Source: Bdellovibrionales bacterium
GTDB taxonomy: Bacteria; Bdellovibrionota; Bdellovibrionia; Bdellovibrionales; JAGQZY01
Length of the DNA stretch: 64,000 nucleotides
NCBI GenBank assembly: GCA_964230645.1
Contig: CAXRHT010000002.1
Coordinates: forward strand, 800,001-864,000
Direction of reading: 5' to 3'
The position numbers and the translations under genes are program-made. This document shows positions 1-64,000 of the stretch, in pieces. Numbering within the stretch: the first letter of the stretch is position 1; each line of letters starts with the position of its first letter. The notes beneath the pieces were generated by a model. The model made no database searches and was not told the origin of the DNA. It saw nothing but the letters and a program-made list of their open reading frames with translations.

Positions 1-179
1 CAAGAATACCCACAGAAATCCAAAAGTCTACCCGACTCTTAGCTTCGCTATTTTCGATATTAGGTTTTGACTCAAAAATGCCCCACTCCCTAGTCTGAGT
101 ACAACTGCTAACAAGTCGCTCACACCAAAATTGTAAAGGCACAGGTCTGCAATAATCAAATACTTAAAGGCCCTATTTT

Positions 180-1577
180 CTAGTCACAAAATGGTATCTG
201 TAAAAAGATGCCTTCATCTAAATAATCTCCTAAGAGCAGGAGATCCTCTTCTGGAAGATATTCAGTGAGGTCAGAGACAAATTTCTGATCCTCTTCAATC
301 CAAGAAATTTTCAAAGTCTCGTCAACTCTGTCGCTGGCGAGAAGACGCTCTAATGTCTGGGCCTCGGTTTGAGGCAGGAAGTCTTGGCGATCCCTGTAGG
401 CAAAAGGAATCTCAAAAGAGTATGAGCCCGCTTTCACACAGACGGGAAGCTTTGGAAATTGATTTTCTATATAGGCCTTGAAGACGCGATCGAAAGCAAA
501 GGAGGTCGTCACCTTGTTTTTAAAAAATAAAACTTCTCTTTTGGATTGGTAATCCTCAGACCATCTCACTTTTTCACTGTTATTGGCCAAGTTGACTTCA
601 TCTCCAATCTCATCAAAAGAGGCTCGCCAAAGTCTCTGCTGCAAAGACTTTGAATAAAGCTCAGAAAGCCTAGAATAGGAACGTCCTGGAAAGTTGCAAT
701 GAGAGAAAGTTTGATGGCGATTTAAAGCAGGAATACAACTTAGATGCACGCCACCTCCAAAGTTCTGCCTAATGTTGGGATATTTGTCTCGGAAAAACTG
801 GGCCCAGGAGTCGTTTGACCTTTCTACTGAAACACCAAAAGAGTGAACACCAACAAGCTTGCCGTTTTGATTATAATATCCACTTCCGGAATTTCCTGAA
901 ATCAAATTGCGGTCACAATGGCTGATGTCGATTAGTGGAGAGCGGGAACCTAAATTATGCTGAGATAAAAAGAAGTTTGTGTTTGCCAAACATTGAGTTT
1001 TGCGCACTCGTCCTAAAGACGAAGTTTCTGCATCGAGATCAAAATCGACCTTGTACATATCAACTCTCATGGCCGTAGTGATGCCTTGTACTGACTTATC
1101 AGCCGGTTTCCTATCAACAGGCTGACTCAAGCGAAGTAAAGCCCAGTCAGGATAGGCGACCTGATTTGAAAACTCTTGATCCGAAAGCTTCTTGATGTAG
1201 GAACAATCTCTTTTCTCCATGGGTTTGCCATTGGCTTGGGGAAAAATAATGTTAATTCGCCCCACACAGAAAGCCCCTTCGCTTTTTAGATCTTCCGGAA
1301 GACAGTGAGAATTGGTCAGTACTGTATTTCTTGAAACCAAGGTCAAGGAGCAGGCCTTGATTTCTAAACGATCAGCGGAAAGAGAAAGAAGACCTCCCAC
1401 GGACTCAGGGCACTCGCCTGCCTCAAGGTCACAAACAATTTGAGAATTATTAAATGATCTCTCGGCCGTTTTACGATCTTCAAAAACTCTTTCATCGAGA
1501 TTTTTACTCTCCCCTTCAAACCATCCACAGCTTGAGAGCAAAGTCATAATAAGTAAGCCTAAAAATCCCGTTTTCAT
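180..1577 (-). CDS. Trypsin-like (S1) serine protease, lipoprotein
   Basis: Lipobox LSSC; TNSHC (His), PDWALL (Asp), GNSGSG (Ser) motifs. Confidence 0.8.
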   Translation of the reverse strand: MKTGFLGLLIMTLLSSCGWFEGESKNLDERVFEDRKTAERSFNNSQIVCDLEAGECPESVGGLLSLSADRLEIKACSLTLVSRNTVLTNSHCLPEDLKSEGAFCVGRINIIFPQANGKPMEKRDCSYIKKLSDQEFSNQVAYPDWALLRLSQPVDRKPADKSVQGITTAMRVDMYKVDFDLDAETSSLGRVRKTQCLANTNFFLSQHNLGSRSPLIDISHCDRNLISGNSGSGYYNQNGKLVGVHSFGVSVERSNDSWAQFFRDKYPNIRQNFGGGVHLSCIPALNRHQTFSHCNFPGRSYSRLSELYSKSLQQRLWRASFDEIGDEVNLANNSEKVRWSEDYQSKREVLFFKNKVTTSFAFDRVFKAYIENQFPKLPVCVKAGSYSFEIPFAYRDRQDFLPQTEAQTLERLLASDRVDETLKISWIEEDQKFVSDLTEYLPEEDLLLLGDYLDEGIFLQIPFCD

Positions 1578-1649
1578 ATCGCCAAAAAACTAACATAAAT
1601 TGGTGCTGGAATCTGGGCCCTGTGACTTTATTGTAAATAATTTAGGTAC

Positions 1650-2747
1650 TTACTGCCTCAAAAAGGTTTTAGAGGACATCTCATGAGGGCTTTTAAAGAA
1701 GGCCTCAATCACTTTCTTAGCCCCCTCCAAATTCTTTGCTCCACTGACTTTACCATGAAGTGCGTGACCAAAAGGAAGCCAAACAGCACTGGTTTTGACA
1801 TGAAAATTAAATTTTCTATAGGCCAGAGGACCCGGGAAGACTTCGGCCATGAGCTCAATAAGTCTTAAAAGACTGCGACCATATTCCGCGCCCTCTTCTC
1901 GGGGCGTCTGTGGAGCTTTTCCGGAACGTCCCGGAGGAGGAGGAAAACCCAACTTCTCACCCAGTTGCCAAAATAACCAGGGCCGAGCCGTCAGCACCCT
2001 GCCTGCCATCACCATATCGCATTGGGTTTGCTCGAGCATTGACTCCACATCTTGAGCAATCTGGATATCCCCATTTCCGATCACTGGGATAGAAACCAAG
2101 TCCACAAGGTCTCGTATTTGATTCCAGTCGGCAAAGCCTTTTCGCTTTTGAGAAGCCGTTCTAGGGTGAAGGCAAAGCCAAGAGGCCCCGGCCTGCTCCA
2201 GAGCTTTCACAAAATTTTTCCAGTGATCTCGGTTTTCGAGATCAACACCTCTTAATTTTACAGAAACAGGTCCTGGAGTTTCCGCCACAGTCATACGAAC
2301 CACTTGAGCAGCGTAGTCCACATCCCCCATAAGGGAAACACCATAATTGTGTTTTAAAGCCTTTCGTACCGGACACCCCATATTGATATCAATTCCCTGG
2401 GCCCCATGGTCAAAAAGCTTAGCCACTGATTTCTTAATTTTATCTTCTTCGTTGGCTAGAATCTGTGGAATCCAAAAGCTCTCGTCTCCCATCCTCATCG
2501 CCTCTGGAATTTTGTGGAGTTTTTCATCGGGGATTCTGCGTGAGTTTAACATTTCACTGGGCCAAAGGGTTTTGGCTCCCTCTGGCATATACTCCCTAAT
2601 TAATTGGCGAAAAGCACAATGACTCAACCCTACCATGGGGGCCAAAGTGAGAGGGAAATTGACCTCACCAGGAAGTCCACGCTTTAAAAAACCAGGTGTT
2701 TTTATTTGCATAGCCTCTGGCTTGACCCAAGGCGAAAACAATGTCAA
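1650..2747 (-). CDS. tRNA-dihydrouridine synthase (Dus family); start may be ATG at 2711
   Basis: LAPMVG, IDINMGCP, HPRT, IGNGDI motifs. Confidence 0.9.
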   Translation of the reverse strand: MTLFSPWVKPEAMQIKTPGFLKRGLPGEVNFPLTLAPMVGLSHCAFRQLIREYMPEGAKTLWPSEMLNSRRIPDEKLHKIPEAMRMGDESFWIPQILANEEDKIKKSVAKLFDHGAQGIDINMGCPVRKALKHNYGVSLMGDVDYAAQVVRMTVAETPGPVSVKLRGVDLENRDHWKNFVKALEQAGASWLCLHPRTASQKRKGFADWNQIRDLVDLVSIPVIGNGDIQIAQDVESMLEQTQCDMVMAGRVLTARPWLFWQLGEKLGFPPPPGRSGKAPQTPREEGAEYGRSLLRLIELMAEVFPGPLAYRKFNFHVKTSAVWLPFGHALHGKVSGAKNLEGAKKVIEAFFKSPHEMSSKTFLRQ

Positions 2748-2777
2748 TTTTCTTTTTTTGTCACCTGAGAGGAAATC

Positions 2778-3887
2778 TTGAAAAAATTAAAGCCTGGTAT
2801 CAAGTTAGGATATTTAGGAGGTGGTCAACTTGCGCGCATGCTTGCCGAAAGTGCCTCCCATTATGGACTCGAGCCCCATGTCCTATCCGAAAAAGCCAAT
2901 GATCCCGCCGCACAAGTCACGAGATTTTGGCAGAAAGGCTCTCCAAAAAACAAAGCACAATTGCGAAGTTTTTTAAAAAAAGTGGATATCGCCACTTTTG
3001 AAAGTGAATTTCTAGAGCCGCAACTTCTGCAGGAGCTTAAAAAAGAAACAAAAACAAAAATTTATCCTTCTCCAAGAATCATGGGGCAACTAAGAGACCG
3101 GAAAAGTCAAAAAAGACTCTTTGACCTTTACCATCTCCCCACCTCACCCTGGAATGTGGTTAACACAGAAAAAGAGGTCCTTACCTTTGTGGATCAATTC
3201 CAACTTCCTTTGGTTTTTAAAAAGAGAGTTTATGGGTACGACGGCTATGGCACTTACGTCGTAAAAACCCCATTCCAGCTCGCCCAGTTTTTAAAAAATG
3301 ATTTTAAAAAAGACACTTTTATCGTCGAAGACTTTATCCCCTTTGAAAAAGAATGCGCCATTATAATGGCTCGCAGTAGTGATAAGAGCATCACTCACCT
3401 TCCCATGGTCGAAAGTTTCCAAAAAGACTCTCGCTGTGACTGGGTCAAGGGCCCTGTAAAGGTAAAAAGATCACAAGCCTTGATCAATCAACTTAAAAAG
3501 TTTCTCGAAGGGATAAAGTATGTGGGTGTTATGGGAGTGGAGCTTTTCGTTACGCGCCATGGACTTATTATTAACGAAATAGCACCTCGAGTTCACAATA
3601 CAGGCCATTACTCCTTGAGCACTCCCGGTATGAGCCAGTTTGATCTTCATAATATGTGCCTCCTGGGACAGAAATTACCGAAACACGAAATCAAATCGGG
3701 CTTTGCAATGGCCAATCTTATTGGCGGAGGGCGCAACGTTCAATTTCAACCCATCGATGAACTTTACTGGTATGGTAAAGAAGACAATCGAAAAGGACGA
3801 AAAATGGGTCATATTAATGCCCTTGGGCCCAACCCAACAACCGCTCTTAAAAAGGCCCTTCGTCGCAGAAAGGATATAAAGCTATGA
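2778..3887 (+). CDS. purK: N5-carboxyaminoimidazole ribonucleotide synthase
   Basis: [34 protein letters not shown] start with GAGG RBS. Confidence 0.95.
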
Positions 3888-4381
3888 AAGCCAAGGTCGC
3901 CATCATTATGGGGAGTGAGTCGGATTGGAAAATTATGGAGGCCGCAGCCGAAGCGCTTAAAGAGTTTGCCATTCCCTATGAAGTTGAGGTGGTCTCAGCC
4001 CATCGCACGCCTGACAAAATGAAAAGCTTTGCCAAAAAGGCCGAAAAAAATGGCATTAAGGCGATCATCGCAGGCGCAGGAGGTGCGGCCCATCTTCCCG
4101 GTATGATGGCCTCTCTCACCACTCTCCCTGTGATCGGCGTGCCTGTTAAGTTGAAGACTTTAGGAGGATTAGACTCCCTACTTTCTATTGCTCAAATGCC
4201 AAAGGGTGTGCCAGTGGCAACAATGGCCATTGATAATGCTTACAATGCCGGCCTATTTGCGGCTCGTATCGTTGGGGTCAATTCCAAAAGGACCCAGTCG
4301 AAGCTTGATACTTACCGTAAGAATCTTAAAGTGAAAGTTCAAAAAATGAACTCTAACTTAAAACAGCTTCTCTCTGAGTGA
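3884..4381 (+). CDS. purE: N5-CAIR mutase
   Basis: [29 protein letters not shown] overlap with purK. Confidence 0.97.
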
Positions 4382-4464
4382 CTCAGCCCGACAATCTGGT
4401 GATTCAATACTGGAGAATTTTTGACCATTGGGTATAAATGTCCTTTCAAAAAGGAGTCCCAGTT

Positions 4465-7461
4465 ATGTCACTGCGTAAAATCTTTGCAATTTCTCTTATT
4501 CCCCTACTCGCGATAAATTGCACTAAAAAAAGTTCTGAAAAAACGTCCGAGAAGTCCTCGCAAGTGAACACTCAAGTTGAGGGCTACCAATTTCTTAGTA
4601 AAGAAGATGTATCATCTATTGATAGTACTGTTATTCAAATGGAGCATAAAAAATCAGGTGCCCAGATCGTGCTTCTTAAAAACGATGACCCGGCTCGCTC
4701 CTTTATGGTGGGTTTTCGCACACCTCCTTATGACGACACCGGACTCTTTCATATTTTTGAACATGCCGTTCTTGAAGGCTCCAGACTCTACCCCTCTAAG
4801 TCCAATTTTTTTCACCTAGCAAACTCCTCGGTGGCGAGCTTTATTAACGCCATGACGGGATCCGTTTATACTTTGTATCCGTTCGTGACCCGTTCTTCTA
4901 AAGACTTCGATAACCTTCTATCGGTTTACATGGATGCCGTGTTTTTTCCAAATGTTCTGAAAGACCCTCGTATTATTAAGCGTGAAGGATGGCGCTATGA
5001 GATGACTTCCGATGGAAAGCTCGCCATCAATGGAATTGTTCTTAGTGAAATGAAGGGGGCCTTTTCAAGCCCCTACCGCTCCATTTGGTTTAATGTCACC
5101 CGAGCCATGGTGCCTGACACTCCTTTTAACTACTCCAGCGGAGGACTTCCATCTAAGGTGGCGACTTTGACTTTTGAACAGATCAAGGAAGCTCACAAAA
5201 AATATTATCACCCACAAAATTCCGTCATCTATCTTTATGGGGACGTAGACCACCAGAAAGCTTTAAAAACTATTGATGAAGACTTTCTCTCTAAATTTGA
5301 AAAAACCGAGGACTATAAAAGACCCGCCATTGATACTCAAAAAGAGTTCAATAAACAAAACGAAATGTTTCAAGCCTCTTACCCGGGTAAAGAAGCTCCA
5401 AATCGAAGTTTTCTCGCCAAAGGTTACATCCTTGGTGAAGACCTCACGCCCACAGAAGAGACCGCCGTATCCATTCTCGCTCAAGCTTTCATTGAAAACG
5501 ATGCCTCTCCTCTTAAGTTAAGAGTTCTAAAAGAGAATCTTGCTAAAACCACCTTCAATATCAGTGTGGGTGGCGAAGAAAATGGTCTTGCCTTTGTATT
5601 TGAAGGAACAGACAAAGAATCTCTCAAAAAAATTGAGAACGTTCTTAATGAGGAGATTTCTAAAATCGTTGAAAACGGTATGGACCAAGAACTTCTCACT
5701 TCCATCCTTAATTCCTATGAGTTCACGTTTAAAGAAAAAAACAGCAACGGCTCTCACAAAGGCCTTCAACTGGGATATATTGTTCTTAATAACTGGATTT
5801 ACCAGGATCGCCCCCTTCCAGAGGCTCTTGATTTCGTGACCGAATTTAAAAAAGTAAGAGAAATCCTAAAAGATCAAACTTTTATTAAAAACTTTTTTCA
5901 GAAAAGACTGGCTAAAAACGATAAAACTAGATGGGTGGTTCTGACTCCCGATAAAGATTTTTCTACAAAGTTTAACGCTGGACTTGATAAACAAATTGAA
6001 GAGGCTCTTAAAGAGAAAGATCTCGCTGAATATAAAAAGGAAGACGACACTTTTAAAGAGTGGGTGGCTTCTAAGGAGAGTGACGAAATTCTATCGAAAA
6101 CACCGACTCTTGAATTAGCCGATATTAAAGCCGACGAAGACCCGATACCCTTTGAAAAGGAGACCGAGGATCACACCACCTATTTAAAGTACCCTCAGGA
6201 GACCAGTGGCATTTCTTATATCGATTTATATTTTGATCTCAGTGGTGTGGAGCGTGAGAATTTAAAAAATCTCAAATTTTTTACCAATTTCATTCAAAAA
6301 ACCAATACAAAAAATTATAAGTTCACTGAGCTTTCAAAAGAACTTGATACTTATTTGGGAGGACTTTCTTTTAGTTTTAGTACTTATCAATCCATGAAGG
6401 ATTTAAAGGTCTACAAGCCAACACTGACTGTAAGTCTTCGCTTTATTGATGAAAACAAAGATAAAGCCATGGCTCTGGTAAAAGAACTCCTCACCAATCA
6501 AACTTTCAGTCCAGTATCGCGAGTGAACAATCTTGTCGAAGAAATGAAAACGAATATGGTTAGTGGGATTTCTCGAAGAGCTCCGGGCCTTTCAATGCGT
6601 GCGGCTAGTAAGAACTTCTTTCCTTCTCAAGGTGCTTTTGGGGAAGAGACCAGTGGTGGCGTTTTTGAAAATTACATTCTCAATCAAGACATCAATACCG
6701 AGTCTTTGGTGAAAACCCTTAATGACGTTGCAGGGCAGGTCTTTAATCAAAAAAGACTTTTCCTGGCCTCCATTACATCAACGGATGCAAAATTAGGTTC
6801 ACTCTCTTCCGAAGTAGCCACTCTTAAAAAAGCTCTTCCCGAAGAAGCAACAGAGGATCAGACCTGGTCATTTAACGATCAACCAGATTACGATGGCTAC
6901 GCCATCCCCGGTGAAGTTCAGTATGTCTCGCAAGTAACCTCTTTTAAGGAAAAAGGAATGGAATACAATGGTTCCATGCTGGTCTACTCTCGCTATTTGA
7001 ATAATAACTATATGACTCCAAAACTTAGAGAACAGGCCGGAGCCTACGGAGGAGGAGCTTCTTTTTCCCAAAACGGACTCTTTCGCATGTCGACCTATAG
7101 AGATCCTAATTTAAGTAAAAGCTTCGATATTTTCTCCAAGGCCGTAAACTTTATGGAAAATGAAGAACTCACTGATGAGAAGTTGAAGCCTGCTATTTTA
7201 GGAAGTCTTAAGCCTTATTACCGAGACAAGTCCATATACGGAAAAACCAACACCATGACTTGGCTTTATTTAACGGATCAGACTTGGGCCGACTATATGC
7301 AAACAAAAAAGGAGATCCTCTCAACAAAGCCAAAGCACATTAAGAAAATCAACGATGTCCTAAAAAAGGCCCTCAACGATTCCTCAAAAGCCGTGGCAGG
7401 AAACGCAAAAAAGCTAAAGTCAGAGGCCGGCTTTCTAAAAAAAGTCCTCACCATCCAATAA
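4465..7461 (+). CDS. M16C presequence-protease-like (insulinase family) metallopeptidase with lipoprotein-type signal
   Basis: HIFEH inverted zincin, FINAMT, REQAGAYG, YRDP; AAGGAG RBS before ATG 4465. Confidence 0.9.
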   Translation: MSLRKIFAISLIPLLAINCTKKSSEKTSEKSSQVNTQVEGYQFLSKEDVSSIDSTVIQMEHKKSGAQIVLLKNDDPARSFMVGFRTPPYDDTGLFHIFEHAVLEGSRLYPSKSNFFHLANSSVASFINAMTGSVYTLYPFVTRSSKDFDNLLSVYMDAVFFPNVLKDPRIIKREGWRYEMTSDGKLAINGIVLSEMKGAFSSPYRSIWFNVTRAMVPDTPFNYSSGGLPSKVATLTFEQIKEAHKKYYHPQNSVIYLYGDVDHQKALKTIDEDFLSKFEKTEDYKRPAIDTQKEFNKQNEMFQASYPGKEAPNRSFLAKGYILGEDLTPTEETAVSILAQAFIENDASPLKLRVLKENLAKTTFNISVGGEENGLAFVFEGTDKESLKKIENVLNEEISKIVENGMDQELLTSILNSYEFTFKEKNSNGSHKGLQLGYIVLNNWIYQDRPLPEALDFVTEFKKVREILKDQTFIKNFFQKRLAKNDKTRWVVLTPDKDFSTKFNAGLDKQIEEALKEKDLAEYKKEDDTFKEWVASKESDEILSKTPTLELADIKADEDPIPFEKETEDHTTYLKYPQETSGISYIDLYFDLSGVERENLKNLKFFTNFIQKTNTKNYKFTELSKELDTYLGGLSFSFSTYQSMKDLKVYKPTLTVSLRFIDENKDKAMALVKELLTNQTFSPVSRVNNLVEEMKTNMVSGISRRAPGLSMRAASKNFFPSQGAFGEETSGGVFENYILNQDINTESLVKTLNDVAGQVFNQKRLFLASITSTDAKLGSLSSEVATLKKALPEEATEDQTWSFNDQPDYDGYAIPGEVQYVSQVTSFKEKGMEYNGSMLVYSRYLNNNYMTPKLREQAGAYGGGASFSQNGLFRMSTYRDPNLSKSFDIFSKAVNFMENEELTDEKLKPAILGSLKPYYRDKSIYGKTNTMTWLYLTDQTWADYMQTKKEILSTKPKHIKKINDVLKKALNDSSKAVAGNAKKLKSEAGFLKKVLTIQ

Positions 7462-7464
7462 CCA

Positions 7465-7483
7465 AAAGGTGCCTGGCACCTTT
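7465..7483. repeat. Short palindrome AAAGGTGCC-T-GGCACCTTT between convergent genes (REP-like or terminator)
   Basis: Perfect 9-bp inverted repeat around a single T. Confidence 0.55.
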
Positions 7484-7727
7484 AGTAAAGGGGTTTGCGG
7501 CATTTTATGTTTAGGGTGAAGCGGGTTTCTCCGCTTTGCTCTTTGGTCGGTCGCACTCGGTTTGTCACGAGATATCCATCAGGGCATATATCCCGCGCTC
7601 TTTCATGGCAGTTGCCGACATAGGTGAGGCACTGTACTTGGTGTTTACCGCCATCAAGCTCCCTGTCGGTTGTTGACGAGCAGGCTCCCAACATTAAAAA
7701 CGAAATTATTAGAGAGAACTTTAGCAC
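7482..7727 (-). CDS. Small Cys-containing lipoprotein
   Basis: LGAC lipobox, 4 further Cys. Confidence 0.7.
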   Translation of the reverse strand: MLKFSLIISFLMLGACSSTTDRELDGGKHQVQCLTYVGNCHERARDICPDGYLVTNRVRPTKEQSGETRFTLNIKCRKPLY

Positions 7728-8398
7728 TGAATGCCGTCCAAGGTGGTTTTTAAATTTGTGGAATCCAAAAACTTTTTAATGACTTCACACTCTTTGACCA
7801 GTTCTTTTTCGCCTTGATGCCAAGCCGTCTCGATGGCTTCCGTGTAGGGCTCAAGTAAATCATTGAGATCATTTTTTTCGATTCTTTGTCCTTGGCTTAA
7901 TTGAAAATATAAATAATAAAGGGCGCAGGCCTTCCACGCCTGTAGAAACAAGTCGTCTTCAGGTACTTTCTCAAGATTGTTCATGGCCTGTTTGAAGTCA
8001 AACCACTGACTGACAGGTTCTCCGATTAAACTCGGGCGACAAAGACATAATGTGGCTTCCACACTGTAAGTTGGAGTCTCAGAAAACATTAAGCCGGTGA
8101 TATGATCCAGGCGATCCTTACGTCGATAGCCCATATTCCAAGAGTTCATAAAAGCAAGATCTCTTATAAATAAAAAGGGATGCTCTTTTTCATAATAAAG
8201 GCTCAACTGGCTCTCGCTAAAAGCTCCATACTTTTCACTTTTATAGAGCTCTCCGAGCCACTCCATAATGTTTGAGTTAAATGGAAAATATTCTTCCATT
8301 TCCTCTTCGAACACCTGAGCGTAAGAGTCCATTAGAAGGTCAGTGGTGACCACTTTTAAATCACGATATAAAAATTGAACAGCATCGGATTGTTTCAT
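7721..8398 (-). CDS. Hypothetical protein
   Basis: 225-aa ORF overlapping the next gene. Confidence 0.65.
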   Translation of the reverse strand: MKQSDAVQFLYRDLKVVTTDLLMDSYAQVFEEEMEEYFPFNSNIMEWLGELYKSEKYGAFSESQLSLYYEKEHPFLFIRDLAFMNSWNMGYRRKDRLDHITGLMFSETPTYSVEATLCLCRPSLIGEPVSQWFDFKQAMNNLEKVPEDDLFLQAWKACALYYLYFQLSQGQRIEKNDLNDLLEPYTEAIETAWHQGEKELVKECEVIKKFLDSTNLKTTLDGIQC

Positions 8399-8600
8399 AT
8401 TGAGCTTAAGTCTAACCCACTCAACAAAATTGTGAATAGGGCTTTAAAAATAAAGGCCAATCAAGGGGGTTTCGTCTTATTTTCCAGCCCAAAGGCTTGC
8501 TTGCGTTTTAGGCAACTCCTCCATTTTGCCAAGGCTGTTTTTTTCTGCCCTAATTTGACACAGGAACTCTAATTTTTACCAAAGATGTCGATAAGATAGA

Positions 8601-10991
8601 GTGGCTCGTCTTGTTCTTTTTCTATTCACCTTTAGCTCAGTCGTTTTTTCTCAAAATTTAAGGGCGCAATTTGTGCCAGTGGCAACTTTTCAGATGAAAG
8701 CTCCGAGGGGACTTTCTTATGGGAGTTCAGCTTTTGCCTTCGATAAAGCAACAACCATTTCGCCTATTACTCCTTCTCTAGAAAATTATAACAATGGGAC
8801 CCACCCTTCACTGTCTTACTCTGTTGACCCGGCCTTGCCTGCAGGCTTATCTCTCAATCCCGTAAATGGTGAAATAAGCGGAACCCCCACAGAGTACGTA
8901 ATCACCCCTGCGAACCACACCATCACAGTCTCAAATAGTGGGGGAAGCACTGAGGTCACAATTTCTATTTCAATCTCCCCTGTCAACTACACATGGACAG
9001 GGAACGCTTTTCCCGACACAAACTGGAGTAATTCGGCGAACTGGACTGGGGGAGCCGTACCAACAACTACTAATTCTGCCACCTTTGATAGCTACTGCGC
9101 TGACTATGGTAGCGGGTGCAATGCCACCATTGACACCAACCTAACATTAAACGCTGATATTCGTATGCTTAGTGACTATACCGGAACAATCACCCAGGAT
9201 ACTGGCGTCACACTCACTCTCGGAAATAATAGCCGTGGCTCACCCAACGGAATTATTCAAAGTGGAGGAAGTTTTGTTGGAGGTGATTCAGATATCACAG
9301 TCGACATCCTAGAACTCACTGGGGGAACTTTCACTTCAACAAGTGGAAACTTGTATATTGGATACAACGCCGAATGGGGTAGAACCTCTCGCACAGTGAT
9401 TGGTGCGGGCGTTACCTTTAATCATAATAACGGGACGGTGATCCTGGATCCCACCGGAAACAACAGTGCTTTCCGAGAGAATTTTGGACTGACACTCGAT
9501 CAATCCTGGTCTCTTTACAATCTTGAATTTGATATCGATTCTGCATCAACTTATGACGGAGAGACGACGGGCAACTACCTTCGCGCTTACGGTACATCCC
9601 GTCCCATAGAAGTTGCCAACGAACTGCATTTCCGAGATGGATGGGGAATGTTCTTAGATATCGATTTTTATGGAACGGATGTCTACTTCCATTGTGATGC
9701 TCCCACTTTTGATAAATGCTCGGACGGGCTACGAGAGCAAAATAACTCATCTATTCCTAACCATGGCGAATTAAGATTTAAAGGATCGACGGCACAGACT
9801 TATAATTACGACGCTGGTGCTGACTCTTGGCATCGTTTTGTGATTGATAATCCCAACGGAGTCACGACTTCTAGTACAGGAGACTTTTCAGTGGCTGGGC
9901 TTAATATAATGAATGGCTCCTTTAGTGCTCCTTTGGCCTCGGACTTTCACCTGTTCCGAGAGACCGACACTCACTATATGGATAACCCCCTAGGCTTCCA
10001 GATTGGAGCAACGGGAACCTTCTTCCACAATAATAGTAATGTTATCATTTCCGCAGAAAGACACTCTTATGGTGACCATCGTAGCAACTTTACTTTTCAA
10101 GATGACGCCACCTTTTACGATTTGACGATCAATCTCTACAGTCGTGATGCGACCAATGGGCGTGATGAAAATTACCTTGATTTAGAAGCGACGATCACAG
10201 TCCTTAATGATTTAGAAATTAATGATGGTCGGGTTTACGGAAACCCTGGGGTTATCGAAGTTCAAGGGGATTATCGCAGAACTTGCTCACAACTCACTCC
10301 CAGAAACCTTTGCCCTGGAAACGATTTCGGTAACCTGACTTATCGATTCACCAATGGTTCAAAGACAATATTGCTCGAACAGTTTGCCGGTGAACAAATG
10401 AGCAGTAGTATCGATTACAATATCGACCCAGGCGCTGGTGAAACAGTCACTTTGCAAGGCTTTGGTGGCATGAATGGCTCTGGTAACGACTTTACTGTGA
10501 GTAGCGGAACCTTTCATATCGATACCAACTCAGGCCTCCGGGTGGAAGACCTCCACAACAACGCGGCTATCACTTGCGCAATTGGCTCCTACTTACAATA
10601 CGATGGCGCTTTAGATGGAACTCCCGGCGCTGGTAATAACACGGCTTGCTACGGTTCAGGCCCTTCAGATGTAACTTTTGACCCCAGTGTAGACTGGGCT
10701 GACTTCTCAGGGACATCGGCGGCTGTGACACTGGTAGGAGTCAACGTGCAAATTGAAATTCAAATTGAGGTTAATCACACTCTTGGTTCCCCAGTCATTC
10801 AATTCCGTGAAAGTAGTTTTGGCTGGAGAACACTTGGAGATGGTGCCACCCAAAATATTAATATCTTACCTACTGAGACACTTGAATTTCGCACTAACGG
10901 TGGCAGTTCCGGTGACCAGGCCACTATAACGATTCGCAATGTCGACAATGCCAACGCTGTGGTTGACACGATAACGGCCACAGTCCCCTAA
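8601..10991 (+). CDS. Secreted putative-Ig-domain / beta-helix adhesin-like protein
   Basis: Signal peptide; PALPAGLSLNPVNGEISGTP (putative Ig), WTG..NWSNSANW, Gly/Thr-rich repeats. Confidence 0.75.
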   Translation: MARLVLFLFTFSSVVFSQNLRAQFVPVATFQMKAPRGLSYGSSAFAFDKATTISPITPSLENYNNGTHPSLSYSVDPALPAGLSLNPVNGEISGTPTEYVITPANHTITVSNSGGSTEVTISISISPVNYTWTGNAFPDTNWSNSANWTGGAVPTTTNSATFDSYCADYGSGCNATIDTNLTLNADIRMLSDYTGTITQDTGVTLTLGNNSRGSPNGIIQSGGSFVGGDSDITVDILELTGGTFTSTSGNLYIGYNAEWGRTSRTVIGAGVTFNHNNGTVILDPTGNNSAFRENFGLTLDQSWSLYNLEFDIDSASTYDGETTGNYLRAYGTSRPIEVANELHFRDGWGMFLDIDFYGTDVYFHCDAPTFDKCSDGLREQNNSSIPNHGELRFKGSTAQTYNYDAGADSWHRFVIDNPNGVTTSSTGDFSVAGLNIMNGSFSAPLASDFHLFRETDTHYMDNPLGFQIGATGTFFHNNSNVIISAERHSYGDHRSNFTFQDDATFYDLTINLYSRDATNGRDENYLDLEATITVLNDLEINDGRVYGNPGVIEVQGDYRRTCSQLTPRNLCPGNDFGNLTYRFTNGSKTILLEQFAGEQMSSSIDYNIDPGAGETVTLQGFGGMNGSGNDFTVSSGTFHIDTNSGLRVEDLHNNAAITCAIGSYLQYDGALDGTPGAGNNTACYGSGPSDVTFDPSVDWADFSGTSAAVTLVGVNVQIEIQIEVNHTLGSPVIQFRESSFGWRTLGDGATQNINILPTETLEFRTNGGSSGDQATITIRNVDNANAVVDTITATVP

Positions 10992-11023
10992 AAAAAAACC
11001 ACATCCGTCATAGATGTGGTTTT
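10991..11023. terminator. Bidirectional intrinsic terminator
   Basis: AAAACCACATC/GATGTGGTTTT stem between convergent genes. Confidence 0.75.
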
Positions 11024-11063
11024 GATTTATTAAAATTTTATTCGGCCCAGCTTCTGAACTTTT

Positions 11064-11498
11064 TTATCTTCTGCCTGATTTGATTTTAACCTGCAGTTTA
11101 GAAATGAGGTGTACAGCCATTTTTTCATGGACTTTACACATTTTAAGTTCATCTTTTCGGTAAGAACGTTGACTCGGTGTTAATGTTCCCGTTTCAAGTT
11201 CCATCTCATAATCCATTTTGTTGGCACGAATGCCTTCAAGCTCTTTGGTTTGTCTTTTAAAAAGCTTGTTCACTCCGCTCAGTGGAGCCACTTCAATCCA
11301 CTCTTCCTTGGAGCGGTACCAGCTTACCATTCTCAAAAAACGAGCTTTGTTTTTTGCGAGTGTAAATTGGGGATATTCTGATTCTTCGAGCTCTAATATA
11401 TTGTCGTACTTGTCGAGATCGAGATCATCCATTGTATTAAATACAACATCGTTTTGAGCTTCCGTATTCCCCGCTGGCGTTTCAGTCATAGTATCCAT
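11064..11498 (-). CDS. Hypothetical protein
   Basis: 144-aa ORF with AAGGAGG RBS. Confidence 0.75.
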   Translation of the reverse strand: MDTMTETPAGNTEAQNDVVFNTMDDLDLDKYDNILELEESEYPQFTLAKNKARFLRMVSWYRSKEEWIEVAPLSGVNKLFKRQTKELEGIRANKMDYEMELETGTLTPSQRSYRKDELKMCKVHEKMAVHLISKLQVKIKSGRR

Positions 11499-11616
11499 GA
11501 TCCGTATCCTCCTTATCCTATCCGGGTATCGTTATAACACAGATCTGACAATTTTTGGCTTTGGATTAAAAAAAAGGACAACTTTACTGAAAATCGTGTA
11601 ATTAAAACAGGTTCGT

Positions 11617-11979
11617 TCAGGCCTTGAACACCATATTTTGGGCGATTTTCCATCCCATATAACAGGCTAAAATACATAGAGAATTACTTGCAAGAAAGTA
11701 CAGGAGCGCTTTTGCGAGCATTCCCTCCTCAAAAAAAGTGATAATTTCCAACGAATAGGAAGAAAAAGTCGTGAGTGAACCTAAAAATGCAACGAGAATA
11801 ACGGACTTGGTCACTGGGGTGTACTCACTTAAATAAACAGCCAAAAAACCAATAAGAAGACTCCCTATAAAATTAACGCTAAAAGTACCCCAAGGTTGAA
11901 CGATCCACTGAGCGGCCGTTAAACGTATGAAAGCCCCAATGGCGGCACATAAGGTAAAAGCCAATATCGTTAAAAACAT
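11617..11979 (-). CDS. crcB: Fluoride efflux channel
   Basis: GAFIR, PWGTFSVNFIGS, FLGSLTTFSSY; start reassigned to ATG 11979. Confidence 0.9.
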   Translation of the reverse strand: MFLTILAFTLCAAIGAFIRLTAAQWIVQPWGTFSVNFIGSLLIGFLAVYLSEYTPVTKSVILVAFLGSLTTFSSYSLEIITFFEEGMLAKALLYFLASNSLCILACYMGWKIAQNMVFKA

Positions 11980-11980
11980 C

Positions 11981-12544
11981 TCACTGCCTACTGGTTTCGC
12001 TTTTAAGAGCTTCGGGGGCGACCTCTGATTGAATCTCTGCAATCAAGGCACGATTCAGTTCTAATTGCGTTTCGAGCTGGTTTATTTTTTTTAGTAGTTC
12101 AGGTTGAGAGCGTGGAGGCACTTCTTCAACGAGTTTTGATGTCTCTTGAATTTCATTGGTGATTTTTTTGTTGTTTTTCTCATAGTTGAAAACTTGCAAG
12201 CCTTTGTCGTAACCCTTGAGGAACAATTGTTCGCTGTTACTAGGGCAGATTTCGTTATAACCTCTTCCCTGCCGTCCAAAAACAAATCCCTGCTGGGGAG
12301 TACAGAAACTATCAAGTCCTGTGTTCCAGCCATTTAAGTACTGAGCCCTGTGCGCTGTTTTGAAATCCGAACATTGCTCGCTTTTGGACTGATAGTGGTC
12401 ATTTTTTTGCCCTTGAGCGGCGTCCGCCCGTCCAATTTCAAACCAGTCCATTTCGTCACACTGATAACTGATTTCGGTAATATCCATTGTCTGGCAGGAA
12501 ATTAGAAAAATCACTAAAGACAGAAGCTTTGTATTTGTTTTCAT
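11981..12544 (-). CDS. DUF2799-like lipoprotein
   Basis: LISC lipobox; C..DWFEIG..D..G, GL..FC, G..Y..IC pattern. Confidence 0.75.
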   Translation of the reverse strand: MKTNTKLLSLVIFLISCQTMDITEISYQCDEMDWFEIGRADAAQGQKNDHYQSKSEQCSDFKTAHRAQYLNGWNTGLDSFCTPQQGFVFGRQGRGYNEICPSNSEQLFLKGYDKGLQVFNYEKNNKKITNEIQETSKLVEEVPPRSQPELLKKINQLETQLELNRALIAEIQSEVAPEALKSETSRQ

Positions 12545-12592
12545 TTCGTTTTTTCGACCTCTTGCGTCTTATACTTTGAGTTCCGCACCAAC

Positions 12593-14173
12593 TCAAGCTT
12601 TCCTCAAAAAAAAGGCTTTCAAGCCGGCTTCCTTACTCTGCCACTCATAGTCCCACTGAGAGGGGGATACTTGTAAATTTTCAATGGGAAAGTTTTTCTT
12701 TTCTAACTGCTGAGTCCACTGATCCAGACTCCACTTTTCAAAGTTTGTAGAAAATAAAAGAGTGCCTTGAGCTTCTAGTCGGTCAAGGCAGAGATCAATG
12801 AGGTCACCAAAATCTCGGTCAATTTTAAAAGTCTTTTTACTTTTTTTGTGGCGTGAAAAGGAAGGAGGGTCACACACAATGATGTCGTATTTGAAGCCTT
12901 TCTTCTGGCTCCAAGTCAAATAATCAACGCTGTCCATAGCCATCCATCGAAATTTCTCTTCGCTAGGATTAAAACCATTGAGTTCAAAATTCTCGCGCCC
13001 CCAATTGAGGTACTTCTTGGAGAGGTCAACACTGATAACCTCTTTGGCCCCCCCACGGGCAGCCGCCAAACTGAACCCACAGGTGAAGGCAAATAAATTT
13101 AAGACTCGTAGACTTTTACAATTGTTTTTCACCCACTCCCTTCGATTTCTTTGATCGAGAAATAATCCAAAGTTCTGACCTCGATCTAGATGGGCTTTGA
13201 ACTTTAAATCATTCTCTTTAAAAAACCAGGATTCTTGTTTTTGCTCGGTTTGGCTTTCACTCAGTAATAAAGCCGTATTTTTTTTATCTTCCACTCCAGG
13301 ACGCCATTCAAAAAGCCAATTTTTAAAATTGAGCGTGCCTGCAAGCCGTCTGATTTTTTCTTCTTCACTTTGAGAGGGCGGTGTTTTTTGCCACCACCCT
13401 AAAACAATCTGCTCCCCCACTTGATCCCCGCGAAGGTCTCCTGTTTCCTGGTGGAAAAGGCGAAGGGCTTGATCTGTGTTTATTTTTTCATTGAAAAGAG
13501 TTTCTCGTCTTTCGTAGGAAGTAATCCACTGCGACCATTGCCGATCTTGCAGCCAGCTTAAATTGTCAAAGAGTCTTGAGGGCTGAGCTTTTTGTTTGAG
13601 TCTGTCTCCCTTCCATAGGAACTCAATACTAAGAGAATGGAGGAGAAGGCGAGGAAACTTTTTACCGCCGTAGATTTCATCGCCCAGAAGAGGGATTTCC
13701 GACTTAACGGCATGTTTTCGGATCTGATGTGTCTTCCCTGTGAAGGGTTTTGCCTTGTATAAGTAAAGTGAGTTTTCCGAGGCAATGCGAGTGAACTCGG
13801 TGACTGACTCAAAACCCCTATTTGACCCCTCTTTCCAAGGCCCCTCCAATATGTGAGGGGCTTGGTTTTTTTCCTCAACAACATGCCAGTGTTTAAATTC
13901 AGATTTTTTGTCAGTGACAAAGAGATACTCTTTTTTGACTTGATGGCCTGCAAACAAATCAGTGAGGTCTGAGGCAGCTTGCTTGTTTTTTGCAAAAACC
14001 AAAATACCTGAGGTTTCCTTATCAAGTCTGTGACAAACGTGAAGGGGTTGCTGAAGTGTTTCTTCCCACCACTCCACAAAACCCTGCCTATCATAGCTTG
14101 GTCTATGAGTCGGTATTCCTGGTGGTTTATGAACGAATAAGAGATCTTCGTTTTGGCTTAGGACTGTTGGCAT
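12593..14173 (-). CDS. RluA-family pseudouridine synthase fused to RlmI/RlmK-type SAM methyltransferase
   Basis: N-terminal HKPPG, HRLDKETSG, TGKTHQIR; C-terminal GLFLDQR, VLNLFAFTCGFS, DPPSF. Confidence 0.85.
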   Translation of the reverse strand: MPTVLSQNEDLLFVHKPPGIPTHRPSYDRQGFVEWWEETLQQPLHVCHRLDKETSGILVFAKNKQAASDLTDLFAGHQVKKEYLFVTDKKSEFKHWHVVEEKNQAPHILEGPWKEGSNRGFESVTEFTRIASENSLYLYKAKPFTGKTHQIRKHAVKSEIPLLGDEIYGGKKFPRLLLHSLSIEFLWKGDRLKQKAQPSRLFDNLSWLQDRQWSQWITSYERRETLFNEKINTDQALRLFHQETGDLRGDQVGEQIVLGWWQKTPPSQSEEEKIRRLAGTLNFKNWLFEWRPGVEDKKNTALLLSESQTEQKQESWFFKENDLKFKAHLDRGQNFGLFLDQRNRREWVKNNCKSLRVLNLFAFTCGFSLAAARGGAKEVISVDLSKKYLNWGRENFELNGFNPSEEKFRWMAMDSVDYLTWSQKKGFKYDIIVCDPPSFSRHKKSKKTFKIDRDFGDLIDLCLDRLEAQGTLLFSTNFEKWSLDQWTQQLEKKNFPIENLQVSPSQWDYEWQSKEAGLKAFFLRKA

Positions 14174-14679
14174 TCCCCACAGGTCCCGTATAGCTCGAGA
14201 ACGTGGTGCGTGAGCTCAAATCCATGGCGTGTGGCCACGTATTCCTGTAAATCTTCGATCTTCTGATTTTCAAACTCAACGATTTTGCCACACTTTGTAC
14301 AAGTCAAATGGTCATGGTGATCTTTGGCAGCCCACTCGTAGCGAGCAGGCATTCCACCCATTCGTACTTCAGTAACAAATGTTTGCTCTGAAAGCTTTTT
14401 GAGAAAACGGTAAACTGTGGCGAAACCAATATCCGGATTCGACTCACTAACGATTTCAAAGACTTCTTGAGCGGTGAAGTGAGACGGTCCTCCTCGAACA
14501 ACCTCAAGGATCTGCACTCTCTGCTGGGTCACTTTAAGTCCCAGCTCTCGAATGATTTTTTTGTGAGGTACCCCTTTGTACTTGTCTTTTTTGGGCAATT
14601 GGGGTTGATTCTCGCTAACGGGTAAGAATGAGTGCTTTTCCATTTCCATGTCAGTGGAGATAGAATCTTCGGCACCCAT
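14158..14679 (-). CDS. fur: Fur-family transcriptional regulator (start uncertain)
   Basis: TQQR, ATVYR, HHDHLTCTKCG, LYGTCGEC. Confidence 0.9.
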   Translation of the reverse strand: MGAEDSISTDMEMEKHSFLPVSENQPQLPKKDKYKGVPHKKIIRELGLKVTQQRVQILEVVRGGPSHFTAQEVFEIVSESNPDIGFATVYRFLKKLSEQTFVTEVRMGGMPARYEWAAKDHHDHLTCTKCGKIVEFENQKIEDLQEYVATRHGFELTHHVLELYGTCGECQQS

Positions 14680-14693
14680 TGTCAACAATAATT

Positions 14694-14712
14694 AATAATG
14701 AGTTTCATTTTC
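14694..14712. promoter_or_regulatory. Fur-box-like operator between fur and the NYN gene
   Basis: AATAATGAGTTTCATTTTC matches 14/19 of GATAATGATAATCATTATC. Confidence 0.55.
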
Positions 14713-14785
14713 TATCATTTATTCTCATCGAATTGAATGCTGTTTGAGATTAACAATTGAGTTCTGAGCACCAATTGATAACAAT

Positions 14786-15334
14786 ATGGTTGTCGAAGGC
14801 ATCATCAGGGAGAACACCGTGGCAAAAAAGAAATCCAAACGCTCAGGCTCATCCAGACAACATAAAACCCATGAATCCGATCAGCAGAAACACCTTTTAT
14901 TTCAGACTGTGGGTATTTTTATTGATGCGGAAAACATCGAACTCTCAGGCCTCAAACACCACGAGGGACGCACGGATTACCGCAAAATTCTTGAAAAAGT
15001 AGGAGATCGCGAGATCACTCGAATTCTCTACTACAAGCCGGAATACAAAGAAATTTCAACTGACTTTCAAAAATTCTGGTGGAGTCTTGGAGGAGAGATC
15101 AAACGGCCCCAAAAAAATGCGGATAGCTTTATGGTGATCGATGCGGTCACCATGGCCGATAAGCTTGATGTGGTCATTATACTAGGTGGTGACAAAGATT
15201 TCCTCCCTCTCATCTGGTATTTGAAGTCCAGAGGCTGCCGAGTGGAAATTTGGTCATGGCCTGAGGCCACCTCCCCTGAGCTCAAAGAAGCCGCCGACTT
15301 CTACTATCCTCTCAATAAAGACTTCATGGTTTAA
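14786..15334 (+). CDS. NYN/LabA (PIN-like) domain protein
   Basis: IFIDAEN, D..MVID, GGDKDF.PL, L...AD.Y. Confidence 0.85.
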   Translation: MVVEGIIRENTVAKKKSKRSGSSRQHKTHESDQQKHLLFQTVGIFIDAENIELSGLKHHEGRTDYRKILEKVGDREITRILYYKPEYKEISTDFQKFWWSLGGEIKRPQKNADSFMVIDAVTMADKLDVVIILGGDKDFLPLIWYLKSRGCRVEIWSWPEATSPELKEAADFYYPLNKDFMV

Positions 15335-15424
15335 TCTGGTCAATCACTGAGCATCGTCCGCTCAGTTTCGTTACTGGTGGACAAAAAGCCTAGTGAACTA
15401 TATATTTCTTTTTCTTTCTTCTGC

Positions 15425-15501
15425 GCAGTCGTGGCTCAATTGGATAGAGCATCTGACTTCGGATCAGAGGGTTGGGGGTTCGAGTCCTCCCGACTGCGCC
15501 A
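15425..15501 (+). tRNA. tRNA-Arg(UCG)
   Basis: Cloverleaf: GCAGTCG/CGACTGC acceptor stem, TCTGA-CTTCGGA-TCAGA anticodon arm, TTCGAGT T-loop, encoded CCA. Confidence 0.96.
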
Positions 15502-15609
15502 AACTTCCTCAGTATCACACCTTTATTCCATGCTTTTGGTTATTTCTTCACGAAAGCTTTACAATCAAGTTTGGCTATCGGGCTTAGCCTTGATTATAGT
15601 CAAAGTGCT

Positions 15610-16680
15610 ATGGCTAATGCGGAATCGAGCGACTTTTTTTCCATCACATTAATGATCCAAGTGAAATCGGGACGGACCCTAAGGTGCGGTTTGACTGGGA
15701 AAAGGCCGGGCCCCTTGAGGGTTCATCTTGAAGGCTTGGGATGTACCATCGAAAATGCCGTCGATAATAAATTCGTTCGCTATTATTCAAAAAATGAAGG
15801 TCCCGTTTTGTGTGTCGAGCTTTCCAACTCCTCGGCATTGAGTCCAGAGAATGGAGACAAGCTTTTAACTTTAGAAGACCACATGAAAGATCTCCTCGAC
15901 TGTGTAAAACAAATTCGAGATATTTTTGAACTAAAGAAACCGCGCAGTTGGAGTGGTCACTCTCTGGGAGCGACGGTTCTTCTCCATGCTGCCACTCGCA
16001 ATAAGCTTCCACGCAATTCTCACATAGAGCTTATTAGTCCCTACTCCCGCTGTTTGAGTTACTATGTCATGGATCAGAAGACTTTAAAGCTTTTTGATTT
16101 TTTACGATCCTTTCAAGATCGCGCTATGGTAAGAAAAGTTTTTTCTCATTTGGCTTACAAATTACTGAGCCTGCGCCCTGATCCTCAGTTGCATCACGTT
16201 CTTAAGAACCCCTTACATATGCAGGCTTCCTTAGAGCTCATCCTTCCACTTCTAGGAGTAGACCTTGGTGCAAAAATCAATCGGAAGATGAAAAAATACC
16301 GATTTCACCTAGTGACAGCCGAGGCCGACGACATCATTCCCCCTATTGTTCACCTACATATTTATGAGAAAGTCATTTCAGCCGGAGCCGAAATTAGAAT
16401 GACCGTTTTCGAAAATTACGGTCACTTTCTTCCCTATGAAATCAGTCCTGAAGAAATCGAATCACTCTTCAATGAACAAGACGAGTCCCAACAAAATATT
16501 CATTCAAAATACGTTAAAGTTCTCACCCATGACTCTGATTCGGAAAGACTGGAAAGGCTTAAGACAAAATTAAAAGAAAAAAGTGACAAACATCTACAGA
16601 AAAGATTTTTTATACTTTTGAATACGCAAAACTATATCAGACAACTTAGGAGCTACCTATGGAACTCAAAGAACTCATAG
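15610..16680 (+). CDS. Alpha/beta hydrolase (start uncertain; ORF-track start overlaps the tRNA)
   Basis: GHSLG nucleophile elbow, DDIIP, YGHFLP. Confidence 0.7.
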   Translation: MANAESSDFFSITLMIQVKSGRTLRCGLTGKRPGPLRVHLEGLGCTIENAVDNKFVRYYSKNEGPVLCVELSNSSALSPENGDKLLTLEDHMKDLLDCVKQIRDIFELKKPRSWSGHSLGATVLLHAATRNKLPRNSHIELISPYSRCLSYYVMDQKTLKLFDFLRSFQDRAMVRKVFSHLAYKLLSLRPDPQLHHVLKNPLHMQASLELILPLLGVDLGAKINRKMKKYRFHLVTAEADDIIPPIVHLHIYEKVISAGAEIRMTVFENYGHFLPYEISPEEIESLFNEQDESQQNIHSKYVKVLTHDSDSERLERLKTKLKEKSDKHLQKRFFILLNTQNYIRQLRSYLWNSKNS

Positions 16681-17069
16681 TCGACGAATTTACAACTCCC
16701 AACCCTTTAAAAGTAGAGGTCGGAACCAGCTTAAACCAAGCTTGGGAAACAATGTTTAGCAATAAAATTCGGCACATCCTTGTCCACAAAGAAAATGACA
16801 TCGTGGGAATTGTTAGCTCAAGAGATTTGACCACCTTCTCGCAAGCTTCAAATTTTGAAGAATTAAAAGTTGAAGATATTATGTCAAAAGACATTTACAC
16901 CGTTTCTCCTGAGACGAAACTCTATGAAGTCGCTCTCAAGATGTCGAAAGAAAAAATTGGCAGCGCTGTTATTTATGATCCTACAGAAAAAAGCCTGGGG
17001 ATCTTTACGGCAACCGATGCCCTTAATGCTCTAGTGGAAGTTCTTAGAGGAGACATCGAAAAAGAGTAA
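16659..17069 (+). CDS. CBS-domain pair protein
   Basis: IRHILV..VGIVS.RD and KIGSAV..GIFT.TD; AGGAG RBS. Confidence 0.88.
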   Translation: MELKELIVDEFTTPNPLKVEVGTSLNQAWETMFSNKIRHILVHKENDIVGIVSSRDLTTFSQASNFEELKVEDIMSKDIYTVSPETKLYEVALKMSKEKIGSAVIYDPTEKSLGIFTATDALNALVEVLRGDIEKE

Positions 17070-17095
17070 AAGACTACCAAACGCATGGTTCAAAA

Positions 17096-17129
17096 AAAAA
17101 GCCTTGCCCCCAAAGGAGCAAGGCTTTTT
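17096..17129. terminator. Bidirectional intrinsic terminator
   Basis: AAAAAGCCTTGC/GCAAGGCTTTTT. Confidence 0.8.
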
Positions 17130-17152
17130 GGTGTGCGGGTGTGTGTTGGAGT

Positions 17153-17440
17153 TTAGTGACTTTTTATTTTGCTTCTTCTTTTTCGCAGTTGTTTAACTAA
17201 ATGATCCTTACAAAGCTCTAGGGCCTTGTGGAAATTATGGGATTCATGATCGGAAATAATATCATCTCCCATATAATGAGTTTGCATATGAACATGAAAA
17301 ACGTCTGGTGCTGACTTCGATAAAGTGACACGGACCTTGTCATCGCCATTCATGTGTTTCGATAGAGGTTCTTTAAGGCTTTCAATTTCTGTTTTGATGG
17401 AATCGGTCAGGTCAAAATCTCGACTGGCAATTTCAAACAT
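17153..17440 (-). CDS. hpf: Ribosome hibernation factor (HPF/RaiA family)
   Basis: 95 aa; DLTDSIK, terminal L.KQLRKRR.K pattern; GAGG RBS. Confidence 0.7.
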   Translation of the reverse strand: MFEIASRDFDLTDSIKTEIESLKEPLSKHMNGDDKVRVTLSKSAPDVFHVHMQTHYMGDDIISDHESHNFHKALELCKDHLVKQLRKRRSKIKSH

Positions 17441-17603
17441 AGTTCCTCCTTTATAGGAACTCTAGTTTATCATTGATAATGGGCGAGAGTTTTCTTTAAT
17501 TTCTTATTAAATGTGACTAAATTTGCAAATTTTTTAAGACTTTAGGAGGAAGTCGAATACCAGCGAATAGGCCTACGGATTTAAAAAAGGGGTATGATTC
17601 AAG

Positions 17604-17632
17604 AAAAGCCTTGTGCCTTTCAAAGGCACAAG
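17604..17632 (-). terminator. Intrinsic terminator after slyD
   Basis: CTTGTGCC/GGCACAAG stem with an adjacent A-run. Confidence 0.55.
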
Positions 17633-17654
17633 AACTATTCATTCTTATAGGTGA

Positions 17655-18137
17655 TTAATGCTCCACACCATCTGCACCATGGACGTGTCCATGAGCCATT
17701 TCTTCGTCAGTGGCTTTTCTTACCTCAACGACTTCAACATCAAAGTTAAGAGTCTCACCGGCCAGTGGATGGTTGGCATCAAGAACGACAGTGTCTTCTT
17801 TGATTTCTTTGACAGTGAGAATTTGAACCCCTTGCTCTGTTTGGGCCTGTAACTGTACACCTTCTTTAAGGTCTGGAATTTGAGCCAGCTGTGTGCGGGC
17901 CACAGAGGTTACTTTATCCTCAGAGCGCTCGCCGTATCCTTCATTAGGCTCGATAACAACGGCAGTTGTATCGCCGACCTTTAAACCGGCTAGCTCTTTC
18001 TCAAGTCCTGGGATGATATTGCCCTTACCGTGTAAGTAAGCCAGTGGCTTCTTACCAGCCGAAGAATCAAGAACTTGGCCCTGATTATCTTTTAAAGTGT
18101 AATCAATCTTCACAACGCAATCGTCAGTAATAGTCAT
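17655..18137 (-). CDS. slyD: FKBP-type peptidyl-prolyl isomerase
   Basis: YLHG.GNIIPGLE, DANHPLAG, His-containing tail. Confidence 0.93.
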   Translation of the reverse strand: MTITDDCVVKIDYTLKDNQGQVLDSSAGKKPLAYLHGKGNIIPGLEKELAGLKVGDTTAVVIEPNEGYGERSEDKVTSVARTQLAQIPDLKEGVQLQAQTEQGVQILTVKEIKEDTVVLDANHPLAGETLNFDVEVVEVRKATDEEMAHGHVHGADGVEH

Positions 18138-18270
18138 ATATATCCTCTTTTAATTATAGGTTTTGGGAATTTAACGTACCACTCCGTACTAGGACGCTCA
18201 GAGCTGAGTGTCAAAGGCTGATTCCTTTTCAATCGCTTAGAGGGCATTTAAAGCTCTCTCGGCTCAAGTT

Positions 18271-19125
18271 TCATAGGTCCTTCATTTTTGGAGTCACCAA
18301 AAAAAGCCTTGCCTCTCTCAGAAGTTTTTCCCATGACTGAGGAGAGATTGTCTTTTGATCAATGACTAGGTGATCAAAACTTTTTAGTTCCGCTTGATCG
18401 TTATCTAGTGACGTTAAAGACCAGTTCACCTCTAAATTTTTCTCGACGATAAATTCGGCAGTGCCTGACCAAGAAACAAGCTCGTCGTCTGGATTTAAGA
18501 AAACCCGAGTAGGACGTTCTAAAAGCTTTGTTTTCAAGGCTGGAACTCTGTCTTGGAGAGCAAAAAGAGCTCGATAAAGCGCCTCACTCGTCCCATCTTT
18601 ACTGGCTCTGTAGTTTACTGGACCTCGGCTGGGAATGATGTCGAAAAATGGAAACAGCCAAGTCACCAGATGGGTGTAGGACTTGAGAGAAAGAGCCGGT
18701 GCGATCAAAAGCATTTTGTCAAAAGCCACGATCCCCTCTCCTTGCGCCACCACTGTTAATAGGCCTCCTAATGAAAAACCAAGGGAGTAGAGCGGTCCTG
18801 AGCAGCGAGTGCGAACCAATTTTGTTGCACTGGCAAGACTCTCAGTGAGGTCTGAGACTTTTATCTTTAACCTTTGCTCCTCACTCTCTCCCTTATGTCC
18901 AGGGAGTGCCAAGCGATAAACAGCTAAGTTCTTTTGTGAAACGGCAAGCCCCATCTCATCCATAGCGCTGGGCTTAAGATTTAGGCCATGAACCAAAATC
19001 AAGGCCTCTCGACACGAACCTTGCGGCTCGACCAACCACTGACTTCGGCGCTCCTCATCATTGGCAGCTGTTATCAAGGGAGTGAGAATAAAGAGCGAAA
19101 AAATAGCTGACCTTAAATTTCTCAT
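18271..19125 (-). CDS. Secreted alpha/beta hydrolase (esterase/lipase)
   Basis: LVHGL, LPGH, GFSLGG, DELV, DHL. Confidence 0.8.
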   Translation of the reverse strand: MRNLRSAIFSLFILTPLITAANDEERRSQWLVEPQGSCREALILVHGLNLKPSAMDEMGLAVSQKNLAVYRLALPGHKGESEEQRLKIKVSDLTESLASATKLVRTRCSGPLYSLGFSLGGLLTVVAQGEGIVAFDKMLLIAPALSLKSYTHLVTWLFPFFDIIPSRGPVNYRASKDGTSEALYRALFALQDRVPALKTKLLERPTRVFLNPDDELVSWSGTAEFIVEKNLEVNWSLTSLDNDQAELKSFDHLVIDQKTISPQSWEKLLREARLFLVTPKMKDL

Positions 19126-19225
19126 TGAAAAAACATAGGATCGCTTAGTGACAAGCACTGCAAAAGCCAGGACATCCCGAGCTTTCTCTTTAACCCCGTC
19201 ACAGGCCGATATCTCCAGAGGAATA

Positions 19226-19618
19226 TTAAACCAAAAACTCTTTTAAATTTTTTAGGTAAAAATCAAGTTCCTCTTTATCCAACTTTTTGCCGGCCGCTGT
19301 TGAACGCGTGCGTTTGGGCGCTGGAGGAGGCATATCGTTGAGAGTGGGTCGATAATAGGGCTCTAGCACTCTGTGGTTGTTCTCCTCTTCTTGGAGTAGA
19401 TAAAATCCGAGCAGATCCTTACTTGAATCCACCATCACCAGCTTTTTATCGTCGATAACAATGGGAGAGTCTTCCGCTAAGGCCAAGCCTTTTTCCGAGG
19501 CATCCCACAGAATTCGATCTTCTTCGAAGATATGATTACCGTCACCGGCCTTGTCTATGTAGAGGATTACAAGGCCCTTATCGTTATTTTCTTTTATTTC
19601 TCTGTATTTAATGTTCAT
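19226..19618 (-). CDS. Hypothetical protein
   Basis: 130-aa ORF. Confidence 0.6.
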   Translation of the reverse strand: MNIKYREIKENNDKGLVILYIDKAGDGNHIFEEDRILWDASEKGLALAEDSPIVIDDKKLVMVDSSKDLLGFYLLQEEENNHRVLEPYYRPTLNDMPPPAPKRTRSTAAGKKLDKEELDFYLKNLKEFLV

Positions 19619-19731
19619 AACTCTAGCATAGTGAATGATTCGCGCCGAGTCCAGTGGTGATTGCGAACCTAAAGAATGATGTCATCACAAGCAAATCAAC
19701 TCGCAGGGATAGGCTCAAAAAAAGCCCAGAA

Positions 19732-21168
19732 TTAAAGCTGGGCCTGTTTTTTATAAAAATAAAGGGAGCTGGCTGATGGTTTCTCCGGCAGCCAATCTCG
19801 ACTCACTTCACCCACCTCATTTTTTATGCTGAAATCGGCTTCATAAAGTTTAAGCAATTGATTGACAGCATGACACTCAGAAAATGCTGCATAGAACAAT
19901 GGTGTATTGCCCTCATCATCCTTTTCATCGGGATTGGCTCCCCACTTCAAAAGAGATTCGGCCACTTCGGGTTCACAAAATTTTGCTGCCAAATGCAAAG
20001 GGGCAATCCCCGACTTATAAACTTTCTCACCAATGTCGTATTCTTGGCCGATCAAAGTCTCTAGACTCTTAGTACAACCAGCAACCACAGCTAATCCTAA
20101 AAGATTGAGACCATGATACTTATGTCCTCCACTGTAAAAACTGTCATGCTCTTTAAAGCCTGACTTCCTGAGAGTCTCAAAAGATTCGCAGTCTTTTTCA
20201 ATCAGTGCGACCATCAATGGGCTTATGCCAAACCGGTTTTTCTTATCGTAGTACTCGGGCAGTTCTCCCATCTTTTTGATCTGTTCTTCATCGCCGTTTT
20301 GAAGGGCAAGATTTAAATCATTGCCTTCAAAGATATTGAGCTTACTGCGCTGAATGCTTTGATACCCACCGTAATTAATAACACTTAATAATACCAAAAA
20401 GCTCAGTAAATACTTAGTCGGCATATGCTGCCAGTAGGCCAGCTTTTCGTTTCTCCAGAAAAGCACCACAAGTGTCGAAAGGCCTAAGGCCCCAGCAATC
20501 AGTAGTAAGGATACGGCCAATGTAAAATAGAAATCCTCTACATACCTCACTCCCTGAAGATAAATAAAGAAATCAGAAAGATAGGCCACATCAAATTTTG
20601 TCGCGTAGCTCTTCAGGGCCCGCCCCAAAATCAGAGGAGAAAGAAATAATAGTATAAGAATGGAGGAAATTGCAAAACCCTTAATCACCCCAACCGATCT
20701 TTTGGTCTGACTGCCTATAGTCAGAGCCTGCATAAAAAAGGAAGCCGTAACAAAAATGGCACAGGCACCTAAGGTTAAAACTATGTTGAGGCCGTGAGTC
20801 CAATAGAGTTTTTTAAACAGAATGACGAGTAATCCAACCTGAATGTAAGCCGGAGTGAGGAGAAATAAGTTTGTGATTAGAGCTAAAACTAGAATTTGGG
20901 AACGACTTAAAGGAAGACCTTCGAAGTACTTCAAAGAATAAAGATTCATCCCCCTGCCTCTAATAGTACCATTGGCCGGTAAAAGGAAAGAAAGAAAACA
21001 AAGTATCAGCAATATGAAAGAGTATACGACGGACGATATTACCAATATATTGTAATCTAAGATCGAACTACTCATAATAAAAAAGAAGTTCGTAAAAACG
21101 GTTAGTAGCCCAACATACTTAAAATTTCTTTTCAGGGAAGCTTTTAGTAAATTAAAAAATGGATTCAT
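19732..21168 (-). CDS. Multi-pass membrane protein (ABC permease-like) with C-terminal ankyrin repeats
   Basis: About 8 hydrophobic segments, then GISPL, GIAPLHLAA, GNTPLFYAA. Confidence 0.75.
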   Translation of the reverse strand: MNPFFNLLKASLKRNFKYVGLLTVFTNFFFIMSSSILDYNILVISSVVYSFILLILCFLSFLLPANGTIRGRGMNLYSLKYFEGLPLSRSQILVLALITNLFLLTPAYIQVGLLVILFKKLYWTHGLNIVLTLGACAIFVTASFFMQALTIGSQTKRSVGVIKGFAISSILILLFLSPLILGRALKSYATKFDVAYLSDFFIYLQGVRYVEDFYFTLAVSLLLIAGALGLSTLVVLFWRNEKLAYWQHMPTKYLLSFLVLLSVINYGGYQSIQRSKLNIFEGNDLNLALQNGDEEQIKKMGELPEYYDKKNRFGISPLMVALIEKDCESFETLRKSGFKEHDSFYSGGHKYHGLNLLGLAVVAGCTKSLETLIGQEYDIGEKVYKSGIAPLHLAAKFCEPEVAESLLKWGANPDEKDDEGNTPLFYAAFSECHAVNQLLKLYEADFSIKNEVGEVSRDWLPEKPSASSLYFYKKQAQL

Positions 21169-21866
21169 GCTGCCTCCCCTCTAGTAAAAAGAGAAACCAA
21201 ATTGTGTGAATGATTTATGCTGGTATTGTGTTTGTCGACAAATAGAACCTGATCCGCATAACCTTCAAGGTCTTCAATGAGGTTGGTGGCAATAACAACC
21301 GCCAAATCTTTTTGATTGCAGAGTTTTTTTAATTCACGGAAAAACACAAGGCGTGATTCAATATCAAGTACTGCCGTAATCTCATCAACAATGAGAAGCT
21401 TAATTTCTCTCAGAAAACAGGAGATGATTTGTACCTTAGATCTCTCTCCTGTCGACAAGCTATGAATCTTTTGGTGACGTTCGAGTCCAAAAACACCTAA
21501 GTAGTAATTTAAACGCTCATTGGATTTGTGCTTAAAAGGACTTAAATAGTACTCAATCTGCTCGCCCACGGTAGCCTCACTCGAAAGGTGAATGTCATGA
21601 GAACAAAAAGCCATCTCTAAAAGAACTTTTTTATCTCTAAAAGGATCTCTGTCGAGGACCTTTAGCTCCCCCCCCACGGGCTTTTTAATACCCATAAAAA
21701 GATTTACTAACGTGGTCTTTCCGGCTCCGTTTTTACCAAGAACTCCAAGAATCTTGCCAGGGGCTAAATTCAAATCCAAACCTGTGATGAGACCCTCATG
21801 ATAGGGGTACTGATACTGTATATTTTGAGCTTCGATGATGTTTTCCATAAATTTTAATCGGATCAT
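21165..21866 (-). CDS. ABC transporter ATP-binding protein
   Basis: GKNGAGKT, LSTGE, IVDE; ATGA overlap with the permease. Confidence 0.9.
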   Translation of the reverse strand: MIRLKFMENIIEAQNIQYQYPYHEGLITGLDLNLAPGKILGVLGKNGAGKTTLVNLFMGIKKPVGGELKVLDRDPFRDKKVLLEMAFCSHDIHLSSEATVGEQIEYYLSPFKHKSNERLNYYLGVFGLERHQKIHSLSTGERSKVQIISCFLREIKLLIVDEITAVLDIESRLVFFRELKKLCNQKDLAVVIATNLIEDLEGYADQVLFVDKHNTSINHSHNLVSLFTRGEAA

Positions 21867-21966
21867 TTTGAGAATTTATTAAAGCTTTTCTGTGCTTTTT
21901 TATTTGGGGCCCATCAACTGGTCCAATGTCCATTGTCGCCTCTCTCAAGGATGACGATAGAAGTTC

Positions 21967-22809
21967 ATGAAACAATTATTAGTCAGTCTCGTTCTTTACC
22001 TTAGTTGCGCAATTGTCCAGGCGCAGTCTTGTGCTCTCACGGACGAAAGAATCGAAAGCCATAAAAACGTCATTCTCTTTGAACTTTTGGGACCCTCCGG
22101 TCAGGTCGACTTCAGTGAGCATGAGGTGCGTATTCCTCAAGGTGAGCAATGCAGTGATTGGCACTCTATTGGTAATCTTCAATGCCGAAACTGTGTCAAC
22201 CAAGGTGATGCCACAAGCGACATCATCTTTAATTCCTCTAATAATTACCAATTGCGCCAAGCCGATCAACTCAACCGTTTTAGACAGTTGCAATGTCCTC
22301 AGGTGCAAAGACAGTATCGAGCCTGCGCCACCGAATTTTATCGTAGGCGAGGGCAGATTGATCGAAATGAGAGAGAGATGCGATCTCAGTTCCGCGAAGA
22401 TTTTCACAGCACGCAAATTGCCTTTGGTCGCTACACCCGTCGTCGTATGGTCAATGCCAACAATTTTGCCGATCAAAGAATGTCAGAAGAGAGAGCCCGA
22501 ATCAGAACTCAAAGGCAAAATTGCGAACAAGAACACCAGCAAGCTTTTTCCCAGTGTGAGCAGTTGGGAATTCCTAATGAACTTTATTTCGATTTCACCG
22601 ACAATCAACATATGATGTGCCGACAAGGGCTTGTCAGTAATTTTTATGAATACACTCTAGGAGATCTTGCCAACCGCCGCTTTCGTCGCAGAAATCATGA
22701 CGTCAGTATGCTTCGTGCTAATCGTTGCCCCGGCACCCGCCAGGCTCCACAAGTTGTTGATGAGGAAAGTCCTAGTGGCGAAACTTCGGCCGGCCCATCG
22801 GCAGAGTAG
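21967..22809 (+). CDS. Secreted Cys-rich coiled-coil hypothetical protein
   Basis: Signal peptide, 10+ Cys, Gln/Arg-rich helices. Confidence 0.65.
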   Translation: MKQLLVSLVLYLSCAIVQAQSCALTDERIESHKNVILFELLGPSGQVDFSEHEVRIPQGEQCSDWHSIGNLQCRNCVNQGDATSDIIFNSSNNYQLRQADQLNRFRQLQCPQVQRQYRACATEFYRRRGQIDRNEREMRSQFREDFHSTQIAFGRYTRRRMVNANNFADQRMSEERARIRTQRQNCEQEHQQAFSQCEQLGIPNELYFDFTDNQHMMCRQGLVSNFYEYTLGDLANRRFRRRNHDVSMLRANRCPGTRQAPQVVDEESPSGETSAGPSAE

Positions 22810-22982
22810 GACACTTCTCTTTGGTAAACTTAATCTAGATGTCTCTAGTCTAAGGTCGCTTATGGCTTTTGAAAAGTGAAACCGACTCTAAGACTAACAA
22901 TGAGGTCATCAGCAAATAAAAGCCAATCCTTGAAACCCAGCCCCAGGCTCAAGTAAAATTATACAGTAAGAGGGGGACTGAG

Positions 22983-24548
22983 GTGGCCAGTCGATTATTA
23001 ATATTTTTAAGTTTCATAGTTGTTGCCTGCTCAACCACTCCGAGTAAAAGAGATGTAGCAAGAGTCCCCGGCTTTACCTGCCAATTTCTAAGAGGCACTG
23101 CCATACTTGATAATAGCATGCCTTGTGAACAGAACAAAAGGTGGGAAAACTACGGTGACACCCTTATCAATCGCCCTCAAATCTATGTAGAACCTCGCAC
23201 AGAAAACGAAGTCGAAAGGATTGTGTTTCAATCCTTTCGCTATGGGATGAAGGTCCGCCCTGTGGGCTCTGGTCACTCATGGTCTCGCATCACTCAAACC
23301 GATGACCTCCTAATGGGAACTCATCAACTACTATTAAGAAATACCAGCGGACAACCCACGATTTATATCGACCATACCAACAACACTGTCCGAGTGGGTG
23401 CGGGTCAGACGATTAGGAGTATTGTGCAAACACTTGAGCGAAGTGGTTACACTTTGGCGAACTTAGGCGACATTCAGTCACAGACAATCGCGGGAGCGAT
23501 CTCGACCAATACTCACGGAAGTGGCGTGACTCATACAGGGTTTGCGGGTGCGGTGAAAAAATTTAATATCGTGGATGGACGTGGTATTCTCCACCAAAAT
23601 GTTTCATGGAATAACAAAAGAGAGATTTATCGCTCAGCACTCTCGGGCCTAGGTATGATGGGTGTGATCACAGAGGTAACATTAAAAATCGTCCCAGCCT
23701 TTAATATATACTCCGTTCAAGAGCATATGAGTCTGCATGAGTTGATCGGTCAAGAAAAGTGGAAAGACCTGATTGAAAGGGAGTGGTTTTCTTTTTTATG
23801 GGTTTTCGGAACTGAACACGCCGCCGTCATTACCGGACAAAAAGCGGTTTCCTCCACTCTCCAACCCACAAGAGACAATGACTTTGTAGACCGCTTGAAT
23901 CGTAACTTATTCACTCCTTTTTTTATGGGGCTCTACTCCCCTAACAGAAACCTTCTCAGTCGAATGATTCCTCCTATTTATCGAGATATTCGCACGAGCA
24001 ACCCAAGAAAAACAGAGTATCAAATTTCTTCAGCTGCCCTTTCAAAAAATATAGAACCGGTGCACTGGCCCTGGAATCTAGAGACAGAGTTTTTTATACC
24101 CGTAGAATTTATGCCTGAGTTTATTTCTGAAATGGCCGGTTTTCTCAATACGGTCAGAGATACCAATGGGAATCCCTATAAACCCGCAGCGCCGATTCTA
24201 GGTTTTCGTTTTATGAAAGGGGACGACACCTATTTGAGCCCCGCCTACAAATACAAAGGCTATGATGAATTTGCAGCGATTAGTGTGTTCGATGTCAAAG
24301 GTCGACAATCCACTCACCGAGGAACATCCTATCTCCGTGCCATTCGCGACATCCTACAACGTGTGGTTGGAACCGATCCTCATTTATTGAGAATGCATGC
24401 CGGAAAAGTTTTCTTAGACGATGCACCTAATTTTCGTCGCCGCATCTGGAACTGGTGCCCTTTTGCCAGAGCCCGAAGGCGTTACGATCCCAACGGAACA
24501 TTTCTCAACAGTTGGACCTCTCAGTTCTTCTCACGCCCCTGCCAGTAA
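22983..24548 (+). CDS. FAD-linked oxidase (aldonolactone-oxidase-like), lipoprotein
   Basis: VVAC lipobox; RPVGSGHSWS, GAISTNTHGSG, HAGK, DPNGTFLN. Confidence 0.85.
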   Translation: MASRLLIFLSFIVVACSTTPSKRDVARVPGFTCQFLRGTAILDNSMPCEQNKRWENYGDTLINRPQIYVEPRTENEVERIVFQSFRYGMKVRPVGSGHSWSRITQTDDLLMGTHQLLLRNTSGQPTIYIDHTNNTVRVGAGQTIRSIVQTLERSGYTLANLGDIQSQTIAGAISTNTHGSGVTHTGFAGAVKKFNIVDGRGILHQNVSWNNKREIYRSALSGLGMMGVITEVTLKIVPAFNIYSVQEHMSLHELIGQEKWKDLIEREWFSFLWVFGTEHAAVITGQKAVSSTLQPTRDNDFVDRLNRNLFTPFFMGLYSPNRNLLSRMIPPIYRDIRTSNPRKTEYQISSAALSKNIEPVHWPWNLETEFFIPVEFMPEFISEMAGFLNTVRDTNGNPYKPAAPILGFRFMKGDDTYLSPAYKYKGYDEFAAISVFDVKGRQSTHRGTSYLRAIRDILQRVVGTDPHLLRMHAGKVFLDDAPNFRRRIWNWCPFARARRRYDPNGTFLNSWTSQFFSRPCQ

Positions 24549-25394
24549 GTCGGCAAAAGAACGAGGCACTTTTTTACTCATTAAGTGGCTAAAAAAAACC
24601 TCATCATAGTTCTCAAGGTTTTGATGTTTTTTATAACCTTTAAGAAGAATCTTTCTTTTCTTTAAAATTTCTTTTTCAACCATACTCTTTTGTTCAGCAG
24701 AAAGGGAAAAAGAAAGAATTTTTAAAAGCGCTTTAACTCTCCAGTAATCCATCGAATGAAAGCGCTGGGAGAGTTGATCCTCATGGCCTCCGTATTTTTT
24801 AATAAGGAATTCAGAAATAAATCCAACATCCTGATCAAAGCAAAGTCGTAACCATAAGTCGTAGTCCTCACAAACGGGAAAGGTTTCATCAAAGCCTCCT
24901 CTTTCGAGAAAGAATTTTCTATCAATCACAATGGTTGAGGGACTCATACAACAAAACCGAGTGGCCTTCTTGAAAATATCTCCTCCGGACTTAGAGTGTT
25001 TTTTCATGGGATTAACACGCACTCCTCGACGAATCCAAATTTCCTCACCATGCAAGAGTTGGCAATCAGGATGACTTTCTAAGTACCGATGTTGAAGCTG
25101 CAATTTCTCTGGCAGCCACTCGTCATCAGAGTCCAAAAAAGCCAAATATTGACCAGAGGCCTTACTCACTCCAAAATTACGAGCCGCACTCACCCCTTGA
25201 TTAGAAGTGCGAAAATAACGAACGCGAGAGTCTTCAAGAAAAGAGGCCACCACAGCCTCGGTATTGTCCGTTGATCCATCATCAACCACAATCAACTCAA
25301 AATCCCCAAAACTCTGCCCCAAAACCGACTCAATGGCCCGAGACAAAGTCGAGGCCCGATTAAAAGAGGGAATAACCACTGAAAACACTAACAT
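24531..25394 (-). CDS. Glycosyltransferase family 2
   Basis: SVVIPSFNR, VVDDGSTD, FLDSDD, EDYDLWLR. Confidence 0.92.
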   Translation of the reverse strand: MLVFSVVIPSFNRASTLSRAIESVLGQSFGDFELIVVDDGSTDNTEAVVASFLEDSRVRYFRTSNQGVSAARNFGVSKASGQYLAFLDSDDEWLPEKLQLQHRYLESHPDCQLLHGEEIWIRRGVRVNPMKKHSKSGGDIFKKATRFCCMSPSTIVIDRKFFLERGGFDETFPVCEDYDLWLRLCFDQDVGFISEFLIKKYGGHEDQLSQRFHSMDYWRVKALLKILSFSLSAEQKSMVEKEILKKRKILLKGYKKHQNLENYDEVFFSHLMSKKVPRSFADLLAGA

Positions 25395-25518
25395 CTCCCC
25401 CCTCATACCATAGCCCAAGCCCAAAACACCCTTGTTATTTCAAAGATTTCCAGTTATCTAAAAACCTCCCAAATAATTGAAATAAATGGCGAAGCCCATT
25501 CAAATTATCCCTGGGAGA

Positions 25519-25700
25519 GCCCCTTGGTGACGAAACTTGGGCAGGAATTTAGGGAGCCTGGAGTGGAGGCTCGAGCAACGAGCGCTGCGTATCTCGGGTT
25601 GCAGCACGCAGTGATGCAATCCGAGAGACGAAGTGCACCCGGGTGCGTGCCTCCGCTCCAGGCTCCGTAAATTCCTGCCCAAGATTCGCCACCAAGGGGC
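25519..25700 (+). repeat. Hairpin element copy 1: 52-bp inverted arms plus conserved 78-nt core
   Basis: Arms 25519-25570 / 25649-25700 (48/52 Watson-Crick); core shared with 44737-44814 and 57813-57890. Confidence 0.92.
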
Positions 25701-25737
25701 GGCAACCACAACCCAGTTGAAGTGAGCGAGGTGGACC

Positions 25738-26670
25738 ATGTTTTTTGAAGGTTCCGAAAAGAAAATTGAAGTGATTTTTGATCCCAGTCTCCCCTCTTTG
25801 AGAGAAAGACCTCGTTCCTATTGGGAAAAGCTTGTGGAGGCCTCAAACGCTCAAATTCTCTCAGAGATTTCTAACGACACCATGAAGGCTTTCTTGCTCT
25901 CAGAAAGCAGCCTATTTGTTTACGATCACTATTTGGTCATGATTACCTGTGGGACCACAAGATTGGTTTCAGCCGTGGATTTTTTAATGAAAGAATTCAA
26001 GCCTGAACAGATCCAAGCTTTTTTCTATGAGAGAAAAAATGAACTTCTACCCCAGAACCAATCCACCGACTTTTTTAAAGATGTGCAACAATTACGCAAA
26101 TGGTTTGAAGGTGAAGCTCTACGCTATGGTCGAGAGGATGAGCACCACCTCTACCTTTTTGCTTCCGAAAAAGATTTCAAGCCTCTTAAGGGCGATCACA
26201 CTATGGAAGTTTTGATGCATGGGATTCCTGATCCCGTGGTTAAACATTTTACCGATTGTAAGGGCTGTGACCTTGAGAAATTGCGAGCCAATTCCGGCAT
26301 CGACCAAATTGTTCAGGGAGAAATCGACGATTTTGTTTTTGATCCCATGGGATACTCTCTTAACTCTATTAAAGATAACCGCTACTTTACAATTCACATC
26401 ACCCCAGAAAACCATGGCAGTTATATTAGTTTCGAGACCAATGCTTTTGACAGTGATATGCAGGTGGAATGGACTCAAAAAGTCCTGCAAGTTTTCCAAC
26501 CAATGAGTTTTGATTTGGTTTTATTTAATGATCAAAAAATTAAACAACCCGATTTTTCTAATTATATTCTGAAAAGGCAGTTCTCCGAGCGGTTAAAAAC
26601 TCAATACGAGACTCAGTACTTCTCTTATTATCGACCCAACGACGAAGAACAGAGTCCCTTTCGTTTTTAG
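25738..26670 (+). CDS. speD: S-adenosylmethionine decarboxylase proenzyme, eukaryote-type
   Basis: FEGSEKKIE, LSE-SSLFV cleavage site, TCGTT, FDPMGYSLN, TIHITPE, SFETN. Confidence 0.92.
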   Translation: MFFEGSEKKIEVIFDPSLPSLRERPRSYWEKLVEASNAQILSEISNDTMKAFLLSESSLFVYDHYLVMITCGTTRLVSAVDFLMKEFKPEQIQAFFYERKNELLPQNQSTDFFKDVQQLRKWFEGEALRYGREDEHHLYLFASEKDFKPLKGDHTMEVLMHGIPDPVVKHFTDCKGCDLEKLRANSGIDQIVQGEIDDFVFDPMGYSLNSIKDNRYFTIHITPENHGSYISFETNAFDSDMQVEWTQKVLQVFQPMSFDLVLFNDQKIKQPDFSNYILKRQFSERLKTQYETQYFSYYRPNDEEQSPFRF

Positions 26671-26704
26671 AAAAACAGGCCGCACCATTTAAAAAGGAGC
26701 AGAG

Positions 26705-27574
26705 ATGAGCGAAAAACAAGATTGGTTTGAAGAAACCCATGAAAATATAGCCCTAAGGTTTCGCCTCAAGGAAAGACTCTTTGATGAGAAAAGTGATTTT
26801 CAGAGGGTGGAAGTGGTCGAGACCCAAGAGCACGGCAAACTTCTCGCTCACGATGGTATGATCATGGTGACCGAAAGAGACGAATTCGTTTATCACGATA
26901 TGATCACTCATGTCCCTATGTTTACCCACCCCAATCCTAAGAATGTCCTGGTCATTGGAGGAGGAGATGGCGGAACAGTTAGGGAAGTTTTAAAACATCC
27001 CAGTGTTGAAAAAGTCACTATGGTTGAAATTGATTCCGTTGTGGTTGAGGCCAGCAAAAAGTATATCCCTCAGACCGCTGGAAAACTCGAAGATCAAAAG
27101 GTGACTTTAAAAATTGCCGATGGTGTGGATTTTATGAAAAACTCTCAAGAGACCTTTGATGTGATTATCGTGGACTCCTCTGAGCCCATTGGTCCTGCCA
27201 CACCTCTTTTTAATATTGATTTTTATAAAGACGTAGAAGCTCGTCTTTCTGATAATGGAATCGTGGTCTCTCAAGGAGAGTCCCCTTATTACGATATGAA
27301 AATGCAAAAAGTCCTAGTGAATATTCTTAAAGAGGTTTTCCCAAAAGTTCACATCTACAACTATTGTAACATGAGTTACCCCAGTGGTCTTTGGTCTTTT
27401 ACTTATGCCTCAAAAGGTCTTTGCCCCTTGAAAGACTTCGATCCCTCCCGAGTTCATGGAAATTTTGAGTACTACAACCCACAAATTCATTGGGGCTCAT
27501 TTATGATTCCTGAGTTTATGAAAAAAGAGCATGGCAGCTCCTTGACACCACTACCCACACCCTCATGGACTTAA
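26705..27574 (+). CDS. speE: Spermidine synthase
   Basis: DEFVYH, VLVIGGGDGG, VEID, DVIIVDSSEP. Confidence 0.95.
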   Translation: MSEKQDWFEETHENIALRFRLKERLFDEKSDFQRVEVVETQEHGKLLAHDGMIMVTERDEFVYHDMITHVPMFTHPNPKNVLVIGGGDGGTVREVLKHPSVEKVTMVEIDSVVVEASKKYIPQTAGKLEDQKVTLKIADGVDFMKNSQETFDVIIVDSSEPIGPATPLFNIDFYKDVEARLSDNGIVVSQGESPYYDMKMQKVLVNILKEVFPKVHIYNYCNMSYPSGLWSFTYASKGLCPLKDFDPSRVHGNFEYYNPQIHWGSFMIPEFMKKEHGSSLTPLPTPSWT

Positions 27575-28248
27575 AGACACTTGAAATCGACGGACATAAT
27601 TATTCTTGCGATGACCTGATTAAAACTCTTAAGGAACAAGTCCTACCACAGAGGCTAGAGCGCATTCAGTCGGTCATTGATCAGCGAAGTAAGCAGGTTG
27701 TGACGGTGATGGAAAATATCTACGACCGAGGTAATACCAGTGCTGTGATGAGGAGTGCCGAGGCCTTCGGTTTTTTTCAGTTCCACCACATCGTTCAAAG
27801 TGACGAATTTAAAGAATCAAAGCGTGTGACCCAAGGAGCTGACAAATGGCTCATTCAAAAAACTTGGGATCAGACCGATGCGTGTGTGGATGCTTTAAAA
27901 GAGCAAGGCTACAAGATCTATGTCACTCATCTTGAGGGTGGCACCCCACTTCCTGAGGTCTCCTTTGATGAACCGGTAGCCCTTTGTTTTGGAAATGAAA
28001 AGTTGGGGGCAAGTCCCCGCTTAACCGCGAGAGCTGATGAGAAAGTCTTTATTCCCATGAAAGGTTTTGTACAGAGCTTTAATATCTCGGTTGCAGCGGC
28101 TTTAGCCTTTCAATGGGCGGATCTTCACGGAGGAGACAAAGGCTGGGCTCAGCTTTCTGATGAGGAGCGTCAACATCTGCTCGCTCTCTACCTGTTTAGA
28201 AGCTGTAAAAACCCTAAACTCCCCACTCCTCGGGCTCCAAAGAAATAG
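27565..28248 (+). CDS. trmH: tRNA Gm18 2'-O-methyltransferase (SpoU family)
   Basis: N.SAVMRSAEAFG, FGNEK.G, IPMKGFVQSFNISVA. Confidence 0.85.
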   Translation: MDLKTLEIDGHNYSCDDLIKTLKEQVLPQRLERIQSVIDQRSKQVVTVMENIYDRGNTSAVMRSAEAFGFFQFHHIVQSDEFKESKRVTQGADKWLIQKTWDQTDACVDALKEQGYKIYVTHLEGGTPLPEVSFDEPVALCFGNEKLGASPRLTARADEKVFIPMKGFVQSFNISVAAALAFQWADLHGGDKGWAQLSDEERQHLLALYLFRSCKNPKLPTPRAPKK

Positions 28249-28368
28249 CGCAAAACTCCAACACAGTCGTGACAAATGGGCGGGGTCGTTATAAGCCTAT
28301 GACATTATTGAATCTTATAGAGTCATGGCTTTTGTTATTAACAATGAAAGTCGGCTTGGGAGGGTGAT

Positions 28369-29553
28369 GTGACAGATCAAGCTGATTTATTTAATCCAAC
28401 CGAAGAGCACCAAATGTTGCGTGAGACCATCAGACAGTGGGTCGCCGCGGAGGTGGAACCTCAGGCCTTAGAATACGATCGCAATGAAAAATTCAATCTC
28501 GAACTTTTTCGAAAATTAGGAGAACTAGGGCTTCTTGGCATTACCGTTCCCGAAGAGTTTGGAGGCACAGGCCTTGGCGCTACAGCCGCAGTGATCGCTC
28601 ACGAGGAAATTTCCTATTCAGATCCGGGTTTTTGTTTGGCCTATTTGGCTCACTCCATGCTTTGCGTGAACAATATGGCCGCCCATGCTTCAAAAGAGCA
28701 AAAAGAAAAATACCTTCCAAAACTCTGCAGTGGTGAATGGGTCGGTGCCATGGCCATGAGTGAGGCCAACTACGGAACTGACGTTCTCGGCATGGAGACC
28801 ACGGCCAAAAAAGAGGGCGATCATTATGTACTTAACGGTTCAAAAATGTGGATCACCAACGGCTGTGTTGATGACAATGGCACTCCGGGCGATGTTGTTT
28901 GGGTGTACGCCAAAACAGGAGAAAAATCGGGTAAAGCTCAAATCTCTACTTTTATTGTGGAAAAAGATTTTGAGGGCTTTTCAGTCGGACAAAAAATTAT
29001 GGATAAACTTGGCATGCGTGGCTCAAACACCGCTGAACTTGTTTTTGATAACTGCAAAGTTCCCGCTGAGAATCTCGTAGGCGCTGAGGGTGAGTCCGCT
29101 TCTCATATGATGAGAAACCTGGAGATTGAAAGAGTGACCTTAGCCGCCATGGCTTTAGGGATTGCAAAACGTTGTGTGGATGTGATGAACAAATACGGCA
29201 ACGAAAGACAATCCTTTGGTCAGCCCATCACTCGTTACGGTCAAATTCAAAAAATGATCGCTGAGAGTTATGCTCAATTTCAGGCATCAAGATGTTACGT
29301 CTACAATACCGCCCGCATGCTTAAGATTGATGGCAGCGGTAACCGCATTGATTCCGATGGAGTGAAGCTTGTCGCCACCCCTATGGCCAAACAAGTGGCT
29401 GACAATGCCATCCAAGTCTTAGGAGGCTACGGCTACGTTGGTGAGTATGTGGTCGAACGCCTGTGGAGAGACGCTAAACTTCTAGAAATCGGTGGTGGAA
29501 CACTTGAAGCCCATCAAAAAAACATCACCAACGATCTTAGAAAACAGCTTTAG
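28369..29553 (+). CDS. Acyl-CoA dehydrogenase (isovaleryl-CoA dehydrogenase-like)
   Basis: AMSEANYGTD, KLGMRGSNTAEL, RDAKLLEIGGGT. Confidence 0.88.
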   Translation: MTDQADLFNPTEEHQMLRETIRQWVAAEVEPQALEYDRNEKFNLELFRKLGELGLLGITVPEEFGGTGLGATAAVIAHEEISYSDPGFCLAYLAHSMLCVNNMAAHASKEQKEKYLPKLCSGEWVGAMAMSEANYGTDVLGMETTAKKEGDHYVLNGSKMWITNGCVDDNGTPGDVVWVYAKTGEKSGKAQISTFIVEKDFEGFSVGQKIMDKLGMRGSNTAELVFDNCKVPAENLVGAEGESASHMMRNLEIERVTLAAMALGIAKRCVDVMNKYGNERQSFGQPITRYGQIQKMIAESYAQFQASRCYVYNTARMLKIDGSGNRIDSDGVKLVATPMAKQVADNAIQVLGGYGYVGEYVVERLWRDAKLLEIGGGTLEAHQKNITNDLRKQL

Positions 29554-29696
29554 TTAGATGAAAGCCTGTGGGCTGTTAATATTTTAGACAGTTCAACGGC
29601 TCTCAGTTTTCTCAGATTTAGAGGTCCTGTAATATCTTCAGGCTTCAACCTAAGAGTGAAAAAATGGCTTCAACTCATTAGATACCATGATAAAAG

Positions 29697-30890
29697 ATGA
29701 TCATGAAAACTTATCAAACACTACTCACGTTGCTATTCGTTTCTTTTACTTTAACCTCAAACGCGGCTCCGGCTGACTTCGTTTCAACACCTCTTTTCTT
29801 TCAGCAGGCGTTGCAAGACTACAACCGCGAAATTAACCAAAACAGTATAGAGCTTTCCGAAGATCTAAGTGAGATCTCGGAAGTGAAGAAGAACAACTTT
29901 AAGGCGAAAGCCACTGTGCAAAATACCTTAGAAGCTGAGTACCAGACTTACCTTGTTGAATTTGAATTGAACCAACACAAGGTGCAGTGTCTCGGGGCCG
30001 TCTTTCCCATTGATCATAGCATTATGCGCACAGAGCAAGGCCAAGACTTTCAAAACCGTTCCGGTATGGTCTACTTGAGTGAGTGCGATGTGACTTTTGC
30101 AGAAAACAACGAAAATTTTCCGCCGAATTTTGAAATTAAACAGTTCATTGCTTTTCCAAAGGTTGAGAGTTTACCGATTGCCGCAGGGTCAAGTCTTGAG
30201 CGTTTTCATTTAACCAAAGAAGTGGTGGCCGAAGACAAGATATTTCAGTGTATTAGTTCAGACCTAAACGCGTTTGAAATGCCGAGGAATTCAGTTTCTG
30301 TCTACAACACCGAGGAACATTACGCCGTCGGTATACACGTAGCCTCCTCAGCGACCGATTTTGACACCATAGACATTCCAGTCAATGTGGCAGAAATTGA
30401 CCTGGGTTCTATTGAATGGGTAAAGGATAACATTAATTTTTTTACAAGCCTGGGTTCAGAGGGCTCTTCAGCCTTTAATGTCGTTTTTAAAAAGGAAGAT
30501 TGTCGCATAGTAGGTCCTGAGGACACTGTAACCGTGATGCAATGTCGCCTCGACATTCCCAATCCCGAAAATAGAGTTAAGAAAATTGAACGTGTTGTTT
30601 TTAATTTTGAAACTCAGGGCGTGACAAAACCGCGATTGGTTAATTCTGGCGAAGAAAGTGAAATTACTTTTGAAAACACGATGTTTCACAAAGTGAATGT
30701 GGAATTCATCGTGAATGAACCCAATAAATACCATCCAATATTTGAAAAAACAGTTTATCGTAACAGCCTTGAGTATTGGAGAAGTAGTGAGAAGGGACAC
30801 GAGTGTCGCTTCAAGAGTGAGCTCCCCAAGCCTCCTCAACAAGTGACCCCTTCGTCCTCACCTTATAGCAACGCAAGCTTTGATCTATAA
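29697..30890 (+). CDS. Secreted hypothetical protein
   Basis: Signal peptide, 397-aa ORF. Confidence 0.7.
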   Translation: MIMKTYQTLLTLLFVSFTLTSNAAPADFVSTPLFFQQALQDYNREINQNSIELSEDLSEISEVKKNNFKAKATVQNTLEAEYQTYLVEFELNQHKVQCLGAVFPIDHSIMRTEQGQDFQNRSGMVYLSECDVTFAENNENFPPNFEIKQFIAFPKVESLPIAAGSSLERFHLTKEVVAEDKIFQCISSDLNAFEMPRNSVSVYNTEEHYAVGIHVASSATDFDTIDIPVNVAEIDLGSIEWVKDNINFFTSLGSEGSSAFNVVFKKEDCRIVGPEDTVTVMQCRLDIPNPENRVKKIERVVFNFETQGVTKPRLVNSGEESEITFENTMFHKVNVEFIVNEPNKYHPIFEKTVYRNSLEYWRSSEKGHECRFKSELPKPPQQVTPSSSPYSNASFDL

Positions 30891-30907
30891 AGCTCAAAGG
30901 CTTTTGC

Positions 30908-31600
30908 TTATTTCTTATCGGGTAAACTTTTAAAACCCATCCATATTCCCCAAAGTGTGCCACCAATATGGGCCCAATGTGCCACTCCAGTGCGTTGGCC
31001 AAGAGTGGCTGAAGCGATCAAGATTTCCCAGCCAAACTTCCACATCAAAGCGGCAAAGGCTGGTAGATGAATCCAAATATAAAAAAAGAAAAGCATATAG
31101 GTGATCTGACGTTTTGGAAAGCGCACAAGGTAGTAGCCTAAAAGGGCCGAAATCCCCGCACTCGCGCCTACAAGAGGGATATAATATTGCCCTGATAAAA
31201 GAGTGTGCAAAAGTAAACCAAGAATGTGCCCACCAAAAATCAACTTAAAAAATCCGATGAGGTTGGTATCGTCCTCAACGTCATCGCCAAAAACATAGAA
31301 ATAGTAAACATTCCCCAGCAAGTGCATCCAGCTGGCGTGTATAAAAAAAGAGGTAAAGACTGTGAGGAAATATTTTCGGTAAACAAAACGAGGAATAAAT
31401 CCCCACTCCTCAACAAAAAGTGCTAAATTATTAAGACTGGCAATGAAATGAATGGCCGCCATCAATGTAATAGAAATGACAATTAAGAAGGGATGATCAA
31501 TTTTTCGTTTTCGTGTTTCAATGGGAAGACCCAAAAGGCCGGCTAGAAACACTTGAACACGCTGGGGCCAGCCCGTGGTAATAAGGGGTTTAGTTCCCAT
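30908..31600 (-). CDS. Rhomboid intramembrane serine protease
   Basis: FIHASWMHLLGN, GASAG, AHWAHIGG. Confidence 0.9.
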   Translation of the reverse strand: MGTKPLITTGWPQRVQVFLAGLLGLPIETRKRKIDHPFLIVISITLMAAIHFIASLNNLALFVEEWGFIPRFVYRKYFLTVFTSFFIHASWMHLLGNVYYFYVFGDDVEDDTNLIGFFKLIFGGHILGLLLHTLLSGQYYIPLVGASAGISALLGYYLVRFPKRQITYMLFFFYIWIHLPAFAALMWKFGWEILIASATLGQRTGVAHWAHIGGTLWGIWMGFKSLPDKK

Positions 31601-32243
31601 CTTTTCGCCACACCTCAAACTCAATAACACCTCTTAAGAAGGCCTTTTTGTAATAAGACTTCTCGTAGGCTTCAAGACTGTGCTCCAGTCGATCGATGGA
31701 AAATACATCGGAGAAGATATTCTCTTTTTGAAAAATAATGTCTTCTTCTAAAATCACGGCAGTATGTGTGGACTCGCCATGGGGACGCCAAACTCTCTTC
31801 GGGACATGGTTCTCAACAATATCCCACCGTCTTTCTCCTACGGCTAAAAACACCAGAAGATCACCAGGCAAAAGGTTTTCATCCAAATTTATGGAATAGT
31901 GATTGGATTTAAGAGCCTCTATAACTTCAAAAATTCCCAAGTATCGATGCTCACTTTCATTAAAGAGCCCTAAAAAGTTACTCGCACCCCAGAAGCAGTT
32001 GGGAACTCGGCCGTAGTCATAGCCTTCTCTCGCGTAGATTTCTTGTACCTCGTTGATATCTTCCAGAACACGTGTTGGTAGATGCTCATCGACCAGAGTT
32101 TCACACTGCTGCTTTGAAACAGAATCAAGACAACAAGTGACACCTTGGTATTCATAATTGTTTTGTGGACATACGAAACTCTCGCCGGCAAAAAGCTCTT
32201 GGTGGGCGAGAACTAAAAGGAAAATAATAAGAGTGTGCTTCAT
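31590..32243 (-). CDS. Secreted NlpC/P60-like (papain-fold) protein
   Basis: PNCF, LLPGDLLVF, THTAV; signal peptide. Confidence 0.55.
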   Translation of the reverse strand: MKHTLIIFLLVLAHQELFAGESFVCPQNNYEYQGVTCCLDSVSKQQCETLVDEHLPTRVLEDINEVQEIYAREGYDYGRVPNCFWGASNFLGLFNESEHRYLGIFEVIEALKSNHYSINLDENLLPGDLLVFLAVGERRWDIVENHVPKRVWRPHGESTHTAVILEEDIIFQKENIFSDVFSIDRLEHSLEAYEKSYYKKAFLRGVIEFEVWRKDGN

Positions 32244-32334
32244 TGTTGAAATCTAACGAGAACCTCCTGGAAGGTCCTCTGATTTCCCAATTTTTGAAAT
32301 ATTTTCGTTGATTTCAGATTATTTAGCGTCGGCT

Positions 32335-32661
32335 TTAAACGCGGAAGGAAATTCCACAGGCACAGGTTTTTTTAGCGTTCGGATTGTTGAACACGAAACC
32401 TTGGCCATTGAGTCCGCCCTCAAAATCGAGAGTCATACCAATAAGATGCAAATAGCTTGTTGTGTCCACGACGAGCTTCTGCCCTTCGCTTTCGAAAACT
32501 TTGTCGCTGTCTTTAACCTCAGTAGTGAAATCCATTTTATAGGACATACCTGAACAGCCACCCTTTTCTACATACACTCGTAAAAGAGCGTGATCGGGTT
32601 GCTCCTCATCTTCTCTGAGTCTTCGAACTTGTTTAATGGCTTTTTCAGTGATTTGAATCAT
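32335..32661 (-). CDS. iscA: A-type Fe-S carrier
   Basis: GGCSG, FNNPNA..TCACG.SF. Confidence 0.92.
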   Translation of the reverse strand: MIQITEKAIKQVRRLREDEEQPDHALLRVYVEKGGCSGMSYKMDFTTEVKDSDKVFESEGQKLVVDTTSYLHLIGMTLDFEGGLNGQGFVFNNPNAKKTCACGISFRV

Positions 32662-32675
32662 GGGTCTATTATAAC

Positions 32676-33833
32676 TTATTTGTTTTCGGAATGGAAGCTT
32701 TTGGCTTCTTCAATCGCTTTTATCACCCGCTCGACAACATATTCCAGCTCATCCTGTGTTGTGCCGTGTCCGATTCCAAACCGAATGGTTTGCCGGGCCT
32801 CTTGGTCACTCAGGCCAATGGCGCTTAAGACATGACTTGTTGACGTATTTCCCGAAGTACAGGCTGAGCTGGAACTAAATCCCACTTTGGGAAGCTTTAA
32901 AAGTAGCTTATCAACGGTCATATTTTTAAAGGTGAAGCTCATATTATTGGGAAGGCGCTCGGTTGGGTGACCATTGAGCTGAACCTCACCTGTGGCAAGA
33001 AGCCTCTCAATCACCTCATCCCGCATTTTTTCGAGCCTAGGGGTTTCCTTTTCCCAATGGTTCATAGCCCACTCACAGGCCACACCAAGCCCTACAATTG
33101 AGGGGACGTCCACAGTACCTGCGCGCATTCCTCTCTGTTGGCCCCCACCACAGAAAAGTGGAGCGAGAGTAGTCTTATCTTTAATAAGCAAAGCACCCAC
33201 CCCTTTAGGAGCATAGAGTTTATGCCCTGAAAAACTGAGAAAATCGATATCAAGCTCGTTAAAATTAATTGGGACCTTCCCCACACATTGGGCCGCATCC
33301 ACATGGATTACCAAATAAGGATAATCTTTCTTAAGAGCGCATATTTTATCTATGGGGTTGAGGGTGCCAATCTCGTTATTTCCATAAATAAAAGAAAGGA
33401 GAGTGGGAACCTCTTGTTTTAATTCCTGTTTTAAGATCTCAAGATTGATCCTTCCAAAGTTATCGACATCGATCACCTCGATCTTAGCACCCAATTCCCC
33501 CGCCCAATCACAGGCCCCATAGGTCGCCTTATGTTCTGTGCTGGAAGTGAGGATTTTGGAATTTTTATTCTTTTTCGTCCAACCGATGATCGCCCAATGC
33601 AAAGACTCGGTCGCACCACTGGTGAAATACACTTGTGAGGGCTTTGCACCCACTAGGTCAGCGACTTGCTTCGTACTTTTTGATATCGCCATTTCCGCTT
33701 TCCAACCCCATCGATGGGTGGAATTGGCGTTTCCAAAATGGTTACAAAAATAAGGACTCATGGCTTCCATAACCTCGGGAAGAACAGGAGTGGTCGCGTG
33801 ATAATCAAGATAGATTTCTTTTTTCTCTTCCAT
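32676..33833 (-). CDS. iscS: Cysteine desulfurase (group I)
   Basis: YLDYHATTP, SGHKLYAPKG, SSSSACTSG. Confidence 0.92.
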   Translation of the reverse strand: MEEKKEIYLDYHATTPVLPEVMEAMSPYFCNHFGNANSTHRWGWKAEMAISKSTKQVADLVGAKPSQVYFTSGATESLHWAIIGWTKKNKNSKILTSSTEHKATYGACDWAGELGAKIEVIDVDNFGRINLEILKQELKQEVPTLLSFIYGNNEIGTLNPIDKICALKKDYPYLVIHVDAAQCVGKVPINFNELDIDFLSFSGHKLYAPKGVGALLIKDKTTLAPLFCGGGQQRGMRAGTVDVPSIVGLGVACEWAMNHWEKETPRLEKMRDEVIERLLATGEVQLNGHPTERLPNNMSFTFKNMTVDKLLLKLPKVGFSSSSACTSGNTSTSHVLSAIGLSDQEARQTIRFGIGHGTTQDELEYVVERVIKAIEEAKSFHSENK

Positions 33834-33835
33834 AA

Positions 33836-34516
33836 CTATTCTTTACTTTGGCTTTGGTTTTTATTGGGGCGTCTACGACGGCGATTTCTCTTTTTCTTAG
33901 GCCCTTGTGACTTACTACCACCCTCACTGGAAGAGCTCGCTTGCTGCCCTTTGCGACGGCGATTACCGCTGCGCTTTTTTGAGCCCTTTTTCGATTTTTT
34001 CTTTTTACCAGTGTAGAAGTCACCGTAAAAGGAATCACGGCGATCCAAATTGGGATCTCCCTTAAAAGCCTCCACTTTTACTTTTTCAACTTCCACTTCC
34101 TTTTCTTCATTGAGTTCCACATCGTCAGCCACGACGTTGTCCATAATTCCACCGAGAACAGCCTTGGACTCTTCTCCGTCTTTTCGCGCCATGCGCTCGC
34201 GCGGTTTTTGAGAAACTCTTTTTTCTTTCTCTAGTTGTTCGGAAAGATCAACGATCACATCACCAAAACAGCGAAGCTGACAAGAAAGGCGAGACATATC
34301 CACATAGTGGGCCGTACCAATAAGGTCTAATTCTTTTTTTGAAGGGGGAAGCACATGGTGTTCCCCTTCTTTAATTTGCACTCGGCACTCAGCACAGGAA
34401 GGTATTCCTTTACATACGGATTGAATATGATGACCCGATCTTTGTGCAAGATGCAGGATGGTTTCATTAAATTCAATTTCATATTCTTCGCCCGAGGGCA
34501 AGAATTTGACTTTCAT
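33836..34516 (-). CDS. 2Fe-2S ferredoxin with long charged/basic tail
   Basis: CKGIPSCAEC...RLSCQ; Lys/Arg-rich C-terminus. Confidence 0.85.
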   Translation of the reverse strand: MKVKFLPSGEEYEIEFNETILHLAQRSGHHIQSVCKGIPSCAECRVQIKEGEHHVLPPSKKELDLIGTAHYVDMSRLSCQLRCFGDVIVDLSEQLEKEKRVSQKPRERMARKDGEESKAVLGGIMDNVVADDVELNEEKEVEVEKVKVEAFKGDPNLDRRDSFYGDFYTGKKKKSKKGSKKRSGNRRRKGQQASSSSEGGSKSQGPKKKRNRRRRRPNKNQSQSKE

Positions 34517-34536
34517 TGAAATCCTCTCAGTTGCGG

Positions 34537-36102
34537 TTATCGAGCGTGTTCAACGGCGCGAGACTCTCTCACCACTGAAATTTTAATCTGACCAGGATAC
34601 TTCAACTCTCGTTCAATCTTTCTAGCAATGTCACGGCTGAGCATCACAGACTGCTCGTCTGTTACTCTTGAACTATCCACAATCACGCGAATCTCACGAC
34701 CGGCTTGAATGGCAAATGTTCTCTCGACTCCGTCAAAACTATTAGCCACAGACTCAAGATCTTCAAGACGTTGAATATAGTTTTCCATAATAGACTTTCT
34801 AGCTCCAGGGCGAGCGGAGCTGATCGCATCAGCAGCCATCACTAGGTAGGAAAGCATTGTTCTTGGTTTTTCATCCTCGTGATGAGAGCGAATGGCATGA
34901 CAAACTTTTTCGTTTTCACCGTAGCGCTTAGCGAAGTCAGCACCAATCACCGCATGAGATCCCTCAATGCTGTGGTCCATTGCTTTTCCTAAATCATGGA
35001 AAAGTCCGGCGCGACGAGCGGCTTTCACATCAGCGCCCACTTCGGCCGCCATTAAACCTGCCAACATCCCCACTTCAAGAGAGTGAGAGTAGTTGTTTTG
35101 GGCATAAGAGGTACGGAACTTTAGACTTCCAAGAGTTTTATGGATTTCTCCGTGCACTCCTTGAAGACCAAGTTCTAGACAAGCCTTTTCCCCTTCGGAT
35201 TTAATATATTTAAAAAGTCCTTTTTTGGTTTTATCGATCACTTCTTCAATTCGCCCCGGATGAATTCTTCCATCTTCCATCAGCGTTTCAAGGGAGCGCC
35301 TAGCCACTTCTCTACGAACGGGGTCAAAACCTGAGATGACCACAGCTTCTGGAGTTTCATCGATAATAAGATCGACCCCACAGAGGGACTCGATAGCTCG
35401 AATGTTTCGTCCTTCACGACCAATGATCTTTCCTTTCAACTCTTCGTTGGGAAGAGGAATCACGGACACTGTTTTCTCAGTGGTGAATTCCCCGGCGTAA
35501 CGAGAAATGGCCATACCAATAATTCTTTTCGCCTTTTGCTCCGCACGAGTTTTAGCATCCTCTTCGATACTAATCACATTTTTTGCGGCTTCAGCCCTAG
35601 CTTCTTCTTCTAGAGATCTTTTTAGTTCTTCTTTGGCTTCCTCAGGAGAAAGGTTAGCAGAACTTTTGAGTTTTTCTGTTAACTCACTGATTTTTTGTTT
35701 GGCGTCTCTTTCAAGGTCAGACATTCGACTTTCGTGAGCTTTAACGGTCTCTTCTCGTTTTTTAAGCTCCACCTCGCTGCCCTGAAGTTTCTCTTCTTTT
35801 TTTCGATACTCTTTTTCCAATTGTTTTTGACGATCTTTAAGCTTGTCTTCTTCTTTTTTCAGTTCGTCTTTTTGGCGGCGAATATCTTTTTCCGCATTCT
35901 TCTTGGCTCTTACTTCAAAGTCTTTTCCTTTCTTTTCGGCACGATCCATTATCTTTTTTGATTCGCTTTTGGCGCGATTGACGATTTTATCAGCTTCAAT
36001 TTGAGCTGACTTCTTCTGGGAGTTTTCCACCATTTTTTTGTAAGCAAAAAATAGGGCGGCTCCCACCACCAATCCGATCGCTAAGCTTATTACACTAACC
36101 AT
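34537..36102 (-). CDS. rny: Ribonuclease Y
   Basis: TM, coiled coil, KH (IIGREGRNI) and HD (FHDLGK) domains; GAGG RBS before ATG 36102. Confidence 0.95.
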   Translation of the reverse strand: MVSVISLAIGLVVGAALFFAYKKMVENSQKKSAQIEADKIVNRAKSESKKIMDRAEKKGKDFEVRAKKNAEKDIRRQKDELKKEEDKLKDRQKQLEKEYRKKEEKLQGSEVELKKREETVKAHESRMSDLERDAKQKISELTEKLKSSANLSPEEAKEELKRSLEEEARAEAAKNVISIEEDAKTRAEQKAKRIIGMAISRYAGEFTTEKTVSVIPLPNEELKGKIIGREGRNIRAIESLCGVDLIIDETPEAVVISGFDPVRREVARRSLETLMEDGRIHPGRIEEVIDKTKKGLFKYIKSEGEKACLELGLQGVHGEIHKTLGSLKFRTSYAQNNYSHSLEVGMLAGLMAAEVGADVKAARRAGLFHDLGKAMDHSIEGSHAVIGADFAKRYGENEKVCHAIRSHHEDEKPRTMLSYLVMAADAISSARPGARKSIMENYIQRLEDLESVANSFDGVERTFAIQAGREIRVIVDSSRVTDEQSVMLSRDIARKIERELKYPGQIKISVVRESRAVEHAR

Positions 36103-36676
36103 GATTAACCTCACTTTGGTCCACTTCAATCCACTCTCGGGGACTGACTACAATATCTAGTTTCTGATCATGAGACTCGCTAGGAAGCCTCTTTTTTGTT
36201 ATCGATTCGTCAAAGGCCACCCCTAGCTTCGGGCCTTTAAAGTTTAAAAGAAAACGGTCGTAATAGCCTCCGCCACGCCCTAATCGATTCCCTGAAGAAT
36301 CAAAAGCGAGACCAGGAACAATACAACCTGTGATTTGTTCGGATGTGACCTCAGTGCCTTTAATGTCTTGAGGCTCTCCGAGTCCCATGGGACTGGTTAA
36401 AAACTCACCCATATTTTTAGCCTTATAAAAGCGCATTTGAGTTTTTGAGGTCACACGCGGAAAAGCCCACTCAATATGAGAACAAACTTCCAAAAGAGAA
36501 GTTAAATTGGGCTCATCATCTAAAGGAGCAAAAAGAGTCCAAACACCCTTTTTGTTTCTAAGGTAGAACTGCAGTTTTTCGCAAATTTTTCGCGACTGCT
36601 GAATTTTATTTTCTGGATTCACTTCCTTCACTCTCGTCTTATAAAAAGAGCGAAGGTCACTTTTTTCAGTATCCAC
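36095..36676 (-). CDS. ygfA: 5-formyltetrahydrofolate cyclo-ligase
   Basis: VPGLAFD..GNRLGRGGGYYDR. Confidence 0.92.
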   Translation of the reverse strand: MDTEKSDLRSFYKTRVKEVNPENKIQQSRKICEKLQFYLRNKKGVWTLFAPLDDEPNLTSLLEVCSHIEWAFPRVTSKTQMRFYKAKNMGEFLTSPMGLGEPQDIKGTEVTSEQITGCIVPGLAFDSSGNRLGRGGGYYDRFLLNFKGPKLGVAFDESITKKRLPSESHDQKLDIVVSPREWIEVDQSEVNHG

Positions 36677-36744
36677 AAATATCCCTATGACCCTTTACAA
36701 CAGGGGTCACTCACAAAAATTAAAATCTAGTGGCTGATCTAAGA

Positions 36745-37026
36745 TCAGCTAGGACTTTGTCGAAAATGGGAAATTTGCTCAAGAGTTTGAGCTTCGAGGC
36801 TATCAAGTTCTTCTTTCGTTTTCTGACGTAGCAAATAGAGTTCTTCAGCTAGACGTAAACAGGCTAAAAGCGCCGAGTTTCGTAAAGAGGTTTTAGCTAG
36901 CTTGTCGTCCATTTGCGATTCAACCATTTTTAAAATTTCATCCACCGTTTGTTGATCATGACTTGATTTCAAACGGAGAGGCACACCAGCAATCTCAACT
37001 TCATATGTTTTAATATCCTGTTGCAT
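36745..37026 (-). CDS. zapA: Cell division protein ZapA
   Basis: VEIAG...L, ALLACL.LAEEL plus coiled coil; canonical zapA-ygfA-rny order. Confidence 0.8.
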   Translation of the reverse strand: MQQDIKTYEVEIAGVPLRLKSSHDQQTVDEILKMVESQMDDKLAKTSLRNSALLACLRLAEELYLLRQKTKEELDSLEAQTLEQISHFRQSPS

Positions 37027-37253
37027 TGGGGCCTCATTTTCTACAAGTTCCTATAATTATTAGTAATATTATTGGCTTGAGGGGTCAAGTTTTGGTCTCA
37101 AAAAGAGTCCAGATTGAGCGAAAATGGACCTGGATTTAGTGATTTGGCCCGAATAAAGGCTAGGTAATGCAAGGCATTGCCAAAATATGCTCAGCTCCGC
37201 TCCGAACCTATGAGCCGCTGCGATCCAGTGATGAGCGGCCTTCCTTAAGTCCC

Positions 37254-38255
37254 TTAGAGGTAAATTTTGAGCTGATCCTCATTTTTAAGGTAGCGGAAGT
37301 TTCTCTTGAGAAGAGAGTCCGTTTTTTTCTCAAGCTCCGGTAGAGGTGCTTCAATCTTAAGCTTCTCGGCTCGATCAATAATCTTCTCTAGTCCCCAGGT
37401 GGCCTCATATTTAAAGACGCCCTCGCGCTTAGAAATCTGCTCACTGTGCTCCTTTTTCTTTTTCTTAAGAAAGCGAGCTAAGGAATAGCAAGCCTGGCGC
37501 TTGGAGTTCATGAAAAAGGTGCTCTTTAAGTCATGGTCCAAACGACGTACAGCCGAATTACGCCTCTCATTTTTGAGTTGGCGGTAATGGCTCGCTAGAA
37601 CTGTGCGATTCTTTTCAATCGGCTCAATTCGGAAAGAGTTTTTAAGCTTTGGCTTTTTATGGCGGATCTCACGAATCATAGTGTTCATCACTTGAAACTT
37701 GGCCTCAACTTGAGGACTTCCTTTAAGAAAACGAACGTTTTTGTGCGGGTCCAACCAATAGGCAAAGGTTTCAGCAAAATCCTCATCAGGATGACTCTGG
37801 GCATAGTGGTCGCCAAGATAGTGCACATAATTTTTGGAATAGGGCTTTGGCTGATACTGGCTGGGATAATCCTTTTTAGGTGAACCAAAAACCTGCTGCC
37901 TACGAGGATGGGCTCTCAATCCATAGGCATTGTCTATGGCGTGACCAAGCTCATGGCGCATTAATTTTAGAATCTCCTCTTCGTTCTTGCCATCCACAAA
38001 ACCCAGTTCGTCTTTTTGAATTTCCATAAGTTCTGGATGAAAGAGATAAAAAGGAAGTGCAAAACCGGGTACCCCATCGGGGCAAAACCATTCATCAGAA
38101 ACCCACAGATGAAAATCAAAGGCTAACCCCTTATCACGCAACTCTTGACGAATGAAGGATTTGTAACGCTTAAGCCTTGAATCCACATCGATCAGAGGAA
38201 GATGCCTCATCTCTCGTGATAAAAAATCTTTTTTTTGCAACTTTAATGATCCCAT
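37254..38255 (-). CDS. Putative zinc-binding metallopeptidase
   Basis: RHELGH, YAQSHPDEDFAETF. Confidence 0.8.
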   Translation of the reverse strand: MGSLKLQKKDFLSREMRHLPLIDVDSRLKRYKSFIRQELRDKGLAFDFHLWVSDEWFCPDGVPGFALPFYLFHPELMEIQKDELGFVDGKNEEEILKLMRHELGHAIDNAYGLRAHPRRQQVFGSPKKDYPSQYQPKPYSKNYVHYLGDHYAQSHPDEDFAETFAYWLDPHKNVRFLKGSPQVEAKFQVMNTMIREIRHKKPKLKNSFRIEPIEKNRTVLASHYRQLKNERRNSAVRRLDHDLKSTFFMNSKRQACYSLARFLKKKKKEHSEQISKREGVFKYEATWGLEKIIDRAEKLKIEAPLPELEKKTDSLLKRNFRYLKNEDQLKIYL

Positions 38256-38344
38256 AGTGCCCCTACCATAGTGATTCCCTTGTTATTTTTCAACTTTCTC
38301 TGAAAAAGCTTCACCTGTGTCAAAAAAGTGATGAGTTCTTTGTA

Positions 38345-39184
38345 CTACAAATCGTAAAGAGTCGCTGGTGCGTACCGCGGAAGAAGGATTGGCTGTACTT
38401 GCTGCAGAATAGAAAGCAAAGCTTCCGCCTGCAAAGTTGTTAATTCAGAGGCATTCTGATTTTGCCCTGAAGTTTCAATAAACTCAGCTAGGATCGCACG
38501 TTCCTTTTGCGACAGCATATGAGCGTGGGTGTCTTTAAAGACGAGAGCGTAGTTAGTAACATTTTTAAGAGCCTCAGTGAGACTTGAAAGTTGTTTTTCT
38601 TTTAGGCTGTGCCCATTGTCCAAAAGTCCGAGATAGGAAAGAGCGATCTGAAATTTATTACCCATAGAGTGACGACTGTTGCCTTCAGAACGATTAAGTC
38701 CCTCATGCAAATGTTCTCTTTGAGGGTCAAACCTCTGCAGATCGGCATCAGGATCGATAATGAGTCCTGAAGCCTGGTGTTCCCTCAAGGCCTCGACACT
38801 ATTTTCAACCGAAGCCAGTTCAACTTGATAGGGATAAACCCCCTCTTGCTCTATAAGCTCCTGCACAAAACCCGAAGTCTCATTGGCCTCAACCACTCGA
38901 ACTCCATTAAAATCCTCTTGCACCTTCAATTCTCCACCCCAAAGAATCTCACTGACACCACTCGCCTCGTCAAAAAGCCCCCGGTGTCCACGCCCTAAAT
39001 AAGGGCCAACAAGAAGCTTTGTCTTCCCACTGGTCAACCGCACTAAAAGCCCCACATAGTAATGGTTCTCAACAGAACCCTCTGGAAGCTGAAAAACCTG
39101 AAAACAAGCTTTCTGAGCATAGGAAGGAGACACGCCAAGACTCAAAACAAAAAATACGAAAAAAGAGCCAAGAATGTGACGCAA
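38345..39184 (-). CDS. Secreted hypothetical protein
   Basis: Signal peptide followed by C.QVF. Confidence 0.65.
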   Translation of the reverse strand: MRHILGSFFVFFVLSLGVSPSYAQKACFQVFQLPEGSVENHYYVGLLVRLTSGKTKLLVGPYLGRGHRGLFDEASGVSEILWGGELKVQEDFNGVRVVEANETSGFVQELIEQEGVYPYQVELASVENSVEALREHQASGLIIDPDADLQRFDPQREHLHEGLNRSEGNSRHSMGNKFQIALSYLGLLDNGHSLKEKQLSSLTEALKNVTNYALVFKDTHAHMLSQKERAILAEFIETSGQNQNASELTTLQAEALLSILQQVQPILLPRYAPATLYDL

Positions 39185-39305
39185 AATAGAAATCCTTAGT
39201 TTAGTAGATTAGCACCTATTTTAAGGATTTCTTGATAATTAGCCATTGCCTTTGAAAAGAAGAGAGACCTGTAAACAGAATAGACAATGATGGTCCCATT
39301 AAGAA

Positions 39306-39476
39306 GAACTTCGCTCGAACCACGATAGCCTATGCTTTCGGAATCAGTAAAAAATGAACCTCCTTAAAGCGGACGCGTTTTCGCCCAAAGGGCGAAATTA
39401 AGGTTAGGCAGGAGCCGCGGTTCATTTTTTACTGATTCCGAAAGCATAGGCTAACGAGGCCCTTCGAGCGAGCTTC
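39306..39476. repeat. Long hairpin element, second type (35-bp perfect arms, 58-nt structured core)
   Basis: 39326-39360 is the exact reverse complement of 39419-39453; outer TCGCTCGAA/TTCGAGCGA. Confidence 0.88.
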
Positions 39477-39494
39477 GACAGGTCCTTCGGCTTC

Positions 39495-39578
39495 GCCTCA
39501 GGACGACAAACGAGAGCCTCAAGATAACAAACGAGAGCCTTCGGACGTCAATTGGGAGCCTTAGAATGACAAATGAAA
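39495..39578 (+). repeat. Four degenerate 21-bp tandem units (GCCTYAGRAYGACAAAYGAGA-like)
   Basis: GCCT at 39495, 39516, 39537, 39558; ACAAACGAGAGCCT exact twice. Confidence 0.75.
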
Positions 39579-39616
39579 AAAAAAGCCAGAGGAAACCTGG
39601 TGTTTTCCTCTGGCTT
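39576..39616 (-). terminator. Intrinsic terminator
   Basis: AAGCCAGAGGAAA/TTTCCTCTGGCTT stem with an A9 run. Confidence 0.8.
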
Positions 39617-39641
39617 AAACAAAAGAGAGTTTCGATTAGAT

Positions 39642-40151
39642 TTACAATTTGTACTGAGCAAATTGCTGTTGCTTTTTAAATTCCTTGAGTTCGATTAAGA
39701 TGTCGCCAAGACGATATTTTGCCTTCTCACTGTTGAGGTATTTATTTAAGAGGTCGGCTCGGTTGGTCTTTCCTTGATCAAGAGCTTCGACATTGGTGTT
39801 AAAAATTTCACGGTCATAGGAGCGCGCCAGTGGATTTTCACGTAAGATGAGTCGATGAAGAGACATAACAAAGGATTGATTCGAAACGTGTCTGTGGTTT
39901 TTCTTATCAACGCCGTAGATTTCTTTGACGGTTTCTTTTAATGAATCATAGCTTGGGTTTTGGGCCAACTTTTCATAAAGACCGAGAAATTCCTTTTCTT
40001 TCATCTCGTTTTTGTTCACCCATTCATTCACTTCCAAAATAAAGCTAGTGGAATCAAACTCATACTTAGATGTATCGAATTCGCCCAAAGCAATTTTTGA
40101 AATGCTAATGAGTAAAAAGATCGTCATGATTTTCTTCCCTAAATTCTTCAT
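39642..40151 (-). CDS. Secreted hypothetical protein
   Basis: Signal peptide, purine-rich RBS, own terminator. Confidence 0.7.
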   Translation of the reverse strand: MKNLGKKIMTIFLLISISKIALGEFDTSKYEFDSTSFILEVNEWVNKNEMKEKEFLGLYEKLAQNPSYDSLKETVKEIYGVDKKNHRHVSNQSFVMSLHRLILRENPLARSYDREIFNTNVEALDQGKTNRADLLNKYLNSEKAKYRLGDILIELKEFKKQQQFAQYKL

Positions 40152-40358
40152 TCTCTCCCCCTTATGGATTGAATCAGCCCTCATTTACTAATTTATCAAA
40201 GCCCCTTGGGCCTTAATATCCACAAAAACATCAAATCTTGTCTCATTTTGATGAGAATGGAGGTAAATTCGGCTCAAGTTGCAGAAACTCAGTCCTTTTC
40301 AAGTCCTAGCAAGGCTTTAAAGTCTGTGATATAGCCCTATCTTCGAGATGAGGTAAAT

Positions 40359-41405
40359 ATGGCTGAAATACTAAATAATGTGGAGTTGTTATCTTATATA
40401 GCCGGGGGCCTTGCCACCTTGGGCGTGGGCGGTCTTGGTGTCTATTTTTTCCGGAAACCGAGTCAATCTAAACAAGCCCCTCCCGCACCAAGTGGACGTA
40501 AAGACTACCGCTCTTTAGAAGATGCCCTTTCAAAAACAAGAGAAGGGTTTTGGGGTAAAGTAAAAAATCAATTCTCCGGTCAAACCATCTCGGCTAAAGA
40601 AATCGAAAGTTTAGAGGAGGCTCTTTACACTAGTGACTTGGGCCCTAAAACTGTGGATCACCTTATTTCAAAAGTGAGCGGCTCAATGAATGGTGAGGGC
40701 ATGAGTCTTGAGAGTCTACACCAATCTTTAAAATCAGAGCTCAACCAAATATTCACTGACATTGAAACAAAGGAACTAGCCACCAAAGAAGGTAAGCCCA
40801 CCACTGTCTGGATGATCGTGGGCGTGAATGGGGCCGGAAAAACCACAACCATTGGAAAACTAGCAAGCCAACAAGTCGCAAAGGGTAAGAGAGTTTTAAT
40901 TGCAGCCGGTGATACTTTCCGTGCTGCAGCCGACGAGCAGCTTAAAGTGTGGGCCACAAGAGCTGAGGTTGAAATTTACAGTCCAGAGGGCATCAAAGAT
41001 CCAAGTGCTGTGGCCTTTGATGCTGTCCAAAAAGGTGTCTCTAAAGATTTCGATTTAGTGATTGTCGATACGGCCGGTCGCCTCCATACTCAAAAAAACT
41101 TGATGGAAGAGCTTAAAAAAATGAAGCGAGTGATGGGAAAAGCGCTTGAAGGTTCTCCGGATGAAACTCTTCTTGTTTTAGATGCCAACTCTGGTCAAAA
41201 TGCTCTTATGCAGACAGAACAGTTCCATACTGCTTTAGATGTTACAGGAGTTATTCTCACTAAAATGGATGGTTCCGCCAAAGGAGGCGTGGCTGTGGGA
41301 ATTGCTTGTGAGCACCAACTTCCCATTAAAATGATTGGTGTGGGCGAGAAAATTGAAGACTTAAGGCCTTTTGATTCAAAGGCCTTCGTCAATTCCATAT
41401 TATAA
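40359..41405 (+). CDS. ftsY: SRP receptor FtsY with N-terminal TM helix
   Basis: GVNGAGKTTTIGK, DTFRAAA, DTAGR, TKMDGSAKGG. Confidence 0.96.
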   Translation: MAEILNNVELLSYIAGGLATLGVGGLGVYFFRKPSQSKQAPPAPSGRKDYRSLEDALSKTREGFWGKVKNQFSGQTISAKEIESLEEALYTSDLGPKTVDHLISKVSGSMNGEGMSLESLHQSLKSELNQIFTDIETKELATKEGKPTTVWMIVGVNGAGKTTTIGKLASQQVAKGKRVLIAAGDTFRAAADEQLKVWATRAEVEIYSPEGIKDPSAVAFDAVQKGVSKDFDLVIVDTAGRLHTQKNLMEELKKMKRVMGKALEGSPDETLLVLDANSGQNALMQTEQFHTALDVTGVILTKMDGSAKGGVAVGIACEHQLPIKMIGVGEKIEDLRPFDSKAFVNSIL

Positions 41406-41657
41406 GGTTTATCCTTTCTGCAATTTGTGGGGATAACCTAAAACGGGAGTGTCGCTGTCGCGAATCACACTCTTGGTGATGCTTCCTAAAATATTAGCCT
41501 CAAATGTTTAAGAGGAATCGAATACTTGTGCATGGTCCTATAAGGTTTCCTCGACCCTTCGTTACAATTTCGAACTTTTATTCGCATTTCCTGATTTTTA
41601 TCATAATTTTAAAGACTCAAGCGACATAAACTGAAGTTTCAACGAAAGGCCCGCATC

Positions 41658-42791
41658 ATGATTCGTTTTATCCTTACTTTTTTTCTGCTTACGGCTCTTC
41701 TAGGCTGTGCTGACAAAGAAAAAAACAAACCTCGCTCCAAAGAGTGGGCCAACCAAATGCAAAAAACCGCACAGTCGTTTAAAAATCTTGTGCCAGAACT
41801 TTACAGCGAGGAAAGGTTCACAGATAAAAAAAATGCGCCTCTGGTACTCAAAAAAATAAAAAACTACCGAGATAATATTCACGATATTAAAAAGGGAGTC
41901 GCTATTAAACTGCTCGGTGAAGACCCCTATGTGTTAAAAAGTGTGCGAACATTAGAGGATCTTGCCGACAGGGCTCTACGCCTCTACAAAAGAGGAGACC
42001 GAGACAACTCGCGCATCCTTCTAAAGGCAACCACCAATACCTGCTTTAAATGCCACACGAGGCAAAATCTTGGTCCAAAATCTTTGTCTTGGAGTGGATT
42101 TGATCCTGACTCTCACTCGATCAATCCCTTTGAGAAAGCCCAAATGTTTGTGGCTCTTAGGCAGTACGATAAGGCTCAAAAAAACCTAGTCGAGTTTCTT
42201 GAGGAAAAGGAAGCCAAAAAGAGCTTTTCCATGACCTATGACGACGCCCTTACTTACTATCTGATGATATCCTTAAGGGGAGATTCCGATTACTCGAAGA
42301 CTCGTAGATTTCTAAAAGATCGAATTCATTCTACGAAGCTCCCCACCCGCCTGCACTACAAAATCAAGAATTGGGACCAAGACTTAGCCGCTTATGAAAA
42401 GAAAGATTTACCGACTGGAATTCTGGGTGCTAAGGAGGTTTTAAAAAGAAACCGTGAAGCTCATAGTGATAAAAACCTGGTCAATGACCTGATCGCTAGC
42501 CAAATTCTGCACCAGTATTTAATGACAAAACCTATTGGCTCATCCCAAGCCAAGGCTTACTACCTTTTAGGGAAAACCTACGAGGATATCGTTACAGCTG
42601 GTTACTGGAATTTACCTGAGCTCTATTTTGAGCTTTGTATTGACCAGGTCCCGCACTCTAAGCTGGCCCAAAGCTGCTACAAAAGATACCGTGAAAACAT
42701 CGTTCTCGGTTACTCTGGAAGCTCCGGCACCCTCATTCCAGAGGATGAGTACCGCAGACTTAAAACTCTCCGGGAAAAGGCGGCAAACTAA
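41658..42791 (+). CDS. Lipoprotein with c-type heme motif and TPR-like helices
   Basis: LLGC lipobox; CFKCH; AYYLLGK.Y. Confidence 0.7.
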   Translation: MIRFILTFFLLTALLGCADKEKNKPRSKEWANQMQKTAQSFKNLVPELYSEERFTDKKNAPLVLKKIKNYRDNIHDIKKGVAIKLLGEDPYVLKSVRTLEDLADRALRLYKRGDRDNSRILLKATTNTCFKCHTRQNLGPKSLSWSGFDPDSHSINPFEKAQMFVALRQYDKAQKNLVEFLEEKEAKKSFSMTYDDALTYYLMISLRGDSDYSKTRRFLKDRIHSTKLPTRLHYKIKNWDQDLAAYEKKDLPTGILGAKEVLKRNREAHSDKNLVNDLIASQILHQYLMTKPIGSSQAKAYYLLGKTYEDIVTAGYWNLPELYFELCIDQVPHSKLAQSCYKRYRENIVLGYSGSSGTLIPEDEYRRLKTLREKAAN

Positions 42792-42912
42792 GTCTCTTTG
42801 GGTTGCCTCAGAATAGTTCTCTCCAGATCAAGTGAGTTTGATCTAGCCTATTTTTGTTCAAGATATCTTGAACTTTACTAGGTTTTACATTATTCTATGT
42901 TTGGAGGTTTCA

Positions 42913-43320
42913 ATGGCAGCCCGTCAAATATCAAAATTAAGTGTTTACTACGATAGTCTTTGTCCCGTCTGTGACCATGAGATCAATTTCTATAAAAAGA
43001 AAAAGGGGGCGGAAAGAATCCGCTTTGTTGACATCGCTTCCCCCGAGTTCAACGCTCGGGCTGAAGGGTTGGACCCTAAATCCGTACAAAAAGAATTCCA
43101 TGTCAAAAACCAAGCCGGAAAGCTTTTTACCGGCGTAGACGCTTTCGTAGAAATTTGGAAGGAGCTTGGCATCTTCGGAAGAATGGAAAAGGTCTTAAAC
43201 CAGAAAGCCTTAAGACCCATTGTTGACCTTGGCTATCGAGGCTTTGCCTATATCAGACCGTGGCTCAGGAAAGAAGCTCCCCAATGTGAGGGAAATGTCT
43301 GCCGTACAAAGATACCTTAA
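42913..43320 (+). CDS. DCC-family (DUF393) thiol-disulfide oxidoreductase
   Basis: YDSLCPVC, GVDAF..IW; GGAGG RBS. Confidence 0.85.
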   Translation: MAARQISKLSVYYDSLCPVCDHEINFYKKKKGAERIRFVDIASPEFNARAEGLDPKSVQKEFHVKNQAGKLFTGVDAFVEIWKELGIFGRMEKVLNQKALRPIVDLGYRGFAYIRPWLRKEAPQCEGNVCRTKIP

Positions 43321-43506
43321 AACCGGCTCTTTTGAGTACATCTGCTCTTTTTACCATCAATAGAATGAGGCGAAGGCTATTAGAGAATCGATGAGTCTGT
43401 AAAACCTAAAAAGAGATCAAAAAATTTTTCAATTCAATAAAACATTATTCCCGTATGTGTGGATTGGTGAGATACCCGGGCTCTCATTAAACCTTAAGGA
43501 GAAATA

Positions 43507-43980
43507 ATGAAAACGATATTAGCAACTCTTTGCTTATGTTTATATGCCACTGGTGCTTTTGCCAACGACGGTGGAATGGCCTACATCGACGTTCAAGGTG
43601 TAAACCCTAAAGAAAAAGCCCAAGATGGAACGACGATTGAATTTTACGGAAAAGACGCGGCTAACTTTATGCGCTTACTTCCAGGCTACTCTAGCGTTGA
43701 GTACAGCATGCTTCCAGAGAATGTTTCTAAACTTCTTCAAGACAACGAGCGTGGAGTGGCGTTGATCAGTAACGGATGGACTCTTATGTTTAACTGTCGT
43801 GCCGGAAAAATTGAGTACAATGGCGACTACAGTAACCCTAATAACGGTCAGTTTGTTAGCCAAGAGCCTTCTTGTACTATTTCCCTCAATAAAAACCATG
43901 ATCCTGAGTGGAAATACGAGCAACTTGGTGATGCTTTCGAAATGGAGCCAAAAAACTATTCAAACATGTGTCAACAATAA
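43507..43980 (+). CDS. Secreted hypothetical protein
   Basis: Signal peptide (AFA), AAGGAG RBS. Confidence 0.75.
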   Translation: MKTILATLCLCLYATGAFANDGGMAYIDVQGVNPKEKAQDGTTIEFYGKDAANFMRLLPGYSSVEYSMLPENVSKLLQDNERGVALISNGWTLMFNCRAGKIEYNGDYSNPNNGQFVSQEPSCTISLNKNHDPEWKYEQLGDAFEMEPKNYSNMCQQ

Positions 43981-44004
43981 GCTGACAGTGATTATAAATT
44001 CTGT

Positions 44005-44319
44005 TTGAATAAAACAATGCAAAGTTTAATTCAAAGTAAAAAAGGGTTAACTCTTATAGTGTTGACCCTTTTTTTTGCTCTCTCCTACTTCTCAAATTAC
44101 AACTTGATCAGCCCCTATGAGATGAATTTCGATATCGCCACAATGCTCACTCCCTACGGCATTTCAAAGCATTATCTATTGCAAGACACTTACCTTACAA
44201 AATTCTTCGGAGAATCCACCCTGAGAGAGTCTGCCTTTAGCCGACTTTCATTCACGATAACTTTTGTTCTACTCCACCTTATGACGTGGACTCTGATCTT
44301 AAGGCTAAGAAAAAAATGA
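44005..44319 (+). CDS. Small membrane protein
   Basis: Two hydrophobic segments; overlaps the next gene. Confidence 0.55.
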   Translation: MNKTMQSLIQSKKGLTLIVLTLFFALSYFSNYNLISPYEMNFDIATMLTPYGISKHYLLQDTYLTKFFGESTLRESAFSRLSFTITFVLLHLMTWTLILRLRKK

Positions 44320-44672
44320 CCTGGGCCTCTTACTCCTATATTTTTCTACAATCAAACTTTTTAGAGATCCCCTTATACCTATATTTCTATCACCAATTCC
44401 TAAAAACCCGCTACAGCCTCACCGACCAAGTTTTACTAGTCACTCTCAGCAACCTCATCACTCATCCCATAGTCTTCTTCATAATAATGGCCCTTCCCTT
44501 TTCATTCTTAACAAATATCCTACTCGCTGAGTCCTTCGCAATATTAGGTGAATATCTCATCCACCGAAAACTCCTAAATCTCCCTAAAAAAACCGTTCTA
44601 AAAGCCTCAATCACCTCCAACCTATTCTCCTGGCAGCTAGCCCCCATCCTGACCTACGCGATATTCTACTAA
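44316..44672 (+). CDS. Membrane protein
   Basis: Hydrophobic; SNLITHP, AE.FA..GE, SNL.SW motifs; ATGA overlap. Confidence 0.65.
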   Translation: MTWASYSYIFLQSNFLEIPLYLYFYHQFLKTRYSLTDQVLLVTLSNLITHPIVFFIIMALPFSFLTNILLAESFAILGEYLIHRKLLNLPKKTVLKASITSNLFSWQLAPILTYAIFY

Positions 44673-44685
44673 ATGTACAAATCAA

Positions 44686-44865
44686 CCACCGCTAGTTCGT
44701 GGTTCGTAGAAATATTTAAAAGCTTGTGGTGTAGGTTCGAGCAACGAGCGCTGCGTATCTTGCAAGGTAGCACGCAGTGATACCTTGCGGGAGACGAAGT
44801 GCACCCGAGTGCGTGCCTGCACCACAAGCTTTTAAATATTTCTACGAACCACGAACTAGCGGTGG
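44686..44865 (+). repeat. Hairpin element copy 2: 51-bp inverted arms plus conserved 78-nt core
   Basis: Arms 44686-44736 / 44815-44865 (49 Watson-Crick plus 2 G-T). Confidence 0.92.
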
Positions 44866-44980
44866 CCCCGGCCTCAAAATTTTACAGGATACTGCATTTT
44901 CAGTTGTCAAAACTTTAGACAGCGTAATTTGTTAATTTCCCTTGAGAATTTAAAACCTTCGATCTGAGCTCGGTTCTTTT

Positions 44981-44996
44981 TGGAACAGCCCTTGCA
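44981..44996 (+). promoter_or_regulatory. Sigma54 (-24/-12) promoter
   Basis: TGGAAC-N5-TTGCA (GG-N10-GC). Confidence 0.6.
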
Positions 44997-45035
44997 ATTT
45001 AATTGGGTGGAAACTTAATGGAGGACATAGAAATT

Positions 45036-45440
45036 ATGGACCACAATCCTTTTGTAACGAGAAATAACGATCTGTTTATTACCTACTTCAGCGGTGTTGG
45101 GACCATGGTTATCAATCAATATGTTTTAGATTTAAGTGTTCAAGCACAGTTCCTTATGGTCTTGTCCCTGGGTTTTATGGCAGGCCTTTTTATGAACTAT
45201 TTTTATCAATCTCTTGAGTGGGCCTTGTTTTTTGCTCTCGGCATTCAAACAGTCACACTCGGACCGGTTGTTTTAAATGTTGCCACTGGCGAAGGAAGCT
45301 TCGCCACTCTAATCAGAATCGCTTTTGAATCTGGGCACTATACGGGCTTTCTACTCACCTCTTGGATCATTGCTATTCCACTTGGTTTTATGCTGCAAAA
45401 GCTCATCATGAGTGATTATTACCGACGAACTCTTTTCTAA
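45036..45440 (+). CDS. Small 4-TM membrane protein
   Basis: GGAGG RBS before ATG 45036; hydrophobic. Confidence 0.7.
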   Translation: MDHNPFVTRNNDLFITYFSGVGTMVINQYVLDLSVQAQFLMVLSLGFMAGLFMNYFYQSLEWALFFALGIQTVTLGPVVLNVATGEGSFATLIRIAFESGHYTGFLLTSWIIAIPLGFMLQKLIMSDYYRRTLF

Positions 45441-45570
45441 GAGAGGCTACTAATTCATTTAAAGCCTTGAATACTGTCTCATATCAAGACGACTGTCGGC
45501 CGTATATTGTCGCCGGTGACTTTCCTCGTCCCACAAAATTCTTCCTAATGGCGTTATTTTTTATTTGAGC

Positions 45571-45586
45571 TGGCATTAGCCTTGCT
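45571..45586 (+). promoter_or_regulatory. Sigma54 (-24/-12) promoter
   Basis: TGGCAT-N5-TTGCT (GG-N10-GC). Confidence 0.6.
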
Positions 45587-45613
45587 CCTTATAAGGGTGT
45601 GAAAGGCACCAAT

Positions 45614-46024
45614 ATGTATAATAAAAACAAAGATCTTATTCTACTTAGTTTTTTTGGCTTTATTTACTACGCCATCGTCGTGGGAATGAACGGTCACTTA
45701 ACCAAGGTTCCACTTGGAGAGTACTTCCTCGTTCCTTTTCTAACCTCTATATTTTTAGGGATGTCGATTTCAAGATCAAGTCAGATGCTAGAATGGCCTC
45801 TATGTTTTCTCTTTGGAGGAACTATAGGTTCTATGACGATCATGTTTGTTTTAAGTCTACTAGGAATGAACTTTAATCTTATGACTGTGGCCTACACAAT
45901 CAGTAACACCTTTGCTTGGTTTGGTGTGGTTTCAGCCATGATTCTTATAGGAATTCTAATCGGCGCTTTTTTAAAGGCCAGTTACAATCTTGTGCTTGGC
46001 TCTCTTCGCATGAACTTTGACTAA
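45614..46024 (+). CDS. Small 4-TM membrane protein
   Basis: Hydrophobic; layout similar to the preceding gene. Confidence 0.65.
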   Translation: MYNKNKDLILLSFFGFIYYAIVVGMNGHLTKVPLGEYFLVPFLTSIFLGMSISRSSQMLEWPLCFLFGGTIGSMTIMFVLSLLGMNFNLMTVAYTISNTFAWFGVVSAMILIGILIGAFLKASYNLVLGSLRMNFD

Positions 46025-47379
46025 AGACCGTCTAATTCTTTTTTTCTAAAACGATAGAATAAAAGAATGTAAACCAAACAGCTTGCAAAGTTTGATGAAA
46101 ACAAAGCATACATCGCGGAATTCTCGATACTGAGAGCTTCGAATATCAGATAGAACAATACAAAGAGAACAAAGGTTCTTAGTGCTATCGGGAGCATGCC
46201 CCAAAGAGGTTTCCCAACAGCATTGAAGCTTGCCGAAATCACAATGACAAAAGAATAACCCACAAGAGACCACCCTACCCATTTCAAGTAGAAAATCGAA
46301 TATTCAATGGCTGTTTGGTCATCGGTAAAGAGGTGACTAATCTCTTCACCAAAAAGGAAAAGAATAAGCCCCTGCAAAACACCAACGAGAAGGCAAAAAA
46401 CAGTAGAAAACTGCAAGATTGAAATAAGACGCTGCTTTTTCTTGCGCCCAAAATTCTGACCCACCATCGGCCCTAGCCCCGCAGAAAGAGCTAAAACAGG
46501 GAGCATGGCAAAAGTTTGCACTTTTGAAGCGATACCGAATCCTGCTACAAATTTCGTTGATTCTAGTGCAATGAGGTAATTAAACAAAGTTAAGGACAAG
46601 GGATTCAAGGCATTGCCGAAAGCGGCGGGTATCCCAATTTTAAAAATATCTGAAACAGCACTAATGGGAAAAAGTTTAAATACTTTGCCTAAATCAATAA
46701 AGCGAAACTTAAGAGCAAAAACAATCTCAACAGCCATGGCTATAAAATTAGCGAGCAAGGTTGCAAGCCCGGCGCCGGCAATACCTAATTCAGGAAAACC
46801 ATACCAACCAAAAATCAGAAAAGGATCTAGGATAAAGTTAAGGCCGGCTGTGGTCAGTATGGCAAAACTCGGGACCTTGGTGATTCCATGGGCTTTAAAA
46901 GTTCCTGAAAGACACACAGAGATCATGCGAAAGCCCATTGCCGGATAGGCCCACACCATATAGTCTTTTATAAATGGAAGGCTTTCTTCCCCGGCTCCTA
47001 AAAGTCGAAAAAGAGGATAAACACTAAGAGCACCTAAAAGTGAAACAAGGCTGGCTATAAGAACCACTAAAGTGAAAGTCTGAGTTCCAATGCTTCGCAC
47101 TTTTTCTACTTCATTTTGACCAAGGAGTCTTGAGAGTACGGATGTAAGCCCGATACTAAGCCCTATAGAGAGATTCAATAGAGTCAAGACCACAGGAAAT
47201 GAAAAGGAAATCGCTGTTAACTGCTCAACACCCAATTGACCAATGAAATAAGTATCAACAAGGTTAAAGGACATATTGGCTAGAATCCCAATGAACATAG
47301 GCCAACAGAGTCGTAGTAAATCTTTTGTAATTGAGCCTTGAGTGAGATCGAAGCTGGCCGAACTTTCTTTAACCGCCAA
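46021..47379 (-). CDS. MATE family efflux transporter
   Basis: DLTQGSI, LVDTYFIGQLG, NFILDPFLIFG..PELGIAGAGLAT. Confidence 0.92.
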   Translation of the reverse strand: MAVKESSASFDLTQGSITKDLLRLCWPMFIGILANMSFNLVDTYFIGQLGVEQLTAISFSFPVVLTLLNLSIGLSIGLTSVLSRLLGQNEVEKVRSIGTQTFTLVVLIASLVSLLGALSVYPLFRLLGAGEESLPFIKDYMVWAYPAMGFRMISVCLSGTFKAHGITKVPSFAILTTAGLNFILDPFLIFGWYGFPELGIAGAGLATLLANFIAMAVEIVFALKFRFIDLGKVFKLFPISAVSDIFKIGIPAAFGNALNPLSLTLFNYLIALESTKFVAGFGIASKVQTFAMLPVLALSAGLGPMVGQNFGRKKKQRLISILQFSTVFCLLVGVLQGLILFLFGEEISHLFTDDQTAIEYSIFYLKWVGWSLVGYSFVIVISASFNAVGKPLWGMLPIALRTFVLFVLFYLIFEALSIENSAMYALFSSNFASCLVYILLFYRFRKKELDGL

Positions 47380-47381
47380 TT

Positions 47382-47768
47382 TTAGTCTTGCCCGTCTTTG
47401 ATTTGTTGTTGCCTCATAGGCATAGAGTCTATTTCTGCAAAAACTTTTTTTAATTCAACCGGCTTATTATAGGTGGCCTTGATACCGCCATCTTTTCCAA
47501 TAAGGTGGGCTTTAAACTCACCGGCCTTGAATTTGAAATCCTGTGCTTCATCCTCGCAGCCTTTTTCTTTAAAAACCAAAAGAAGGTCACGCTCTTTAGC
47601 TCCCCTCTCTTCCTTCTTAAACTTCTGTTTCTGGCTATTGAGGTCTTCGCTACTCGATTTTTGGTTCACGACAAGGACTCGATTTTTCCAAAGATATTTT
47701 TTCATAGAACAGGCCTGGCTATAAGAAGAGAGAAAAAAAGATAAGGTTATAATACTGATAATCTTCAT
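47382..47768 (-). CDS. DUF4174 family secreted protein
   Basis: WKNRVLVV, LIGKDGGIK, IDSMPMRQ. Confidence 0.85.
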   Translation of the reverse strand: MKIISIITLSFFLSSYSQACSMKKYLWKNRVLVVNQKSSSEDLNSQKQKFKKEERGAKERDLLLVFKEKGCEDEAQDFKFKAGEFKAHLIGKDGGIKATYNKPVELKKVFAEIDSMPMRQQQIKDGQD

Positions 47769-47873
47769 CGCGCCAGACTATCGCAAAAGGCAGCCAGGAG
47801 ACAAGGTTGAAGACTCTTTGGGAAGCTAGCTTCTTTATATTTGTAGAAAACTAAACAGTCCCATAGTGCCGAT

Positions 47874-48773
47874 TTAGAATTTATAAACCTCTTTAGCTGC
47901 CCTGTAGGTGTTGACATAGGCCTCTACGGAATCATCAATCGGATTGGAGTAGCCACCCCCAATTCCCATGGAGATCGGAATACCTAGTCGATGAAAGTAG
48001 GAGAAGACCATTTCGTCTCGTTTTTTAAGGCCCTCAAAACTGAGATCAAGGCGGCCAAGTTTATCTGTTTTCAATCCGTCCACTCCCGCTTGATAAAGCA
48101 CAATATCGGGATGGAAAGCCGCAAGCCGTGGCAGAGTTTCACTCAGTGCTTGCAAATATTGCTCATCATTACAGTGATCGGGCAATGGAACATCGAGATC
48201 ACTTTCATATTTTCTGAAGGGGAAGTTCTTTTCACCATGAAGACTAGCAACAAACACATTAGGATTGTTCCTTAATAAGGAAGCATTGCCATCTCCTTGG
48301 TGCACATCTAGATCAAGTATTGCCACCCGGTCCACAAGACCTTCTGCGAGCAATTTTATAGAAGCCACTGCAAAATCGTTAAATATACAGTAACCCATAC
48401 CGTAGTCATAGTGAGCATGATGGGTCCCTCCGGCGAGTTGTCCAGAAATACCATTATCAAGGGCTGATCGCGCTGAAGCTATGGCCCCACCGATGGTGGC
48501 TTGAGTGCGTTTAACTAAAAAGTGACTCCAGGGAAAACCAATGCGTTTCATCTTCTGGGACTTTAAAGTTCCGTTGAAAAAATCCTGAATGTACTCTTTG
48601 TTATGAACCAACCCAATCTCTTCAGGCGTGGCTAGAGGGGATTCAAAAAGCCATTCCGACTTTAACAGTTTCTCGCGAATCAGAGCTTCTCGAAGCTTTC
48701 CATATTTGTCGCCTGGGAAACGGTGTTTTTCAGGAAGAGGAATATTAAAGGTGTCAGGGTAATAAAACTTCAC
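47874..48773 (-). CDS. Histone-deacetylase-family amidohydrolase
   Basis: HRFP, GGTHHA, DLDVHQGDG, GGGY. Confidence 0.92.
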   Translation of the reverse strand: MKFYYPDTFNIPLPEKHRFPGDKYGKLREALIREKLLKSEWLFESPLATPEEIGLVHNKEYIQDFFNGTLKSQKMKRIGFPWSHFLVKRTQATIGGAIASARSALDNGISGQLAGGTHHAHYDYGMGYCIFNDFAVASIKLLAEGLVDRVAILDLDVHQGDGNASLLRNNPNVFVASLHGEKNFPFRKYESDLDVPLPDHCNDEQYLQALSETLPRLAAFHPDIVLYQAGVDGLKTDKLGRLDLSFEGLKKRDEMVFSYFHRLGIPISMGIGGGYSNPIDDSVEAYVNTYRAAKEVYKF

Positions 48774-48824
48774 GGCTTCTTTTAACTTACTTATCTAAGC
48801 TCTCCAAGAAACAATTGGCTACAG

Positions 48825-49271
48825 TTATTGAGACTTTACAAAGCTTGAGAGGTCGACGGTAAAATAAAAGCCTCCATCAGCAACCTCTTCAGGGTTATCA
48901 AAATAGAAATATGTTCTACTAGCCTTCGCTTTGGGGACTTTTCTTTTTACGACGACAGGTTTACCAGATCTGTTGGAGTGGATTTTAGTCACCTTCAAAA
49001 CTTTACCGTGAGGGTACTTTTTGTGCCAAATCAACTCTCGAAAGCTCTGCTTTTCTGAGTCCGCCGGCTTTTCAAGCTCTATCTGCCATCCATCCGCTTT
49101 TTTAATTTCGGAGAGAGTCACAAGGTAATTTTCATCTTGCTCTACCACCTTCACCTTTAGCAGGTGGCCTGCTTTCACCTTCGGAGTTACGCGGACGAAC
49201 TGACTAAACCGACACCAGCCTTGGCAAGATAGAAAAATTAAAATGGCAGAAAACATAAGACTCTTTTTCAT
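48825..49271 (-). CDS. Secreted hypothetical protein (tandem paralog A)
   Basis: Close paralog of 49395-49847. Confidence 0.8.
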   Translation of the reverse strand: MKKSLMFSAILIFLSCQGWCRFSQFVRVTPKVKAGHLLKVKVVEQDENYLVTLSEIKKADGWQIELEKPADSEKQSFRELIWHKKYPHGKVLKVTKIHSNRSGKPVVVKRKVPKAKASRTYFYFDNPEEVADGGFYFTVDLSSFVKSQ

Positions 49272-49394
49272 AATTTTTTCTCGCTCACCCTTAATATATT
49301 GAAGGTACCAATGAGGTAAAAATACACGATCACTACTCGCTCGCTTTCCTATGATCACAAAGTTTCAACTATTCGCAGCCTTCGGCCTCTTGAG

Positions 49395-49847
49395 CTACTC
49401 AGGTTTTACAAAACTCGAAAGGTCCACTGTGAAATAAAACCCACCATCCATGATCATTGTAGGGTAATCAAAGTATAAATAAGTACTTTTAACCTTGGTT
49501 TTCGAAACCTTTATCTTCAGGACCTTGGTAGATCCTTTTTCGCTCGTCAATATTTCGCTCTTCTTAACAACCTTAGCGTAAGGATAATGATCGCTCCAAA
49601 TCAGTTCACGAAAATTTTGGTGATCGGGTGTGACAGACTTATCAAGTTCAATTTGCCAGCCGTTAGATTTCTTTATCTCAGATAGTGTAATGAGGTAATT
49701 ATCGCCCTGTTCTTCTACTCTAACCTTTAAAAGGTGGTCTGATTTAACTTTTGGAGTCACTCGGACAAACTGACTAAAAATTGCCCACCCACTACAAGAA
49801 AGTAACATTATGAAAATAAAAAAAAAGAGACTCTTTTTCACAAACAA
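49395..49847 (-). CDS. Secreted hypothetical protein (tandem paralog B)
   Basis: Shares FSQFVRVTPKVK and DGGFYFTVDLSSFVK with paralog A. Confidence 0.8.
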   Translation of the reverse strand: MFVKKSLFFFIFIMLLSCSGWAIFSQFVRVTPKVKSDHLLKVRVEEQGDNYLITLSEIKKSNGWQIELDKSVTPDHQNFRELIWSDHYPYAKVVKKSEILTSEKGSTKVLKIKVSKTKVKSTYLYFDYPTMIMDGGFYFTVDLSSFVKPE

Positions 49848-49900
49848 TCCTATTATGAAGCCCGGTCGACCCTCCTCCTGGTATCGACCTTCGAAACGAT

Positions 49901-52900
49901 TTAGCGGATGGAAGGAAGGCTGTCGTCACCCAGGTTCACAGAAACCATTTTCGACACCCCTTTTTCTTCCATAGTGACACCATAAAGCTTTTCAGCAATT
50001 TCCATGGTGTACTTGTTGTGGGTGACCACAATAATTTGTGAACGCTTAGCCATCTCACGCACTAGATCGTTAAATCTCATAACGTTAGCATCATCAAGTG
50101 GGGCATCAACCTCGTCCAGTAGACAGTAAGGCGATGGCTTCACAAGGAAGATGGAGAAAATCAAAGACACAGCCGTAAGGGCTTTTTCTCCCCCTGAAAG
50201 CAGAGAAACGCTCTGAAGTTTCTTTCCTGGAGGTCTTGAAACAATATCAATACCCATTTCATCTTTTTCAGGATCTTCAATAAGGATGAGTTTCGCCTCT
50301 CCCCCACCGAAAAGAACTGGGAAGACTCGTTGGAAGCGGTCGTTCACAGCTTCAAAAGTTTCTTTAAAACGTTTTGAACAAATGCGATTGATTCGATCAA
50401 TCACTTTGGTGAGCTGTGATTTCGCTTCAATCAGGTCACTGTACTGCTTGCTTAAGAATTCGTAGCGATCCGCTAACTCATCGTACTCTTCAATGGCTGA
50501 AAGATTCACTTCCCCAATGCGCCCTAGTTTTTCTTTGAGACTCTTCATTCGGTTTTTCGACTCTTCTAGATCACCTTCGGACTGAGCGTAAACACTCGCC
50601 ACTTTGGGAAGTTCCTTTTGATACTTCTCTTCGATAGCAGAAATCAAGTTTTGCTCTTTCATCTTGGCTTGTTCTAAAACAAGCTGACTCTCATTCATAA
50701 TCGACTGCTGTTTGTTTTTGTCAGTCATGCGACTTGAAAGTCTTTCCTGAAGTTCAAACATGCGCGAGTTGGATTCTTCAAACTCATTGCGCATTTTAGC
50801 CAGTTCTTTTTCCTGCTCTTCGACCTTGGCAATTTTATTTTCAAGATCGACTTTCTTTTGCTCCATCTGAACCTGGCTCTCAGACATCACTTGCATATTT
50901 TTATTGGACTCTTCGTCCATGCGGCTCATTTGCTCGCGCACCTCAGCCAAAGATTTCTCAAGTCTTGCGTGCTCAGCCTGAACACCAATTAGCTCTTGCT
51001 GTTTTTTGGCACTTTCCACTTGAAGCTCTGTGACCTCATCTTGCAGACCACCAATTCCAAGTTTTTCTGTTTCAAGTGTTTGAGTAAGTTCCTCAATTCT
51101 TTCTTCCAGAGCTTCTTTTTCATCAGTCATCTCTTGGATGCGAACATTGAGTTCATTGAGCTCTTCGATCTTTGATTTTTGGCGATCAAGGACTGAGTCC
51201 ATTTCTTTTTCTTGTTTTTCAAAGGCGGTGTTGACGTTTCGAAGCTCGACTTCCGCTCTTTCAAGATCCTTTTTAAGACCAGCCACAAGAATTTCTTTTT
51301 CTGTGTTTTCTTGTTGAGCTTTTTCTAGGTTCTGCTCAACTTGCTTAACCTTGCCTTCCACCGTTTTCATGGTGGCAGTGGCAAGCGCTAGTTTTCCTGA
51401 CCATTCTTCTTTGGCTTTTTTAAGCTCATCGATTTCACGCTCACGCTTTAGCACTCCAGAAGAGGCATCCCCTTTGTATCCACCACTGAGCATTCCCTCA
51501 GGAGTGACTACGTCACCCTCTTGGGTCACAAAAGTCCACGCGGGAAACTGACCTCTCAAATCAAGGCCTGCGCGAATATTTTCAACGACTGCAACATTGT
51601 CTAATAGGTTGCCCACTACCTGTTGATGCTTCTCAGGAACTTGAATGACTTCAGTGAGGAGGTTTTTAACCCCATTCATGCTCTTAACTAAATTTGGCTC
51701 AGAACCATCGTGGGTTTCGAGCATCTGTCCGCTGGCATTGTAGAAAGTGGAGCGACCTGATTTTTGCTCTTTTAAATACTCAACCGCCTCAAGGGATTTC
51801 TCTTGATTCTCGGAGACAAGCATTTGCAGCTTTGGCCCAAGGACAGCTTCCATGGCCACTTCGTACTCTTCAGGAACACGAACGATATCAGAAACAGGAA
51901 GAAAACTTCTTCGGGCTTCTTTTTCCTCTTCGCTGAGTCCTTCAAGGCTTTCTTTCTGCCAAAACATGACAGACTTAACACCCTCTTGGAATCCTTCAAA
52001 GTTATCACGCAAGTTTTCAAGACCATAGAGTCTTGAGACAACTTCGTTGAGCTTGTCTTTAAACTCAACCACCTCTTCTTCTTTGACGGAATATTCGTTC
52101 TGGAGAGCTTCTTTTTGTTCTTTAAGAGCATCCACATCATTGAGGATTTCCATTTGAGTCTGACGCTCTCTTTCGAAGTTATCGAAAATCTTTTTGTGAT
52201 TGTCGCCAAACTCTTTTTTCTTCTCTTCAAGCTCGTCCATCACAGAGCGCACTTGATTCACTTCTCTTTCAAGATTAGAAACAGCCTCTTCGAGACTTCC
52301 AAGCTTTGAGCGCGTCTGGTTCTCAGCCCCTGTTAAAGAAAGATGCTCTCTTCTTTTATCACTGAGTTCGTTATCGCACTCATCAATAAGGACTTTTCTT
52401 TCCTCGTAATGAGATTTTTTAGACTCATACTTTTCTTTGAGGTCGCTTGCCACCTGCTCGATGTTTCCAAGCTTTTCACTCACCTCGGAGAATTCTTTTG
52501 AGAGGGTTTCCTCACGAATTTGGTTTTCTCCAATAAGGGAGCCCGTCATTTCTTTTGAACGCTTGGCCTGCTCGATTTCAAAACGCAGTTCTTGAATTTC
52601 GTTTTCTAAATTACGGACCTTGTCTTGATTTTCTTTAAGCTCCCCACGGAACTCTTCAATGGCTTTCTCACCTTCGACGGCTCCACCGCGAAGACCCGAG
52701 AGCTCGGCCTCAAGTTTTGAGACTTCAGCTTCTGTTTCAACAGACTGAGACTGAGCTTGATCAAAATTTCTTTGAGCTTCATCCGATTTTTCTTTGAGTT
52801 CCACGTACTCTTTTGAGGAAATCCAAAGTTCGATATCTTCAATCTCTTGTTTTAACTTTCTATACCTTTCTGCTCTTTGCGCCTGACGTTGCAAGCTATC

Positions 52901-53515
52901 CAATTGGCGCTTTAGCTCTCCAATAATGTCTTGCAGACGAACCAAGTTAGCGTCAGTGGCTTTTAGTTTTCTTTGGGATTCTCTTTTGCGGGCTTTAAAT
53001 TTTGTGATCCCGGCGGCCTCTTCAATAAGAACGCGTCTTTCCTCAGGCTTTGAGGTTACGATTTTACCAATCGCCCCCTGCTCGATAATACTAAAACCTT
53101 TGGAACCTGCACCCGTATCCATAAAGATTTCGTGAATATCACGAAGGCGGGCTGGTTGTTTATTGACTAGATATTCGGACTCTCCAGAACGGTGAAGTCT
53201 TCTTGTCACCATCACTTCAGAATGGTTGAGATATTTAACAGGAAAAGGACCGCCGTCGTTTTCAAGTGTAAGAGAGACCTCACACATTCCTAGAGGCGAG
53301 TAGCCCTCAGCCCCTGCAAAGATAACATCTTCCATGCTTGATCCACGCAGGTGTTTGGCTGACATCTCACCCATGACCCAAACCAAGGCATCCACAATAT
53401 TCGACTTTCCACAACCATTGGGTCCGACCACACCCGTGATCCCAGCATCAAACTGAATCACTGTGCGGTCTTTGAACGACTTAAAACCCACCAGCTCTAA
53501 CTTCTTAATTCGCAA
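49901..53515 (-). CDS. smc: Chromosome segregation protein SMC
   Basis: GFKSF, GPNGCGKSN, hinge, LSGGE, LLDEVDAPLD. Confidence 0.97.
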   Translation of the reverse strand: MRIKKLELVGFKSFKDRTVIQFDAGITGVVGPNGCGKSNIVDALVWVMGEMSAKHLRGSSMEDVIFAGAEGYSPLGMCEVSLTLENDGGPFPVKYLNHSEVMVTRRLHRSGESEYLVNKQPARLRDIHEIFMDTGAGSKGFSIIEQGAIGKIVTSKPEERRVLIEEAAGITKFKARKRESQRKLKATDANLVRLQDIIGELKRQLDSLQRQAQRAERYRKLKQEIEDIELWISSKEYVELKEKSDEAQRNFDQAQSQSVETEAEVSKLEAELSGLRGGAVEGEKAIEEFRGELKENQDKVRNLENEIQELRFEIEQAKRSKEMTGSLIGENQIREETLSKEFSEVSEKLGNIEQVASDLKEKYESKKSHYEERKVLIDECDNELSDKRREHLSLTGAENQTRSKLGSLEEAVSNLEREVNQVRSVMDELEEKKKEFGDNHKKIFDNFERERQTQMEILNDVDALKEQKEALQNEYSVKEEEVVEFKDKLNEVVSRLYGLENLRDNFEGFQEGVKSVMFWQKESLEGLSEEEKEARRSFLPVSDIVRVPEEYEVAMEAVLGPKLQMLVSENQEKSLEAVEYLKEQKSGRSTFYNASGQMLETHDGSEPNLVKSMNGVKNLLTEVIQVPEKHQQVVGNLLDNVAVVENIRAGLDLRGQFPAWTFVTQEGDVVTPEGMLSGGYKGDASSGVLKREREIDELKKAKEEWSGKLALATATMKTVEGKVKQVEQNLEKAQQENTEKEILVAGLKKDLERAEVELRNVNTAFEKQEKEMDSVLDRQKSKIEELNELNVRIQEMTDEKEALEERIEELTQTLETEKLGIGGLQDEVTELQVESAKKQQELIGVQAEHARLEKSLAEVREQMSRMDEESNKNMQVMSESQVQMEQKKVDLENKIAKVEEQEKELAKMRNEFEESNSRMFELQERLSSRMTDKNKQQSIMNESQLVLEQAKMKEQNLISAIEEKYQKELPKVASVYAQSEGDLEESKNRMKSLKEKLGRIGEVNLSAIEEYDELADRYEFLSKQYSDLIEAKSQLTKVIDRINRICSKRFKETFEAVNDRFQRVFPVLFGGGEAKLILIEDPEKDEMGIDIVSRPPGKKLQSVSLLSGGEKALTAVSLIFSIFLVKPSPYCLLDEVDAPLDDANVMRFNDLVREMAKRSQIIVVTHNKYTMEIAEKLYGVTMEEKGVSKMVSVNLGDDSLPSIR

Positions 53516-53534
53516 TGTCAGTCCCCTTGATGAT

Positions 53535-56192
53535 TTACTTTAATGCGGCTTGCGCAGCGCTCAAACGAGCGATTGGTACCCGAAAAGGCGAACAGCTGAC
53601 ATAGTCCATTCCCGCACTGGCGAAGAATTGAATGCTGGCTGGGTCCCCCCCATGTTCACCACAGATACCGACTTTTAAGTCTGGCTTGTTGCCTCGACCA
53701 AGGTCAACTCCCATTTTCACTAATTTCCCAACGCCACTCTTATCAAGCGAGACAAAGGGATCGACGCTGTAAATACCCTTAGAAACGTAAGTATTCAAAA
53801 ATCGACCGGAGTCGTCTCTTGAAAGCCCTAAGGTGGTCTGCGTCAAATCGTTGGTTCCAAAGCTAAAAAAGTCAGCAAATTCAGCGACTTCATCGGCCGT
53901 GACCGCGGCCCGTGGCAGCTCAATCATGGTTCCCACTAAGAATTTGAACTCAGTTTCAGTCTCTTGCTGAACCTTTTCTACTGTCTTAATTGTGAGTTCT
54001 CTTAATAACGAAAGCTCTTTGGCCTCACCCACAAGTGGAATCATGATCTCAGGGATCACAGTTTTGCCCTCTTTTGTGAGTTGAGCGGTAGCTTCCGCAA
54101 TGGCTCTGGCCTGCATGGCGTAAACTTCTGGATAAGTGATCGCCAAGCGACACCCTCTATGACCAAGCATGGGATTGAACTCATGAAGCACTTTGACTTT
54201 TGTTCTTAAATCACTAAAGGGAACATCCAAGCGCTGGGCGAGCTCTTTAGCCTCTTCATCATTATGGGGAAGAAACTCGTGCAGAGGTGGATCAAGAAGA
54301 CGGATGGTTACGGGGCGATCACCCATGACTTTTAGAATTCCGTAGAAATCCTCTCTTTGCATGGGAAGAAGCTTAGAAAGAGCACTTTGTCTTTCCTCAC
54401 GGTTTTCTGCCAAAATCATGCGTCTCATCCAGTCAATTCTTTCAGGCGCAAAAAACATATGCTCGGTTCGACAAAGTCCAATGCCTTCGGCTCCAAACTC
54501 AATAGCGGTTTGGGCGTCAGCCGGAGTATCGGCGTTGGTGCGAACTTTTAATTTTCTCACTTTATCAGCGATTTCCATGATGCGCTCAAAAGGTCCTTCC
54601 AATTGAGGAGGGATGGTTTTTACCTCACCAAGGAAAACCTCTCCCGTGGCACCATCAAGGGTGATGATCTCCCCTTCTTTCACCACATAGCCATTGGCGC
54701 GGAATTCTTTTTCTCTTTCGTTGACACTCACTTCTCCGCAACCGGCCACACAGCATTTTCCCATACCACGGGCCACCACAGCGGCGTGAGAGGTCATGCC
54801 TCCTCGGGAAGTTAATATTCCTTCCGCGGCCACCATACCCTCAATATCTTCAGGTGAAGTTTCAACGCGCACAAGAATCACTTTTTCGCCGCGCTCTTTC
54901 CACTCCACCGCTTCTTCACTGGTGAAAACTACCTTTCCAGAGACCCCTCCAGGACTTGCAGGGAGACCCTTGGCCATTTTTGTTCTCTCAGACTCGGGGT
55001 CTAATGTCGGATGCAGAAGCTGATCAAGACTTGAGGGTTCAATCCTAAGGATCGCTTCTTTTTCATCAATTAACTTTTCATCGATCATGTCGGTGGCAAT
55101 TCTTAAGGCCGCGCGCGCGGTCCTCTTACCGTTACGAGTTTGCAGCATCCACAGCTGATTTCTCTCGATCGTAAACTCAATATCCTGCATATCACGGTAA
55201 TGCGCTTCAAGCTTTTGATAAGTTTCTACAAGCTCCTTAAAAACTTCCGGACACTCTTCTTCAAGAGAGTTAAGACCTGTGCCTTCGGCAGACTTTTTAG
55301 TAAGAGGCTGAGGTGTACGAATTCCCGCCACCACGTCTTCCCCTTGCGCATTCATAAGATATTCGCCAAAGAAGATTTTCTCTCCGGTTGAAGGGTCTCT
55401 AGTGAAAGCCACACCCGTGCCTGAGTCCTCACCGAGGTTACCAAAAACCATAGATTGAACATTCACGGCCGTTCCCCACTCATCGGGAATGGCATTCAAA
55501 CGGCGATAGGTGATCGCACGGTCATTGTTCCAACTGGAAAACACCGCTTCAATGGCTCCCCAAAGTTGCTCCATGGGGTCCATAGGAAAAGTTTTGGCAG
55601 TGGTATCAGCAATTTGAGATTTGAACTGCTCAACAAGGGATTTTAAATCGTCGACTGTGAGGTCGGTGTCTTTCTCGTATTTTTTAGCATCTTTTAAGTC
55701 TTCAAGAGTCATCTCAAGAAGGGAGGTGTTCATCCCCATCACAACATTAGAATACATTTGAATGAAACGTCGGTAAGAGTCCCAAGCAAAACGCTCGTTA
55801 TCACTCGAGTCCGCCAGTCCCTGAACCGTTTCATCGTTAAGCCCAAGATTCAAAATAGTGTCCATCATCCCTGGCATAGAGGCTCTCGCTCCAGAACGCA
55901 CACTCACAAGCAGAGGGTTTTTAGTGTCACCAAACTTTTTACCAATTTTTTCTTCGACTCTTTTAAGAGCTTTTTCCACTTCCTCACAGACGGGCTTTGG
56001 AAGTTTTTCCCCTTGATTGTAAAACTCGTTACAAACGCCGGTTCCAATAGTAAATCCGGGAGGCACGGGAATTCCGAGATTGGTCATCTCAGCCAGGTTG
56101 GCCCCTTTTCCCCCGAGTATGTTTTTCATTTTACTGTCGCCTTCGGCTTCTCCTTGGGCGAAAAAATAAACATGCTTTTCTGAAGTGCTCAC
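53535..56192 (-). CDS. ppdK: Pyruvate, phosphate dikinase
   Basis: [36 protein letters not shown]. Confidence 0.97.
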
Positions 56193-56209
56193 GCTTAAAC
56201 CCTCTTTGG

Positions 56210-57541
56210 CTAATTAAACTTGTTCAATTTTTCTTTAAGATACTCAGGAAGCTTATCAATACTGATTCGATCCTGCTCCATGGTGTCACGGTGACGGACT
56301 GTAACGGCTTTATCCTCAAGTGTGTCGAAGTCCACCGTTACACAAAAAGGTGTTCCTATTTCATCCTGCCTTCGATAGCGCTTTCCAATGCTCTGTGATT
56401 CATCATATTGAACTTTGTAGTCTTCTTTTCTAAGCTCATCATCAAGCTTAAAACACACCTCTTGTAACTCTGGCTTTTTAGAAAGAGGCAGAACAGCCAC
56501 TTGCACAGGCGCTACAGAAGGGTGGAAACCAAAAACAATACGAGAGTCTTTTTTGTCATCTTTTTCTGTGATTTCTTCACGGTAGGCATCACATAAAACA
56601 GTAAGGGCCAATCGGTCACAACCAATGGCTGTTTCAATAACAAAAGGAATGTATTTTTTGTTCAATGCTTGATCAAAGTACTCAAGCTTTTTACCACTTA
56701 AGTTCTGATGCTGAGTTAAATCAAAATCCCCACGGTTGTGAATACCCTCAAGCTCTTGCCAACCGATAGGAAGATTGTACTCGTAATCCCCAGCCTCTTT
56801 TGCGTAGTGAGCCAATTCCCCTTCACCGTGTGGGTGAAAGCGGATGTTGTCCATATTAAGACCAATATCTTTATAGAACTGCAAACGGGTTTCTTTCCAC
56901 TCCTGATAAAACTCGGAGTCTTTCCCAGGCTCTACAAAATACTGCATCTCCATTTGCTCAAATTCCCGGGTTCTAAAAATAAAATTCCCCGGGGTAATTT
57001 CGTTACGAAAGGATTTCCCTATCTGTGCAATTCCAAAAGGCACCTTTAGCCTTTGAGTGGCTTGCACATTCTCAAAGTTTACAAAAATCCCCTGCGCCGT
57101 TTCAGGACGAAGATAAACCACAGAGCCCTCATCAGCCACGGGCCCCATATGGGTTTGGAACATGAGATTAAAAGATCGGGGTTCAGTGAGCTCTTTGGAT
57201 CCGCAATTAGGACACTGATCGGACTCCAAGTGATCCGCACGGTGACGAGCCTTACAGCTTTTACAATCCACCATAGGATCAGAGAAGTTATCCACATGGC
57301 CTGAAGCTTTCCACACATTGGGGTGCATTAAAATGGAAGCATCAAGCCCCACAACATCCCGACGATGAGTCATAGACTTCCACCAAAGGTCTTTGAGGTT
57401 TCTTTTAAGCTCGACTCCTAAGGGTCCGTAATCCCAACAAGAATTAAGACCTCCATAGATCTCACTGCTTTGAAAAACAAAGCCCCGTCTCTTACAAAGA
57501 GACACCAACGTCTGCATGCTATCAAGCTTCTTAATTTCCAA
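56210..57541 (-). CDS. glyQS: Glycine--tRNA ligase, alpha2 type
   Basis: [42 protein letters not shown]. Confidence 0.96.
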
Positions 57542-57757
57542 TGATTGCTCCCAGGTTTAGAAAGGAAAAGCCCCAGAGAATGTGTAATTTTCTCCAAAAA
57601 ATCATGGCCATGAATTACCTTTCAGACCCCGGGAAGTCAATGAAACTAAGGGGCATGTAAGGCTCTACTGATTCTGTCAAATGCCTGTAAAATCAGCGCT
57701 TTTGAAGGCCTATAAAGAACCCCACCCCCTCCCAAATCACAACAGAAAATGTAAAAA

Positions 57758-57945
57758 GCCCGGCGCTGGTCTCCAAGTGAATTCAGAAGTTCGTAAAGCT
57801 TCAAGAATAGGCTCGAGCGGCGAGCGCTGCGTATCTCGTGAAGCAGCACGCAGTGATGCTCCACGGGAGACGAAGTGCACCCGTCCGCGTGCCTAGGCTT
57901 GAGGCTTTACGAACTTCTGAATTCACTTGGAGACCAGCGCCGGGC
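57758..57945 (+). repeat. Hairpin element copy 3: 55-bp inverted arms plus conserved 78-nt core
   Basis: Arms 57758-57812 / 57891-57945 (52/55 Watson-Crick). Confidence 0.92.
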
Positions 57946-58028
57946 GCCCCGAGCCCTCGTTTTCGCTCCTGGCTTTTTACAGGATGCTGGATACAGGGAC
58001 CGGTAGGCTGGATGCTGGATATTTGTAT

Positions 58029-58376
58029 TTATTTTTGGTTTTTTTCGTGGATTGCGCCGTAGGCCATCTCGAGGATTTCTTTGGATTCCTCATCGATGCG
58101 CTGGCGAGATTTAATATAGGCCATCTCGATATCGGCCATTGGGGCTCCCGCAGGGACTCCCAGGATTTCATAGGCATCCCACATATAGCCGTTATGCATA
58201 AAGTAAACATTGAGTTCTTCTTCGTCATTGATGTCCACGTCCTTTACCGGGGTGAACTTTACTTTTTTCAGATTCAAGAGAGTGGGTTTTGGTTTTTTAG
58301 ACTTACCCACCAAAAATATGAGCAAAAGGATGCCCACAACCACCGCGTTGAGAATAAAGAAACTTGAAGCACTCAT
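58029..58376 (-). CDS. Membrane-anchored degenerate J-domain-like protein
   Basis: N-terminal TM; DAYEILGVPAGA...I..AY; no HPD. Confidence 0.65.
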   Translation of the reverse strand: MSASSFFILNAVVVGILLLIFLVGKSKKPKPTLLNLKKVKFTPVKDVDINDEEELNVYFMHNGYMWDAYEILGVPAGAPMADIEMAYIKSRQRIDEESKEILEMAYGAIHEKNQK

Positions 58377-58442
58377 TAGCTTGATTGTCTCAACCAGTCT
58401 GATAAAAGGGAAGCTATTTTGTGCTTAGCGTTGGAGGAAGGC

Positions 58443-59240
58443 ATGGCTCAACAAAATCCATTTGATCAACAGCAACCCATTGAAGGTGTAAAACATATTA
58501 TTGCCGTCAGTTCTGGAAAAGGGGGCGTTGGTAAAAGTACGGTGGCCTCAAACTTAGCCGTCTCCCTTCTTCAAGCCGGAAAAAAAGTGGGACTTCTTGA
58601 TGCCGATATTTACGGTCCGAGCCAGCCGAGAATGATGGGGGCCATTAATCAGAAGCCTGAAATCACCAAAAATAACAAGATCAAACCCATTGATCGTCAT
58701 GGTGTAAAAATTATGAGTATGGGATTTTTAGTCGAAGAAGATTTGGCCGTGGCCTGGAGAGGTCCCATGCTTTTTAAAGCCATGAACCAACTCTTTCATG
58801 ATGTGGAATGGGGAGAGCTTGATTTTCTTCTTGTTGATCTTCCTCCGGGAACAGGAGATGTGCAACTTTCCATGGTTCAAAAAGTTCCTGTAGCAGGAGC
58901 CTTGACTGTTTGTACACCACAAAACATTGCGCTCGCTGATGTTAAAAAGTCCATTGATATGTTTCAACGGGTGAACGTTCCCGTTCTTGGTGTTGTTGAA
59001 AATATGTCTTACTTTATCAACCCATCAAACCCTGATGAAAAGTTAGAAGTTTTCCCTAAAGGGGAACTAAAATCCTTTCTTGATTCTAAAAATGTTCCCC
59101 ACCTCGCCGAGATCCCTCTTGTTCCGCAAGTGGCAGCCGCCAGTGAAATGGGAATTCCTTGGACCGCTCAAAAAAGTGGTGAGCTTGTCAGTGAAAACTT
59201 TCAAAAGCTTGCTGAGAGCCTGATTGAAAAGTTTAACTAA
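58443..59240 (+). CDS. mrp: Mrp/ApbC/NBP35 Fe-S carrier ATPase
   Basis: SGKGGVGKST, DADIYGPS, WRGPM, DLPPGTGD, ENMS; GGAGG RBS. Confidence 0.93.
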   Translation: MAQQNPFDQQQPIEGVKHIIAVSSGKGGVGKSTVASNLAVSLLQAGKKVGLLDADIYGPSQPRMMGAINQKPEITKNNKIKPIDRHGVKIMSMGFLVEEDLAVAWRGPMLFKAMNQLFHDVEWGELDFLLVDLPPGTGDVQLSMVQKVPVAGALTVCTPQNIALADVKKSIDMFQRVNVPVLGVVENMSYFINPSNPDEKLEVFPKGELKSFLDSKNVPHLAEIPLVPQVAAASEMGIPWTAQKSGELVSENFQKLAESLIEKFN

Positions 59241-59347
59241 CTAAAAATTAGAGGTTTTTCGTTGTTTCAAAAAGAGAATTTTTCCTTAAAAAAACTGATT
59301 GATAATAAGACAGAGCCCACTTTTTTTTAGGACCATAGTCTGACCTT

Positions 59348-59356
59348 TGCTATACT
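59348..59356 (+). promoter_or_regulatory. Extended -10 promoter (TGnTATACT) for the riboswitch transcript
   Basis: TGCTATACT about 18 nt upstream of the aptamer P1. Confidence 0.5.
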
Positions 59357-59373
59357 AATAGTTGTTCAGGACC

Positions 59374-59475
59374 TTCTTTCTTTGCCAAAGGCAACCTCAC
59401 GGAAACTTGAGTTGCGCAAAGCTACAGGGACTAAGGTACTTCGGTGCTATGTCAGCCAGCTACCAAATGAAAGAA
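59374..59475 (+). ncRNA. Cyclic-di-GMP-I (GEMM-I) riboswitch aptamer
   Basis: GGCAA..GAAA loop..CGCAAAGC..CTAAGG..CAGCCAGCTACC; P1 TTCTTTCTTTG/CAAATGAAAGAA. Confidence 0.88.
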
Positions 59476-59527
59476 ACCTTTTGGTAACCGGGTAAGGAGG
59501 AGATCATGGACATTACGCCCATTTTTT

Positions 59528-59562
59528 GCCCGCCTCCCCCCCCCAAGGCGGGCTTTTTTTTT
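59528..59562 (+). terminator. Intrinsic terminator of the riboswitch expression platform
   Basis: GCCCGCCT/AGGCGGGC followed by T9. Confidence 0.9.
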
Positions 59563-59645
59563 GCCTAAAACTCTTCAAGTGAATCCCTCTCCTTCCGTTG
59601 AGTCCAAGGTGGTCAAACAATCTCTGACAGATTACTATTAAAAAC

Positions 59646-60266
59646 ATGAATTTCTCTTGGTACCAAAGACCTTTGCGCCTCACTCTTGGCTTCCTTCTAT
59701 TATTAACACTTCCAACCTCTGGCTTATTGGCTAAGGCCTCTGAAAAAGCTTCGAAAAGTGTCCCTTCCGTTTCAGGCTTTGTTCTTTATTATCAACCACT
59801 GCTTGAATTCGATGAAAAGAACGTCAATGCTTATATTGACGCTCTTCGAGTGGAGCTGATGGAACACTCCGACCCAGTTCTTAACCGCCTTGTGACCGAC
59901 CCCAATCCTTCTCCCTACTGCAGCAAAAGAAACTTCAAGAGCTGTCTCTTTTTGATTTACCAAACCAAGGATTGTATCCCCAAAAAACAAACGCCTTCTT
60001 ATTTTTGCTTTGAAAAGGCCAAAGATTTTAAAAAGGATGCTTTCAAAGAGCCCGTTTTCAAAAGGATGGAGTGGAACCGCTGGGCTACCTCAGTAAACAA
60101 ACACTGTCTAAAGCGGCAATCAAAAACCTGTCACAGTCTGCACCGCTTAAGAAACTACTTTATGACAAAATATCAAGCGAAGATTCGGCGGGTAAAAAAG
60201 AAACGAAAAAAAGCCCTCAAAGATCCATTTTCAATCAAAAAACTAAAGAAGAAAAATCAAAAATAA
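59646..60266 (+). CDS. Secreted Cys-rich basic hypothetical protein
   Basis: Signal-like N-terminus, 6 Cys, Lys-rich tail. Confidence 0.65.
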   Translation: MNFSWYQRPLRLTLGFLLLLTLPTSGLLAKASEKASKSVPSVSGFVLYYQPLLEFDEKNVNAYIDALRVELMEHSDPVLNRLVTDPNPSPYCSKRNFKSCLFLIYQTKDCIPKKQTPSYFCFEKAKDFKKDAFKEPVFKRMEWNRWATSVNKHCLKRQSKTCHSLHRLRNYFMTKYQAKIRRVKKKRKKALKDPFSIKKLKKKNQK

Positions 60267-60270
60267 ATCC

Positions 60271-63039
60271 CTATTCTTCTAAGTCCACCATGCGCGGATA
60301 GATCGGCAAATGGGAACTCTGCACTTTCAGTTTGAGTTTCGAGTTAAGTATCATCGCCTCGCGATGTTTTTGCGTGCTCGGTGTTGAGACCCAACTGCCT
60401 CCCTCGGGAAGATCAATATAAAATGCGCTCATATTAAAAAGTGTTGAGAAGTCTGTGACATGAATTCGAAAACCTGTGCGCTCACTATCAAAGCAATTCG
60501 ACGGAGCTCCGGTAGAGGCTCTGTCGGCAGGAACAGTGGCCAATTGAATGTGATCGCGATCAACATCATCCCTGAGATCTTGGAAGATTTGATTTTCACC
60601 GTCAATGTCCGGATAGGAGCAAAGATAACCTAACTCAGGAAAAGGCAGTTGTTTTGAGCAACCTCCACGACCGTAGCTTATTCCAACGTGCATATAACTA
60701 TTGCCTATTTGCCCATCTTTATCTCTATAGGTGACAGGAAGGTGATTTTTCTTAAATTCACTTGTATCAGCGACTAAACTAACGTTCACTTTTTCATTTC
60801 TTTTATAACTACAAGCCCAACCTTCCACAGTTATCCCGGAAGCGGATTTGTTGAAGCTTGTGACTTTAACACTGACGTTATCCCTGTCTAATCGCGGCGG
60901 AGTAAAAACTTTTCCGCTATTGGTCAGCCATTTATCAAGTGCCGGGTTACTTGGGTGCTTAGCCTTGATATAAATTTTATCTTCTTCATAGTTTGAACGG
61001 CGAGTCCATTTAATATTGTACCAGAACCCAACATTGATAGAGGGATGGGGCCGCCCTTTAGCATCTTTACACTCTTCGTAGAATTCTCCTCGAGCTCTTT
61101 GAGAGGCCATAAGATTTGATTCAAGCAAGATTCCGCCCTCTTCGGCGTTAGGAGCTTTGAGCCAGACTTCTAACTCCAGGCCTTCGGGGTATTCCGGAAT
61201 ACAGGCCCAACCTTCCACAATATAATCCTCGTAATTAGAAAAGGATGTGGTACTCGAGATATAAAGCTGATGGATTTTACCTTTGATCTCTAAATTTTCT
61301 ATATCTGGCTTGTAAAAGTAGTCATCTTCTAAGGGAGTGGTCGAAACCACATTGCCTTCCTTATCAACGACTTGGATGGCGTATAGTTTTTCAGGACGCA
61401 TATTAGGGAGTCTTAATTCAAGAGAAGCATAAGTTCCATTGATTTCATAACTATCAAGCACAGTGGTTTTTCCCGAAAATTTATCGACCAGTTCAACTTT
61501 ATACCCACGAATTCCCTTAGTGAATGAAACAGGAATGGTAAAGCCATTGCCATTCTCAACAGGTTCGCCCATTCCAATCTGGGGAAGATTAATATTAGTG
61601 ATAAAGCGTTCCAACTCCTCTTTAAGTTTTGGAAAACTCAGTCTTCGACCTTTAACAATATAGGGTTTCAGTCCGGCCACTGTTTCAGCGCTTTTTAAGA
61701 AGATTTCCTCGATCATAGCAGGGTTTAAAGGAATGCCGGCTCGATTCGACTTTTCTATTAGGTGAGCTATGGCTCCCGTCACCAAGGGGGCCGCGAAAGA
61801 TGTTCCTGAACCACTCACGTAGGCTGAACCGGTTGGAGAGTGAGACAGAATATCCTCACCTGGGGCTGCTATGTCGACAAGTTTATTGGAATAGTTAGAA
61901 AATGAGCTTAACTGATGAGTATTATTTGTGGACCCAACGCTGATCACACCCTCGTATTCACTAGCAAGTGCTGCAGGAATTACGGGAGAGTCTTCGATAT
62001 TGTTGGAGTCATTTCCTGCCGCTGCAACCACTACACATCCTTCATTGAGGCTGTAGGCAAGCGCCTCTCTAAGGGCTGTTTCCCCGCTGGGACCTGCAAA
62101 ACTTAAATTAAGAACACCTGGTCGTGTGGGAGAGCAAAGAAGTTGAGCGGTCCGCCGAATGGCATTGGCAATCACATCAGTCGTTGTTGAACTCCCGCAA
62201 TTAAAGGCTTTGGTCAAGTATCGAACCTCAACATCGATGACACCGACAATACCTTTTTTATTATTCTGTTTAGAGGTAATAATTCCGTTAACCATTGAGC
62301 CGTGCCCCGAGCAGTCCGAGACGTCATTCGAAGTTTCACCGGCCACACTGTGATTGTACTCCCAGAAGGAGCCATTGGTGTCTTCATGCTCTAAATTAAT
62401 TCCTGAGTCCACAATTCCAATAGGGGCCGAATTGTCGCTTCGTCTTCCTAGAAAATAGTCTCCGGTGTCCCAAAAACCCACAGCATCCAGATAGGGTTGA
62501 TTTAAAGCGAGAGGATCATCGGTGGAAACCGTTCCTCCCGTAAAAAAATGAGCTTGGTTGGTTACTCCGTGTAAACAGGAATTATCACTGGCCTCAGTTT
62601 CAATCGTGTTTTCAATTTCAGACAACCGCATGTCCTGATTCAAAGCCAAGGGGTAGGCCTGAATATCGAGATCCTCGATCTGTGCCTCTTTATTATAGGC
62701 CATACAAGTAAGGGATTCACTGCCAGAGGTACAACTGGACTGAGCACACTGATTGTTAATAAATAAAACCAACTCTTCATCTTTTAAGATAATCGGGTCG
62801 TGTTCTATACCTTGAGAGGTTTGCGAGGAGACAACCGCAAGATTTTTTACGTAAGACTTATCGAAAACAATTTTGTTTTCCTCAAAAGGAGAGGGGTAAT
62901 TCGCCGTGCTATCAAGTAGCTCGCCATAATACTCGGACTCAAAGCCTTTGCCACAATTCTGGAAAACTCCAAGAATCAGAAGAGAGGAAAGTGCAAATGT
63001 GAATAATACTTTTTTTCGACTCATCTCTTTAAAATCCAT
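60271..63039 (-). CDS. S8 subtilisin-family serine protease, lipoprotein, with C-terminal GWAC repeat domains
   Basis: FQNC lipobox; IVDSG, GHGS.V, AAAGN, SGTSFAAP; VEGWAC twice. Confidence 0.9.
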   Translation of the reverse strand: MDFKEMSRKKVLFTFALSSLLILGVFQNCGKGFESEYYGELLDSTANYPSPFEENKIVFDKSYVKNLAVVSSQTSQGIEHDPIILKDEELVLFINNQCAQSSCTSGSESLTCMAYNKEAQIEDLDIQAYPLALNQDMRLSEIENTIETEASDNSCLHGVTNQAHFFTGGTVSTDDPLALNQPYLDAVGFWDTGDYFLGRRSDNSAPIGIVDSGINLEHEDTNGSFWEYNHSVAGETSNDVSDCSGHGSMVNGIITSKQNNKKGIVGVIDVEVRYLTKAFNCGSSTTTDVIANAIRRTAQLLCSPTRPGVLNLSFAGPSGETALREALAYSLNEGCVVVAAAGNDSNNIEDSPVIPAALASEYEGVISVGSTNNTHQLSSFSNYSNKLVDIAAPGEDILSHSPTGSAYVSGSGTSFAAPLVTGAIAHLIEKSNRAGIPLNPAMIEEIFLKSAETVAGLKPYIVKGRRLSFPKLKEELERFITNINLPQIGMGEPVENGNGFTIPVSFTKGIRGYKVELVDKFSGKTTVLDSYEINGTYASLELRLPNMRPEKLYAIQVVDKEGNVVSTTPLEDDYFYKPDIENLEIKGKIHQLYISSTTSFSNYEDYIVEGWACIPEYPEGLELEVWLKAPNAEEGGILLESNLMASQRARGEFYEECKDAKGRPHPSINVGFWYNIKWTRRSNYEEDKIYIKAKHPSNPALDKWLTNSGKVFTPPRLDRDNVSVKVTSFNKSASGITVEGWACSYKRNEKVNVSLVADTSEFKKNHLPVTYRDKDGQIGNSYMHVGISYGRGGCSKQLPFPELGYLCSYPDIDGENQIFQDLRDDVDRDHIQLATVPADRASTGAPSNCFDSERTGFRIHVTDFSTLFNMSAFYIDLPEGGSWVSTPSTQKHREAMILNSKLKLKVQSSHLPIYPRMVDLEE

Positions 63040-63047
63040 CCCTTTCC

Positions 63048-64000
63048 CTACTCATCGCAGTCATTGGTGCAGTTTCTATAGATGGCTTCAGGCGGACCAT
63101 CAAAAAGTCCGTCTTCGATTCGACATTTCCTTAAGTGTTGATATTTATCACAACTATCATTACAGCCCACACTTTGCTTTGTATAAGCTGTTATCTCAGT
63201 TCCACCGAGAGCTTGAGCGCCCGACCAAGGAAGGCGACAAACAAATCCAGGGGCGCCTCCTCCTTCTTCACAAGTCTCAGGAGCACAAGAGCCAAACTTG
63301 AAGCTTGGGTCTCCTGTTAAAACACCATCCACACAGGAGCGTGGCTGCATATTGCCATTATCTAAACAGCTTTTGTCACAAGCGACACTTCCACTTTTAT
63401 AGGCGATCGCTTGCTGATTGTTATATAATTTTGTTCCCCAGGGGGTGATACACTCAACACATTTTTCCTGGGTACAGGCGCCAAACTTGTATTTCTTTTC
63501 ATCGAGCTCATCAAATTTCCCAGAGTCACATGTTAAATAGGTCGACTCACAACGATTACCACATTTTACCGATTCACTGGCATAGCCTCGAACCCTTTCC
63601 CCGTCGCCGACTTTATCACCCCAGGGAGTGGTGCACTCGATACACTTTTCAATTCGACAGTTGGGGAACGAGTAGGTGCTAATATTAGCCCCCACTAAAC
63701 GTCCGTTGCTACAGGTTACATCTCGGGCCTCGCACTCACTCTTGCAATTAACTACGTCGTCGCGAAAAGCACTGATAGTAGCTCCCTCAGCGAGCTGCTC
63801 TCCCCAGGGGAGTTCGCAGGCGGAACACTCGGTTTCTTCGCATGTAAAGGCGGGGAACTGGGAATGCAGTCCAAGATCGCCATTGGAGCACTCAACCTCA
63901 ATTTTTTGAGACTCACAACTCACACCACATCCAGGTTTTGAAATACGATACATCGCAAGTTTTTCACCATTCAAAATACTCCTGCCATCAGGCAGATCAC
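63048..64000 (-). CDS. Cys-rich CxxPWG-repeat protein, 5'-truncated by the window edge
   Basis: About 59-aa repeats C..PWG...C...C...C..G...C; reading frame stays open to 64000. Confidence 0.8.
   Translation of the reverse strand, partial: DLPDGRSILNGEKLAMYRISKPGCGVSCESQKIEVECSNGDLGLHSQFPAFTCEETECSACELPWGEQLAEGATISAFRDDVVNCKSECEARDVTCSNGRLVGANISTYSFPNCRIEKCIECTTPWGDKVGDGERVRGYASESVKCGNRCESTYLTCDSGKFDELDEKKYKFGACTQEKCVECITPWGTKLYNNQQAIAYKSGSVACDKSCLDNGNMQPRSCVDGVLTGDPSFKFGSCAPETCEEGGGAPGFVCRLPWSGAQALGGTEITAYTKQSVGCNDSCDKYQHLRKCRIEDGLFDGPPEAIYRNCTNDCDE

Follow-up and report, generated by a model that had tools for sequence, protein, structure and literature searches.

Inspection of the window, the whole 64,000-nucleotide stretch of a Bdellovibrionales genome analysed here, had indicated three hairpins with related cores whose arms differ between copies and yet are complementary within each copy, and the second of these (copy 2) raises the question of how such arms are written. 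On the forward strand copy 2 consists of a 51-nt left arm (44686-44736), a conserved asymmetric core of 78 nt (44737-44814) and a 51-nt right arm (44815-44865), which is the reverse complement of the left arm save two G-T pairs. The pairing at all 51 positions that had been reported for these arms, including two G-T pairs, was reproduced with 49 Watson-Crick and two T-G pairs; as a control for this 51-bp arm, 20 shuffled windows had longest arms of 11-20 bp, and folding of copy 2 gave a z of -16.3 with equally stable folds in 0 of 200 shuffles. The arms of copy 2 have a GC content of 43%, equal to the genome average, with AT-richness confined to the middle of the arm, and the former description of copy 1 arms as GC-rich and copy 2 arms as AT-rich therefore holds for copy 1 (GC content 0.60) but not for copy 2.

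The core of copy 2 is predicted to form a rod with internal loops and with G-T pairs on this strand, contains the conserved words GCGTATC (44753-44759) and GAGACG (44791-44796), and is closed by an apical GCA triloop of the G-N-A type (44774-44776). The left arm carries an AGCTT motif (44721-44725) that is in register throughout the family, and a C-rich tail (44866-44875) follows 3' of the right arm, as in most copies, and gives the element its polarity; the end of the element is approximate. An open reading frame of 128 amino acids without an NCBIfam match (44286-44672, forward strand) ends with its stop 13 nt before the left arm. A search of the whole window against Rfam at the gathering score returned no family for the hairpin, the only matches being to a tRNA and a c-di-GMP-I riboswitch elsewhere. 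The riboswitch aptamer lies at 59380-59467 (62.9 bits).

Copies of the hairpin in the genome

Regarding the other copies in the window, both likewise given on the forward strand, copy 1 (25519-25700; 52-bp arms, core 25571-25648) lies between divergent genes resembling those of a glycosyltransferase and a SAM decarboxylase, and copy 3 (57758-57945; 55-bp arms, core 57813-57890) lies upstream of the glycine-tRNA ligase gene. BLAST and profile searches of the 3.78-Mb genome (G000) detected 28 copies of this family (family A) on three contigs, comprising 26 plain copies, one divergent copy and one with a 43-nt insert. Arm length in the 28 copies ranges from 43 to 62 bp (median 51) and is not constant, as had been supposed. 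The arms pair at 1375 of 1443 positions, G-T pairs accounting for 24 of the 1443, and mismatches crowd the nine arm positions adjacent to the core, where 215 of 252 positions are paired compared with 1160 of 1191 beyond. Core identity averages 82.5%, and in the 26 aligned copies 97.1% of the cells pair, with changes on both sides in 42 of 60 pairs; none of 500 shuffles reached the real value and slid controls paired at 33-46%, a lenient control in that the structure was derived from the same sequences. Copy 2 (44762-44788) and the copy at G000:C2:497033 depart from the usual upper core stem by the same mirrored variant of several bases, their arms being only 36% identical.

Across the 28 copies the 12 nt after the right arm are 54% C and the stretch before the left arm is 48% A, and no copy (0/28) is flipped relative to its C-rich tail. 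The family motif is this tail and not AAATGTA: the AAATGTA upstream and the GCCCCG-like run downstream that had been noted for copies 2 and 3 are present there, but AAATGTA occurs at only 3 of the 28 copies. A rough ORF call placed eight copies in convergent, 15 in tandem and five in divergent gaps, mostly no more than 80 nt from a stop codon, and there is no preference of orientation, copies following a loop-strand gene in 14 cases and a gene of the opposite strand in 17. For 20 of 28 copies the loop strand is also the C-rich strand of replication (p 0.036 in a post hoc test). No common transposase, nuclease or other mobility gene and no HUH-motif match was detected among 359 flanking ORFs; the clusters among these ORFs, named by eye from sequence, are presumably housekeeping genes, and a GIY-YIG search yielded one 635-aa protein near one copy, which we take to be UvrC-like from its size.

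Three sister families, B, B' and C (about 11, 4 and 9 copies), have the arm-core-arm plan and the polarity of family A, and in family C the arms of copies at nine loci are still 82% alike. One of the four B' copies of the genome is in the window (39320-39459, forward strand; 41-bp arms, 58-nt core) and adjoins a short REP-type palindrome of the TGTCRTCCTGAG family (39481-39508, reverse strand). This type of REP has 428 word matches genome-wide, occurs in doublets and tandem runs (for example C1:87901-88239) and flanks neither of the two RAYT-like genes of the genome. A palindromic insert of one kind, 40-43 nt long, was found in four cores, one of family A and three of family C (G000:C3:486890-487108, G000:C1:142820-142993, C1:733423-733596 and C3:591701-591874), with no direct duplication seen around it in these four copies, and a similar small insert was seen in the related genome G020 (L058). 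Among the relatives' loci, L120 appears to hold one element nested or in tandem within another, and at L117 and L118/L138 the two flanks derive from separate loci, which points to misassembly or to recombination between cores.

Ancestry of the arms

Read outward from the core without gaps, arm positions 7-45 are 33.6% identical between copies compared with 25.6 ± 0.4% in 1000 shuffles, and the 26-copy alignment gives the arm consensus AAATT..GnAGCTTTT. The homology is in register over the inner 28 bp across copies; the outer positions hold almost no information across the 28 copies, which accordingly lack the conserved terminal inverted repeats of a MITE. In the three copies of the window, AGC and three more bases further out are identical in register, so that the common sequence is not restricted to the AGGY/GCCT at the core junction as had been stated. 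These data demonstrate that the arms descend from common ancestral arms.

The best pair of arms is 56% identical, and arm distances do not track core distances (Mantel rho -0.03, p 0.66; 26 copies), a lack of congruence that agrees with arms close to saturation and a core under strong constraint. Comparison of the arms with the rest of the genome gave nothing beyond chance-level matches of 16-21 nt, the copy 2 arm had no significant phage match (best E = 1), the element had no significant plasmid match (best E = 0.5), and core patterns, both exact and looser, had no match in viral contigs. The earlier note had named gradual divergence of the arms, along a phylogeny congruent with that of the core and with no external matches, as the pattern that would speak against its proposals; the gradual divergence and the lack of external matches were indeed observed, but not the congruence.

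Homologues in related genomes and pace of arm change

Exact patterns made from the genome's own core had no match in GTDB, metagenome or viral contigs, and BLAST of the element in 60 relatives returned one chance-level match of 29 nt; homologues were reached by a covariance model and a looser pattern only. The covariance model gave matches in 8 of 25 genomes of the same family and in 4 of 6 genera, counts that are lower bounds, with about 124 candidates scored per genome. The pattern derived from the relatives' cores found 34 loci in 10 GTDB genomes, all titled Bdellovibrionales, Bdellovibrionaceae or Pseudobdellovibrionaceae, and 39 metagenome loci. Arms of at least 25 bp are present in 42 of 48 distinct copies of the relatives and pair at 2021 of 2054 positions, the six short or truncated copies being left out of this count. 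Since hairpins break short-read assemblies, copies are likely to be under-counted.

Orthologous loci were identified via common flanking genes. The site downstream of groEL is empty in the closest genomes, G004 and G005, and that downstream of rpsA is empty in G004; at 4-fold sites the two genes of G004 are 43-45% diverged from those of this genome, time enough for neutral change to nearly saturate the arms. Run X5, from a second study, represents a relative that is 2-10% diverged over the eight longest pieces listed; one of its contigs (depth 3) covers 44587-44817 with three differences, none of them listed in the first 50 nt of the left arm, and as this contig is single, of low depth and without the right arm of copy 2, it rules out only wholesale replacement of the arm. 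A contig of X4 (depth 4.9) skips copy 3, with 26 other letters in its place, and is probably the empty site of a relative too diverged to fix the ends of the element.

Regarding the pair G024 and G025, in which 4-fold sites of kup and rlmH are 30-39% diverged, the arms at the kup-rlmH locus, compared over 72 columns of which some 25 are REP, show 12 mirrored substitutions, one unmirrored substitution and two indels, those at a second locus show five mirrored substitutions, one unmirrored and two indels, including one of 6 nt, in 54 columns, and the cores have one difference in 88 sites and none in 91, respectively. The arms of this pair change at or below the neutral rate. Between G006 and G010, with 53% of dapB 4-fold sites diverged, the cores differ at 1 of 78 sites and the arms barely align. 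For the pairs measured it is established that arm change occurs in place and does not exceed the neutral rate, and neither the X5 relative nor the G024/G025 orthologues support wholesale, rapid rewriting.

Mirrored changes and probable arm-to-arm copying

In seven close pairs of copies, which remained of 11 aligned pairs after four had been set aside for excessive divergence, 43 of 50 differences have their mirror image on the opposite arm, 25 as transitions and 18 as transversions, and nine indel events all keep the pairing free of gaps. Neither mirrored transversions nor indels pass via a G-U intermediate, and both would therefore be better explained by copying than by stepwise RNA compensation. 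Against copying, the share of transitions among the mirrored changes is somewhat above that at 4-fold sites (transitions to transversions 25:18 compared with 44:66, p 0.048). The reads showed neither a half-converted arm nor an excision.

Host DNA is mirrored in the arms as well, all such cases coming from copies of relatives rather than from the 28 copies of this genome. The final 20 nt of dapB in G010 recur, perfectly mirrored, in the right arm, with five letters unlike G006 among them, and the DDFF codons are conserved in relatives free of the element. An arm of the G017 elements begins, in 4 of 6 copies, with the T-tract of a terminator-like hairpin that is mirrored in the other arm, and an empty site in G019 still has, as flank, the outermost part of the right arm of G025, for which deletion of a former element is another possible explanation. 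A check of empty sites in relatives for target-site duplication found an inverted, not a direct, copy of the flank. The core is inverted between the two members of both G024/G025 orthologous pairs, an arrangement that short-read assembly may fake; template switching is described as able to invert loops (PMC8794818).

Copying from arm to arm very probably accounts for the mirrored arm changes, and the suggestion of the earlier note that one arm is re-copied from the other thus gains support from the mirrored substitutions and indels at orthologous and close copies and from the mirrored host sequence. In the proposed mechanism a new mutation or small indel would be copied from one arm onto the other by template switching during replication, the arms would come to differ between copies and yet stay paired around the conserved 78-nt core, and the arm ends would mirror flanking host DNA, as they do in the relatives.

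Conservation and possible role of the core

On the same strand, G-T pairs outnumber A-C pairs by 24:9 in this genome and 18:4 elsewhere (42:13 together), and this excess, with the fixed G-T pairs of the core, suggests that the fold of one strand matters. The apical loop is of the G-N-A type in 25 of the 28 genome copies and in 28 of 48 distinct cores elsewhere, and six of seven G-N-N-A tetraloops in the relatives are not GNRA. Loops of the G-N-A type are reported to be unusually stable in DNA (PMC3201870, PMC13037366), and their presence, together with the lack of an orientation bias relative to genes, is consistent with a core that is read as a folded single-stranded DNA site. Such a site would be strand-specific and selected at each locus; purely selfish spread would leave the conservation of the core at fixed loci unexplained. 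A more far-reaching reading, possible but doubtful, sees in the core a folded single-stranded DNA site that has been domesticated and is host-selected per locus across the Bdellovibrionales, and that serves as an exchangeable module in self-correcting, flank-mirroring palindromes with or without REP ends.

The G-T bias also fits selection on an RNA fold, and the core could be a structured RNA with the arms as its processing or stabilising stem of RNase III type, in which case pairing would be kept by selection on the RNA. This is the least unlikely of the alternatives considered here and agrees with the one-strand bias, with conservation of the core in place, with the way the core covaries and keeps its G-T pairs, and with the location of most copies close to stop codons. 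It is nevertheless unlikely, given that copies occur in both orientations to genes and five of the 28 lie between divergent genes, that the loops are of a DNA type, that G-T pairs are so few in the arms, that 42% of the mirrored changes are transversions and indels and coding sequence are mirrored too, that the core is inverted between two orthologous pairs (unless by an effect of assembly), and that the Rfam search gave no match to the hairpin. A resemblance to the hammerhead or hairpin ribozyme was considered and dropped by eye.

Insertion sites, REPs and RAYT-like genes

Long-arm elements with any type of core were found behind groEL in 4 of 25 genomes, behind rpsA in 3 of 26 and behind dapB in 3 of 26, four of these loci being cut short or containing Ns. 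The sites are empty in most relatives, and different cores occur at the same site, which points to repeated insertion at favoured spots. In four genomes (L036, L043, L045 and L069) the element was seen in different gaps of one region that we take, with gene names assigned by eye, to run from rsmD to an aminotransferase gene, possibly an insertion hot region.

It may be asked whether the arms are written mainly at this step, an enzyme pasting the core and fold-back synthesis copying the target into an inverted arm that then stays fixed. The outer arm ends mirroring host sequence in G010, G017 and G025, the lack of congruence between arm and core trees and the unchanged left arm of copy 2 in the X5 strain would all be accommodated, but the inner 28 bp are homologous in register across copies, orthologous arms continue to change in place and the family C arms are 82% identical at nine loci, so that writing at insertion is improbable and ranks behind the RNA reading.

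Regarding REPs, the homologous core of G024 and G025 lies inside doublets of the REP that flanks the RAYT-like genes of G019 and G025, and other doublets of the same REP hold a different conserved core or none, which suggests that cores are modules. Loci L293-L310 (G019, G022, G024 and G025) are REP doublets with variable perfect arms and at least three different conserved cores or none, and at L302 one REP doublet is nested inside another. All nine family C copies of this genome adjoin a REP; a REP-like word is present within 200 nt of 2 of the 28 family A copies, and REPIN-type ends are absent. The two RAYT-like genes of the genome (NF047646, 65 and 71 bits, below the cut-off of 80) are flanked by GGTACC-type repeats, not by the hairpin element, and the core was found in none of 24 RAYT-like loci examined with flanks of 170-200 nt. 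The core occurs without REP or RAYT in one G025 copy and in G020 (71% complete, no Y1 match). Y1-like proteins of 150-160 aa in relatives (L152, L155, L156, L157, L168 and L170) have a small GC-rich hairpin motif upstream that is not one of the usual REPs, and this protein class had no tblastn match in this genome.

The conservation of the core could also be only apparent, if conversion within the genome or replacement from an active master copy, and not selection at each locus, kept the cores alike. Cores within a genome are often near-identical, G019 combines the same REP frame at kup-rlmH with another core, and further copies may hide in fragmented genomes; this explanation is nonetheless improbable and comes next in rank, because the second G024/G025 locus has a common variant core unlike the paralogues in the same genomes, and G006 and G010, with one model match each, differ at a single core site. 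Acquisition of the arms as foreign sequences in the manner of CRISPR spacers, which the earlier note had offered as its other explanation and to which the largely copy-specific arms of similar length would lend themselves, can be set aside as extremely improbable in view of the in-register arm homology, the lack of any significant match in genome, phage, plasmid or viral sequences and the gradual, mirrored divergence of the arms.

The reading preferred here, with a probability of about 0.6, is that the element is a dispersed intergenic palindrome with template-switched arms, a constrained single-stranded DNA core and RAYT-type spread. A HUH transposase of the RAYT type would, as with REPINs, act in trans to spread new copies, which would land mostly just behind stop codons and terminators; this is the weakest part of the explanation, and we infer it at about even odds.

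How pairing is kept up despite sequence change is described as an open question both for REPIN spacers (PMC3337134) and for RNA stems (PMC8794818). The hairpin family separates the parts of this question, with arms that change up to the neutral rate with mirroring and with host coding and terminator-like DNA mirrored into them, and this clean separation makes the rate and reach of arm-to-arm copying measurable from natural genomes; if the preferred reading is true, the family would be a natural recorder of this copying. That the core hardly varies at fixed loci hints at an undiscovered function or binding protein; were the more far-reaching reading of the core true, the family would form a new class among functional non-coding DNA elements, with a reader protein still to be found, and would record template switching over the long term.

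Comparison with known systems

ERIC/IRU, bcr1, YPAL and other MITE-like repeats are dispersed hairpins of 120-180 nt with conserved termini, and ERIC copies take small palindromic inserts. The 40-43 nt insert resembles those of ERIC; the termini of the present family, in contrast, are variable. Integron attC sites are structure-specific sites of folded single-stranded DNA, with variable sequence and conserved unpaired bases, whereas the hairpin copies stand singly among housekeeping genes and not in cassette arrays, and no integron integrase was detected above the cut-off (TIGR02249, best 68 bits compared with 265). Regarding retrons, the reverse transcriptase family PF00078 had no match in this 99.6% complete genome, and the tandem repeats and foreign-matching spacers of a CRISPR-like array were not found in the hairpin family.

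The dimers of GTAG/CGTC REPs resemble the family in having spacers of 20-100 bp, some with complementary ends or small stem-loops; no conserved inner core with long variable arms was seen in their description, and its main text does not mention Bdellovibrio (PMC3733652). Among the literature on REPIN/RAYT systems, Bdellovibrio REPs and palindromic repeats of Bdellovibrionota, no description of the family was found; the supplementary family tables of PMC3733652 could bear on its novelty.

Quasi-palindrome correction as described involves arm copying, multi-base mirrored changes, stem extension and loop inversion (PMC5941160, PMC8794818), and all four patterns are seen here. The accounts in these papers treat short perfect repeats or the stems of RNA genes (PMC5941160, PMC8794818), whereas the hairpin family has arms of 43-74 bp that are near saturation and a constrained core that is not perfected.

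The REPIN/RAYT system is similar in being extragenic, dispersed and patchy between relatives and in that the whole element forms a long hairpin. The variable arms keep the hairpin fold in the way reported for the REPIN spacer (PMC3337134; bioRxiv 10.1101/2021.07.10.451892), no two REPIN spacers being described as identical and all as forming a hairpin (PMC3337134). REPINs, as described, conserve the outer REPs and vary the spacer, whereas here the inner 78-nt asymmetric core is conserved; the hairpin copies number in tens and not in hundreds, with cores conserved at fixed loci, and the 28 copies of this genome have neither REP ends nor a flanking RAYT gene, REP ends being present in the G024/G025 copies with the homologous core. 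The hairpin family of this genome lacks the REP ends and the cognate RAYT of a REPIN, but it is real, and it is REPIN-like, with arms that are probably template-switched.
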